Below, piece by piece: positions 1 to 64,000 of a DNA stretch of 64,000 bases. A program made the position numbers and the translations under genes. The stretch comes from Squalus acanthias (lineage: Eukaryota). Within the stretch, counting starts at the first letter, position 1. Each line of letters begins with the position of its first letter. The notes below the pieces were generated by a model. That model did not search any database and was not told the DNA's origin. It saw only the letters and a program-made list of their open reading frames with translations. The stretch is taken from NCBI GenBank assembly GCA_030390025.1, contig CM059438.1:65348001-65412000 (forward strand), read 5' to 3'.

Positions 1-777
1 TCTCCCTGCTTCTGGGACCAGAATGCAAAATATAAAAATTCAGCCTAGATCCAGCTAATTATTTTTTTAGAGAACAAAACTGAAATCCGACCAGAAGACG
101 AAAGGCTTCACCATCTTGAGACCCAACCTTCACTTCAGCAGTGACACGACCCAGTAAAAGCTGCTGTTTTCCAGCACGTTGTCACACTTAAACTGGCCTA
201 GTTTCCTGTCGCTTCTAAGTGGGAAGAATTTAGTGATACTAACAGCTAAATCTGAAATATCGTAGGACACTCAGCTATCAGTGATCAATGCGAAATTTAC
301 TCTTTTGTCAAATTCACAATGATCTGTTACATCAGCCAGGAAGTGGCGAGATTGTCTGACTTTGCGCAATTTATTTTTTTGCTGACCTTCACTGTAATTT
401 CACGATAAACACACTCAAACTTATACACAAACTGTTTAACTAATCAACACATTTTACAATCACCCCTTTCCCGTGCATTGGAATTATTCAACTAATTAGC
501 ATGTTGTGCAGTTGAAACCCTGAGGTTTATTGAGCACATTACCATATTGCACATCTTCCTCTTATCCATCTTCAGATTTAATTGGAACATTGTATAACAT
601 GTAGCCAGGGCTGGCTGAGGGACAGAAGAGGCATATGTTGGAAGAGCTCAAGAAAATCCTTTTATATCTAAACATACAAAGTACATTTGCTAATGACAGG
701 GTCTGTAGTTGCAATTTGGAAAGACACTCAAATCTGGGACACCTGCATGAAACGGGATGGTACTATTTTATTGGTTT

Positions 778-1670
778 TCTGCTTGTCCGACATCCAGTAC
801 TGGATGAGCAGAAATTTTCTCCAATTAAATATTGGGAAGACTGAAGCCATTGTTTTCGGTCCCCGCCACAAACTCCGCTCCCGCCCACTGACTCCATCCC
901 TCTCCCTAACATCTGTCTGAGGCTGAACCACACTGTTCGCACCCTTGGTGTCATATTTGACCCTGAAATTAGCTTCCGACCACATATCCACAGCATAACA
1001 AAGACCACCTATTTCCACCTCCATAACAACGCCTGTCTCCGCCCTTGCCTCAGCTCATCCGCTGTTGAAACCCTCATCCATGCCTTTGTTACCTCTAGAC
1101 TTGACTATTCCAATGCACTCCTGGCTGGCCTCCCACATTCCACCCTACGTAAACTTGAGGTCATCCAAAACTCAGCTGCCCATGTCCTAACTCGCACCAA
1201 GTCCCGTTCGCCCATCACCCCTGTGCTCACTGACCTACATTGGCTCCCGGTTAAGCAACGCCTCGATTTCAAAATTCTCATCCTTGTTTTCAAATCCCTC
1301 CAAGGCCTTGCCCCTCCCTATCTCTGTAATCTCCTTCAGCCCCACAACCCCCGAGATATCTGCGCTCCTCTAATTCTGCCCTCTTGAGCATCCCTGATTA
1401 TAATTGCTCAACCATTGGTGGCCGTGCCTTCCATTGCCTAGGCCCTAAGCTCTGGAATTCCCTCCCTAAACCTCTCCGCCTCTCTACCTCTCTTTCCTCC
1501 TTTAAGACGCTCCTTAATACCTACCTCTTTGACCAAGCTTTTGGTCACATGCCCTAATTTCTCCTTATGTGGCTCGGTGTCAAATTTTTTGTCTTTTAAT
1601 ACTCCTGTGAAGCACTTTGGGACGTGTTACTACGTTAAAGGCGCTATGTAATTTCAAGTTGTTGTTGTTT
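778..1670 (+). mobile_element. L2-clade LINE, 5'-truncated 3' end (RT C-terminus + 3'UTR)
   Basis: LSDIQYWMSRNFLQLNIGKTE and LDYSN/LHWLPV-type motifs; ends ...AAAGGCGCTAT...GTTGTTGTTGTT. Confidence 0.85.
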
Positions 1671-1959
1671 TATCAAGATACATTAAGGTTTCACTTACAA
1701 TGGTTCTGAAAGCTTCCACCCTTCCCCGCCCCACACACACACAATTATTTTTTTAAGCATTCACTAGTATGTATTGAAATAAATAGCTCTGGAATAGATA
1801 GCGATTTAAATTCATTTTGGGTTTCCAGACATTGAGTTACACAGTTTGCAGGAATGGATTTAATTTAAAATGATCATTTTTATTGCTGTCTTCCTCCCAC
1901 TCCAGACTGCCTATTGTTGATTAATTGCACTACATCTTGGGAGATCAAATCGAGAATAT

Positions 1960-2775
1960 GGGAGCGATTTTGTGAATGGGGGCGTGTTGGAGGTGGGACT
2001 GCTGCTTGTCGGGTCGATGTCCCGCCTCCATCAATTTGTGGCTAACCCACGCTATTTTCCCTTGATTGACCCAATTAAGGGAAAGCCGGTTGCAGAGCAC
2101 GTCAACGTATGACGTTTCATCTGTCAAAATTTTTGACAGATGAATTGTTATCGTTTGACAGCTCTGTGAAGCTGTCAAACACTGATATTCTCTGCAGTTT
2201 GATGAGGTCTTGAATACAAGACCCCATCAAACTTCTTTCTTTAACAGAATTGAGATGGTTGTTGCATCTGTGAATGCAACGGCCACCTGTCAATCCCAAC
2301 GCGGAGGTCCGAGACTCTGTGCATAGAAACCGACTGAAGCCTGCAGGAAGAAACAAAGGTAAGTACACTTTTACTAACACTTTGCACTTACCTCAGATAC
2401 TCACCTCTCCACTCTTGCACCCATCACTTACCTTCACACCACACTTTTGCACCCCCCCCCCGACCCCCGCAGACCCAGTACTCGCCTCGCTGAGCTGGCG
2501 GGTTTCGGAGCCTTCGGGAAGCCCGCACTTGTGAGGGCAAAAAGGGGATAATCCTATTATCTGCCTGTTAACTACCTGTTAACAGGCAGTTAATAGGCTT
2601 TAATCCCTTCCCGCCTCCAAGGAGACGGGACCCGGCGCGGGACGGCTACCCACCTCCTGGCAAGATGGCATGGAGACAGGTTGGGGGCGGGTTGGGCACC
2701 CGCCCCCAGTTTCTGCCATTTTCCTGGCAGTCCCGCCTCCATACCCGCCTCCCCAGGGCTGGCAAAATTGCCCCC
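1960..2775. mobile_element. Harbinger-type MITE (family A)
   Basis: Termini GGGAGCGATTTTG...GGCAAAATTGCCCCC; flanks TAT/AAT; colinear second copy at 49046-49880. Confidence 0.8.
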
Positions 2776-3144
2776 AATGTTTCATTTTTAGAAGTCATGT
2801 TTTAACTTTCCTCCCTAATCTCTGCTCTGTGGAACTGATATCTTGTTTAAGTTGCTAATCTTGGCTCTGAGCTGAAATTCAACCCCTGTTGTTCGACACG
2901 AGGTCGTTTGAACTGTGGTTGCTGACTTGGTGCCAGATTGAGTGAGGCTCACCAGGGGGACAGATATCTTCGTGATGCCCAGGAAGATGCTTACCAATTT
3001 AAGCTGGATTAGGACTCCTCTCTGATTCAACCCACTTTGGTAGCAATGAGCGATAAGGTGGCCACTGTAAGTGTGATCTCGTCAAGTGACCCAAAGAGGC
3101 AAAAACAAATCCCTCCCATAATTTATTCTGGCTTGGTCTGTTAC

Positions 3145-4150
3145 AGGAATCATTAGAACATAGGAACAGGAGTAGGTCATTCAGCCCCTTGAGCCTGTTC
3201 CCCCATTCAATTAGATCATGGCTGATCTGTGAAGGGAAGGCGTTAACAACCCCTTGGACATTGTGCATTTCAAACAAAAAGACAGCCTGTGCAGAAATCA
3301 TTGGAAAAGCCCAAAAAAACAACTGATGATAAGAACAAAGTACCACAGGACTGATAAACTGAGAATAAAGTGATTAATGACTGCTGAGGCAGTTAGAAAT
3401 TGTTGGGAAAACTAGAACATTTCTGTGCAAAGCAAGTCTTTGAGAGGATTTGGACACTGATAAGGGAGGCCTAAGCTTTCCATGGTGTGGAGCAAGTGAG
3501 ACAGAAGGACAGGCTGTGGCTGAAGGGTTGCACCTGGTTTAACATCTGGGGAGGTTGAGTGACACACAAAGAAACAGCCAACCATCCATCATTGATGCCT
3601 AGCAACAGTGGGTGAGTGGACAAAATGGGACTTCCATTAGCTTTTACTCATGCTCCAACTAGCAAGAACCATATAAAAATGGGACATCATAGCAGGTCCG
3701 GCACTGCAGTCAACGAGAGCCACATGAAGCTTCACCTAAGCAGGACATCCCACCAGAAGAAGAATCCAGTGCCACACAAGAGCTGATCGCTCTGCTGTCT
3801 TGATGTTGCTTCCTTGGTTTAAAGGTCATATGCATTGATTCATGCTGTCTTGATGCTTATTGTGAACTGTTTTGATGCTGTGTGCACTGTTAAATCATTA
3901 AACGTAACTTTGATTGTTTAAGATACAGAGCAGTGTGATTTTTTTTGGCTGCCTGCAGTCCAGGTCCACGAATCACTGGAATATCCGTATCCCTACATCT
4001 GGATCTTAACTCTATCTACCCGCCTTGGTTCTGTAACCCTTAATACCCTTGCCTAACAAAAATCTATCAATCTCAGTTTTGAAACTTTCAATTGACCTAG
4101 TCGCAACAGCTTTTTGGGGGAGAGAGTTCCAGATTTCTACTACCCTTTCG
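3145..4150 (-). mobile_element. CR1 LINE 3' end, interrupted by a solo LTR
   Basis: CATAGGAACAGGAGTAGG...GATCATGGCTGATCTG tail resumes after 3997; similar copy at 32270-32600. Confidence 0.7.
3230..3997 (+). mobile_element. Solo LTR (768 bp)
   Basis: TGAAGGG...CCCTACA termini; 4-bp TSD TCTG (3226-3229/3998-4001); TATAAAA ~3672; ATTAAA ~3897. Confidence 0.8.
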
Positions 4151-4428
4151 TTGACTCACCATTCTTTGAGACCTGATCATACATTTATACAAAGGGGGAG
4201 CATTTCCCTGGGAGTTCTGCTGATCTCCTGCACCAACTTTGGCAGAAGATTGATGGAAACCCTGGAGAATGGCCTTGTGTTGCATCAACACTAGCCTTGT
4301 GTTGTATAAATTGGGCACTAAGGCCCAAACTGAATTCACCCAGGCTGCTTGCGCTGCTCTGCTTTGTCAGGTTAGGGCCTGGCTCTGGATTTAGGCTGTA
4401 TTTATACATGTATGTATGTATGTATATA

Positions 4429-4658
4429 GGCGCTGAACACCTCGAGTCTCTTTGCCGGGAGCAAGCGGAAGCCAAGCGCAGGCAGCACAAGGAGCGCACG
4501 TCAACCCAAGCACGCCACCCACCTGCCCCTTCAACCACCGTCTGCCCCACCTGTGACAGAGACTGTAGGTCCCGCATTCGACTCATCAGTCACCTGCGAA
4601 CTCATTTTTAATGTGGAAGCAAGTCATCCTCGGTTCCGAGGGACTGCCTAAGCAGAAG
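4429..4658 (+). mobile_element. RTE-type LINE extreme 3' end
   Basis: Encodes CPTCDRDCRSRI.L.SHLRTH C2H2-like end; near-identical to 23369-23598; AGA-type tail. Confidence 0.8.
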
Positions 4659-4676
4659 ATTTATATAACAGCAACA

Positions 4677-5000
4677 GCCATCTTGGCTCTGATTCAGAAG
4701 GTTGTGGGTTTAAGCATCACTTGAGTACACAAAGAAGGCTAACACCTGTGTACAGTGCTGTATTATTGGAGGTACCAAACTTCTGACGAGATGTTAAATC
4801 AAAGCGCTGTAATTGTAATCCGGTGATTCATGTGCATGTTAAAGATCTTAAGGCACTATTTGAAGAAGAGCTGGGAAATCTCCCAGCGTCCTGGTCAACA
4901 TTTCTCCCTCCACTAACACTGTCACAAACAGATTAACTCGTCCTTTATCTCATTACTGTTTGTGACACAATTGTTACAGATTGTGTAACAGTCACGTTGG
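4677..5000 (+). mobile_element. Degraded tRNA-derived Deu-type SINE
   Basis: Colinear with the copy at 17720-18200. Confidence 0.6.
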
Positions 5001-5414
5001 TTCCTTTTAAGAACTTTAAGAAGGAATCATCCAACCTCAAAATATTCCACTTTCAGACACTGGCGGTTGAGCAGTGCGGACCAAACCCACTTTATTTCTC
5101 AGCTCTGTGAACTTCAAATTAAAAAATGATGTGCCCTGCAGACACTAATACAGAGTTGTCTCTCTTACAAGAGGTCCTTCCCAGCTTTTTGCCATAACCC
5201 TACTGTGCACCATGCCTTAGTCCATTCATGTAATGTTTTGGTACTGGTCAAGAGCTCTGGTGAGAAAGTTGTTGTGGGTCTAAACTGCTGAATTGTTTTT
5301 TCTTTGCTGTCTGGTCATGCTTACCACTCTATTCTGTATTTAATTGGTCAGTTCTATATTCTGTGCTGCTACGTATTAACTCGGTAAATAAAAACGACTC
5401 CTTTTCAAACATTT

Positions 5415-5840
5415 AACAACAACAACCTATATTTATATAGCACCTTTAACGTGATAAAATGTCCCAAGGCGCTTCACAGGAGCATTATCAAAAAAAAAAA
5501 TTGACACCCAGCGATTCAAGGAGATGTTAGGGCAGATGACCAAAAGCTTGGTCGAAGAGGTAGGTTTTAAGGAGTGTCTTAAATGAGGAAAAAGAGACAG
5601 AGAGATTTAGGAAATTCAAGAGCTTAGGACCTAGGCAGCTGAAGTACGACCGCCAATGGTGGAGCAATTCAAATTAAAATCGCCGATGTTCAAACTGCCA
5701 GAATAGGCAGAGCGCAGAGGTCTGGGGGATTATAGGACTCGAGGAGATTACAGAGATAAGGATGAGAATTTTAAAATTGAGGCATTGCTTAACTAGGAGC
5801 CAATGGAGGTCAGCAAGCACCGGGGAGATGGGTGAGAGGG
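5415..5840 (-). mobile_element. L2 LINE 3' end
   Basis: Reverse complement of the 1230-1670 segment; AACAACAAC tail. Confidence 0.75.
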
Positions 5841-7139
5841 ATTTTGGTTATTTTTTCTTTTTCCAGTATTCGATAGCAGTGAAACAAGTTGCGGGGTCTT
5901 GTAGTTTTAAGAACAACTTTATACTCCTGTGATGGATCATTTATTCAACCCACTCATCCAATGTCGAAATGAGCTGAACAGAAAGATGCCAGGTTCAATC
6001 TCGGTAACACCGTCATTTGAAACTTACCCACCTCAGAGCATGGGCCCTCACCCGACATGGACTCTCAGCCACCACAGATAGTAGACCACACCCACTATAA
6101 GATCACAGCCACCACTTGCAAGGATCCAACCCTCCTCTTCCATCTTACCTACCACCGAGCATGGATCCACGCCCATCACGGATCAGTTCATTTAATTTTG
6201 TGTTGGTTGTATAAACATTTCTTCTCCCTGCCCCCCATCTCTCCCCCCAGAAAAGTCCCTTGATTACAGTCCTACTACTTTCAGGTGCAATCAACACCTG
6301 ACATAGCATATGTGAAGGGTAGTTTTTTTAAACATTATACAATCATTTGCCCAACCTTGCATGTGTTCGATAAGCCATACTTCATTTTTCTCTACCTTAG
6401 CAAGCTACGTAAACTGACTAGAATAGAACTGGAATTGGACAATGAATCTGAGGGTTGGCTGCGTCAAAATTCTCAAGATGACTGCTGGAGGCCTGTGGCA
6501 GCATAATAAGGATTGTTGGCACAGAGACTGTATGTGAAACATTAATGAAAAATATTAGAGTACTAGTCAACCAGAACTTGCACAGAGAAGTTATCCTGTA
6601 ATGTTAATGATGACAATCCAGAACTTTGAAAATTAAATTCCCTTGATTATGATTAAATATTCCAAACATCTAGTGAGACTTTGATTCAAATGTTATCCAG
6701 TTAATTTGTTCTGATGTATTGGGGGTGGGGGTGGGAGGAGAGATGAATTAAAGTATTCTCAATGCGTAAAGCTTAATTGCTTTGGGACGACAGGCTGGCA
6801 AAGTAGGTCAGCACATAATCTTTCACCTCTCTGATTTGGGTTCACATGCAGCCCAGATTAGGAGGATGCCTGTTCATTGTCTGTAGGGGCCCGATACAAA
6901 GAGAGTTTGGGAAATCTAGACCCAGTTCCCAGTGGGCATGAACAACCACTTTTATTTTATTTTTTTAAAGTGCCTTATTTGGCACAAAATTGCCAGTCTC
7001 ACAAGAGTGCTGAGTGGAGTGCCACAGGGATTGGTGTTGTGAACCCGCCTGTTTCTAATTTACATGAACAACTTGGATTATGAAGCTCAATGCAAATTCG
7101 GCAGGCAAGAGAGACAGGGGGACACTTGACGATGAAGTG

Positions 7140-8730
7140 ACAGCCAAAGATGTAGAAAATGAGTTAAAAAGAATATGTAAATGATTTGACCACTGGCAGT
7201 TGAAATTCAGCATGAATAAGTATAAAAATATTGCACATGAGGAGAAAAATGAGTTACATAACGCGCTAAAGAAATGATGTTGAGTTAGTTAAGGGCGAAA
7301 TTGAAAGACACCTGGGGGTATTGATATATTCAGCGTTTAATATCTCCAATCACTGCAGCATCTAGCAATAAATCACTTGTGGGTGAGACCAAAATTAGGG
7401 GCCATAAATATAAGATAGTCACTAATAATTCCAATAGGGAATTCAGGAGAAACCTGTTTACCCAGAGAGTGGTTAGAATGTGGAACTCGCTATCACAAGG
7501 AATAGTTGAGGTGAATAGCAGAGATGCATTTAAGGGGAAGCATGAGGAAAAAGGAACAGGTTATGTTGGTGGGGTTAGATGAAGAAGGGTGGGAGGAGGC
7601 TTGTGTGGAGCATAAACACCGGCATGGACCAGTTGGGCTGAATGGCCTGTTTCTGTGCTGTAAATATTATGTAATACTATGCAAGACAAATAGAATATTG
7701 AACTACAAAAGGCAAAATGCTGTGGATGCTGTAAATCTGAAATGTAAACAGAACATGCTGGAAATACTCAGCAGGCCAGGCAGCCTCTGTGAAGCGAGAA
7801 ACAGAGTTAACGTTTCAGGTCTGTGGCCTTTCACCCGAACTGGGAATTGTCACAGCTGTAACAGGTTTTAAACAAGCGCAGATGCAGGGAAAGGGTGGGA
7901 GGGAGGAGAGGAAAGAATAAAAGGGAAGGTCTGTGATAAGGTGGAACCTATCCTGTTTTCCTGTTGAAAGTCTCTGGTCACAGACAGGGACCTTGTCCCA
8001 GGACAACACTAGAGTGAAAATACACCATCACAGACCTTCCCTTTTGCTCTTTCCTCCCCTCTCCCCTTTCCCTGCCTCTGCATTTGCTTGAAACATCTGT
8101 AACATTTTCCAGTTCTGACGAAAGGTCACAGATCTGAAACATTAACTCTGTTTCTCTCTCCACAGATGCTGCCTGACCAGCTGAGTATTTCCAGCATTTT
8201 CTGAGAATATTGAACTATATAGCCAAGATAGTAGACTGTAAGTGAGAATATTTTAAGTTGAAACTGTAAGGTGCTCTGGTCAGATTACACCTTGACTACA
8301 GTTTTTGTCATTGACACACAAGAGTGACATTCAAGCCTTGGAGGCACTGCAGAGAAGCATTCCGAGACTGCTCCTGGGCATCGGAGGATAGGTTGGGGAA
8401 CTTGGGGTACTGAGCCTCAAAAGGATATGACAAAGAGGAAACAATGAACAAGGCAGAAAGCAGAATTATGGAACAATAAGCCAAAAGCTGAGAGTACAAC
8501 AAGGTGCACATGTTCAATCTCATGAAAGGCAAACGTAGCACTGATGTCAGAAGATTGTTCTTCATACGAAGGGTGCTCAACACATGGAACAAACTTCAGG
8601 GCTAGAGTAGTTAAACCAAAAGTGATTTAAGAAACACGAGTTGTGAAGGGGGTGTGCAGTTGATCCTTTCTGGATGAGTTAGCTTTACGTGGGTTAAGTG
8701 GCCTTCTTCATTCATATCTACCTTGTGATT
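7140..8730 (+). mobile_element. Old CR1 RT/3'UTR remnant with a younger CR1 3' end nested at ~7375-7680
   Basis: RGHKYKI / FTQRVVRMWNSL motifs; degenerate CR1 flanks. Confidence 0.6.
7706..8203. mobile_element. Fold-back Penelope-like end (family P1), two inverted pLTR arms
   Basis: Arms match the 3' end of the GIY-YIG element (28200-28410); 14-bp TSD AGAATATTGAACTA (7692-7705/8204-8217). Confidence 0.75.
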
Positions 8731-9134
8731 ATGTGAAAGGCCACAGAAATAGAAAATGTTGAATTGATACAGTTGGACATACTTGTTAAAAAAAAAAGCA
8801 TCTTTGTGTTTATTAGATGACTTCCTGGATTTGTTCTTGCTAGTTATGGCACACTCAGGGTTACTATTAGTTTCTTTAAGCTACAAGAACATACATTGCA
8901 ATTTGAGATGTAAAAGGTTGCTTCCTTAGAAGAATTCATTGACAACATTTTCTTGCGTGTCATTCCATTTAGTTTAGTCAGCTTGACACTTTGGCCAAAT
9001 ACAGACAGGATGAGAGATGTATTTGAACTTTACTGTAAGTGACAGCTGTACTTGAATGGACAAGCATCCTTTGCACTTGGTAACCTATGCATGCCTGTTA
9101 ATGTAATGCAGTTATGAGAGGTGCAGTTTGAAAG

Positions 9135-10305
9135 AAGAAGAAAAAATCTTGCAATTATATAGTATCTTTCACATTCCCAGGACATCCCAAAGTGCTTCAC
9201 AGCCATTGGCCCAAAAATTCGTGAGGAAGCCTTTGTGCGAGGGTAAGGCTTCCCCGCGATCTCTCACTGCGCGTTGGCTTTTTCAGTTCCAGCTCGCACG
9301 AACTTGATGTTCTGGACAGCTGCTGTGCAGTGCTTTCGTATCCCACAGGCGTAGTTAATTCGTGCGAGCTGTGGGATCACGTGACTCAGTTAGAGCCAAT
9401 GGCAGCACACCATCTTCCATTCATAACTTTCACATAAGTGCTGTGAAAGCTATGAATACTATAGCCCCCCAAAAGAACAGCTAAACCTCAATTAAATTTT
9501 AAAAAAAACCATCACATTAATAAAATAAGTATAGTTAAATAAATTAACCATTTTAAATAAAAAATTAAATTTTTGAAAACATTTAAAATCTTTTAAAAAG
9601 TTATAAAAATAAACTTACCTGTCTTTAAAGTCTCTAAAAAAGATATACCTGTTAAAAAAAATTCAAAATAATACTTAATTCACTACTTACCTTGTTAAAA
9701 GTGGGTCTTACTCCTCCTTTTTTTATGTGTAAAATCTTCCATGCTTACCTGCGCGTTGAAACCACTAAGTGCACTGCATGCGCGCAGCCTGTAGCGTGCA
9801 TGCGGTTCACCTAGGAACCGCCCCCTTTTCCATTCACCAAGTGCCGGTTTTCAGCGCATGCGCAGTGCATGCAGAAAACCGGCAATTGGAGACAGAATAC
9901 GCGAGAGTACACAGTGCGTACTCTCGCGTATCAACACAAATTTTTGGGCCATTGAGTTACTTTTGAAGTGCAGTCCCTGTTGTTTGTAGGCAAACAGTGC
10001 AGCCAATTTCTGCATGGCAAGGTCTCCACAAACAACGAGTGAGATAAATGACTAGTTCATCTGTTTTTGGTGGTGTTCATGACACCAGGAGAACTTCCTT
10101 CCTCCTCTTCAAATAATGAAGTGGGAGCTTTTACACCAATCTGAACAGGCAGTAGGTGCCTCATTTCAACCTCTCGTCTGAAGGGCGACATTTTTGCCGA
10201 GGTAACACTTCCTCAGTACTTCACCAAAATGTCAGCCTCAATAATGTGCCCATCTCTGTGATCTGGGCATGACCCCAGAGCTATCTGACTCAGAGTTAAG
10301 AACTT
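9135..10305 (-). mobile_element. Deu-type SINE interrupted by a MITE
   Basis: SINE tail CTTGCA.TTATATAG; body resumes after 9953. Confidence 0.65.
9208..9950. mobile_element. Harbinger-type MITE (family B)
   Basis: TIR GGCCCAAAAATT...AATTTTTGGGCC; TSD ATT; inverted near-identical copy at 57432-58172. Confidence 0.88.
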
Positions 10306-10321
10306 AGCTCAGTGGTAGCAC

Positions 10322-10792
10322 AAAGAAAGAAAGACTTGCATTTATATAGCACCTTTCACGACCACCAGACGTCTCAAAGCGCTTTACAGCCAATGAAGTA
10401 TTTTTGAAGTGGAGTCACTGTTGTAATGTGGGAAACGCAGCAGCCAATTTGCACACAGCAAGCTCCCACAAACAGCAATGTGATAATAACCAGATAATCT
10501 GTTTTTGTTGTGTTGGTTGAGGGATAAGTATTGGCCAGGACACCATGGATAACTCCCCTGCCCTTCTTTGAAATAGTGCCTGGGGATCTTTTACGTCCAC
10601 CTGAGAGAGCAGACGGGGCCTCGGCTTAACGTCTCATCTGAAAGACGACTCCTCCAACAGTGCAGCACTCCCTCAGCACTACACTGGAGTGTCAGCCTAG
10701 CAATATGTGCTCAAGTCAATGCAGTGGGACCTTGAACCCACAACCTTCTGACTCAGAGGTGAGTGTGCTACCCACTGAGCCACGGCTGACAC
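10322..10792 (-). mobile_element. Full-length tRNA-derived Deu-type SINE (SacSINE1-like)
   Basis: Minus-strand head GTGTCAGCCGTGGCTCAGTGG (A box) and GGTTCAAGTCC (B box); L2-like tail with (CTTT)n. Confidence 0.8.
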
Positions 10793-11005
10793 AGTTGTCT
10801 AATGTCAAATGCAAGAACATTCAGGTGTCAATGATGGTCAGGTGATGACAGTAATAGCTGGACAGGAGGGTCATGAAGCGGTGACAGCTGAAACAGTATT
10901 AGAGGCTGGCTGTCTAAAACTCTTCTATATCTCAGTGTATTGAAGAACAACCTACCAGGAACATAGTAACAGCTATGACTTCCTTTATTGAATTGTGTAC
11001 CCCAG

Positions 11006-11233
11006 GTCTGAAGTACAAGAGCAAAATGGAACTGTACAGGAACAGAATTCGCATTTATTTAATTCCGATTTCTTTGCTAAACTTCGTTACTTGCACAAAG
11101 AGCTGAGGCTATTTCAAAGGCTGTATAATCGCTCGAAGCTTACGGCAAAGTTGGTCTGCAAGATAGAAAGCAAACTGAAGCGAGACTGGTGGGAGGTTGT
11201 CTTCGGGTTGAATTGCCTTTGGGCTTTGCTTCT
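11006..11233 (+). CDS. Candidate internal exon of an unidentified gene
   Basis: CCCCAG acceptor, GTAAGT donor, 228 nt, one open frame (SEVQEQ...KRDWWEVVFGLNCLWALL); no homology recognised. Confidence 0.3.
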
Positions 11234-12777
11234 GTAAGTTGGCATCACAAAGGATGATTAACCATTTTGCAAAAATAATTGCAAAGCACATTCATCAAGA
11301 AAAAGCTTTGCTCCTTTGTGCGAGTTGTACTGACTGTCTTCAGCACAGCTCACAGCATTTTAATGATACCCAACACAAATGAAAGCTTTTATGTCTGGTT
11401 AGTTGATAATTCCACTTTTCAATGTACTGTACTTCTAAAGAGGCCTCATTTTAACATCACCTCCAGTGCCTGTGTTATTATGGAATTGGGGTAGTATATT
11501 TAATTAAAAGTTCGTTGTTACTTCTGATAATTTCTAGTGGTAATTTTGGATTGATATGCTTCCTCGTTCCATTAGGTTTAATGTAAAATGGCCACAAGTG
11601 CAACACTTCTTGTTTGATGTTGGAGGTTACATAAAGCTTGGTTGAATTAACCACAACTGAACTAATACGGATATATGTAAGAAATGTAGATATCAGCTCC
11701 CTCGATGTCTCCATTGCAAACGCACTGGTCAATGCAGAACTGGAACAGACAGAGCACAAAGGTCTGCGGGTCAATTTCTAGTCTATACTGAGCGAGCCAA
11801 TTTCAGCTGATGCGGTAGCAGGGGCAGTTGGGATCAGTGCCCATGAGGAAGGGAGAGGAAATATCAACTGGAATCCCTGCTCTTAATTGACTTGCAGTAA
11901 TTCCTGTTGGAAAGTGCACATTGCATGAGGATAGAATCATTCTGGACTATGATGTTGCCTCACGGTCAAACCGTCGCCCCAATAGTCATTCCTTGGGTTC
12001 ACACATGAAGAATGGCCACTTGGATGAGTCTGCGCCCTCAGCAGGAGATTGGAAACAAATTGGAGGGACAAAAATAACTTTGATGTCGGATGTTGAAATC
12101 TATTTTTTTTTAAAACACTGGATTTGTGAGACACAAACCCATGATACTCTGAGATAAATGGGTACAATCAATTAACGGAAGAGTACAGCTCTTATCCGGA
12201 GCTCCAAATCTCAGTGTATTCAACGTTGCAACAAACGCAAGTGTTGAAGAAATGCACAATTGATGGATGCCGCATAGAAGCCAAGAATCATCTCGTGGTC
12301 AAGGCCTCCACCGTGAATAATGACCCCTCAGGAAGCGAGGCAAAGTACTTTCTGTCTCCCGAACTTTGTACACTGTCATAGTCGTCAACGTGGTGTGTAA
12401 TGTACCACCGCCTGATTATGAAGAAGACAATTTGAAAATTACAGAGATAATTACTGCTGAAGATTTTTCGAGCCCTGCTGCGACGACAATAGAAATCTAA
12501 TGTAATGTAGCAATGTAATTTTAGAAAGCAGCCATCCAGATTTGAACGGAGGATGTTGTAATGTAAACAGATATCCTGAGTTTGCAGGCCAGGGAAAATA
12601 ATTTTGCAGAACCTGTTGTCAAGAAGTTGAATAAGTTTATACTCATACGCTGTCTCTCCACCTTCTCGCTTCTATTTTAACATATATTCCATGTTATTTC
12701 TCCCTTAGATTAATTCAACTCTTAAGTTACATTTAAGCAATTAAGTTTGCTTTTTCTTCGCTGGCCGATGCTCCATT

Positions 12778-13214
12778 ACATAGAAACATAGAAACATAGA
12801 ATCTAGGAGCAGGAGTAGGCCATTCGGCCCGTCGAGCCTGCTCCGCCATTCAATACGATCATGGCTGATCATCCAAATCCAGTACCCTGTCCCTGCTTTA
12901 ATCCCCACAGTACACATATCCCACCCTACCCCCGTAGCCCCACGTATTTAATTCCCCCTAACATATCCCATCCTATCCCCATAACCCCACATATTTAATC
13001 CCCCCTAACACTAAGGGTCAATTTATCATAGCCAAATCAACCTAACCCACACATTTTTGGACTGTGGGAGGAAACCGGAGCACCCGGAGGAAACCCACGC
13101 AGACACGGGGAGAATGTGCAAACTCCACACAGACAGTCACCCGAGGTCAGATTCGAACCCGGGTCTCTGGCGCTGTGAGGCACCAGTGCTAACCACTATG
13201 CCACCGTGTTGCCC
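12778..13214 (-). mobile_element. V-SINE (HE1-like)
   Basis: tRNA head with A/B boxes; V domain (GGAAACCGGAGCACCCGGAGGAAACCCACGC on +); CR1-type tail (ACATAGAA)n. Confidence 0.88.
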
Positions 13215-13604
13215 TTGAGATTCTTGAGATGGGATCCAACTCTCCGAAATTTAGTTTCTCATTCGCTTAAAAATAAATCTATTTCTTAGCCAGTTAGGAG
13301 GCACATTTAAGGTTTGACTCCGTTGTGTCTCTGCAGCAATCAGGTCACAAGCACTCGATAAGTTTTCTTCATGTTGATCAGAAGCTCTTTGCAAACATCT
13401 CCTGCTTCTGTTTTTCAATTGCCATTCGGAGAAAAATAGCCGCATATAAATGTACTGAAGCTCGGTGACCACTTTTCCCATAATGACCCATTTTTGTGTC
13501 TGTCGTACCTGAAACTGCAGCAACACAAAGTGTGTACCATTAAATGGTCCTTAAATGGCTTCAGACATTCTAGCTCCAATTAACCCTTCAAATTCTCCCT
13601 CATA

Positions 13605-13792
13605 GGCTCTTTTACGTCCAAAGCAGACGGGACCTCAGTTTAAAGTCTCATCCGAAAGACGGCACCTCCGACAGTGCAGCACTCCCTCAGCACTGCACTG
13701 GAGTGTCAGCCTAGATTATGTGCTCCAGTCTCTGGAGTGGGGCTTGAACCCATGATCTTCTGACTCAAGAGGTGAGAGTTCTACGTCTGACA
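13605..13792 (-). mobile_element. Deu-type SINE 5' fragment
   Basis: Matches 10590-10790. Confidence 0.7.
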
Positions 13793-13847
13793 CTCATCAC
13801 CTGGGACTGAAATCCTTCTATTTGGCTTTGAAAGTCAGGAAGATGAT

Positions 13848-14559
13848 GGCCCGGATTTTACGGGGCCTATGATGGTGTTCGCACAGCGTAGACCGTCGTA
13901 AGTGCCCCGCAAGTTCCGGGTTGCCGCGTGCGACACGCATGTGCGAAAACCCGGAACTTGCGATCTGCCAAGTTTCTCCTCGACGGATCTCACCCATCCG
14001 CTGTAAATTCACTTTCGCTGGAACAGAGTTGGGCTATTTACCTAACTACTGCCCAGCGAATACCCACCAAATCCTTATGCCTGGTAAAAGTAGGCGTAAG
14101 GCCTTCTTTTACCAGCATAAGGGTTTAAATAAATGTTAAAATAACATTTTTTAAATGATTTAAACATTCAGTTACATTTAAAATTAGATTAGGTCAATGT
14201 TGTCCCGGTTAAAAATGTTTAAATTTATTTTTCAAAAAGTTTAATTTTTATTTTAAATGTTTAATTAAAAGGTATTTTAATTCATTTTGAACCTGTGATT
14301 ATTTGTTTTTATTTCAGTGTTGTGAAATTGTGTTTTTTAGGTGATTTCTATTATGCCTATGGGGATTCCGTACGTAAATGGAATCCCCATACGCATAATA
14401 GGAATCCCCCTTTGTCATTGGTTGGCCTGGCCCACGTGATCCCAGGAATGCTTGCGAACGCAAGAGTCCGATGCTCCGGAGGCAGCAGGTAAGTACAAAG
14501 TTTTCTTGCGGTTCGGAGGCGTATGCGGGCGGCATGCCTCCGACCGCAATTTCCAGGCT
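13848..14559. mobile_element. Harbinger-type MITE
   Basis: GGCCCGGATTTT...AATTTCCAGGCT; TSD GAT; GC-rich arms, AT-rich core; related to 39445-40209. Confidence 0.75.
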
Positions 14560-15067
14560 GATGTATTCTATGTTGTGAAGTATATGAACACAGGTTACAC
14601 AGTACAGCTAGCACCCTAATATCTACAAAAGCATTACTTGCAAAATAGGCTGTACTGTTTTTCAACAGGAACCATCTCTTCCTATGTGCTGATACCTGGT
14701 TGTAAACAGCCACCTCCTTCTGTTGTGCTATTTTTGAATTTGTGTACTGACCGCCATTTATGCCTCAATCAACGTTTAAAACAGATGATCTGGTCATTTA
14801 TTTCATTGCTGTTTGTACAACCTTGCGTGAGTATCTTCAGGAGAGATGGGGAGAAAATTGGTTAATTTCACCCAAAAAATGTAAAAATGATCACAAATCA
14901 GATGCGACAGCGACATCACTGAGTATGTGATTCCGCACCAACACCACTGGCAGACTACATACTTGCTCATCAGAAATGCTACCGAACTAACCCTTCTAGT
15001 CAATCAGAACAGCACAAAAACTGTTTTCAACGTATACAGTATCAAAAATGCTAACTGTTTGTAAGTA

Positions 15068-15292
15068 TGATGCGGAGATGCCGGCGTTGGACTGGGGTGG
15101 ACAAAAATGAGAAGTCGCACAACACCAGGTTATAGTCCAACAGATTTATTTAAAATTGCAAGCTTTCAGAGCTGTCGCCCCTTCCTCAGTAACTTTACTT
15201 GTAACTTTACCTGAGGAAGGGGCGACAGCTCCGAAAGCTTGTAATTTTAAATAAATCTGTTGGACTATAACCTGGTGTTGTGCGACTTCTCA
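15068..15292. mobile_element. Fold-back Penelope-like mini-element (family P2)
   Basis: ~82-bp inverted arms around a ~21-nt loop; 12-bp TSD TGTTTGTAAGTA (15056-15067/15293-15304). Confidence 0.8.
15207..15244 (+). ncRNA. Minimal hammerhead ribozyme motif
   Basis: TTAC-CTGAGGA-A-GGGGC(GACA)GCTCC-GAAA-GCTT-GTAA; helix I TTAC/GTAA; palindromic helix III. Confidence 0.65.
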
Positions 15293-15879
15293 TGTTTGTA
15301 AGTACACAGAAGGCTATTACACCCTTCTAAGGATTGATTTGTACTTTAAGCCACTTTAAGATTTCATTTTTTGCCATATCCAAAGCTATCTGGGGTTAAC
15401 ACTGCACTTCCACCAATCTGCTACCTTCCACTTAAAAGTTATCTAAATTTTATTAGAGGGAGGTATACGTTGACAGTTATGTGTTAATGCCACAGTGCTT
15501 TATGTACAGAAAGATCAGTGCACGGTTGCTTTTGAATGTATGAACTTAAAGTTGACACATAGATTGTCGGAAAGGAAATACGGCCTCTTTCCATTAAAGA
15601 ATAGACTTTAAGATGCATGGACGTAATGTAGTTGAAGGTTTTCAATTTGTAGTCACTGCAGAGAAACAGTCAGTTATCAGGTGTCCACTTGAGCGAAACT
15701 GATTGTAATTCTGCTGAGTGCCACAAAGGCTGGGATGACAATTGATCTTCTTGACACTCCTCCCCCTGTTTGATTGATGGCAGTGTTCAGCGAGGGGCTT
15801 GACGACAGGAAACGCAGAAAAATATAAGAAGCTGAAAGGAACGGCACCGCTTAAAGTAGAATCTTCCATCTTCCTGTCT

Positions 15880-16190
15880 TTCGGCGGAGACGTTAAACCC
15901 AGGACCCGTCTAGCCTCTCAGGTGGGCATAAAGGATCCCACCGCACTATTTTGAAGAAGAGCAGCGGAGTTAACCCTGGTGTCCTGGCCAATATTTATCC
16001 CTCAACCAACGTCACCAACGCAGATTATCTGGTCATTATCACATTGCTGTTTATAGGCCCTTGCTGTGCGCAAATTGGCTGCCACATTTCCTATATAACA
16101 ACAGTGACCACACTTCAAAAGTACTTCAGTGACTGTGAGGTATTTTTCGGCACCCTTAGGTCGTTCAAGGCTCAATGTAAATGCAAGTTA
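15880..16190 (+). mobile_element. Deu-type SINE, 3' portion
   Basis: Colinear with 17870-18180. Confidence 0.7.
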
Positions 16191-16243
16191 ATTCTATCTT
16201 TTGTCAAGATAAAGGAAGTGATGTTGAATTTGTAGAAGACATT

Positions 16244-17105
16244 GGGGGGGAATTTTTACTTCCCGATACGCTGGGAATGGGTGGGGTCCGGTTTCGTGCG
16301 GGAAACCTGGAAGTCTGGGTTTCCCCGCACGCTGTGGAGATTTACCTCTACAGCAGGCATCTTCTGTCAGTGACAGGTTCTCCTCCCGGAAGTCAGCCTG
16401 ATTGGGCTGGGAACACACTGGAGGAAGCCACAGGACTACGTTGGTCAGATTCCCAACCATGGGGCGGGGGGGGGGGGGGGTGGGTCCGATCCTGGGAGGG
16501 ATCCGATCCCTGATCCCGGTGCGGGGGGGGGGTCCGATCCCTAACCCCAGAGAGGGGTCAGATCCCAGGGGTCCGATTCCTGACCCCGGGGTGGGGGCGG
16601 GTCCGATCCCAAGGGGGGGTCCAATCCCTGACCCCGGAGAGGGGTCAGATCCCAGGGGTCCGATTCCTGACCCCGGGGGAGGGGGGGGCGGGTCCGATCC
16701 CAAGGGGGGGTCCAATCCCTGACCCCGGAGAGTCTAATACCAGGGGGGAGGGGGTCTGATGGTGGGGGAGCTTCGGGGACGGAGGAAGCATTCCTGCTCC
16801 CCCGGCCCAAAGGTGTGCTGTCCTTGCCTCACTGCAGCTGCCAGGTTTCCCAAGGCCCGGGTTACCTAGCTGGCCAAAGTAAAACTTACAAAACAGGTTA
16901 AATTCGAGGCCTCCAGCCTCATTAATATATTTAAAGTGCCCACTCACCTCCTGGGAGTGGGTTGGCTGGCCACCTCTTGTCCTGCCTCAGTAAAACCCGG
17001 AAGTCGGTGGGTTGGAGCCGGCTTCCGGACACGCTTTGATCTTTTGCCCACTGAACCCCCCACCCGCACCCATTCCCACCTACTCACCCATGTTAAAATT
17101 CCCCC
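16244..17105. mobile_element. Harbinger-type MITE with an internal G-rich minisatellite
   Basis: GGGGGGGAATTTT...AAAATTCCCCC; TSD ATT (16241-16243/17106-17108). Confidence 0.8.
16460..16735. repeat. G-rich minisatellite (GGGTCCGATCCC(TGACCCCGG) variants)
   Basis: About ten degenerate units visible; explains the GP-rich spurious ORFs. Confidence 0.85.
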
Positions 17106-17719
17106 ATTGATTGGGCCATAGTTGCAATACTTCTTGGAGTTCAGGGCATCCTATTATGGAAAGAATATTACAAAATTGAGAGGTCGCACAACACCAGGTT
17201 ATAGTCCAACAGTTTTATTTGAAATCACAAGCCATGGAAAAGGTATAGTGTAGATTCACTGGGCTGATGCCAGGAATAAGAGGTTATGGTTATGAAGGAA
17301 ACCTTGAAAAATACTGGAGTGTTTTACTGAAACAGAGAAGATTAAAGAAGATCCAATAGAGATTGTAGCGTCATGAAAAGTTTTGAGAGGGTAAATAGTG
17401 AAATATCATTTCCACTGGTTAATGAATCAATAACAAGGTGGCATAGACTCAAGATTAACCCTAGAAAAATGAAGAAATTGAGTTGTTAGAAGTTTTTTTT
17501 TCACACTGAGGGTGATCAGAATATGGACTGTTTTACCACAAGTAATTATTGAGATAGAGATCATAACATTTACAGGGGTCTAGATGAATATTTGAACAAG
17601 GTAGAATATAAAAGGATAGAGAGAAGAGACAAGCAAATAGGGTTACAGTAGCTCTGGCTGAAGAGCTAATACCGCCCCAGGGACAGTAGACCAAATGGCC
17701 TTCTTCTATGCATTAACCT

Positions 17720-18200
17720 TGTCAGCCATGGCTCAGTTGGTAGCAATCTTGCCTCTGAGTCAGAAGGTTGTGGATTCAAGTCCCACTCCAGAAACTTGAG
17801 CACTAAAATCTATACTGACACTCCAGTGCAGTAATGAGGGATTGCTGCACTGTTGGAAGTGCCGTCTTTCAGATGAGACATTAAGCTGAGGCTTTGTCTG
17901 CTCTCTCAGGTGGCCTTAAAAGATCCCAGGCACTATTTTGAAGAAGAGCACGAGAGTTATCCCTGGTGTCCTGGCCAATATTTATCCCTCAATCAACAGC
18001 ACAAAAACAGATTATCTGGTCATTATCACATTGCTATTTCTGGGAGCTTGCTGTGTGCAAATTGGCTGTCATGTTTCCTGCATTACAACAATGACTACAC
18101 TTCAAAAAGTACTTAATTGGCTGTGAAGCACTTTGGGGCATCCTGTGGTCGTGAAAGGCGCTATATAAATGCAAGTAAGTCAGTCAGTCTGTCTTTCTTT
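17720..18200 (+). mobile_element. Full-length Deu-type SINE
   Basis: TGTCAGCCATGGCTCAGTTGG A box; GATTCAAGTCC B box; tail GGCGCTATATAAATGCAAG..(TCTT)n. Confidence 0.8.
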
Positions 18201-18211
18201 CTTTCTTGAAT

Positions 18212-19012
18212 GACGTTCAGCTTGGGCTGATAAGTGGCAGGTAACATTTGCACCACAGAAGTGCCAGGCAATGATTATCTCCAACAAGCAAGAGTCTAAC
18301 CACCGCCCCTTGACATTCAACGACATTACCATCGGCGAATCCCCATCATCAACATCCTGGGGGTCACCATTGACCAGAAACTTAACTGGACCAGCCACAT
18401 AAATACTGTGGCAACAAGAGCAGGTCAGAGGCTAGGTATTCTGCGGTGAGTGTCTCACCTCCTGACTCCCCAAAGCCTTTCCACCATCTACAAGGCGCAA
18501 GTAAGGAGTGTGATGGAATACTCTCCACTTGCCTGGATGAGTGCAGCTCCAACAACACTCAAGAAGCTCAACACCATCCAGGACAAAGCAGCCTGGTTGA
18601 TTGGCAGCCTACCCACCACCTTAAACATTCACTCCCTCCACCACCAGCGCACCGTGGCTGCAGTGTGTACCATCTACAAGATGCACTGCAGCAACTCGCC
18701 AAGGCTTCTTCGGCCAGCACCTCCCAAACCCGCGACCTCTACCACCTAGAAGGATAAGAGCAGCAGGTGCATGGGAAGACCACCGCCTCCAACTTCCCCT
18801 CCAAGTCACACACCATCCTGACTTAGAAGTATATCGCCGTTCCTTCATCGTCGCTGGGTCAAAATCCTGGAACTCCCTCCCTAACAGCACTGTGGGAGTA
18901 CCTTCACCACACGGACTGCAGTGGTTCAAGAAGATGGCTCACCACCACCTTCTCAAGGGCAACTAGGGATGGGCAATAAATGCTGGCCTTGCCAGCGATG
19001 CCCACATCCCAA
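18212..19012 (+). mobile_element. Jockey-group (CR1/L2-related) LINE 3' end
   Basis: WQVTFAP.KCQAM and YKAQVRSVMEYS RT C-terminal motifs; frameshifted; second copy at 56090-56875. Confidence 0.8.
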
Positions 19013-19959
19013 GAATTATTTTTTTTTAAATATTGAAGAAACCTGGTTTATTTCAGACAGTTAAAAGTGTGTGTGAAATTTCACATAAGTAAAAGTTCAT
19101 AAATGTGTTCATTCCTTTTCTCTTGTATTTATTTTATTAGCAAAGTCAAATTTTCACAGCAACATTTTATTTACATTCCTGAAGATCAGCACATTTGTCT
19201 CATATTTCTGACCTTCACTAGCAAGGCTTACTAGCAATGTTCATGTTTATAAGCTTCTGAAGGCGATTCTTCTTACAATCATTTACTCCACATAATTTTG
19301 AGAGCAACAATAGCATTTTGAGACAAATTAAAAGAGATGTGTGATTTGATATGTATCCCAGGCTGGCTAGAAGCTCGCCTCTGTGAGTCATGATGAAAGA
19401 TGAAATTTGACGTTCTTTCTGTGTGACTCCTACTTTGCGAAAATTGTCAGAACACAGGGGACCCAGTATCCAAGTATTAAAGCTGTTCTATTTCCTACGG
19501 GTTGACTATTGTGAAGTTTGATTGCAAACTCCACGGTTTTATTTGCCAAGGATGCTGATGAAAAAGGAAAAAAATCTTTAATATGTATGTTACTATTTTG
19601 AGTGCATACTGTTTGTCACATTCAAATTATATTCCTCTTTTCAGTCATAATGAAAGTTACAATGTGTGTAAGAAAGGTGAATATTTGTAATTTTATTTGA
19701 TATTCAGATCTGCATGGAATACTCACATAGTTAGAAGTAACAGGTTGGATGCTTTACTCCCCCTATATTTTAAAATTAATCTTCTCCCCCCCCCCCACCC
19801 CTCTCCCAAGTGATTATTCTATCCATTCTCTATTTCTGCCCGATTGGGAATCTGACAACCTGATCTTAGCAGTCCCTTCCTATCCCCTTCTTCCCCTATC
19901 CCACTATCTCTTCTATATATTTCTATAACCTCTTAGATCCCAGATCCCCTTCTGCAATG

Positions 19960-20270
19960 ACAGACAGGAAAAGACCCTCTGGTCCATCCAGCCTGTCCCA
20001 CACAATTGCGATACCTTGTGTATCACAACATATACACACTCCACCCCACCCAAAACCAGGTGATCGCCTGGAAGTGGTGAAAATCCAGACAAAAAAGAAA
20101 TACCAAATTGGAAAAAAAAAATCTGGGAAATTCCTCTCCAACCCCTGAAGGTGATCGAAACTAGTCCGGAAGGTCACTCTGGCCCTGATAATTCTATGTA
20201 GTAACTACCTTTTGTATGAAGTGATCTTCGTCCCAGCCAGAAACAGGTCCAGCCCTCGCTTGGAGGAATA
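19960..20270 (-). mobile_element. CR1-type 3' tail fragment
   Basis: GGTCCATCCAGCCT stem-loop-like tail; family uncertain. Confidence 0.4.
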
Positions 20271-21508
20271 CCTTTGAAATAATGTCCTGTATTTACCTTT
20301 TACATACCATTTACTGTTTGATAGTTCTCAAGAAGGTTAGCCCTAAGTTGCCTCTTTTCTAGACTTGAGAGTACAAATTTCTGAATTAAAATTATTGTTA
20401 ATTTCAGCATCATTTTGTTCATCTCTACTGGCTGTTTTATTTCCGTACAGAACAGTTTTATTAATACACTCAGATCTGACAGTCCCTTGGAAGAGTCAGT
20501 GAGTAAATCAGTGTGAGGAAACTGCATTAACTTAGGTGGATACAATCACTAACCTGGGATGTAACAGCTTTAATTTGGCATGTTAATTTAGCTCTCTCTC
20601 ACACTGCAGGCTTGTGCTGTGTCGTCTAAATGCAGAGCTGCAATGGCTGTTTCCTTAATGGGAACTAACTCGCCTATGAAGCTTTTGAAAACCTTTCTGC
20701 ATCTTTTTAAAAATCTCACATAACAGCTGTGGAACTGATAGCTGGCAAATTCGTAAAGTTATAAAAGGCAACCAGAATAATGAACAGAACACTAAAATGT
20801 CTTACAACGCACCACCAATTATGGATAAAAGAATACTTCTGGCATCCTAATTGTGCCACACTTTGTGTTGATGCAATGTAATGTTTTTATTGCCATAAAC
20901 TGTGCCATTTAGGTGTGGATTCACCCAAACATTCAGACAGGAGGTGTGGGACCATGGCCAGAAGAGAGTCTAGGATCACCTTGGCTTCATGCTTATTGAA
21001 GTATATGCACAAATCTGTGTGAAGCCAAGTTATAAAAATACTCAAGCCAGCCATGGGATCACCTGGGAACTTAATGAACTTCATTTTTAATGTTAGCAGA
21101 GAGCCAATCTGAATATTTAACTGTTATATGGATGGCATTCAAGAGAGTTCTGCATATGAGTGCAAAGTTATTCTTGGGCAGGGAATGATATGCTAAGTAC
21201 AGTCTGAGCAATAACTGAGGTATAACAATGTCAGTAATTTTAGTCTACATCGTCTCATATAATGGCTTTTATGGAGTGCGTCTATTTGTTGGGTTGGGAC
21301 TACTAGGCCACGATGCACATTCGTCATTTGGGGGCACCAGCTTATATTATTAAAATCGGTATTTCACCTGAAACACTTGCTTTAGACTTTTGAATGTTTA
21401 TTGTGTCCATGCGCCTGTTACAGTGAGTGTGATGTCTATAGCTGTCATTGTAATAGAATTTTCCCATTTTGAGCACTTAGCCCTGCATCACATTTTTCCT
21501 GTGACAAT

Positions 21509-22030
21509 GGCCCGGAACTTGCGGTCCTGAATGTTAGACCCAAAGGGATTAGGTGTAACTGGGGTTTTAACAGTGTATTGACTGCTAAACAAAGCTTATG
21601 GGCCTGAAAAACTAATTTTGATTTTGTACCGTGTCAAATTTATCCATTTTAATAAAAATAATTTTTTTAAAGAAACTTTTAATTTTTTTTAAAGCTTGTT
21701 CAGCTTTATTTCAGATTTGCCTTTTCCCTATGTGAGAGCCCCAATCTTTGTTACGCTCTCTCTAACATTTTTAAAAAGTTAGAATTTTAGGAGCTTACTC
21801 ACTTCCTGGTTCGCTGTCGGTGAGAATTCTGCGTTTTGATTGGCTGCTTAGACAGCTTATTGATGTCACAGCAGCTCGCACTAGGGGATCCCCACTATAC
21901 TCCGTTGATTTGAATTACACGTCAGAAAAGCCGAACTTCTCGACACAGAGATCGCGAGAGCTTTGTGCGAAGCTTACTTCGGGGCCAGCGGCGAACGCTT
22001 TTGCTTCGCCGCTGACCGCAAATTCAGGGC
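21509..22030. mobile_element. Harbinger-type MITE
   Basis: GGCCCGGAACTTGCGGTC...GACCGCAAATTCAGGGC; TSD AAT. Confidence 0.78.
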
Positions 22031-22826
22031 AATTGCCGAATTCCACTATTTAAAAACACCTGGTTTGACTCTCCCTGCAGTTGCAGATGCTGGCCACCAT
22101 ATGGTGTCATGGTAAAATTTGTCAACCATCATCTAAATTGTTTTGATTCACCGTTTATTCTCAATAACTGAATTCCTACTGTCCAAAATAAGGTTTAAGC
22201 AAAATACAAATATTTTAAAATGATGTTTTTCACAATAACAGGATAAATTTATCCATTGCATTATTGTTTGTGTATTTTAATGCCTTTATTAAAGTCTTTC
22301 TTTAAAAGCTCAAAAGCTGGATAATTTTACCCCGCAACAATCGAGAGAGCTTACAATTACATCTGTGCATTCTGAGCATGTGCAGTTTGCAGAATATTCC
22401 AACATGAAAACTGTGCATCAATGGGAGTTGAAGGGAAGCTGCCTCATTTGAGGAATTGAGAGGTTATTTAGCTTATTCCAAAAGTCTTTGAAAGGCTGGA
22501 GATTGAACTCTCAAAACTTTTCTTTCAGGCAAGTGATGCTTTTATATAAATGTATTACTATTTTGCTTTTCTGTCATGTAGTTTTCCGCAGAGAAACAAA
22601 GGCGGCACATGTGAACAGCGACGGCTGTTATCAAGTGGGATGCAGCATCTGGAAACAGTAACAGCTCTTGTTGTGTGAGAGGCAGCAAGTAAGAAGAGTA
22701 ATAGCTATTCGAGGCAGCAGTGTGGTCAGTTAACAAATGTTATCCTGTGAGAAGACACATCTGTAAACAGCAACAGTTGCTATTATGTGAGAGGCAACAC
22801 GTGGGAACAGTAACACGTTATCACAT

Positions 22827-23598
22827 CAAGGGCAGATGTCGATGACGAAGTCGAACACCGCCTTCAGTGTGCCATTGCAGCCTTCGGTCGCCTGAGGAAG
22901 AGAGTGTTTGAAGACCAGGACCTCAAACCCGGCACTGAGCTCATGGTCTACAGAGCAGCAGTGATACCCGCCCTGCTGTATGCCTCAGAGACATGGACCA
23001 TGCACAGCAGGCACCTCAAAGCAAAGGAGAGGTACCACCAACACTGCCTCTGCAAGATCCTGCAAATGCATTGGCAGGATAGGCGCACCAACGTCAGTGT
23101 TCTCGCTCAGGCCAACACCCCCAGCATCGAAGCTTTGACCACGCTCGATCAGCTCCGATGGATGGGTCACATCGTCCGCATAGCCGATACGAGACTTCCA
23201 AAACAAGCGCTCTACTCGGAGCTCTGACATGGCAAGAGAGCCCCAGGTGGGCAGAGGAAATGCTTCAAGGAGACCCTCAAAACCTCCTTGAAAAAGTGCA
23301 ACATCCTCACCGACACCTGGGAATCCCTGGCCCAAGACCGCACAAAGTGGAGGAGAAGCATGCAGGAAGGTGCCGAACACCTCGAGTCACTTCGCCGGGA
23401 GCAAGCGGAAGCCAAGCGCAAGCAGCGGAAGGAGCGCACGTCAACCCAAGCACCCCACCCACCCGCCCCTTCAACCACCGTCTGCCCCACCTGTGACAGA
23501 GACTGTAGGTCCCGCATTGGACTCAGCAGTCACCTGAGAACTCATTTTTAATGTGGAAGCAAGTCAACCTCGGTTCTGAGGGACTGCCTAAGAAGAAG
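22827..23598 (+). mobile_element. RTE-type LINE, 5'-truncated
   Basis: VYRAAVIPALLYASETW, LRWMGHIVR, RLPKQALY motifs; premature TGA; TSD ATCACAT. Confidence 0.88.
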
Positions 23599-23683
23599 AT
23601 CACATGAGGGACAGCCTATGGGAATAATAAGAGCTATTATTGTGGGTTCTTGGTTGATGTTTAGAAAAGAAAGAAGAAATTAT

Positions 23684-24576
23684 GGGGGAGAAATTCAGTA
23701 TCGCCCCATTTGGGGCGCAATTATCGGCAAGGCGCAAAGATTAGCGCCTGGCGCTAATTATCGCCACCGACTGCAAACTTGACTTTTATCGCCCCTGGAG
23801 GTGATTGCAGCGCTATATCAGGCGCTTCACACCTGTCTTAAGGCGCAAAGGCCGAGGAGCGAGGCGCTACCTCAGAGCGCTGGCGAAGCTCATGTAATGT
23901 CAGTCAGCAATGGAACACACACACAATGGCACGGGCCAGTTCTTAAAGGGGATGGTTGATCTTGCTTTCCATCCACATCCTGCTCATTGCAGCCTTGAAT
24001 CTCGGCCTGGAGAGACCTGCACATCAAATATGCTGGAAAGAACAATGGGGAGTACCAGGCCAAGAGCCCAGAATGCAGTCCCCACAGTCTCTGCTAAATC
24101 GATACAAGGAATGGCAAATCAAAATGAACCTGCAAAGTGCTGCTCAGTACCCAAAACTCCTTCACACAACGTTGAATCTCTCCAGAAGTCTCTCCCTCTC
24201 TCTCTCAGAAGGCGTAGTTCAAAAATGGCACCAACAATAAAAGGCAGGAAGCGGTCACCTTTAAATAGCGCTCCCCCTTTCCCTTCATGACTGCAGAACG
24301 CTCCCCTCAACCTGTCGTTGCTAGCGTCAGGCGGTAAGGCAGGGGGCGCCACTCAATATCCGCTCCGGGGCGATACCGGGGCGTTGTGCACTCGAGTGAC
24401 GTCATGATCTGCCGGCGCAGGAGATCGTGGCGGTAGTTTTTAGCGCCGCCGCAAAATGTCTAGTTAATTTCGCGAGCGGCGCAAACTTCGCTGCGCCTGG
24501 GCGCTAGATGCTTTGCGCCCCATTAGCGCCCTCTTAAGGTGCTAACGGGAGGCGCAACCAACTGAATTTTCCCCCC
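23684..24576 (+). mobile_element. Non-autonomous deletion derivative of the 41765-45924 Harbinger family
   Basis: Left ~340 bp and right ~400 bp colinear with the element ends; TSD TAT. Confidence 0.88.
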
Positions 24577-25107
24577 TATGTTTTTAGTTAATCATTGCTT
24601 GTGGTTTTATATATATATATATATATATAGATTATTTGTGTGGTGGTGACCTGATGGCTTACAATGGGCTCACAATTAGGTCTCATTCGCCCCCTCCACA
24701 AAGGTTTTAGAGCTTGCTCCTCCCAATACTGCCAGATTCCTTCAACCCTCAATATGACAAAACCTCTTTATGCCTTCTGCCGGTCCACCACACAAATACT
24801 GTCTTTGACTTCTCCCTCCCCACTCCTATATCTCATGATCCCACCCTCCCTCCAGTGCTCACAAATCCCGAGACTGCAGTCTCCGTACTCCCCGATCCTG
24901 CAACCACCTCCAAAGCTCCCAGACCTTGAAAACTCCTCCCCAATTCCCCCATATCCCAGGAATTGTCTCAGTGATCCCAAAGCCTACCTCTCTGTTGTCT
25001 CTGGAATCCTAGGACCCCCTTCCTAGTGCTTCCAGACTCTAGGTGCCCACCGTGGGACCCTATCCCAGTGCTGCCAGATCCCAGGTCTGTCCCCAGTGTC
25101 CCCGATA

Positions 25108-26559
25108 ATAAGAAAGAACTTGCATTTATTTTGTGCATTTCATGACCTCAGGGCATCCCAAAGTAGTTCACAGCCAATGAAGTACTTTTGAAGTGCAGTC
25201 ACTGTTGTAATGTAAGGAAATGCGGCAGCCAATTTGTGCACAGAAAGGTCCCACAATGTAGGGGGTGGTGGTGGTAGGGGTCAGCCTTGCCCCTGACTCA
25301 GTGAACGGTTCGAATCGCTCCCACGCCCCTAGGTTCAAAACTTGGACTTATTTAGGGGTTGTGAATAAAGATGCAGTAGACAACAGGTTCCGATGAAAGA
25401 ATTTTGACTTTTATTCAAAGTAAAAAGGTAACAAACTTAAAACACACTTCACACTTAAACAGGTTGGAGAACACACGGTACAGGCGAGGGAGAATGACAA
25501 TATACAAAAACCCTTATCCCTCCCAAAAATCCCACTATCTAGCTAGGTTTCGGTTTCAGGAGATCAGGGATAATGCTCACCAAACAGGGGTTTTAACAGT
25601 GTGAAATCCAGCCAGGTAAGTTGATGGTGGTCTGGTCATCGAGTGTCTTCCTGGAACATGCTGCTTCTGGACAGAGCTGTGAGGGAGAGTCCGGAGAGAG
25701 AGAGCTGTTCCAGCGTTGTCGGAGAGTCCAAAAGAGAGCGAGTCTTGGGTCAGGTTGCAATTATATAGTCCTTTTCGCGCCCAAAACTCCTTACTAAAAC
25801 TGGTTTCGTGCTGAAGTGATTGGTTTCAGGTGAGGCCTGTTCATTCCATTGTCTTGTTAAGTTTTGATGGGCCTTCAACTATGCTAAACCAAATCAAATC
25901 CTGGTCAATTGAAAGGCCTCGTTACCAGTAACGGCTTTTTACTGAGTCAAATGGCTTGCGTCCTGTCGATCTGTTGTTTTATTGGAGTTTGCATTGTCCT
26001 CATGTTTTGGGTTTCTTGCTGGGCCTAGCACTCCTATCTTTATGCGTCTCTTTAATGGGTTCTGTGTTTTGGGTGGGGCGGCCTTCTCCCAGGGCCTATT
26101 GTCTAAATGTTAATGTTTGCTGGGGCTTGAATTCCCAGACAATGCAATACCCAAAACTGCTATATACAGAGGTTGACTTTAAAAATGCCAAAGCTTGGTT
26201 TTGGTCTTAATTCCTTATTTTTATCACTCTGGGGTAGTTCCAAAGTACTTATTTTTTTCCTTAGATTTTGGGGATCTGCAAATTTTGGAAACTTTACAAC
26301 AAACAGCAGTGAGATAAATGACCGGGTGATCTGTTGCTGTGATGTCAGTTGGTTAGGACACCGGCAAAACTCCCCAGTGCCGGTGGGTATTTTGTTTTAA
26401 CATGTCGCACAACAGTCGGCAGTTCTGATGATGCAGCATTCCCTCAGTACTACACTTAAGTGTCAGCTTGGATTTTGTGTTCAGGTCCCGGAGTGGGGCT
26501 TGAACCCACGACTTTCTAACTCAGAAGTGAGAGCGCACCAGTGAGCCATGGCTGACACC
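25108..26559 (-). mobile_element. Deu-type SINE split by a solo LTR
   Basis: SINE sequence CCCACAA|ACAGC resumes at 26299. Confidence 0.7.
25257..26298 (-). mobile_element. Solo LTR (1042 bp)
   Basis: TGTA...TACA termini; TSD ACAA (25253-25256/26299-26302); minus-strand TATA ~25765 and AATAAA ~25410. Confidence 0.8.
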
Positions 26560-27114
26560 TTGTACGACTTTAACGCCCCTATTTTTATAAAACCTTCAAC
26601 TCACCATGAGTACAGCCACGGGAGATCTGCTCGTATGTGGAAAAATTCTCAATATGCTGTGAAGATTTCCTTTGTTCAGAAGTTCTTGTAAAATTGTAAA
26701 TCCGTTCTAAATCACTGTCAGGAAGGTAGGGCAGAAGAATGAAATAATTACAAAATAATGAGCATCGTCCCTTACACGAAGTAACTGAGATTTGATGACC
26801 ATTGTAAGAAATGGAAATGTCACAATGGTACAGTAGGGATGTTCTTCTAAATCTCAACTGAGCATGTCACCTGTGCCGAACCTGACCTGAGAATGTCTAC
26901 TGCGATCGCTGGATTAAAAAGAGTGTTGCATTTTCCATTAACATTGACATGGCTCACTTTAATGAGCATCAATTTCATGACCCACAGCAAGGGAATGAAT
27001 GGAAGATGCCAGTGGAAGCCTGTGAATTAGGTCACCCAAGTCAAAATGAGATAGCCAGAGCATACTTAGTGCGAAAGAACTTTTGTACTTTGACATAAAC
27101 CTGTGGCTAAAAAT

Positions 27115-27562
27115 AAAGAAGAAAAACTTGCATTTATGTAAGCACATTTCACAACCTCAGGACATCCCAAAGTCCTCCACAGCAAATGAAATACACTTGA
27201 ATAGTAGCCACTTTTATAATATAGGGAAACACAGCAGCCAATTTGCAAACAGCAATGTCCCACAATCAGCAATGAGATAAATGGCTAGGTACTCTGTTTT
27301 GGTGGTATTGATTGAGGGATAAATGTTGGCCAGGACATCAGGAAAACTCCTCTGTTCCTCTTTGAAAAGTGCCTTGGAATCTTTCACATCCACCTGAGAC
27401 GGATCTTTAGGTTAACATCTCATCTGAAAGTCATTACCTCCGGTCACGCAGCACTCCCTCAGTACTGCACTGAAGTGTCTGCCGAGATGATGCGCTCAAG
27501 TGCTGAACCCACAACCTTCTGAGTCAGAGATGAAAGTGCTGCCACTGAGCTACGGATGACAC
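27115..27562 (-). mobile_element. Deu-type SINE
   Basis: Colinear with 10322-10792. Confidence 0.75.
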
Positions 27563-27777
27563 ATTTGAATCATTTATTGTTGGAAAAAAATGTCCCTGTT
27601 CACTGGAATGAATCTAACACTGAGCTCAATTGGTTTTGGTTCCCATGCCAGTTGTTTTCATTTTCTAGAGCATCATTTCCTCTCCTGTTAAGAATTTTGG
27701 CAATAATTGCCACTTGGTCAATCACGTGTTTGGACTGCCTCAAAGATTTGCACACTTTCACCATGTTGAAACCATCC

Positions 27778-28417
27778 ACTGTCCAGGGCCCCATACACTC
27801 CTTCCAGGTGAAACAGCGATTTACTTGTACTTCTTGCAATTTAATATACTGTATTTACTGCTCACGATGTGGTCTCCTCTACATTGAGGAGACCAAATGC
27901 AGATTGGGTAACCGCTTTGCCAAACACCTCCGTTCAGTCCGTAAGGGTGACCCCGAGCTTCCGGTCGCTTGTCACTTTAATTCTCCACTGCACTCCCACT
28001 CTGACCTCTCTGCCCTCGGCCTCTTACACTGTTCCAGTGAAGCTCAACGTAAGCTCGAGGAACAGCACCTCATCTTTCGATTAGGCACTTTACAGCCCTC
28101 TGGACTCAACACTGAGTTCAACAATTTCAGACTATAACCCCCCCATTTTTTCAGGCGGCAGCTGTTGATAATTCTGTCATCCCCATTTGCAACATTTAAT
28201 CTCTCCTGCCTTCAATCCAGCACAGACTGGTCCCTTCAGTTCCTTCCTCCCCTTCCCCCCACCTTCTCTGCCTCTGCACCTGCTTAAAACCTGTTACATC
28301 TCCAACTTTTACCAGTTCTGACGAAGGGTCACAGAGCTGAAACGTTAACTCTGTTTCTCTCTCCACGGATGCTGCCTGACCTGCTGAGTGTTTCCAGCAT
28401 TTTCTGTTGTTATTTCA
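27778..28417 (+). mobile_element. Penelope-like element 3' end: GIY-YIG endonuclease + pLTR
   Basis: FTCTSCNLIYCIYCSRCGLLYIEET..RL..RF..H..VACHF..GLN = PLE GIY-YIG/CCHH domain, stop at 28137; hammerhead core at 28314-28350. Confidence 0.9.
28314..28350 (+). ncRNA. Minimal hammerhead ribozyme motif in the PLE pLTR
   Basis: AGTT-CTGACGA-A-GGGTC(ACA)GAGCT-GAAA-CGTT-AACT; helix I AGTT/AACT; one helix II mismatch. Confidence 0.6.
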
Positions 28418-28702
28418 TCCATCATGTAATTGTTCTCTCAAATGCTTCACGACACTTGCTCCAATTTTAGAAATGTCTATCATGTACATCAGGGACTGGA
28501 TTCTATTTCTGGGGACTGTATTTGTAGCCATTCTCCCCTTCCCCCACCCCCAGAAAATTTTGATTTATAACTTAATTAGGTGTATTTTACAGTATTTTGG
28601 TGTAGACTTTATGTGTGTCTGCGCACGCGAGTGCTGGTGTGTCTAATACATAAAATATATGAATATTTTTATAGTGTGTATACTACTTCATATCGAAGAA
28701 TA

Positions 28703-28815
28703 TTCGCAGGGCTATGGGGAAAGAGCAGGGGGGTGGGGTTAATTGGATAGCTCTGTCAAAGAGCCAGCACAGGCACGATGGGCCGAATGGCCTCCTTCTG
28801 TGCTGTATGATACCA
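28703..28815 (+). mobile_element. CR1 extreme 3' end
   Basis: GATGGGCCGAATGGCCTCCTTCTGTGCTGTA tail. Confidence 0.7.
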
Positions 28816-29970
28816 TACCCTATTTACTTGAACTAAAATCTTTCCTGGTGGATCATGTACCTTGTGGTAATCTACTAATGGAATAATATATTTGTTTCAT
28901 GTTATACAATCATACATTTTGAGCCTAGAAATTAAAGTTAGCAATATTTGCCACTTCATAGTTATGGCATTTATTTGATATCCCTCGCTCTGCTTTTTTA
29001 ACAAGCATTAACACATTTATTTCAAAGGGTTAAACACCTCTGTTTAAATATCTGACAAAGGAATGCTGTAAACATTCATCTTCTAATACTACCGACAGTA
29101 ATTTCAAGGCTTCTGCATTATTGATTATATAATAGTACAATATATAAAAACGGTCTTCATTACAGTAACTGCCTTACAATCTTCATCAGAAGATTGCCCC
29201 GAGCCTTGTGTAATTTATCATCCTGTTCTTTTTGAACCAGCACCTATAGCTCCGAAAATTAAAAGTGGTTCTTCTCAGTACTCCCAAGTATGTTCCCCAC
29301 TGCGCTCTCGACTTGTGGGAGTCTCCAAGTGTTTCCCCTTTTAAATGAAAGGGGCGTCTCCTGCTCACCAGTAGCTGCAGTCTTCCGAGTTAAAGCTTAT
29401 TGAATATTCTTGAGTTGACTTGGCTCAGGGAGATTACATAACAAGCATAGAAAAAGCAAAAGCAACTCCCGGAGAAAATCATACAGCATCTGTTGGGGTG
29501 AAAAAGAGACAGTAAAGAGCTCAGCTTAAGTTCATTGCCCAGTCAGTTGAAAAAATCAGCCAGGCTTGGAGTCTCTCAAAAAAAAAATCAACAGGGGTTT
29601 TCCCAGGACACAGTTTAAGAATGTCTGCAATCATTAATTTAAAGATATCTTTGTGCCTTAATTATGTATTTTTTCCAGAGTCAAGAGCCCTTTGGGTATT
29701 GAACTTCCCCACACAGTAGAATTACATAGACACCGATTTTAATTTTGTGGCGTGTGGGAAACACGGAAGTAAGTGCAGCGCGTCTATCGGTGGTTTTTTA
29801 ACTCAGCCACCTCCTTATAATTTCACTTCCAGGTTTTCCGTCCAATCAGCGGCAGCGGGCGTGATGTGGACCCACATGACGCAATTTCAACTCCAGCATT
29901 TAAAGGAAAACTCCAAAGATGCAAGTTGAAGGAGTTTGGAGTTGGGAAGAAAAGAGAAGCAAGAGCCAGA

Positions 29971-30201
29971 ATGGATGCCACATGGGCAAAGGCTGTACCT
30001 CGTTTCAGTGACCCCCTCCCTAGATGTGCTGTGAGGATTCGGAGAGAGACACTATTCCCTAATAACGGGAGGAAGAAGCCTGCAGCTGAGACCAAGCAGG
30101 CATGGCTAGAGGTAGCAGCGGAGGTGAGCAGCAGGAGCGTGGTGCCATGCTCCTGGATTCAGTGCAGGAAGCGCTTTAATGACCTAAGCAGGTCAGGAAA
30201 G
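29971..30201 (+). pseudogene. Harbinger Myb/SANT-like gene, exon 1
   Basis: PRFSD...LFP..GRK...AWLEVA.EVSSRSVVPCSWIQCRKRFNDL, then GTGAGT donor. Confidence 0.8.
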
Positions 30202-30459
30202 GTGAGTACAGTTGCACATTCATCTGCATCCTGCTTTGTGCATCACCCCACCCCCTCACTCTGCCTTGTCAAGCCTACTCCATCTCATTACTCCTCACAC
30301 CCACTTACCTTGCAGGTGCACCCATCCTTCTCTTTCTATGCACTTCCTCACATCCCCATCTATCCATCCACCACTCCCACTCACCCTCATCTTTATGCAA
30401 TTTCATGCCTCTCCCTCATACTCACCCTCGCCAAATGCACTGCATCCATCGGATGAACG

Positions 30460-31489
30460 CATCCACTGACAAGCCTTCCAAGCACACTGGCCGCGACTGC
30501 AGAGAGAATGGAGGAGTCTGCCTCAAACGTGAGTGGGTTGATGTCGCAAGGCATTGCAAATGATGTGTTATTGCATGGATAGAGTGGCAACTCCATGGAA
30601 CATCAAACGCTACTATCAACTGAGTCCATGCACGCCTTGACCATGGTCGTGCAGACTCTGGAGGCCAACATGTCCGTCACCTTAAATAGGACGTCAGATA
30701 CCTTAGCCTTGGCCTATTTCACTCGCTATTGAAATCAAGTCAACATGGCTGAGTGATAGTAAAAAGAGGCCGTATGACATATTTAATTGTGTCACCAGAT
30801 AGCTGGGAGCTCCTCGTCTCCCCATCTCCAATGGCCAGGGATGCCGACACTCCACTGATATCCAGTGCCTCCTCCTCTGTGCTTGTAAGTTGGGAAATGT
30901 GTGTCGAGCCACCTCCAGTTCTCTCCCTCTCCCTCGTGTTCTGTGCTGTCTTCTCCTGCAAGGAGGGGAAAAAAGAGATATATGAGTGAGTGTAATGGCA
31001 TGTGTTCACCCAATGGATGGAGTGTATTTGGTGAGGGTGACTCGGAGGGAGTAGCATGAAATTGCATAAGGATGAGAGTGAGTGGGAGTGGTGGATGGAT
31101 AGATGGGGATGTGAGAAAGAGAAGGATGGTTGCGCGTGCAAGGTAAGTGGGTGTGAGGAGTGATGTGATAGAGTCGGCTTGAGAAGGCAGAGTGAGGGAT
31201 TGGGGTGATGCGCACAACAGGATGTAGGTGAATTTGCAACTGTACTCAGCTTTCCTGACCAACTTAGGTCATTGAACTGCTTCCTGCACTGAATTTATGA
31301 GCATGGCACAATGCTCCTGCTGCTGACCTCCTGGGCCACCTCCAGCCACGCCTTCTTGGTGTCAACAGCAGGTTTCTTTCTCCCATTGTTGGGGAATAGT
31401 ACCTCCCTCCGACTCCTCACTGCCCCCAGCAGCACAACAAGCAAGCCATCATTAAAGTGGGGTGCAGCCTTTGAGCATCCTGACTCCAT
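30460..31489 (-). pseudogene. Harbinger Myb/SANT-like gene (exons 1-2, part of 3), disabled
   Basis: MESGCSKAAPHFND...AWLEVAQEV; premature TAA 31295; mutated donor; exon 2 EKTAQNTRERERTGGG. Confidence 0.75.
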
Positions 31490-32627
31490 ACTGGCACTGC
31501 TTCCTCTGTTGCTTCCAACTCCAAGCTCCTCCAAATTCCATCTTTGGATTGGCCCTTTAAATTGTTGTTGTTGAGATTGCGTCATGTGGGTCCTCATCCG
31601 CTGCCATTGGATTGGATAGGAAAATGATAAGTAAAATGATAATGTGGTGGCTGCGTTAAAAAGCCACAGATGCGCTGAACTTACGTCCGGGTTTCCCAAG
31701 CGATATCGAACCCCACCTCCCCCCACTACCCACGCATCACTGAGTAAATATCAGATAGAGTCTGTTCTGCCAAATTGAAAGTTTTCTCCTTCAATATTCC
31801 AAACCTGTACTGTTGAAGAGATAAAATTATTTATGAGGTAATTTTGATAGTAAAAAGAGGTCGACTTTCTCGAGGGATATCTACGGATGTTCTGATAGCG
31901 TGTCTGATGGTGCTTGTGTGGACAAGAATTAAATACACACAATCTCAAGTTGAGCAGTCAAACTTAGCTGGTGAGTTTGAATCCCAAAGTTGCCTGTCAT
32001 AACAAATTGCTTGCTGGGGGAATTTTGTCTAATTTTTGCAGATTGGTCAAATACTGTATGGCAATGAAGAGTTCTGCTTGGAAAAATATGAACTGATCAG
32101 AAAGAGCCAGTAGGGATTTGTAACGGGTAAGTCAGCCATAGAATCATAGAATCATAGAATGATACAGCACAGAAGGAGGCTATTTCGCCCATCGTGCCTG
32201 TGTCGGGGAAAAATTTAAATCATCATTCTGTGATTCTCACTCTACACCTCCTGTTGGTCCAGTCATTGGATCATAGGAATAAGAGTAGACCATTCAGCCC
32301 CGCAAGCCTGTTCTACCATTCTATTAGATCATTGGCTGATCTGTACCTCAACTCCATTTCCCCACCTTTGCTCCATATCCTTTGATACCCTTAACTAACA
32401 AAAATCTATCGATCTCAGTCTTGGAAATTTCAATAGACCCAGCCTTTTTGGGGAAAGAGTTCCTGATTTCCACTACGATTTGTGTAAAAACTGCTTCCTG
32501 ATTTCACTCCTTAAATGGCCGTGCTATTATTTTATGATTATGCCCCCTGGTTCTGGATTTGTCCACCAGAAGAAACAGTTCCTCTGTCTCTGCCCTATCA
32601 AAATTTATTTAGCATTTGAAACACCTT

Positions 32628-35600
32628 GGCCTGGAGTTTCTGCTCGGTTGCGCTGGTTTTGTTGGCTTAATTCAGCTGAAATCTCGGAAAAGATCGAGGA
32701 ACTTTAACCGCAAATTACATCCAGCGCAAATCGAGTTACCGCAATATTTTGCGCTGGTTTAAAAATCATCGTACTCAAATCAGGCCCCTCCCACAAAAAC
32801 AGGCCATGCCCCCAGATCAAATTAATCACAATGGTGAGTTTCTGCTAATTGGGTTCATTTGTAGGCCTTCGAGGAGGCTCTAAAAATTAAGCTGGTTGTT
32901 TTGGGCCGCAAGGACACTAAAAGGTACGTTTTGAAAGGCTTTGAATATAATTTTTTTTAATTTGCTGAGAAACTGACTACTGTACCCCGCCTGGGACAGG
33001 AAGGAGCTGTACCGATGGGACAGGCTCCACCTGAACCGGGATGGGACCTGTGTCCGAGCGGAAAGGGTAAATAGGGAGGTGGCAAAGGCTTTAAACTAGT
33101 AAGATGGGGGGAGGGATCTACAAGAAATGAAACCAGCCTAAATATAAACAAAACAGGAATGGAGAGCATAGGAAAGAGGAAAGTAAGGGAGGACATTGAT
33201 GGCCAGGGAATAAATGGAGTTATAGAACAGGAATGTAAAAAGATGGTTAGAAATAAAGTGAAAGGAACTGCTATTAAAAATGAGTTAAACTGTCTGTAAA
33301 GCAATGCACTCTATGTCTGTAATAAAACAGGGGAACTGGAGGCAATCATGCATTGTGAGGAACCAGATGTAGTAGGGATTACTGAGACATGGCTACAGAA
33401 AAATGAAGACTGGGAATTAAACATTGCAGGGTATAACATATTTAGAAAAGATGGAGAGGGAAAAAGGGGAGGTGGAGTAGCTTTACTTATTAGGGATAAC
33501 ATAATGACAGTAGAAAAAAGTGTCACAGCTATCAGCAAGATAGAAATAGAATCCATATGGATAGAGATAAAAGATAATAAAGGATCAATCACACTAATAG
33601 TGGTACTCTACAGGCCACCTAATAGTGGAAGGGAGGTGGAGGAAGAAATATGCAAACAAATTAGGGAAATGAGTAAAAAACATACAAAAATAATCATGGG
33701 GGATTTCAACAACTCCGATATTAATTGGACAGAAGAGGTAGGTGAAGGGGAAAAGGGAATGGATTTCCTACAATGTCTACAGGACTCTTTTCTAACCCTA
33801 TATGTAAAAAGTCCAACAAGGGAGGATTCGCTATTGGATCTAGTAATGGGGAATGAGCCAGAGCAGATAAGAGAAGTAAAAGTAGGGGAACATCTAGACA
33901 ATAGTGGCCATAATATAATACGCTTTAAAATAATAATTGTGAAGCACATAAATATGACGAAGACCAGGGTAATAGATTGGAGAAAAGCTGATTTTGAGGG
34001 GCTGAGAATAGAACTTGGGAAAATAAAATGGACAACAATATTTGCAAACAATGACATAGAACAGCATTGGTAACATTTAAAACGGTGTTCAACAGAGTCC
34101 AGGAAAAATATATTCCACATAGAAACAAGAACAAGTTAAACACTTATGAGACACCATGGATGAGTAACGCCATAAGAAAAAAATTGAGGATAAGGAAAGA
34201 GGCATACATTAAGTACATGGAAAGCAGGGGAGAGCAGGATAAGGAAAATACTAAGAGATTAGGAGAGAAGTTAAAAAAACAATTAGAAAGGCATAAAGGA
34301 ACTATTAAATTAAATTATCAAGGAACATAAAAATAAAATAGTAAAATATTTTACAGGCACATCAATAAAAAAAGGAAGGTCGGATGGGAATAGGGCCACT
34401 AAGGGATGGACAGGAAAATACCACTGGCAGTGATAGAGAGATGGCAGAAATATTAAATAATTACTTTTCCTCAGTATTTACCAGGGAAATAGAACAGGTG
34501 GACATGACATTGGATCATGAGATTAGTAATGAAATAACTGCATTTAAAATAAAAAGAGGAGATATATTAACTAAACTAATTAAACTCAGAGGAAAAAAAT
34601 GGTAAAAAGGGTAATGCAGCAGATGTAATTTATCTAGATTTTCAAAAGGCCTTCGATAAGGTACCACATAATAGATTCATGAACAAGGTCAGAGAATGTG
34701 GAGTCAGGGGACAAGTAGCAAAATGGATAGCTAGCTGGCTTCAAGACAGAAAGCAGAGAGTGGGAGTAAAGGGTAGCTATTCACAGTGGTAGAAGGTGGG
34801 TAGTGGTGTTCCACAAGGATCAGTGCTGGGACCACTGTTGTTCACAATTTATATTAATGATTTAGACTTTGGAATCAAAAACACAATTTCCAAATTTGCG
34901 GATGACACCAAATTGGGGGGGGGGGGTAATAGTTAATACTGAAGAGGACAACAAATTACAGGAAGACATTAATAAACTTGCAGAATGGGCATATAATTGG
35001 CAAATAAAATTCAACACAGATAAATGTGGGGTATTACATTTTGGTACGAAGAATAGGGAGGTCATTTATTACTTGGAGGGTGCGAGTCTGGGTGGGGTAG
35101 AGGAACAAAGGGACATCGGAGTACAAATACACAAATCACTAAAAAGAGCAACACAAGTTAACAAGGCCATACAAAAAGCAAACCAGGCACTAGTGTTTAT
35201 TTCTAGAGGGATAGAATTGAAAAGTAGGGAAGTTATGCTAAACTTGTATCGAACCTTGGTTAGAACACACTTGGAGTACTGCGTACAGTTCTGGTCGCCA
35301 TATTATAAAAAGGATGTAGAGGCATTGGAGAGGGTGCAGAGAAGATTTACAAGGAAATGCGAAGGTATATCTATCGGGAAAAGATAAACAGGCTGGGTCT
35401 CTTTTTGCTTGAAAAAAGGATGAGGGGTGACCTAATTGAGGTCTTTAAAATTATAAAAGATTTTGATAGAGTAGATACAGAGAGTGTTTCCACTTGTGGG
35501 GAAGAACATAATCAGAGGCCATCAATATAAGATAGTCACCAAGAAATCCAATAGGAAATAGTATGGATGCATTTAAGAGGTGGTTAGATAAGCATATGAG

Positions 35601-36141
35601 GGAAAAGAGAATAGAGGTTTATGCTGATAGAATTAGATGAGGAAAGGTGGGAGGAGGCTCGAGTGGAGCATAAACGCCGGCATGGACTGGTGGGGCCGAA
35701 TAGCCTGTTTCTGTGCTGTATCCTATGTAATCCTATGTAATCCAATATAACTAGCAAATGGTTCTGTATGTTTTTTAAAAGTCATTTTCAGCCATTTAAA
35801 ATCTGGGTTACTCACAGGTGGTGGATTGACACTGTGATATAAAATGTTTATTTTTTGTGACAAACCCATTTTCAGCTGTATTAATCAAACTGCACCTAGT
35901 AACCACTGTTAAATATATCAAAGAATATTTTTTAAACCAATTTTTTTTTTTTAATTACATTTTAAAAAGCCGCCCGATCGCGCTGGTTCAGGGCAGATCG
36001 ATGCATTGATCGATATGCAAATGAGTTTCAGTGGAAACTCGTGAGAAAAAAACTTTTCAAAACTGCCGCAATTTTGTCCTCAATTTTGTCCGCAATTTGC
36101 GCCCGTTTCGCCGATTGCGCCCAAAGCGGAAATTCTACCCC
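32628..36141. mobile_element. Harbinger-type MITE interrupted by CR1
   Basis: GGCCTGGAGTTTC...GAAATTCTACCCC; TSD CTT. Confidence 0.7.
32990..35743 (+). mobile_element. CR1 LINE (ORF1 C-terminus, APE endonuclease, internally deleted RT)
   Basis: WDRKELYRWDRLHLN; GITETWL, YRPP, MGDFN, LDLV; [36 protein letters not shown]; stops and frameshifts; (TATGTAATCC)n tail. Confidence 0.92.
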
Positions 36142-37759
36142 CTTGATCAGATCACCCTTCAACCTTCTAAACTAAAGGGAATACAAGTCAAGTTAATGCA
36201 ACCTGCCCTCACAGTTTAACCCTTTAAAGCCTCTCATGGCGTGGTATTAGTGGCAGTCATGGAGACCTGAATAATCCTGACCTTCCTGGCCCATCTTGAC
36301 AGGGGGAGGCTAAGTAGTGGCCGAAAAAACAGCACTGAAGAACGTTGAGTGGGGGACAGCAATCTAGCACGAGGTGCTGATTTCACAATCCTGTCATGTT
36401 TGGTTATTAATATGACGACTTTATGATGGGCAGGCTATTGAGAGAAATGCCGTTTCCCCAGCTACCAGTTCCCCGATCCCTTCTTTAATCAGAAATGTAT
36501 GCAGTTGCCATTGAACCCATTTTTTAATTGAGTTGCCTTCTATGGTAATAATCCTCAACTCTGAGCCTCTCAGTGCATAAAAAGTTGTGACTTCCATTCT
36601 CACTCCTAACTTGCTAATTTTCAACTCTCTCTCCGGCATGAGAGGCAGAGTGAACAACTTTCCTGGATCAATTTTGTTAAATTCTCTTAATAATCTTGAA
36701 AGGTTCAGTTCGGTCATCTTAAAGTTCCCTCTTTTCCGAAGAAATAAAATGAAGGTCACAGCCCACTAGAAAACTACAACAGTGCATTTTTTTTTAGGAA
36801 ACTGGGACATGGTATTTAGGAAGTGATGACATTGTAGAAATGCACTGTTGACTATCATTGCTTAATAAAAAGTCCTTGCATTGGAGTTGGTGCTATCTCT
36901 CAAATGGATGGATGATGGACTGGTTCACTAAAGCCTATATATTTCCATATTAATGCAGCACAAAGTAGACATCTTATCTGAGTGGGGCAGTAGATGATTG
37001 AACTATGTCAGTCATAAACACCTGGCTTACTTGCGTAGTTGCTCCCCTGTCAACCTTGAGTGTCAGCAGCTAGAGAACATGTTATTTTTCCTACTCGGGT
37101 GGAACGCCGACTGATTGACTTTGAGATCCATAATAAAAGATAAGCGAAATGGGACAAGTTCAACACACTGGTTATCTGGAGCTGAGGAAAATGCATTTAA
37201 CCATAAGTTGAAGGAAGGCGGCACATTGGCTACAATCATGAACACCCTCTACAGTTTGCTTCACCTGTTGGGTGATGCATTGGAATTTTTCTCATCATTT
37301 AAAAATTAAATCGTTCATAATCGTGGCTCTACTTCTTTGTAAATCCAATACCCTGAAACTTCTCTGCAATGTAAACTCACAAGTTAAAAGAACTATTGAC
37401 GATACTACAGCTCACAGGATTTTGTATCATGCCGAATAATATTTTGAGTAACACAGCCTCCATTTCGCAAAGTGTTTTTCACTAATAGAGCGTGAGTCCA
37501 AAGGCATTCTTGGTCTGTTGTTCTTATTGGTGCCTGCCATTGAAATTTCAACAGTGAAATCTTTATGAAGAATCTTATCGAGTTTAAAAAATGAAAAAAA
37601 AGGTTCTGTTCTCCCTCTCAGGAAATTCAAAAGGGAGGAGCTGAAAAATGTATTAAAAGAGAGCAATCGTTGACTTGGTGCAGGGTACACAGAGAATTAC
37701 AGATGACCGGGTTTGTGAAACACGGAGAAGGTTTCAGTTGAGCTCACCAACTATAACGA

Positions 37760-37964
37760 ATGTGAGAAGTCGCACAACACCAGGTTATAGTCCAACAGGT
37801 TTATTTGAAATCACAAGCTTTCGGAGCGCTGCTACTTCACCTGACGAAGGAGCAGTGCTCCGAAAGCTTGTGATTTCAAATAAAGCTGTTGGACTATAAC
37901 CTGGTGTTGTGCGACTTCTCACATTTGTCCACCCCAGTCCAACACCGGCTTCTCCGCATCATGG
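37760..37964. mobile_element. Fold-back Penelope-like mini-element (family P2)
   Basis: Inverted arms plus ~38-nt tail; 12-bp TSD CAACTATAACGA (37748-37759/37965-37976). Confidence 0.82.
37837..37873 (+). ncRNA. Minimal hammerhead ribozyme motif (intact)
   Basis: TCAC-CTGACGA-A-GGAGC(AGT)GCTCC-GAAA-GCTT-GTGA; perfect helices I and II. Confidence 0.72.
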
Positions 37965-38789
37965 CAACTATAACGATGCAGCTTAAATCATTAAATCATG
38001 TGTTACAGCCCTGAAATGCAGAATCAAAACCACTGATATTAATAATTTTGTTTCTGGCTTGTTTCTTGTACTCTTGGTAGCCGATGTCATCGTGGAGATC
38101 TGGCGATTTGGAATTGTAATGATTTTGTGGTTCATGTTTTTGATCAAATGCTGCAGTTTCTGCCATGTAAACATGTACAGCAGATCGGCATCGTGTGACA
38201 GGAAATGAAGGTGTGACTGGTAGCATCATGTGACAGGAAGTGAAGGTAATTGAGCGATTGGCAACATCATTTGACACCTAGAGAAAGTGAGCGAGTGACA
38301 AGGTGCATGACTGGTGAAGTTCCTGCAGTAATCCACTGAAATGCAGCAAACAACAATTTGCACGTGGAGAGGTTCCACTGATCTCTTATAGTGGATCACA
38401 TCCATACTGTATTTGATTGATGGCAGGAAGGAGAAGGCAGGAGGGCAAAACAGTTGTCTGATTGCACTCTGCCTACAGGCAGAAGATGGAGTTTGCGTGA
38501 ACATCATCAAACACGTTACCACTGCTACCAGTCGGACTTAGGTGATTCTGAACCTGTCCTCCACAACTGACTGCAGCAGCAAGATTAGATTTGCCAGTCC
38601 TTTTGCAAGGAGGCCATGTTTATGCCAGGGAGCAAGAGTTACTCCAGCTGACCCTTAACATTCTGCTCTCAGTCAGAAACATTTCACCGATCGCCAGTAA
38701 CAAAGCTCCAAACATCCCTGCAACTCTCTTTCAGGGAGAGGCATTTCTAGAACTCTGTTCCTTCTATGCAGTCATTCTTTTTTAATTAT

Positions 38790-39140
38790 TCATTCTCAGG
38801 GCGTGGGCATCACTAGCAAGGCCAGCATTTATTGTCCATCCCTAGTTGCCTTGTTTTGCTGCAAGAGTGGCTTGCTAGGCCATTACAGAGGGCCGTTAAG
38901 AGTCAACCATATTGGTGTGGGACTGGAGTCATATATAGGCCAGACCAGGTATAGATGGCAGGTTTCCTCCCTAAAGGACAGTAGTGAACGAGATGAGTTT
39001 TTACGACAGTCTAACAGGTTCGTGGTCACTTTTACTGATGCCAGTTTTTTATTGCCAGATTATTTTTTGTTAACCGAATTCAAATTGTTAAACTGCCAGG
39101 CCGAATTTGAACTCAAATTCTCTGGATTATTAGTCAGACT
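38790..39140 (-). mobile_element. SINE sharing its tail with the 18212-19012 LINE
   Basis: GCAAGGCCAGCATTTATTG tail. Confidence 0.65.
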
Positions 39141-39444
39141 TAACCAACACTTGCTGATCTAGGGTTGTTGGACCTTGTAGAGCAAATGGGAAATATCTGT
39201 GCTCCAGCCTCTGCAATCACTTGGGTCCAATCTGTCGTACATCTCTGAGGTGAACTTCCTCGGGGCTCTGCCAGCGTAACCTCGGCGGATGTTCAACGTA
39301 TCCTTTGTTTCTGTGCGTAAGCGGGGTTTCCGCCGGAGTTATGAGGACGGAAAGGGCGAAGCGCCGAGGGAATTTACCGCTGGTCTTTTTTTTTAAGTTA
39401 CCACCAGCTGCAGCCTGTTGTTGTGACAACATTTAAAATACAAT

Positions 39445-40209
39445 GGGCCCAGATTTTCCGATCGGAGGCTTCCTGCGTGCGGATGCCTCCAATCTGGAAA
39501 AACATCTACGCCCTTACCTGAGGGCTCCGGAGGTCCGGACACTTCTGCTCCTGGGCCTCTCCACAGAGGCCCAGGTATCCCAGGGGCGCAGGCAGATCGC
39601 AAGCGTCCCTGGGATCACCTGGGCCATGGGGAACCAATGGAAGAAGGGAATCCCCCTTCACAGTTTTGACAGGTCTCTCAGCTTAGACCTTTCAAACGTA
39701 TGAATGGGCATCACTCAAAAAACACACTAAAACATTAAATATATATTTTTTTTAAAACATCACGTATTTAAAATTAGTTAAAATTACATTAAATTAAATA
39801 TTTTAAACAAAAATGTAATTTTTTGAAAAAAATAATTAAAGTTTTTTACGGGGCTAAAAATAAACTTACCTTTTTTAAAAGTATTTTAAAATTATAAATG
39901 AGTGAAACAAAAATATGTTTTCACTTTTTTAAACTCTTATGCTGGTAAAAGCAGGCCTTACACATGATTTTACCAGGCGTAAGATTTTTAAGTGTTTTCA
40001 GCGGGAGGAGGTTCTGCAGAAAGTGGAACTTTCCACCCGCAGAGACCCTTCTCCCGGGCAGGCGGATGATCTGTCAAGAGGATTCTTGACAGATCGGAAG
40101 TGCCAGTTTTCAGCGCATGCGCTTCGCATGCCTGAAACCGGCACTTGCAAGGCCCCTACGGGTGTGTACACAACTCATACACACCCGTAGGGATCGGAAA
40201 ATATGGGCC
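39445..40209. mobile_element. Harbinger-type MITE
   Basis: GGCCCAGATTTTCCGATC...GATCGGAAAATATGGGCC; TSD not clean. Confidence 0.78.
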
Positions 40210-40254
40210 AACATCAAGACAGGGCTGTTACTAATATAAGAAGATTAAAAGAGA

Positions 40255-40605
40255 GAGAATATACAGCACAGAAGCAGGCCATTCGGCCCAACTGGTCCAT
40301 GCTGGTGTTTATGCTTCACGCGAGCCTCTTCCCACTCTATCTCATCTAACACTATCAGTGTAACCTTCTATTCCTTTTGTCCTCATGTGTTTATCTAGCT
40401 TCCCCTTAAATGCAACTATGCTATTCGCCTCGACTACTCCATGTGGTAGCAAGTTCCACATTCTAAGCACTCTCTGGGTAAAGAAGTTTCTCCTGAATTC
40501 CTTATTGGATTTATTAATGACTCTTATATTTATGGCCCCTAGTTTTGGTTTCCCCCACAAGTGGAAACATCTTCTCTATGTCCACCCATTCAAACCCTTT
40601 CATTA
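40255..40605 (-). mobile_element. CR1 3' end
   Basis: FRRNFFTQRVLRMWNLLP. Confidence 0.8.
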
Positions 40606-41073
40606 TCTTCTCAGACATTCATCACTTTTAATGGATTTAAAATGGGAAAATATTTTATTGGTGCCTCACAGTAGTCTTATTATTCCATTATTATTAAGGC
40701 TGTCCTTCACTGGCTCATCGGAAAAATATTCAAGGAACCTGTTTCGTGAAGCAGTTCTCCTTGTATTATTATCACTCTTGAGTGTAATCATTATTCAAAT
40801 GCCTTAATTCTCAGCCAGGAGATGGGTGTTTTGGCTATAAGGACTGCATGTAAGCCTGATGTTTATGGACAGTTTTGTCAGTTTTCATTTGAGCCTTGGG
40901 CTCATGATAAGGGCAGGGGAAGAAGAGATGGACTGACACATCAGTTCATCGTGTAAGTAGATCTCATCTGAGCAAATGGAGCAGCATTGATGATAATTTG
41001 CCTTTTAGTGTAAATCGTAGCTTTGTCTATGATTCTAATTGGCTCTCCTGTGGTGCATTTGTATGGAGACATA

Positions 41074-41764
41074 GGAGGAGAAATTCGGTCCAACCCCGTT
41101 TGGGGCGCTAAAATTTTAAAAGTTGAAAAATTAGCGCCAGGCGCTAATCATTCTTGCCTCCTGCGAAATTCAGTTTTAGCGCTCCAAGAGGAAGTGGAGC
41201 GCTAAATCAAGTGCAACCACTTCTGTTAGGGCGCTAAAGTCCGAGAGTGGGGTGGTAGCGGCAGAGCGCTAAACAATTTTGAGCGTGTTGTAAACGGCGC
41301 TCTTTCATCACAGAGGCTGCTTCCCTCGCTTACAGGGAAGGGCCAATGATGCTGCACAAGCTCGTTGTCATCAGTTCTGTTTTGCAAGGTGACCTGGGCG
41401 ACTGTCATTACAGCCCCAAACACTCTCACAAAGTGGAGGGCTTGGACATCTTGCACCAATGAAACATTAAATCTTTGCTCAGGCGCCAAACTGGTGCAAA
41501 TAATAAAGGGTGCACTAGCTGAAAAGCATTCCCTTTAATTACTGCTCCTGAAGCGGCCAGTCTTGTTCACAACCCCTCCTCTTGCTGGCGTTGTCGGCAC
41601 GAGGCGATAAAGCAGGGGGCGTGAGTGACTTTTCCATCCGGGGCGATAACGGGGCGCTGTGCACTTTATGAAATCATGATCTGCAAGGCGCTAGAGGCCC
41701 AGGCGCTAAACTGGCACTGAAGTTCGCAGGCCTCTGCGAAACGCTCCAAGATATCTGCACTCTT
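41074..41764 (+). mobile_element. Harbinger MITE lacking its right terminus, fused to the large element
   Basis: Left TIR GGAGGAGAAATTCGG; 41590-41710 resembles the right arm at 45660-45800; preceded by ATA. Confidence 0.7.
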
Positions 41765-42125
41765 GGGGGGAAAAATTAGGTCGCGCCCCGTTTGGGGCGC
41801 AAATATCGTCTGGACGCAAATATTAGCGCCTGGCGCTAATTATCGCCACTGACTGGAAACTTCACTTTTACCGCCCCGGGAGGTGAGTGGAGCGCTAAAT
41901 CAGGCGCTGCACACCTGTCTTAAGGCGCAAAGGCCGAGCAGTGAGGCGCTAACTCAGCGCGCGAGCGCAGCGCAGGTGCTGCCAGTTAGCGAGGGAACAC
42001 AGACACACTGGCGCCGGCCAGTTCTTAAAGCGGGGGGGGGCCAACTTGCTCCCCAGCCACACCCCGCACATTGCAGCCTTGAATCTCGGCCTGGAGAGAC
42101 CTGTGAATCCATTTTGCTGCCAAGG

Positions 42126-43938
42126 ATGGAGAGGGTGAGAGAACGAGCTCATCGCTTCACCGAGCGGGCCTTGGATGCTCTGGTTGGCGCGGTGGAGCGC
42201 AGAAGATGTATACTCTTCCCTGAGAGTGGCAGGAGGCCTTTGTCACGCGAGTACAGAAGAGTGTGGAGGGAGGTGGCTCAGAGCGTCTCCTCCAGGAGCA
42301 TGGTGCCCAGGACCCATGTTCAATGCCGCAAAAAGTTCAACGACCTCACTCGGGTCGTCAGGGTGAGTGGCTTTTTCTCAATACCTCTCCATCCCTCCAT
42401 CTCAACCTCACTCTATGGCCAGAGGGTCTTAAAACCCCAATGCACAAAACTCATCCAACACCTATGGCCCTTTCATGAAACACACACACACATTCCACAC
42501 TTTGCATACAGTAAGGGCTATTCATCTATGGGAGGCACATCAGGCAAGACCATGGCTGCATACAGTAAGGGCTATTCACCTATGGGAGGCACATCAGGCA
42601 AGACCATGGCTGTATATTTACTCAGATGCTGTCCTTTTTCTTACAGGCCAAGCTGGCGCATAATCGGAGACAGCAGCAACGGACAGGTGGAGGGCGGCCT
42701 CAGCTGCAACCCCTCAGCGATCTTGAGGAGCGCGTCCACAGGATTGTGGCAAGCCGAGTGATCGGTCCCGTTGCCACTGGAGACGCCGACCCCGTTCTGG
42801 ACAGCAATGGTAAGGTCATCACCTTTTTGTCCTCTGTCCTTCCACTTGTCCCTCACAACACCAGCCTTTGACACTTTCAATCCAACTTGCTAACTCGCTG
42901 CACTTATTCCTCCCTTACTGCCACCCTGTCCTCACGCTAAAGCCACTCTTGTACCTCCCTGCTTTCAGATGTTGATTCACCAGCTGAGGAGACGGGCCCT
43001 GAAGCTGCCACTGGGAGTGAAGCTGCAGCCGAGGAGGAAGAGGAAGCCGGAGCATCAGTGCCACCCTCTCCCGAGGAAGCCCATGCCCACACTGGGAACA
43101 CGCCTTCCCTGGAGGGGCGCAGGGGGGAAGGGTCTGATGAGGGTGTAGCTCCAGGACCCAGCGGGCTGCAGCAACGCCATGGGGGTAGGGAAGAACGGGG
43201 GCCTTCTCCCCAGAGGGAGAGTATGCCAGAGACTCCTACTGCAATGGACGCAGAGGAGGAGCGGCTGATCGCAGAAATGAACACCCAGGCGGTGGGCATG
43301 CACACTGAGCTCATGGGTGCAGTGGGAAGGGTGCCCGAATGCATTGAGTCACTGGCAAGGAGCACTTCGCTGTAGCAAAGGCGGATGCCACACTAACGCT
43401 TAGTGCAGCAATTCAGTCACTGGCTGCCGTGATCCCATCTCTGACTGCTCTCATGCAGACTCAGATTGAGGCCACGCGAGCACAGACTGCTGCCAACCTC
43501 GATGGTTCGTTCACATGTCCCCGGGGCTCTCACCGCGCCGCAGCAGGCCAGCAATCTGTTCTCCAGCAGATTGCTCCGGATGCTGAAGTGCTGCCCCGTG
43601 GGAGTGCCAGTGTGTCGGGCGAGCAGGGAGTTGCTGTCCTCTCTCACGATGACAGCATTCCTGCTGCCAACACTGTCACTTCTCCACTGCACTTGCCACC
43701 GCCTGTAGGACAGACTGCTGCCGCCCATGCAGAGTTGGTGCAGTCTGCAGCCGGGCCCTCCAGGCCCAGAACTGGTCGAGGCCGTCCTTCAGGGGCATCT
43801 GCAGTGTCAGGGTCTGACGATCAGCAGCCTTCCACCAGCCTTGCTGCAGCTACTGAGGTCCCATTACGGAGGAGCAGTAGGGTTAGAAGGGGGGAAGTGC
43901 GCAAGGGAAGGAGATCACCCTCGAAGGGCAAAAAGTAG
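42126..43938 (+). CDS. Harbinger Myb/SANT-like DNA-binding protein; exons 42126-42362, 42647-42809, 42969-43938; one frameshift near 43367
   Basis: RFTERALDALV..V......LFP...WREVA...RT..QCRKKFNDL; GT-AG sites join in frame; TAG 43373, then the alternative frame is open to a basic C-terminus. Confidence 0.85.
42503..42610. repeat. 54-bp tandem duplication in Myb intron 1
   Basis: TGCATACAGTAAGGGC...GACCATGGC twice, 1 mismatch. Confidence 0.9.
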
Positions 43939-44250
43939 GAGGTGTGACAAAATGCTGGTCATTTTTGTATTAAAGGCCGAGGTTCATGGTCCAACTTTTG
44001 TTTAGTGTTTTGGACATTATCTCCAGGTTGTGAGAACCAGTTATGTTATTGACTGTTTTTTTGTGTTTATTTCTATGAGTTTGTCATGAGGAATTGACAC
44101 ACACAGAGTTTGTAAAATAAATAAGTTTCTGTATTCAAAATATACATGGTTGGTGTTTGGAATTATTGGTGCCTTGGCCAGCTTAGGGGTTGCGTGCTGG
44201 GTTCATTGATGTTGTTAGCAATGGCAGAAGCCATTTCCACAGCAGGGGCC

Positions 44251-45411
44251 CTAGAAGCGGCTTGCTATCAGCCGTTGACGGACGGCCCTTGCAGTTTCAC
44301 CATTGTGGGCCGCCCTCCCGCCTTGGTGCTGCTGATGATCATCCTCCTCGTCCTCTTCCTCCTCTTCCTCCTCCTCCTCTGGTGGTGCTCCAAGGCCTGG
44401 TGGCATTGGCTGGGTCCTGACGATTGCCATGTTATGCAACATGCAGCACACAACTACGAAGTTGGATACTCGTTCAGGCGAGTACTGCAGGGCTCCTCCA
44501 GAATGGTCGAGACAGCGGAACCGTTGCTTCAGCACGCCGATTGTGCGCTCAATGATGTTCCTGGTAGCTTGATGGCTCTCATTGTACCGCAGCTCAGCAG
44601 GGGTGTTGGGCGTACGGAGCGGTGTCATCAGCCAGGTGCTCAATGGATACCCCTTGTCCCCGAGAAGCCAACCAACTGGCTGATGCGGTGCCTCGAAAAG
44701 TTCTGCCACAGTAGTCTGGCGCAGGATAAAAGCATCGTGGCAGCTGCCAGGATAGTGGGCATTGACAGCGAGTATCAGCTGTCTGTGGTCACAGACCAAC
44801 TGAACATTCAAGGAATGGAACCCCTTTCTGTTCCGGAATTCCTTGGCATTCTCATGTGGAGCACGCAAAGCCACATGCGTGCAGTCAATAGCGCCCTGCA
44901 CCATGGGGAAGCCCGCTATCCTCGCAAAGCCCAGAGCGCGGTCACGCTGCTTGTCTGGGGTCATGGGGAAAGAGATGAACTCTCGTCTCCTTTTAAAGAG
45001 GGCATTTGTGACCTGCCGGATGCAGCAATGCACCGCGAACTGGGAGATATTGGCGAGGTCCCCAGCAGCAGCTTGAAATGAGCCAGTAGCATAGAAGTTG
45101 AGAGCCACTGTGACCTTCACTGCCACCGACAGAAACGTCCTGGACCTCAGTTGAGGCTGCAGATCTGGCTGCAGCAGGTGGCAGAGCTCAGTGACCACCT
45201 CCTTGCTGAATCGCAGCCTTCGCAAACACAGCTCCTCAGACATATGAATGTAGGAGAGCTGTTCACGATATACCCTGGGAGGGTAAGCTCTCCTGTACAT
45301 ACGCCTGTTGGCCCTCCTCCGTCTGGCCATCATTGCCACTCTCTCTCTGCGTCTCTGTGTCCTCCGATTCAGCTGGAGCAGGACGACGCCCCCAATCAGT
45401 GCAGCCCCCAT
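44251..45411 (-). CDS. Harbinger (HARBI1-like) DDE transposase, 386 aa from ATG 45411
   Basis: Uninterrupted ORF; GAIDCTHV, NRKGFHSLNVQLVCD, PGSCHD, LLGDKGY, RNIIERTIGVLKQRFRCL, CCMLHN. Confidence 0.95.
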   Translation of the reverse strand: MGAALIGGVVLLQLNRRTQRRRERVAMMARRRRANRRMYRRAYPPRVYREQLSYIHMSEELCLRRLRFSKEVVTELCHLLQPDLQPQLRSRTFLSVAVKVTVALNFYATGSFQAAAGDLANISQFAVHCCIRQVTNALFKRRREFISFPMTPDKQRDRALGFARIAGFPMVQGAIDCTHVALRAPHENAKEFRNRKGFHSLNVQLVCDHRQLILAVNAHYPGSCHDAFILRQTTVAELFEAPHQPVGWLLGDKGYPLSTWLMTPLRTPNTPAELRYNESHQATRNIIERTIGVLKQRFRCLDHSGGALQYSPERVSNFVVVCCMLHNMAIVRTQPMPPGLGAPPEEEEEEEEEDEEDDHQQHQGGRAAHNGETARAVRQRLIASRF

Positions 45412-45935
45412 AGTCTCTTTGCAAGCAAAGTAATGAAGGACAGCAACCAAAGTAGCAGCGAAGTTAGGATCAGTAGGCAAAACTACCTCACAAAGCGTTG
45501 ACTCAATGCAGAAGTCTCTCTTTCTCTCTCTCCGAATCTCTCTCTCTCTCTCAGAACGAGTGGTGCAAAAATGTCAACCACAGAAAAAGACAGGAAGAGG
45601 CCCCCTTTAAATAGCCCCCCCCCCCCAGCCCCACAGCGATTGATAGCGTTCCAGTCTTCCGGTCGTTGGATGCGCCAGGCGGTAAGGCAGGGGGCGCCAC
45701 TCAATTTCCACTCCGGGGCGCCACAAGGGCGTTGCACCATGGAATGACGTCACAATCTGCGCGCGCAGGTGGTCGCAGCGGTAAAGTTTAGCGCCGCCGC
45801 ACAATGTCTAGTTAAGTTCCCGAGCGGCGCAAACATCGCTGCGCCCGGACGTTAGCGGCTTTGCGCCCCATTAGCGCCCTCTTAAGGCGCTAACGGGAGG
45901 CGCAACCAACTGAATTTTTACCCCATAGAGTCATA

Positions 45936-46650
45936 GGGCTGGATTTTGTCTTGGGGTCAGGTTGGAGTCATGTCATCCGCATTTCGTGTTATCCACCCGC
46001 CTGAAATTGGATGTGGGAGATTGATGCAATTTTCACTTAATTGGGCAATTGAGTTCCAGCATGTGGGAACCCATGAACCAATTAGTGGTTTCGGTCTGAA
46101 AGTCGCCTCTGATGATGTCATCATTGTAGGTCAGAGACTGCCTGGTCTGGTCTCAGAGATTGCCTGGCCTTTGCTGTGAGAGGACCTGGATGCAAGAGCA
46201 GCATCTCAGGAGAGAGAGAGAGAGGAGAGAGAGAGGCCCCAGCAGTCTCTGAAGACATCAAAGGCGACTTTCAGACCTAATACTACTACTACCTTCATCA
46301 CATCTCCGTTGTAAGAGTGGACCTGCAGCTGATAGTCAGCTATCCACTTGTGCTCCCGCCAGGTTTCACTGGCGTGTTTCACATCAGGCGCGCTTCACGT
46401 GGGAAAAGGGTTAAACTAGCTAAAACGTTTCAAAATGGCATTACGGAGCCAATTTAGGGCTTGTTAAGGGCTTTAATGGCCTCTCCCGCCTCTTGGAGGC
46501 GGGATGGAGTCGGGAACACCGCACACGATTTTATCAAAACTGCGTGGAGACGGGTTGGAGGCGGGATGGGGTCGGGGACCCCGAATCTGCAACTTAAACC
46601 CCCCTACACGCCTCCAAACCCGACTCCACGGGTCATTCAAAATCCAGCCC
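45936..46650. mobile_element. Harbinger-type MITE (family C)
   Basis: Perfect TIR GGGCTGGATTTTG...CAAAATCCAGCCC; TSD ATA. Confidence 0.9.
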
Positions 46651-46694
46651 ATAGAGTCATAATGGCACTGAAGGAGGCCATAGAGCAATCCAGT

Positions 46695-47002
46695 CCCATT
46701 CCCCGCTCTCCTCCAATTCTGGCCTCTTGCGCATCTCCGATTTTAATCGCTCCACCATTGGCGGCCATTACTTCCGCTGCCAAGGCCCTAAGCTCTGGAA
46801 TTCCCTCCCTAAACCTCGCCGCCTCTCTACCTCCTTTCAGATGCTCCTTACAACCTACCTCTTTGACCAAGCTTTTGGGCACCTGTCTCCTTATATCTCC
46901 TTATGCGGCACGGTGTCAAATTTTGTTTGATAATGCTCTTGTGAAGAGCCTTGGAACATTTTACTACATTAAAGGCGCTATATAAATACAAATTTTTGTT
47001 GG
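46695..47002 (+). mobile_element. L2 3' end
   Basis: Colinear with 1360-1670. Confidence 0.75.
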
Positions 47003-47289
47003 TATTACATTGTGGAAAATTTGAATCTCACTGGACCAAACAGTCCATCATAAAATCTTGCCATCAATAAAACATGTTTTTCCCAAGATATGCATTCAGA
47101 AATACTTAAAATATTGCAGCATAATCTGAATTTTTAATGCAGAAATTAGACCAGACAAAACAAAGCTTCAATTACTGGTCTTGAACTTGGAGCCTAACAT
47201 GTTAATACACTGAAAGAAGCTTCAATCAGGGGTCAGGAGACTGATCTGGCATTTCTACAACTTCTCTCTTCCCAGTTTCTCAAATACGT

Positions 47290-48430
47290 AAGTGGGTACA
47301 GTAACATAATGGTTATGTTACTGGACTAGTAATCCAGAAGACCTGGACTAATGATCTGGAGACACGAGTTCAAAGCCCACCATAGCAGCTGGTTAAATCT
47401 GGAATAAAAAGCTAGTATTAGGGACAATGGGCTGGATTTTGAATGAGCCGTGGAGTCGGGTTTGGAGGCGTGTGGGGGGTTAAATTTGCGGGGTCGGGGG
47501 TCCCGACCCCATCCTGACTCCATCCTGCCTCCACGCAATTTTGACAAAATCAGTCGCAGGGTTCCCGACTCCGTCCCACCTCCAAGAGGCGGGAGAGGCC
47601 ATTAAAGCCCTTATGAAGCCCTAAATTGGCTTTGTAATGCCATTTTGAAATGTTTTAGCTAGTTTAACCCTTTTCCGACGTGAAGTACGCCTGATGTGAA
47701 ACACTCCAGCGAAACCTGGCGGGAGCACAAGTGGATAGCTGACTATCAGCTGCAGGTCCACTGTTACAACGGAGATGTGATGAAGGTAGTAGTAGTATTA
47801 GGTCTGAAAGTCGCCTCTGATGCTGCTCTTCAGAGACTGCATGGCCTTTGCTGTGAGAGGACTTGGATGCAAAAAAATTCTCTCTCTCTCTCTCTCTCTC
47901 TCCATTTTGCATCTAGGTCCACTCACAGCAAAAGCCAGGCAAGTCCTCTCTCACCAACAGCCAGGCAGTCTCTGAAACCAGGCAGGCAGTCTCTGACCTG
48001 CAATGCAGCAGCAATGATGACATCATCAGAGGCGGCTTTCAGACTGAAACCACTAATTAGTTCATGGGTTTCCACATGCTGGAACTCAATTGCCCAATTA
48101 AGTGAAAATTGCATCATTCATCCACATTAATCTGGAGTCAGGGGGGAACACGAAATGTGGATGACACGACCCCAACCCGACCCCAAGACAAAATCCAGCC
48201 GAATGAAACTACCAGATTGTCATAAAAACCCATTTGAATCACTAATGTCCTTTAGGGATGGAAATCTGCCATCCATACCTGGCCTATGTGTGACTCCAGA
48301 CCCAAATCAATGTGATTGACTCTTAGCTGCCCTCCAAGAAGGCAACTCACCACCAACTTCTCAAGGGCAATTAGGGATGGACAATAAATGCTGGCCTTGC
48401 CAGCAACGCTCACATCCTGTGAATGAATTT
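47290..48430 (+). mobile_element. tRNA-derived SINE interrupted by a MITE
   Basis: GAGTTCAAAGCCC B box; tail shared with the 18212-19012 LINE. Confidence 0.7.
47429..48201. mobile_element. Harbinger-type MITE (family C), inverted relative to 45936-46650
   Basis: GGGCTGGATTTTG...CAAAATCCAGCCG; TSD AAT. Confidence 0.88.
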
Positions 48431-49045
48431 TTAAAAAGTGCCATGTGCAACTTAATACTAACAAATGTAAAGTATTGAGCACTGGAAGGCAAAATGGGCC
48501 GCTAAAAATGAGGTTATAAGAGACTTGGTAAACTTGATACTCAACATGTCCAACTAAGCTAGAGCACCAATCACCAAAACCAATATTGGACTACATATCC
48601 AAAACTCTAGAGTACCAGTCAGAAGAAGTCATGACTAAACGGTATAGCATTCTGCCAAACCAGACCTTTAAGTGCTGTTTCCATTCCTGGTCACAAAGTG
48701 ACAAGGGAGATATTCAAGCGTTGATGGAACTGCAGAGTAGAGCCACAAGGCTGAATCAGTTCGTGTGTTGAAAAGAGAAGATAGATAATTATTTAGGAAT
48801 TAAGGGTGTACAGGAATATGGGGAGGAGACAGGAATTGTGATTGGAGATAGAATTTCTGTAGCTAACAAAATACCGTAGCAGGTTCAATGGGCTGAAAGG
48901 CCTGCACCTGTTTCTGAGCTCCCAACGTATCCTCTCTGGAATTGTCACTACTGTATGATGCGTATTTCTTATGAGGCACCAGTGAAAAGAAATCAACCAT
49001 GTTGTAGAGCCCACACATAAAACAAATTGTTTGTTCAGATTGTAA

Positions 49046-49880
49046 GGGGGCGATTTTGCCAATGGGGGCGCATTGGAGGCGGGACTGCTGCTTGTCGGTT
49101 CGATGTCCCGCCTCCATCGATTTTTGGCCAACCCACGCTATTTTCCCTTGATTGACCTTGTTAAGCCCACCCAGCGGGCTTAGCAGGCCAATTAAGGGAA
49201 AGCCGGTTACAGAGAAAGTCAGCGTATGACGTTTCATCTGTCAAAAATGTTTGACAGATGAACTGTCATCGTTTGACAGCTCTGTGAAGCTGTCAAACAC
49301 TGACATTCTCTGCAGTTTGTTGAGTTCTTGAATTCAAGACTCATCAAACCTCTTTCTTTAGCAGAAATGAGATGGTTGTTGGATTGGAGAATGCAGCAGC
49401 CATCTGTCATCGCTGCCACGGAAGTGCGAGACTCTCCGCATCCCCAACTCTTGAAGCCTGTAGGAAGAAACAAAGGTAAGTAAACTTTTTCTAACACTTT
49501 CCACTTACCTCACATATTACCTCTCCACACTTGCACCCATCACTTACCTTCACAGCGCAATTTTGCACCCCCGCAGTCCCACTGCTCACCTCGGTGACCC
49601 TGGCGGGGTTCAGAGCCATTGGGAAACCTGCACTTGTGTAGGTAAAATGGAGATAATCCTCTTATCTGCCTGTTAACTACCTGTTAACAGGCAGTTAAGT
49701 GGCTGTAATCCCCTTCCCGCCTCCAAGGAGACAGGACCCGGCGCGGGTCGGCTACTCGCCTCCTGGCAAGATGGCACGGAGGCGGGTTGGGGGCGGAATG
49801 GGTACCCGCCCCCAGATTCTGCCATTTTCTCGGCAGTCCCGCCTCCAAACCCACCTCCCAGGGCTGGCAAGATCGCGCCC
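49046..49880. mobile_element. Harbinger-type MITE (family A)
   Basis: GGGGGCGATTTTGCCA...TGGCAAGATCGCGCCC; flanks TAA/TTA. Confidence 0.85.
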
Positions 49881-51574
49881 TTAGTCTTCTCTTTGAAACT
49901 AGCTCTTTTCCTGTTAGTTGTTTACACCTCCAGCTGATTTACCCCTTCAGAAATTCCTGTTGCCCTTTCCTCCATAGGCTTTTATGCGTTTTGATGTAAA
50001 AACAAAATGGAGCACTTGAGACATCACAGTATGTTCAGAGCAGTTCAGCCATCACACCTCAACATTTGTAATTCTGACCAGTGTGATGGTGCTGACAAAT
50101 GGACAGTTGGGGGCATTTAAAATGGATTGATGACATTGTCATGGACCCTGTTGTTGAAATGGCTGTATTCAGTGTTATATTAATCTGCGTCTTTACTGTA
50201 TAAGCATCAATCTTCCACATAACCATGGATTACGATTTTAGGTTTGGAAACCATGTCAATTATGTATTCTCTACATATTTCAAAGTACAGCTTTTTCACC
50301 ATTACATTTGGTACTGAGTTTCTGTCAATCAAAAAGAGCTCTAGAAATGTATTGAATGGGAGACCCATGCAGGATATAGCAGAGGCTTTATACACAGTCA
50401 TGCTGGCTAATGAATAATAGCTCTTTAATGTACTAATCAGGGTTGATTTAGGGAGGTACCAAATGAAGGCAAGGCAGAGGAGTCAACCCGTCAGAGTCTC
50501 TCAACACTTACCAATTCCTGGTTCCAGGTGGTGGTGCCAAGGGCTAGACATTATGTTGGCTGTTCACATTCAATAAGAGAATGGAAGATAGCAAAAATCT
50601 CCTCCATATGTTCATGGCCCACACCTCTAATCCAAGCTACAGCCGTATAAAATCAATCCTCGACCGAATTAGTGCAGAGTTGGGGAAAAAAATGAAACCA
50701 GCTTTATCACAAGCTGGTGGCATTGGAGAAACCTTGTGAGTTGAAGAAATAGTATATAAATCCACTAATGTCCCATCTTTTTATTAATATTTTGCCTTTA
50801 TGCACATCGGATTAAATGAAGTGGAAATCCACAAGCCTTAAAAGGGGTAACTGGTACATGTTATAATTTAGTTTTTGTTTCTTTGCCTGTATAACAATAT
50901 AAATCACAAAAAATAAACTTCTAATCCGTTGAGGAAGGTTCTTCAACCGTGAATTTTTTCCCCAGAAAAAAAAGTCTTCTTTCCCAGTTCAGTTCACACC
51001 TGCAAATGGAAGAAAGTAACTGTAGAAATATCCATTCCCCCACCAACACCCTGTAGCTTAAGGCTAATCAGCCTAACTGCTTCCATGCTGAAAGACATGA
51101 AAATCATTCATTGAGGCGCAGTGAGCAGTAAGAGGTTAGTTGAGAATACTGTGCTACACTGAAGGACCCCCAGTGTTTTCTCGTGCTGGAGTGTTCACTG
51201 ATTACCATGGACTGTGTTGATGAGCCCCAAAGTAATACCTATTATGAATGACTTGTTGCTGCCGTAATGAACAGAAAGCATTCCGTGAGGACAACATGAA
51301 TGGTTTAGCTCGAAACAGTCTTTTTCAGTCTTGCACTGTAGGGGGAACTAAGCCCTTGTGTTAAACAGCAATTCGTCCCTCATGTCTAAATATTCTGTCA
51401 GACTCGAGTTAAAATGGTTTGTTGTGAATGGGAGAAAGCGTCTATTTAGGTCTAATCCTAATGCAAGATGCTTCATGAGAGATCATGGGGAAATCGAGCC
51501 CTCCGTACATGAACACTTCTGCCTACTGTGTTCTCAGGAAGGTCATAATTTATTTCTTAAAACGGAAGCTTCTA

Positions 51575-52117
51575 TATTACCTTGGTCCCAGCTGGAGTAC
51601 TGCATTCAGTTTTGGGGACCACACCTCAGGATAAGTGTATTGGCCTTAGACTGGATGAAGCGCAGATTCACCAGAATTATACCGGGCCATAGAGGGTTAA
51701 ATTATGAGGACTGTTTGGATAGCTTGTATTCCCTTGAGGATAGGAGATTGATGGTTGATCTGATCAAGGTATTAAATGTTCTAAGGATTTGATAGGGTAC
51801 ATACAGAGAAACTATTTCTAATACTGGGGGAAATCAAGAACAAGGGAACATAATCTCAAAATTAGAGCTAGGCCATTTAGGAGGGAAATCAAGAAGCACT
51901 TTTTCACACATAAATTTGGAACTCTCTCCCCAAAAGGCAATGGATCTTGGGATGATTGGAGCTTTCAAGACTAATAGATTCGATAATTTTTGTTGGGTAA
52001 GGGTAACAAGCAATATGGAGCTAAGGTGGGTAAATGGAGTACAGAGCAGCCATAATCTCATTGAATGGCGGAGTAGGCTTGAGGGGCTGAATGGCCTACT
52101 CCTGTTCCTATGTTCCT
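51575..52117 (+). mobile_element. CR1 3' end
   Basis: QLEYCIQFWGPH...RRFTRII; TTCCTATG tail. Confidence 0.8.
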
Positions 52118-52424
52118 ACCTGATACCCTTGTTGGACCTCACTTCAGCTACTAATGCCACATAACAGTTTTTCACCTTTTTGCTCCAAATTTGCAATGTG
52201 ATGCTGGTGGCCCCAATCCAACCTCAGATATATTGATCTCTTCCGTGAGGGGGTCTCACATCGGCTCTTTTAATGTTGACTGCAGAATAAATGCAACTGG
52301 CACAATACCCGGACATTTATTTTCTGTTTCTATAACATATACTGCCTCCTTTATTGCCATTTTATTGTTGCGCTGATTGAAGAGAGCTAGCTGTACATCG
52401 GATATACTGACTGAATTTATTGGT

Positions 52425-52730
52425 ACGTTAGCCCAGTGGTTATTGTACAAGACAAGCAATCCAGAGTTCAAATCCCACCATGGCAATTTTTGAAATTGAA
52501 TTCAATAAATCCAGTAATTTGTGGGCTGGCACCAGCAAAACTGACAGATTGTTGTTAAAATCCAAATGGGTATTAATGTCCTTCAGAGAAGGAAGCCTTC
52601 TACATCTACCTGATATGGCCCACACGTGACTCTAGTCCCACACTATGTGGTTGACTCCTAATGCCGTCAGGGCAATTTGGGGCGGACAATAAATCGTGCC
52701 TTGCCACTGTCTCTCGAAGAACACATAAAA
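52425..52730 (+). mobile_element. tRNA-derived SINE
   Basis: TAGCCCAGTGG A box; GAGTTCAAATCCC B box. Confidence 0.65.
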
Positions 52731-52939
52731 AAATTGAAGCTAATCCCTTAAGAATACAATTCCTTCAACAAATGGTTGGAAGATACAGTGTAACTGTAAA
52801 ATGTGTCTCCATTTAAATGGAAGGTATATATAATTTTAGAGGATTTTGAAATCATTCCAGGTAGTTCAGTTTAGTTGCCAATAGATATAAGTCCATACAA
52901 AAGGATATCCTCAGATTTGATATTATTCTTGTATTTCAG

Positions 52940-53089
52940 CAGTCTTGCTCAAGAGAGTTCGTATCATTACAGAAGATTCCCCGAGGATTTTCTCACAGCA
53001 CCTCGTGGAGCCACTAAAGGGGGAGAGAGTTGCCATCAGTTGACAGTTAATGAGAGCTTCTTTGCTCAGATCACCTTCAGCAATTATAG
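52940..53089 (+). CDS. Candidate exon of an unidentified gene
   Basis: TTCTTGTATTTCAG acceptor, AG|GTAAGT donor, 150 nt, one open frame; no homology recognised. Confidence 0.28.
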
Positions 53090-53331
53090 GTAAGTTACCA
53101 AGCTCTGATGAAGGTTCTCGGGGGAAACTTTGCACCTTGATAAGATGGTCTGAGGGAGATGATGGGGGAAGTGAGCCTTCCAGTCCCAGAGAAACACCAG
53201 GACTGTAACCCAACTAAAAATGGAGGTTGAGTTATAGTTTGGAGTCGATTCATTGTCAGGGTTATGTTTACACTGACATCTGATTTACATATGGTGACTT
53301 AAGTTATCAGTGCAAAAAATGGAAACATATA

Positions 53332-54023
53332 GGACTAAAAATTGAGAAGCGCCCCATTTGGGGCGCTAACTTCGCCGGGGCACTACTTTTAGCACCCCTG
53401 AAAAATTAGTGTCCCCATGATGGAAATTGAGTGGTTGCGCCCCAAGAGGGAAGCGGGGCGCTACTGGAAGTGCCCGCATCCCTCTTGGGGTGCTGCGAGT
53501 CAATGTCGCGCGCAGTATTACAGGCCTTCCTCCCCTTCTTAAAGGGGAGGGGCCTTGCGCAGCACGACCCGGGGCCCAGCTGGGCCCCTGGGGATCGGGA
53601 GTGCTGGTAAAAGATCCCGGCACTCAAGAGAAGTGCCGGGCTCTTGGAGCACAGCTGGCACTCCGCGGGGCGGGGGGGAGAGGCGGCTCAGCAGGCTGGA
53701 GACGGGAGCGCAGGCAGGTGCTGGCAGGCGGCCAGCAACACAAATGGCCGCCCCGCACCTCACCTTTAAATAGCGCCTCCCCAGCCGTAGGTAGGCCCCC
53801 CTGACCCCGTCGGTCATAGCGTCCGGCGGTAAGTCAAGGGGCGCTCCCGAAGATCGCGGCTGGGGCGCGAGCGGGGTGCTACCGGTTAGCGCCACAGCCA
53901 ACCTCCCGCTGAATTTCACGGGAGGCGTGGGCAGCGCCGCGCCCGGGTGCTAGTTCCTTTGCGCCCCGTTAGTACCCTCTTAGGGCGCTAACGGGAGGCG
54001 CAAAGCAACCGAATTTTTCACCC
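53332..54023 (+). mobile_element. Harbinger MITE related to 41765-45924
   Basis: CGCCCCATTTGGGGCG subterminal motif; right end GGCGCTAACGGGAGGCGCAA..GAATTTTTCACCC; flanks ATA/TTA. Confidence 0.8.
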
Positions 54024-54149
54024 TTACAATTACAAATGCTTGTCAACTGTCACCCTATTGAGCAAACAAGCACATCAAAAGCCACGCTATACTCTGGCCT
54101 CTCCATTTAGTTAGATTTATAGATTTAAATATCAGCTAAAATCTAAAAA

Positions 54150-54378
54150 AAGAAATAAAAACAGAAAATGCTGGAAATACTCAGCAGGTCAGGCAGCATC
54201 TGTGGAGAGAGAAACAGAGTTAACGTTTCAGGTCGATGTCCTATCGTCAGCAAACGTCATGAGAGGTCATTGACCTGAAACGTTAACTCTGTTTTTCTCT
54301 CTCCACAGATACTGCCTCACCTGCTGAGTATTTTCAGTTTTTATTTCAGATTTCCAGCATCCACAGTATTTTGCTTTT
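54150..54378. mobile_element. Fold-back Penelope-like end (family P1)
   Basis: Inverted GAGTTAACGTTTCAGGTC / GACCTGAAACGTTAACTC arms. Confidence 0.75.
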
Positions 54379-55018
54379 TAAAAAAAAAAGAGAAAGCTGC
54401 ATTTGATTAAGATGAAGCATGAAAGTGAATGATGTTTGACGCCATACATAGCAATTAAAGTAAATTGGAAAGCCTCCCTAATCCTCGCCATGTTCTTCAG
54501 TTTAATAATGTCACGGTGGTGGGGGGAGGGGCTCAGAGCAAGCAAGGACTTGACTTGTTGATTTGTTTGTCAGGAGCAGTGTAATAAGGATGGGTCAAGT
54601 GGTATTACTGTCAGTAAATTCTCCTAGATCCATATGGCTAGTCTCAGAAGTGCACAGCTTAAAGGCTTCAGAACTGAACCATGATTGCCGGAAAAATCAC
54701 ACTGTTCCAAATAAGCAACCCATGACTTTAGTTTCTCTGCTAATAACTAATGTACTTGCCTCGTGAATCCTCCTCATGACCTGTACAGAGTTAACATCAT
54801 TGACAGCATCACTAAGAGCTGTTGGCTTCAATAACTCACAGGCATCAAAGATTTCCTTTGTGTGCTCTCTGCAACAAAATATTTTACCCTTTTTCTAAAC
54901 AACGGTTTTACGATTTCTTTACAACCCGGGCATGAAGTGGATGACTTTGCCCAACATACAGACCCAGCTCACAACATTGTCTATCTCTTGAGATTCCCCA
55001 ATCCCCATCATCAATCAC

Positions 55019-55204
55019 AAAAGTTATTTTAACCTAAGCCGCCCGACGGGAATCTGACCGGATCAGATCGGCTGCCATATTTACACCCCGCCCCATTTTA
55101 ATTTCCACTGACTTCAATTGTGAGAAAAATCGGGCGGGGTGTAAAGCAGGCGGCCAATCCGAACCCGCCAGCTTCTGCTGGGCGGGGTAGGTTAAAATTA
55201 CCCT
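55019..55204. mobile_element. Short Harbinger-type MITE
   Basis: TTATTTTAACCTA...TAGGTTAAAATTA inverted ends; GC-rich body. Confidence 0.5.
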
Positions 55205-56089
55205 CCCATATCTACAACATACATATTTAGACTGGGTCATTTTGATCAATGGCCTGTTTTTAAAATGCAGAATTAATGTTTTAAATTGAGATTGAAAAAG
55301 TTTGGTGGCCTTGGTTGTTCATTTTTTGAGCTTCTGTGAGCTGGCATGGTATCTGAAGCCATGGAGCCTTGTTTGGTGAAGACACCGTATGGTGTTCACA
55401 TTAAGGTGCAACTGTTGTTGAGAATGGGTATGAGAGTTTGAATCATTTTGGATGTGGAGTCTGGATTTTGTAAAAGTAGCGGTTAATGTAAAAAATTAAT
55501 ATTGTTTGCTGTGTTGAAGAATAGGCTTGAGAGTAATAGTTGCCTAGCTACCATCTTGGCCTCAAGAGGTGTTCAGCCTGGTTAGAACTCTATGCAGAGA
55601 AAATAAAGAGGAATGATAGCGAGATTTCACATCCATATTTCAATTTAATTTCTTTACTGGAACTTAAATATGTTGTTAATTTTGGCTTAGCAAATGGATA
55701 AGACAACGTTTAGGGCAGAGTACAATGAGTACAATCACCGTGGAATGAAAGGTCAATAGCTAGGCCCAGAGCAAGAGTAAAGACCACCACCACACTTAAT
55801 ATCAGAAAAGTATAACAGTATCAATGGTTCTATTAATTAGATAATGTTAGCATGAGGGAATATACTTTATTATTTGAAGTAAACTGATTAATTTTTGCCA
55901 CCACATCTATCTCATACTGATCCAGAGCAATTAAAGACATGACTGATTTTTGATACAGCATGTCATCTATTTTTAAACTGATTATTAATACGCATGGCAC
56001 AACATTTGGAACTACAATACAATGCTGCATGTAGGTTTGTGTCCCCAGTCCTCCATACTCCACCATTCTTTTTTTTTAATTAGTTTATG

Positions 56090-56875
56090 GGACCAGGGCG
56101 TCACTGGCAAGGCCAGCATTTATTGCCCATCCCTAGTTGCCCTTGAGATGGTGGTGGTGAGCCACCTTCTTGAACTGCTGCAGTCCATGTGGTGATGGTA
56201 CTCCCACAGTGCTGTTAGGTAGGGAGTTCCAGGATTTCGACCCAGCGTCGATGAAGGATCGGCGATATACTTCTAAGTCAGGATGGTGTGTGACTTGGAG
56301 GGGAACTTGGAGGTGGTGGTGTTCCCATGTGCCTGCTGCCCTTGTCCTTCTAGGTGGAAGAGGTCGCGGGTTTGGGAGGTGCTGCCGAAGAAGCCTTGGC
56401 GAGTTGCTGCAGTGCATCTTGTAGATGGTACACACTGCAGCCACGGTACGCCAGTGGTGGAGGGAGTGAATGTTTAAGATGGTGGATGGGGTGCCAATCA
56501 AGCGGGCTGCTTTGTCCTGGATGGTGTCAAGCTTCTTGAGTGTTGTTGGAGCTGCACTCATCCAGGCAAGTGCAGAGTATTCCATCACACTCCTTACTTG
56601 CGCCTTGTAGATGGTGGAAAGGCTTTGGGGAGTCAGGAGGTGAGACGCTCGCCGCAGAATACCTAGCCTCTGACCTGCTCTTGTTGCCACAGTATTTATG
56701 TGGCTGGTCCAGTTAAGTTTCTGGTTAATGGTGACCCCCAGGATGTTGATGGTGGGGGATTCGGCGATGGTCATGCCATTGAATGTCAAGGGGAGGTGGT
56801 TAGACTCTCGCTTGTTGGAGATTGTCATTGCCTGGCACTTCTGTGGCGCGAAAGTTACCTGCCACTTATCAGCCC
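56090..56875 (-). mobile_element. Jockey-group LINE 3' end (same family as 18212-19012)
   Basis: ORF 56133-56927: ADKWQVTFAPQKCQAM, YKAQVRSVMEYS, KSWNSLP. Confidence 0.85.
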
Positions 56876-57359
56876 TGGTTCTAGCTAGGTCGTTGTGCAG
56901 AGCTACTGAGCAGAAGCCAAGTTCCAAAGGAAAGGAAGAAAAAAAAACGGCATCTAATAGGAGGCAGTTTCAGATCAGCGTTGTTGGAGGTTAGAGAGCA
57001 GGTCACTAGCGTTACAGATGAAGATGGTGCTTCACACAGGGTAGTTCAAGCAAGAGAGAGAAAAAGATTACCCATTGAGAATTAGGTACAGGACATCTAT
57101 TGGCTGTGGTATTGATACCTGTTTTATTGACACTCTCACAGTGTGGCAGATTCTCATTTTCTTCCCACCTCATAAGATGGTGCTCATTTTGTCCATTATA
57201 GGTGAATGAAAGGCTGAATGAACCCAGCCAGGATTCAAACCATAAGACCTTCTGACTGGTTCCACATACATTGAGCTATCTGACTTCAGATTAAGTAAAA
57301 CGGAGGAGAGGCAATACCCGAAGAAGTGGGAACTCAAACCCAACAAGGATAAAAAGTAA

Positions 57360-58203
57360 ATAGAAAAATAAAATGCTGGAAACACTCAGTAGGTCAGGCT
57401 GCATCTGTGGAGAGAGAGAAACAGAGTTAATGGCCCAAAAATTAGTGCCGCTACGCGAGAGTACGCACTGTGTACTCTCGCGTATTCTGTCTCCAATTGC
57501 CGGTTTTCTGCATGCACTGCGCATGCGCTGAAAACCGGCACTTGGTAAATTCAAAAGGGGGTGGTTCCTAGGTGAACCGCGTGCGCGCTATAGGCTGCGC
57601 GCACGCAGTGCACTTAGTGCTTTGGACGCGCAGGTAAGCATGGAAGATTTTAGACATAAAGAAAGGAGGTGTAAGACCCTCTTTTAACAAGGTAAGTACT
57701 TAATTAAGTATTATTTTGAATTTTTTTAACAGGTATATCTTTTTTAGAGACTTTAAAGACAGGTAAGTTTATTTTTATAACTTTTTAAAAGATTTTAAAT
57801 TTTTTCAAAAATTTAATTTTTTGTTTAAAATGGTTAATTTATTTAACTATACTTATTTTATTAATGTGATGGTTTTTTAAAAAATTAATTGAGGTTTAGC
57901 TGTTCTTTTGGGGGGGTATAGTATTCATAGCTTTCACAGCCGTGCTGTGAAAGCTATGAATGAAAGATGGTGTGCTGCCATTGGCTCTAACTGAGTCACG
58001 TGATCCCACAGCTCGCACGAATTAACTACGCCTGTGGGATACGAAAGCGCTGCACAGCTGCTGTCCAGAACATCAAGTTCGTGCGAGCTCGGACTGAAAA
58101 AGCCAGCGCGCAGTGAGAGATCGCGGGAAGGCCTTACCCTCGCACGAAGGCTCACTCACTAATTTTTGGGCCAATGTTTCAGGTCGATGACTTTTCATCA
58201 GAA
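57360..58203 (-). mobile_element. PLE pLTR fragment split by a MITE
   Basis: GAGTTAAT|AATGTTTCAGGTCGATGAC. Confidence 0.7.
57432..58172. mobile_element. Harbinger-type MITE (family B)
   Basis: TIR GGCCCAAAAATTAGTG...CACTAATTTTTGGGCC; TSD AAT. Confidence 0.9.
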
Positions 58204-59334
58204 TTTTACAATATTATCATAATGTACAGCAAGTAGATAATTGAAATGTAATCCTTTTAAAGGCCATGTCCAATTTGCCCGATGCTGGACTCCACTCAAA
58301 CACACTCAGTCTCCTGAGGGAGGCAATCAGCCATAGCTAGATGTGCAAATGTCTCCCCGGCAGCATTTACTACATTTGATCATTGATGTTTACCAACATA
58401 ACTTCAGTTGTGTTCTTGTCCAGCTCTTATTTTAAAGGAGTTTACAGATGCAGCGTTAATTGCTTTTACAAGGACTATGTATCACACCCTCACCGTTCTT
58501 TGTGGGGAACAAAAAAAAACCTCTGCTCTTGGCTCACAGGAGGACTGGTGGATTTGTTCTCACGGCCCGTATTTTTGCAGTGGCAGTCGAAGTTTAATAA
58601 CCCACTTACCAGCACATTATCTCTGCCTCACTCATCATTTTAAGGCTTGCACTGTGCTGTGTTGCAGGATTGAGCGCAGTGAGCTCTTTCCATTATCCAA
58701 AGGTGATGGCTTCGAATTGCCAGTTCGCTTACTCAGTATTACTTTATCGTGAACTGCAGGTTCAGCCTGAAAGCACCCGGACTGTAAAAATCTCACAAAT
58801 CTGCAGAAAATGGAAACTCTTCTGGGTGAGTGACCAGGGTTGTGTCGTATTGAGACTGTGTGAGCGATGCTGCTGAGGCAGTCGTAAAAATTGAAAAGAC
58901 GCCTGGGATTATCCAACTGCTCCAAGTGCAACAAATCAGGCTGGCTAATCAAGCTAAGGGGACTTGAGTAATTAAAGGGTTCAATTGTTCAGAGGACATA
59001 ACAGCCATTAGAAGGCGCAATGGTTTGAATAATTGGAAGTCGGGCAATCAAGAGTCTGTTATATTTTATTGCTTGCATACAGAAAACAAAGTCAAGCAAT
59101 AGCCTTTTATGAGAAGTGTTATTTTTCATCTTTAATACACAGGTTAATCTTGCGTATGTAAACCTACGTCTGTGAAGAAATACTCAGCACTGGCAATTGT
59201 AAGAAAATACATATTGCAAAAAGCATTCATCTTATACAACCCACATAATTGATTTGCAGAAGTAAATTCTGAGTCAGTTTTTACTGAGGACAGCAGTCCT
59301 GCTCCAACCGATCTGGCTCAGATCTGGAACTGGC

Positions 59335-60070
59335 TGGACTGGACTAATAATCGCGGTGGAACCTGAGTTCAAATCCCACCATGGCAGCTTGAGAATTTGA
59401 ATTTAGTTTTAAAATAATCTGGAAATAAAAAGCTGGTACAGCAAAATGTGACCATGAAGTTGTCGGGTTGTCATAAGAAAAAACAACTGGTTCACTAATG
59501 TCCATTAGAAAGAAAGACTTGCATTTATATAGCACCTTTCATGACCACCGGGCGACTCAAAGCGCTTTGCAGCCAATGAAGTACTTTTGAAGTGGAGTCA
59601 CTGTTGTAATGTGGGAAACGCAGTAGCCAATTTGCGCACAGCAATCGCCCACAAACAGCAATGTGCTAATGACCAGATAATCTGTTTTAGTGATGTTGGT
59701 TGAGGGATAAATATTGGCCAGGAAACCAGGGATAACTAACCTGCTCTTCTTCGAAATAGTGCCATGGGATCTTTTACGTCCACCTGAGAGAGCAGACAGG
59801 GCCTCGGTTTAACGTCACATCCAAAAGACGGCACCTCCGACAGTGCAGTTAGGAAAGGAAATCTGCCGTTCTTAATTGATCTGGCTGATATGTGACTCCA
59901 GTCCTGCAGCAGCATGGTTGACTCTCTGTAGTGGCCGAGCAAGCCGATCAGTTGTATTAAACCATTACAAAAATGGACTGCAGTGGTTCAAGAGGAAGGC
60001 TTACCACTGAGGGCAACTAGAGATGGGCAAAAAATGCTGGCCTTGCCAGCGACGCACACATCCTGAGAAG
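59335..60070 (+). mobile_element. tRNA-derived SINE with a nested antisense Deu-type SINE (59508-59848)
   Basis: Outer SINE resumes TTAGGAAAGGAAATCTGCC after the insert. Confidence 0.7.
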
Positions 60071-60083
60071 AATTTGGAAGTCT

Positions 60084-61644
60084 TGTAGAATTCGCAAATT
60101 ATCGCGATTTCAAAATAATGAGAAAGAGACATACAGTTTCGTAAAAACAGCTTTATTTCAGCAAAATGCTGTCATGTTTCAAAACGGACACAAGCAGCCT
60201 GTAAAATGGCCGCCGCGCCTCGTGGCAGAAGGTTCCAGATTTTTCAGTAGGCAGACAAGATGGCGTTTCAATAAACATTTCAGCAAGATCGGACAGTGCT
60301 CAGCATATTGATATAAGACAAGACGCGATCGTTTTGCATTTTTAACACCTAAGCAAGAAATATAAGTGCTGGAATCGGTTTTCCATACACAAACAGGGGC
60401 TATTGTACTGGGCAATCAAGGGCCCATCCAAAGACATTGATACGCAAATTCCCCGCGGCTCTACGATGAGAGAGCCGTTCGCGGGTACTCACAGCAAGAA
60501 TTCGGAGGCCCCCAAAACCCCTCCTAGCCGGTTCCACAATGGGAGAAATATTAACGGGTACTTAGACAGTTACAAGTATCACCGAAACCCATTAACGACA
60601 AGAACCACCCCATACAAGAAGTTTGAGCGCCAAAACATGACAAAAGATGAACATTAAGTTTGGGCGGGAGATAAGGAATTAGAGTACTATAACTGTAGTG
60701 TCCAAACGCCCATCGCTCTCTTATCCTTTTCATTCGCTTGGAATCGTCTCTTGGCTATTATCCCGGACGACCGTTACTCCCTCTTGTTCCGCTGATCCCT
60801 TTTGGGGTCGACCTCGTGGCGCGCTGCGAAATCGGGTGCACTATCCCGAAGGTCGGTAAACAGTGTCTGGACCCGAAGGCCCGAGGAGATGAGATGAGAT
60901 GAGATGAGAAGAGAAGAAGAAGAATCCACGTGCCGCCGCGGTCAGTAAACCCCGACCGCGCCCGTAAATATAAAGACCATTTTTGAACTCTACAGGTTAC
61001 TGCATGAACTGGTCAAAGACTTTTCTTTGAGTTCTACAGCCGGGCCCGAGCACTGTCGAGTTCTTCATGACAACAGGGAGCCCAGCCTGCTTGCAGCAGC
61101 AGAGCAAGTAAACAAGTGGGGTACAGAGACCCCTGATCAACACGTGAATAGTCAGGTGCTGTGGCGAAAACATCCGAGCATCGTTTTAGAATTCTCCGAG
61201 TTATCACGAGTGGTGAGCATGGTTCTCGATCCTACAGATCTAGATTAGGACAGGTATTAATAGGAGAGGGTTTTGTTTTAAGGATAATTATAATGTGTGT
61301 CCCCTTTTACGATGTGTCGTGCGCTCCTCGTTTCCCTAAACCTAGTTTCCTAAATGTATGTAAGCTTGTACTGTCATTAATCTGTGCTTATGACATGTAT
61401 TTCGTAATCTTGAACAATATGCAATAAAGATTTTCCATTTCGTACTATTCAACCGGGTCTACCTGAGTTTTCTCTGCATTACTGCTCTCGCACCTAAGTC
61501 CAGTGTCAGAACAGTAAGGGCAAGTAGGTCGAACCACTCACAGGTGTCTAGTGCTACCAGGCTGGCTGGAGACCAGAACAGGCAACAAGGCCTAACCCCA
61601 CACTAGCACCCAGGCTAAGCACAGATCCACGCGAACCCCTTACA
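60084..61644 (+). mobile_element. 5' LTR (~1561 bp) of an ERV-like element
   Basis: TGTA...TACA; TATAAA ~60969; AATAAA 61423; followed by a PBS. The partner LTR is outside the window, so the start is inferred. Confidence 0.72.
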
Positions 61645-61649
61645 GGAAA

Positions 61650-61666
61650 TGGCGACCACGGAGGGA
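61650..61666 (+). promoter_or_regulatory. Primer-binding site, tRNA-Arg(UCG)-like
   Basis: TGGCGACCACGGAGGGA, 5 nt after the LTR end; complementary to an ...UCCCUCCGUGGUCGCCA tRNA 3' end; isotype from recall. Confidence 0.7.
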
Positions 61667-61702
61667 CACTGGCAGCGAGAAAGTAATGTGTTAGACCCTG
61701 GT

Positions 61703-62913
61703 ATGAATGGGCGAAATGTTATGGAAGAGAGAATAGCTGATTATGTTTTTGGGAAGGTTAATTTGACTAAGAGATGGATAAGCGACCTGCTGGTGGATAA
61801 GCGTCCGCTAGACGCAGCCATCAGGTGGACAGGTAGCAAAGAACACAAAAAATCGGTAGAGAAAGCGGTTTGGCTGATGTGTTATAAAAAGCAAGTCCAG
61901 GTTTCGGACCAGGTCATCGTAGCGCAGGCAGCTCAGATCAAGGGTTTGGAGGTGGAGATGGAAGAAAAGGTCGTGGGGGGGCAGCGGGGGATCTCCTCAG
62001 CCAGCTTGTGTTGCCGCACAATGCACACCAGCTGAGGGCTATGATCAGTCACGTACGGAAGCTGTCCGAGTCAGACAACCCTTCCGTACATTTCAGGGAG
62101 GTAGAGCAGACCGCAGCCATTAACGGCTGCGACGATGGGGAAAGGGCTAAAATGCTGCTGTTCTCCTTAGACAGCTCGATCCTCCAGTGTCTCTCAGACG
62201 CGAGCAAAAGGGGTAATAGGACCTATGAGGAGTTAAGAGAGGAGGTCCTAGAAGTGTTGGGGGCGGACGACGAAGGTCCGTTTGTTAGATTGGGACAGAC
62301 TATGCAGATGGAGGGAGAACCCCCGAAGGTTTTCGCCGACAGGCTGTGGCCGGTATATCAGCGTAGCTGCCCAGGTGCGCCCGCGCGCGCCTATCTGGGC
62401 GGTGTCAGTTTAACTCACTGGCTCAGGTGTTTAGTAGCCAACAGTTTGCCAGCCGTCAGGGAGCGGGCAAAAGTGTGGATTGACCCCACTAACCCCATCA
62501 CAACTGAGGAGTCGGTCTTAAACCAACTCACGGTAGGGTACCGTAATACTAGGAGTACGGGAGCGCGTCCCCTTAAGGGAAAGGTGCATGAGGCACGGCC
62601 CGCCGCCCCGGCTCAAAAGGAGTGGCATCAGGAGGGAAATCGCGTCCCACAAGCCAGTAATGCTTGTTTCGGGTGCGGAAAGACAGGGCACTGGCGCAAG
62701 AACTGCAGGAACCCTTGGAAGGAGTCCAGGGATAAAAATCCCGCAGCCCGAGCCCAGGCGCCTGCCTCCGATAAGGGAGCTGGTGTGCATATCCATCCCG
62801 ATGCGATAGAATCAATGCTGGGAGCCATGCGGTCTCTCATGATTTCGCAAGGAAGGGTGGCAGTCGCTACCGGCCCCGCAGATGCCGCAGCCCCGTCCGT
62901 CGGTACCCAATGA
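61703..62913 (+). pseudogene. gag: gag with a frameshift near the G run at 61975-61981
   Basis: Capsid-like region; zinc knuckle CFGCGKTGHWRKNC; ends TGA-CTAG. Confidence 0.85.
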
Positions 62914-64000
62914 CTAGAGCCCGCACAGCCCGTCTACCTGTGTCCGCTCAGCTATGATGCGTGGAAATGACCCCTGGTGGAGATGGAGGTAGAGAAGCAG
63001 AAGGGTAGTTATTTGTTGGACACGGGAGCTTCATGCACCGTGATTCATACGGATAGCCCCTTTGACTCACCACTATCTACCAAGGTCCCATACACATTAG
63101 CGGGTTCACGGGAAAAGAGCAGGCTGGCGCGTTCTCCATTCCGCTCTCCATTCATTTAGGAGCACTCCACACCACGTGGAAGTGCATACTGATGAAATGG
63201 CAAGAGGTGGGTGGGAGAGGCATCCTCGGATCAGATCTCCTATCGGAGCACGGGATCCTCTTGGACCTTAGGAATCACTGTCTCTGGGGAGCCAAGGGTG
63301 GAAAAGGCAAGGTAGTGGTAATCCCGGGGGAGGAAGGTAAAGGGGCCCTGTGTACCATGAAGCCATCCGGAGGCTATGACCTCGGGCTTATGGTCGCGGA
63401 TGTCCCAACAGACATGCAGACGTATGTGTCAGATAATATGCACGCGTTTGCAACCCACAAGCACGATTATGGGAGGGTTACCGGGTTTGAGGTCAGCGTA
63501 GACGGGGACCCCATGACCCGGCCCCAAAAGCAGTATAACTTCCCCAAAGAAGCAGAACCCGATATGGAGACAGCAATGTCCTCCTTGGTGCAGCAGGGCG
63601 TGTTGAGGCCGATAGCCACACACGTGAACTCCCCATTATGGCCGGTTAGGAAGCCGGATAATTCGTGGAGGGCCACGGTGGACTACAGGGTCCTCAATAG
63701 TAACATTCCCGCCTGCGCGCCCACGGTAGCAGCAGTTGCTGACCTAATAGGGAGTATCCCAGCGTCCGCGACCACGTTCACGGTGCTGGATATCTCGAAC
63801 GGTTTTTGGTCCATCCCGCTGCGGCGAGAGGACCAGTACAAGTTTGCCTTTACTTTCAAAGGACAACAGTACACATGGAACTGTTTGCCACAGGGTTGCC
63901 ACAACAGCCCCAGTATTTTCCATCAGTGTATGGCAGGAAGTTTAAAGGAGTTTAGTCAGCCCAATCAGATAGTGCAGTACGTGGATGATTTGCTCCTATT
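62914..64000 (+). pseudogene. pol: pol (protease + RT), runs off the window
   Basis: LLDTGAS, GILGSDLL; NSPLWPVRKPDNSWR.TVDYR.LN, LDISNGFWSIP, LPQG.HNSP, QYVDDLL; TGA at 62968 and a frameshift ~63104. Confidence 0.92.

Follow-up and report, generated by a model that had tools for sequence, protein, structure and literature searches.

We consider it probable that the provirus entering pol at the end of the window (the whole 64,000-nt stretch of Squalus acanthias DNA that we analysed) is a defective member of a high-copy endogenous retrovirus (ERV) family with three properties: its Pol groups with canonical retroviruses, in an early-branching SnRV-like/class III grade, its Env has a predicted F-type fold, and it likely spread through the genome by reinfection. 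Both the SnRV-like ERVs of chondrichthyans and the F-like Env of foamy viruses have been described before, and the family is a variant within the known SnRV-like/class III ERVs.

When the DNA past the window end is included, the provirus measures 12,002 bp and is broken but complete, with two 1.6-kb LTRs, a GTCT duplication, a tRNA-Arg(TCG) primer-binding site (PBS), gag with one CCHC knuckle, pol in the order protease-RT-tether-RNase H-integrase, and env (Table 1). A reading made from the sequence alone had located the LTR start, the PBS and the single knuckle correctly and had predicted the GTCT duplication, which is present at both ends; the RNase H/tether, integrase, F-like env and 3' LTR that it expected beyond the window are all there. 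In pol past the window, Pfam recognised RT_RNaseH_2 (E 2e-20), RNase_H (E 1e-10) and rve (E 8e-16). No 3' accessory frame of at least 100 aa was found in the provirus. In this genome, a tRNA-Arg(TCG) gene (L054) has a 3' end that, with CCA added, pairs with the PBS; a second PBS variant of the family matches another host tRNA-Arg(TCG) gene (L053). The earliest ATG in frame with gag, at 61649-61651, lies partly within the PBS.

Table 1. Features of the provirus. Plain numbers are window positions; L011 and L012 read on past the window end, position p of L011 being window position 60000+p.
Feature	Position	Strand	Remark
Left target-site duplication GTCT	60080..60083	+	same four bases after 3' LTR
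5' LTR, 1561 bp, TGTA...TACA	60084..61644	+	aligned with 3' LTR
TATA-like box in 5' LTR	60969-60974	+	by eye; putative
AATAAA in 5' LTR	61423-61428	+	by eye; putative
Primer-binding site, tRNA-Arg(TCG)	61650..61667	+	17/18 bases complementary to host tRNA gene
gag	61649..62913	+	broken near 61986 by 559-nt frameshifting deletion
Single CCHC zinc knuckle	62665..62706	+	zf-CCHC profile
gag/pol junction TGA-CTAG, pol in frame	62911..62917	+	likely stop-codon readthrough signal
Protease region	62914..63530	+	DTG at 63019-63027; stop 62968-62970; frameshift near 63102
RT core	63531..64000	+	window end cuts it after YVDD; extends to about L011:4322
Tether and RNase H	L011:4374-5300	+	one stop and one frameshift
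Integrase and ~270-aa acidic tail	L011:5520-7402	+	one stop
env	L011:7675 to L012:24	+	two frameshifts
Polypurine tract	L012:460-472	+	
3' LTR	L012:473-2085	+	
Right GTCT duplication	L012:2086-2089	+	

The RT motifs named in the sequence-only reading all lie in the open frame 63066-64000: FATHKHDYG (from 63447), NSPLWPVRKPD, LDISNGFWSIP, QYTWNCLPQGCHNSP and YVDD (63978). Pfam RVT_1 matched this frame at E 1.8e-23, and the RT core including the part past the window at E 8e-37. Three trees (RT, RT plus tether) nest the focal RT inside canonical retroviruses at 100/97, 100/98 and 100/98; the second adds an inner node at 98/95 and the third includes class II retroviruses. This phylogeny, which had been proposed beforehand, was built with foamy, canonical and gypsy references and with two lokiretroviruses (lokis), both of teleost type; Odin and ERV-L, also proposed, were left out, as were CmiERV and the fish and shark foamy-like ERVs. 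The family sits among frog and coelacanth ERVs without a supported branching order, and of all named proteins, the Pols of frog and coelacanth ERVs come closest to it (about 50%). The RT scored 219 bits with SnRV, 180 with the best epsilonretrovirus, 171 with gamma and 168 with foamy. A clade of the window with SnRV was not rejected by an AU test (p=0.21) but was recovered in none of the three trees, so that "SnRV-like" is a grade label only. Scans of viral contigs with loki and ERV-L motifs, and with the single focal RT, gave no match.

Downstream of RT, the two lokis scored higher than SnRV for both the tether (73 and 69 vs 32 bits) and the integrase (155 and 153 vs 101 bits). The integrase tree, built without a row for CGIN1, with which loki integrases are expected to group, gives no resolution at the position of the focal family.

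In Gag, the knuckle matched zf-CCHC at E 0.0033, below the curated Pfam cut-off, and everything outside it was without a match in Pfam or PDB. The matches of the capsid part were weak, the best being gammaretroviral Gag at 10.5 bits vs 6.5 for the best shuffled control, and the description of this Gag as gypsy-looking was not borne out. Nor is the knuckle at odds with a class III-like RT, as had been supposed, since SnRV combines both; both loki references are without a knuckle. Foamy Gag is not known to carry a CCHC knuckle, nor foamy viruses an in-frame gag-pol stop. A coiled-coil stretch in Gag had no SMC match in Pfam, and no separate smc-like frame was found before gag in the focal provirus. 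The TGA-CTA junction is present in 21/21 copies of the family and in both loki loci examined. No stimulatory RNA structure 3' of the gag stop exceeded shuffles (z +1.24). UGA-CUA is absent among the retroviral readthrough contexts given in the accessible part of a 2026 review (PMC13517186), and no paper in the literature searched ties lokiretroviruses to readthrough.

Env has a signal peptide, a possible Ig-like domain, an RQRR site (L011:8652-8663), heptads, a Cys-rich region and one anchor; its closest named relatives are from skate (79%) and sawshark (65%), which makes a cartilaginous-fish host plausible, as the sequence-only reading had supposed. The structure model of Env (pLDDT 73) had paramyxo/pneumovirus F proteins as its top Foldseek matches in PDB (E 1.4e-10), and from it we predict an F-type fusion protein with a measles/RSV-type fold. 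Pfam Fusion_gly reached E 0.077 on one Env fragment only and gave nothing on the whole Env, and a single-sequence PDB search returned 0 matches. Profile comparison aligned Env with that of SnRV (hhalign 89.7%, E 1.8e-6), and a link to loki Env runs through frog relatives. Foamy viruses, SnRV and walleye epsilonretroviruses also have an F-type Env, which is thus not diagnostic of lokis. The N-terminal domain is tentatively Ig-like: Pfam gave E 0.056 and 0.34, the domain model (pLDDT 43) had no Foldseek match under 0.001 and a best VIA Z of 5.6, to a ZP-N domain, Atlas Ig clusters stayed under 0.9, and Ig-type rows dominate the weak match lists, none of them significant. We found no published F-type, Ig-tipped Env in shark ERVs in the literature searched in part, with subscription journals, Repbase and bioRxiv supplements outside its scope. 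In four sequencing runs of presumed RNA, contigs covered all 30 bins, which shows presence only, and no splice joint to env was detected.

The focal copy carries eight lesions, three within the window (the gag deletion, a protease stop and a protease frameshift) and five past its end, rather than the few on which a recent insertion had been proposed. Its LTRs differ by 29 substitutions over 1557 sites (K2P 0.0189), plus indels, and at 1.9% this copy is among the oldest sampled. Recency holds for the family, which is young by sequence (closest LTR pair, 1 change in 1707), but not for this dead copy. Exact genome matches numbered 753 for a junction 26-mer and 2931 for a PPT-LTR 24-mer (control 0 in each case), and the family has hundreds of copies in the genome; this exceeds the published counts for elephant shark, coelacanth and lamprey, 100-700 ERV insertions (PMC4977317). 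Exact 4-bp duplications flank 10 of the 15 copies with both flanks read.

Among 19-21 copies, the normalised N/S of shared variants was 0.12 in the F part of env, 0.14 in its N-terminal part, 0.16 in pol and 0.40 in gag, and that of singleton variants 0.61-0.83. The env gene is under strong purifying selection at shared variants, and for this reason amplification of the family in the genome was likely through reinfection. Several invasions of the germ line by an exogenous virus could, instead of reinfection from within, account for part of this selection.

We propose that LTR-driven RNA would be transcribed from the provirus and that either of the two host tRNA-Arg(TCG) variants would prime its reverse transcription. 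Translation of Gag would begin at an ATG that coincides with the primer site or closely follows it, and Gag-Pol would arise through occasional UGA-CUAG readthrough. Env would be cut at RQRR into F2-like and F1-like parts, with receptor binding probably falling to the N-terminal Ig-like domain. Integration would leave the 4-bp duplications.

The sequence-only reading had put forward a lokiretrovirus-type lineage, and a true loki, the first in cartilaginous fish, would account for the dual RNase H (common to all retroviruses and hence not diagnostic), the F-type Env, the TGA-CTA junction and a tether and integrase nearer lokis than SnRV. Loki Envs also reached 71 and 67 bits with a wide Env profile, with which none of 584 shuffled or reversed controls exceeded 4.7; this signal comes through distant alignment members, as the scores fell to 5 and 1 bits with a profile built from the six closest rows and foamy Envs came first with 16 rows, so that we rejected loki as the closest Env. 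An AU test of a window-loki clade did not reject it for RT alone (p=0.11) but did so for RT plus tether (p=1.3e-4), and the three trees oppose it as well. In addition, the RT reads LPQG at the position of PFG in the published loki rows examined, both loki loci lack the CCHC and the Arg primer site, and lokis were found in 0/6 chondrichthyan genomes of the defining screen. We therefore hold loki membership to be very unlikely. A recombinant, with a canonical RT placed by domain shuffling in a loki-derived frame (junction, tether, integrase and env), is unlikely, less strongly so: scores disagree domain by domain, the integrase tree nests lokis among frog and coelacanth relatives (94/87, unstarred), and repeated replacement of RNase H and integrase is reported for lokis (PMC7947760). 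However, separation from lokis grew stronger once the tether joined RT, crossovers would be needed on both sides of RT, and the wider distribution of F-type Env makes a loki donor unnecessary.

Even less credit than to the loki reading is given to a foamy-like ERV of the CmiFLERV/XtrFLERV kind, whose shark and frog examples are known from pol only (PMC5512871). Foamy Pols are the best PDB sequence matches of the RT, a list without SnRV, and the Env profile matches foamy gp130 (E 0.0025), but the RT falls outside the foamy clade in every tree, and the CCHC and the in-frame gag-pol stop speak against it. So does the Env, which has one anchor and an ordinary signal peptide and thereby departs from the foamy Env topology (PMC11468914). 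An env-carrying Ty3/gypsy element (errantivirus) is next to inconceivable. F-type Envs are common there (PMC13524379) and Atlas features of Env match Baculo_F clusters at 0.91, but the dual RNase H, where Ty3/gypsy elements have a single one, and a split from 7-10 gypsy RTs that each of the three trees supports at 100/100 refute a Ty3/gypsy identity and agree with the earlier view of a deep-branching retrovirus that is not gypsy.

With the provirus read as a canonical, SnRV-like/class III ERV, the simplest account of the UGA-CUA junction, the little-decayed tether, the integrase type and the F-type Env is that this lineage and lokis have both retained them from an ancestor, so that the family likely still shows features of the forebear that canonical retroviruses and lokis share. 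The Odin paper (PMC9040795) argues that canonical and loki envelopes show no detectable similarity and arose by independent gains. A lineage that combines a canonical RT with an F-type Env and a loki-like gag-pol stop context allows this question to be tested directly. More speculatively, of all descendants of the first enveloped retroviruses the shark-frog-coelacanth grade might be the one that has changed least, the canonical/loki ancestor having had an F-type Env and UGA-CUA readthrough, which we regard as a minority possibility. If true, envelopes were not gained twice, contrary to PMC9040795, and gamma- and beta-type Envs would be later replacements. In the same speculative reading the shark family, with its strongly constrained env and nearly identical LTR pairs, may still have exogenous relatives in circulation.

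Lokiretroviruses (Wang and Han 2020, PMC7947760), renamed lokiorterviruses in PMC9040795 and marked by an RT clade sister to canonical retroviruses, share with the family a tether plus RNase H, an F-related Env with R-X-X-R cleavage (PMC7947760), the TGA-CTA junction (both loki loci) and a similar tether and integrase. Unlike them, the family has its RT outside the loki clade, LPQG, a CCHC, an Arg primer site, a short protease-RT spacing, and an extra N-terminal Env domain, and no separate smc frame was seen in it before gag; the smc-like gene is reported in only some lokiretroviruses (PMC7947760). Foamy Env, a class Ib fusogen, and the focal Env have an F-like structural core in common, but the foamy receptor-binding domain lies between the subunits whereas the extra domain here is N-terminal, and foamy Env has two membrane segments instead of one anchor (PMC11468914).

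The known group comprises the SnRV-like, clade Huo or class III ERVs, including the elephant shark CmiERV lineage I (PMC4422223, PMC6001957, PMC12193657); the CmiERV scaffold-2 primer site differs and therefore marks another family. SnRV-like ERVs are also reported in frog and coelacanth hosts (PMC4977317). The frog and coelacanth "protein NYNRIN-like" ERVs (Latimeria, Pyxicephalus, Rhinophrynus, Aquarana) and Xenopus tropicalis Pols are about 50% identical over RT-tether, and a Pyxicephalus model continues from Pol into a V-set-like segment, which shares 48% identity with the beginning of an Env from the same superfamily. SnRV itself, the best named RT match, shares the LDISNGFWSI and LPQG.H.SP motifs, one CCHC, a coiled-coil Gag, an Arg tRNA primer, the LTR end TTACA, an in-frame gag-pol stop and a remotely homologous Env. 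The family differs from it in the junction (TGA-CTAG vs TAG-GGC), the primer tRNA (Arg(TCG) vs Arg(ACG)), an Env tail of about 30 vs 136 residues and a signal peptide inside env, where the SnRV locus has a signal-peptide-like start and a splice donor upstream of gag; the 3' accessory ORF is an SnRV trait not shared by the focal provirus, and the 1.6-kb LTRs further set the shark family apart.

The last 3.9 kb of the window start with an LTR and a primer site; gag, which keeps one CCHC knuckle, and protease are both broken, and the RT is open and contains all the RT motifs listed by the sequence-only reading. The parts which that reading had expected beyond the window (tether, RNase H, integrase, env and the 3' LTR with its GTCT) are also present, and the adjoining DNA supplies in addition an acidic tail after the integrase and a polypurine tract (PPT). 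The 3' LTR measures 1613 bp, and the GTCT behind it repeats the four bases that stand directly before the 5' LTR. The provirus measures 12,002 bp; the window itself occupies G000:C14:65348001-65412000 of a 3.71-Gb host genome. We counted eight lesions in this copy (gag 1, pol 5, env 2), and its two LTRs differ at 29 of 1557 sites (K2P 0.0189). Depending on the host's substitution rate, this divergence would correspond to about 4 million years (mammalian rate of PMC7947760) or about 43 million years (shark rate that PMC4422223 assumes). The provirus is thus real and complete but dead, and its family is an abundant one that branches early among canonical retroviruses. The overlap of the first gag ATG with the primer-binding site leaves almost no leader between the two, and a packaging signal would have to sit in R-U5 or inside gag; additional in-frame ATGs occur within 110 nt after the first.

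Features of the provirus, its surroundings and compared loci (L011 and L012, DNA continuing beyond the window; L092, snakehead retrovirus (SnRV) contig; G000, host genome)
Feature	Location	Strand	Description
5' LTR	window 60084-61644	+	followed by the primer site
First in-frame gag ATG	window 61649-61651		overlaps the primer-binding site, also in the sampled copies
Pol C-terminus	L011:6600-7402		acidic, Pro/Ala-rich tail of ~270 residues with internal repeat; open in most copies; no match in Pfam
Env, naturally open in another copy			signal peptide, ~230-residue N-terminal domain, RQRR, hydrophobic stretch, heptad repeats, Cys-rich region, one membrane anchor
SnRV Env start	L092:6190-6500		strand-Cys-Trp-Tyr-x-Cys spacing reminiscent of an Ig domain; no Ig family match in Pfam
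tRNA arrays	G000:C26:38.9-41.9 Mb		long tandem arrays, 1623-bp unit with tRNA-Arg(TCG)
Neighbouring frame	window 56133-56969	-	resembles a LINE RT end (by eye); no Pfam match
Neighbouring frame	L012:6126-7415	-	resembles a Penelope-type RT with GIY-YIG end (by eye)
Neighbouring frame	L012:9344-9856	-	resembles a Harbinger-type transposase piece (by eye)

When the genome was searched with a 601-bp RT piece, 1849 candidates were obtained, and the 40 of them that were scored are all 98-100% identical; an env piece gave 2872 candidates (40 scored, 96-100% identical). Searches for exact patterns found 753 junctions of gag with pol and 2931 of PPT with LTR; the reversed controls gave 0 each. We sampled 20 of the 40 scored RT matches, a choice biased toward close relatives. 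The LTR pairs of 14 of the 20 are 0.0006-0.0196 apart (three over a partial LTR); the other six are three copies without a 3' LTR in range, one with an unusable multi-piece alignment and two tandem arrays. Among 15 copies with both flanks, window copy included, the target-site duplication is an exact 4 bp in 10, has one mismatch in 2 and is 5 bp in 1, and 2 are tandems. Since LTRs are 75-95% identical to those of the window copy and RTs 98-99%, the sequences suggest that LTR subfamilies exist within the family. Open frames were observed for gag in 7/20 copies, pol in 3/20 and env in 6/20, all three together in 0/20. Two copies (L039/L040 and L041/L042, on G000:C15) are tandem proviruses with a common LTR, where the 3' LTR is followed by a new primer site; in one tandem the repeat shows 2100 identical bases, which could reflect either segmental duplication or an artefact of assembly. 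Sequencing runs of several other organisms contain about 20-39% of the gag-pol words (one of these runs, X19, covers the element) and one Pol, P0001, is 90-92% identical, which indicates close relatives in other species.

The primer site, readable in 20/21 copies, is of one type in 12 and of another in 8 (one mismatch allowed), and the two types are complementary to two different tRNA-Arg(TCG) genes of the host. For the tRNA-Arg(TCG) arrays, 426 pattern matches were counted genome-wide, and the single locus scanned also includes a tRNA-Ser(GCT). In 21/21 copies, gag ends with TGA followed by CTAG and pol continues in frame; judged from the sequence, Gag-Pol would be made by readthrough of this stop. 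A review (PMC13517186) describes UGACUA(G) as a leaky context of alphaviruses and human genes, and the retroviral contexts it gives are different, that of SnRV being UAGGGC. No RNA structure stands out downstream of the gag stop.

For selection we used simple N/S counts relative to a single natural copy (transition weight 4), which are no tree-based dN/dS. Variants found in at least two copies are mostly silent. Their normalised N/S is 0.12 for the F part of Env (166 silent, 48 replacement) and 0.14 for its N-terminal part; for pol it is 0.16 and for gag 0.40. Singletons are nearer neutral (0.61-0.83). Constraint on env implies that the copies stem from viruses needing Env, whether through reinfection or through repeated entry into the germ line.

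We predicted the structure of the C-terminal 532 residues of Env from an alignment of 36 of 48 homologues (pLDDT 73, pTM 0.51). Among structures, the model matches paramyxo- and pneumovirus F proteins (best E 1.4e-10, TM 0.38-0.47) with an rmsd over 20 Å, which probably stems from its long helices. Among predicted viral structures, it matches Env of walleye epidermal hyperplasia virus 1 (5.5e-9), feline foamy virus (3.3e-5) and walleye dermal sarcoma virus (5.8e-5), so an F-type fold is not a mark of lokiretroviruses (lokis). For the N-terminal domain an Ig-like fold is probable, though the evidence for it is weak; Ig-like receptor-binding domains are described for gamma-type Envs (bioRxiv 10.1101/2024.03.17.585361).

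The sequence-only reading had proposed a lokiretrovirus-type lineage. Foamy, gamma, epsilon and class II references were taken from viral contigs. The SnRV reference is a contig of 10,688 bases, identified by the match of its RT to the published row; the loki references are two contigs identified in the same way by RT and Gag. In phmmer comparisons, SnRV is the best named match of the window RT (219 bits), followed by epsilon (180), gamma (171) and foamy viruses (168); frog and coelacanth Pols score 281-293. In the RT tree (41 of 68 prepared rows) it groups with canonical retroviruses (support 100/97), lokis being outside; the canonical placement recurs with RT plus tether (30 of 40 rows; 100/98, plus a further node at 98/95) and with four class II RTs added (38 rows; 100/98). 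A forced window-loki grouping is rejected on RT plus tether (p=1.3e-4) and not rejected on RT alone (p=0.11); a forced window-SnRV grouping is not rejected (p=0.21) and is absent from every unforced tree. For Env, profile alignment gives 98.8% for loki Env (E 6e-17) and 89.7% for SnRV Env. The profile scores 71 and 67 bits on lokis; foamy viruses reach at most 21, SnRV 14 and gamma Envs about 2, and the best of 584 controls scores 4.7. The loki signal comes from distant alignment members, including frog Envs, and is gone with the six closest rows; none of these members is a loki Env, as local alignments show 18-33% identity. The starting segment of one bridging Env shares 48% identity with the tail of a Pol model from a frog, whose RT is canonical, which ties this Env type to canonical retroviruses.

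Based on the three trees and the forced-grouping tests, the element falls within an early, poorly resolved grade of the canonical retroviruses, and we are confident that it is not a lokiretrovirus. The grade is most likely the SnRV-like group or clade Huo of the literature, reported from sharks, coelacanth and amphibians (PMC4422223, PMC6001957, PMC4977317); a published screen reports lokis in 0/6 chondrichthyan genomes (PMC7947760). The closest frog and coelacanth Pols (P0004-P0006, P0008) carry the automatic annotation 'NYNRIN-like', and this frog/coelacanth/shark grade, instead of lokis, may have donated the integrase of mammalian CGIN1/NYNRIN.

The lineage itself and the F-like fold in retroviruses are already known. 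A canonical RT combined with a junction, tether and integrase of loki type and with an F-type Env under constraint is relevant to the number of retroviral envelope gains. The element shares TGA-CTA at the gag-pol junction with 2/2 loki loci, whereas SnRV has TAG-GGC. The signal is not universal among lokis, since in the supplement of PMC7947760 one loki has a gag ending in TGA and a pol that begins with CTG, and gag and pol are fused into a single frame in three of the lokis shown. Tether scores are 73 and 69 bits for lokis and 32 for SnRV, and integrase scores 155 and 153 against 101. The 36-row integrase tree places lokis among relatives from frogs and coelacanth (94/87, unstarred) and the window in a separate group (90/85, unstarred). 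In contrast, SnRV has both the CCHC knuckle and the Arg primer site of the element, which both loki reference loci lack.
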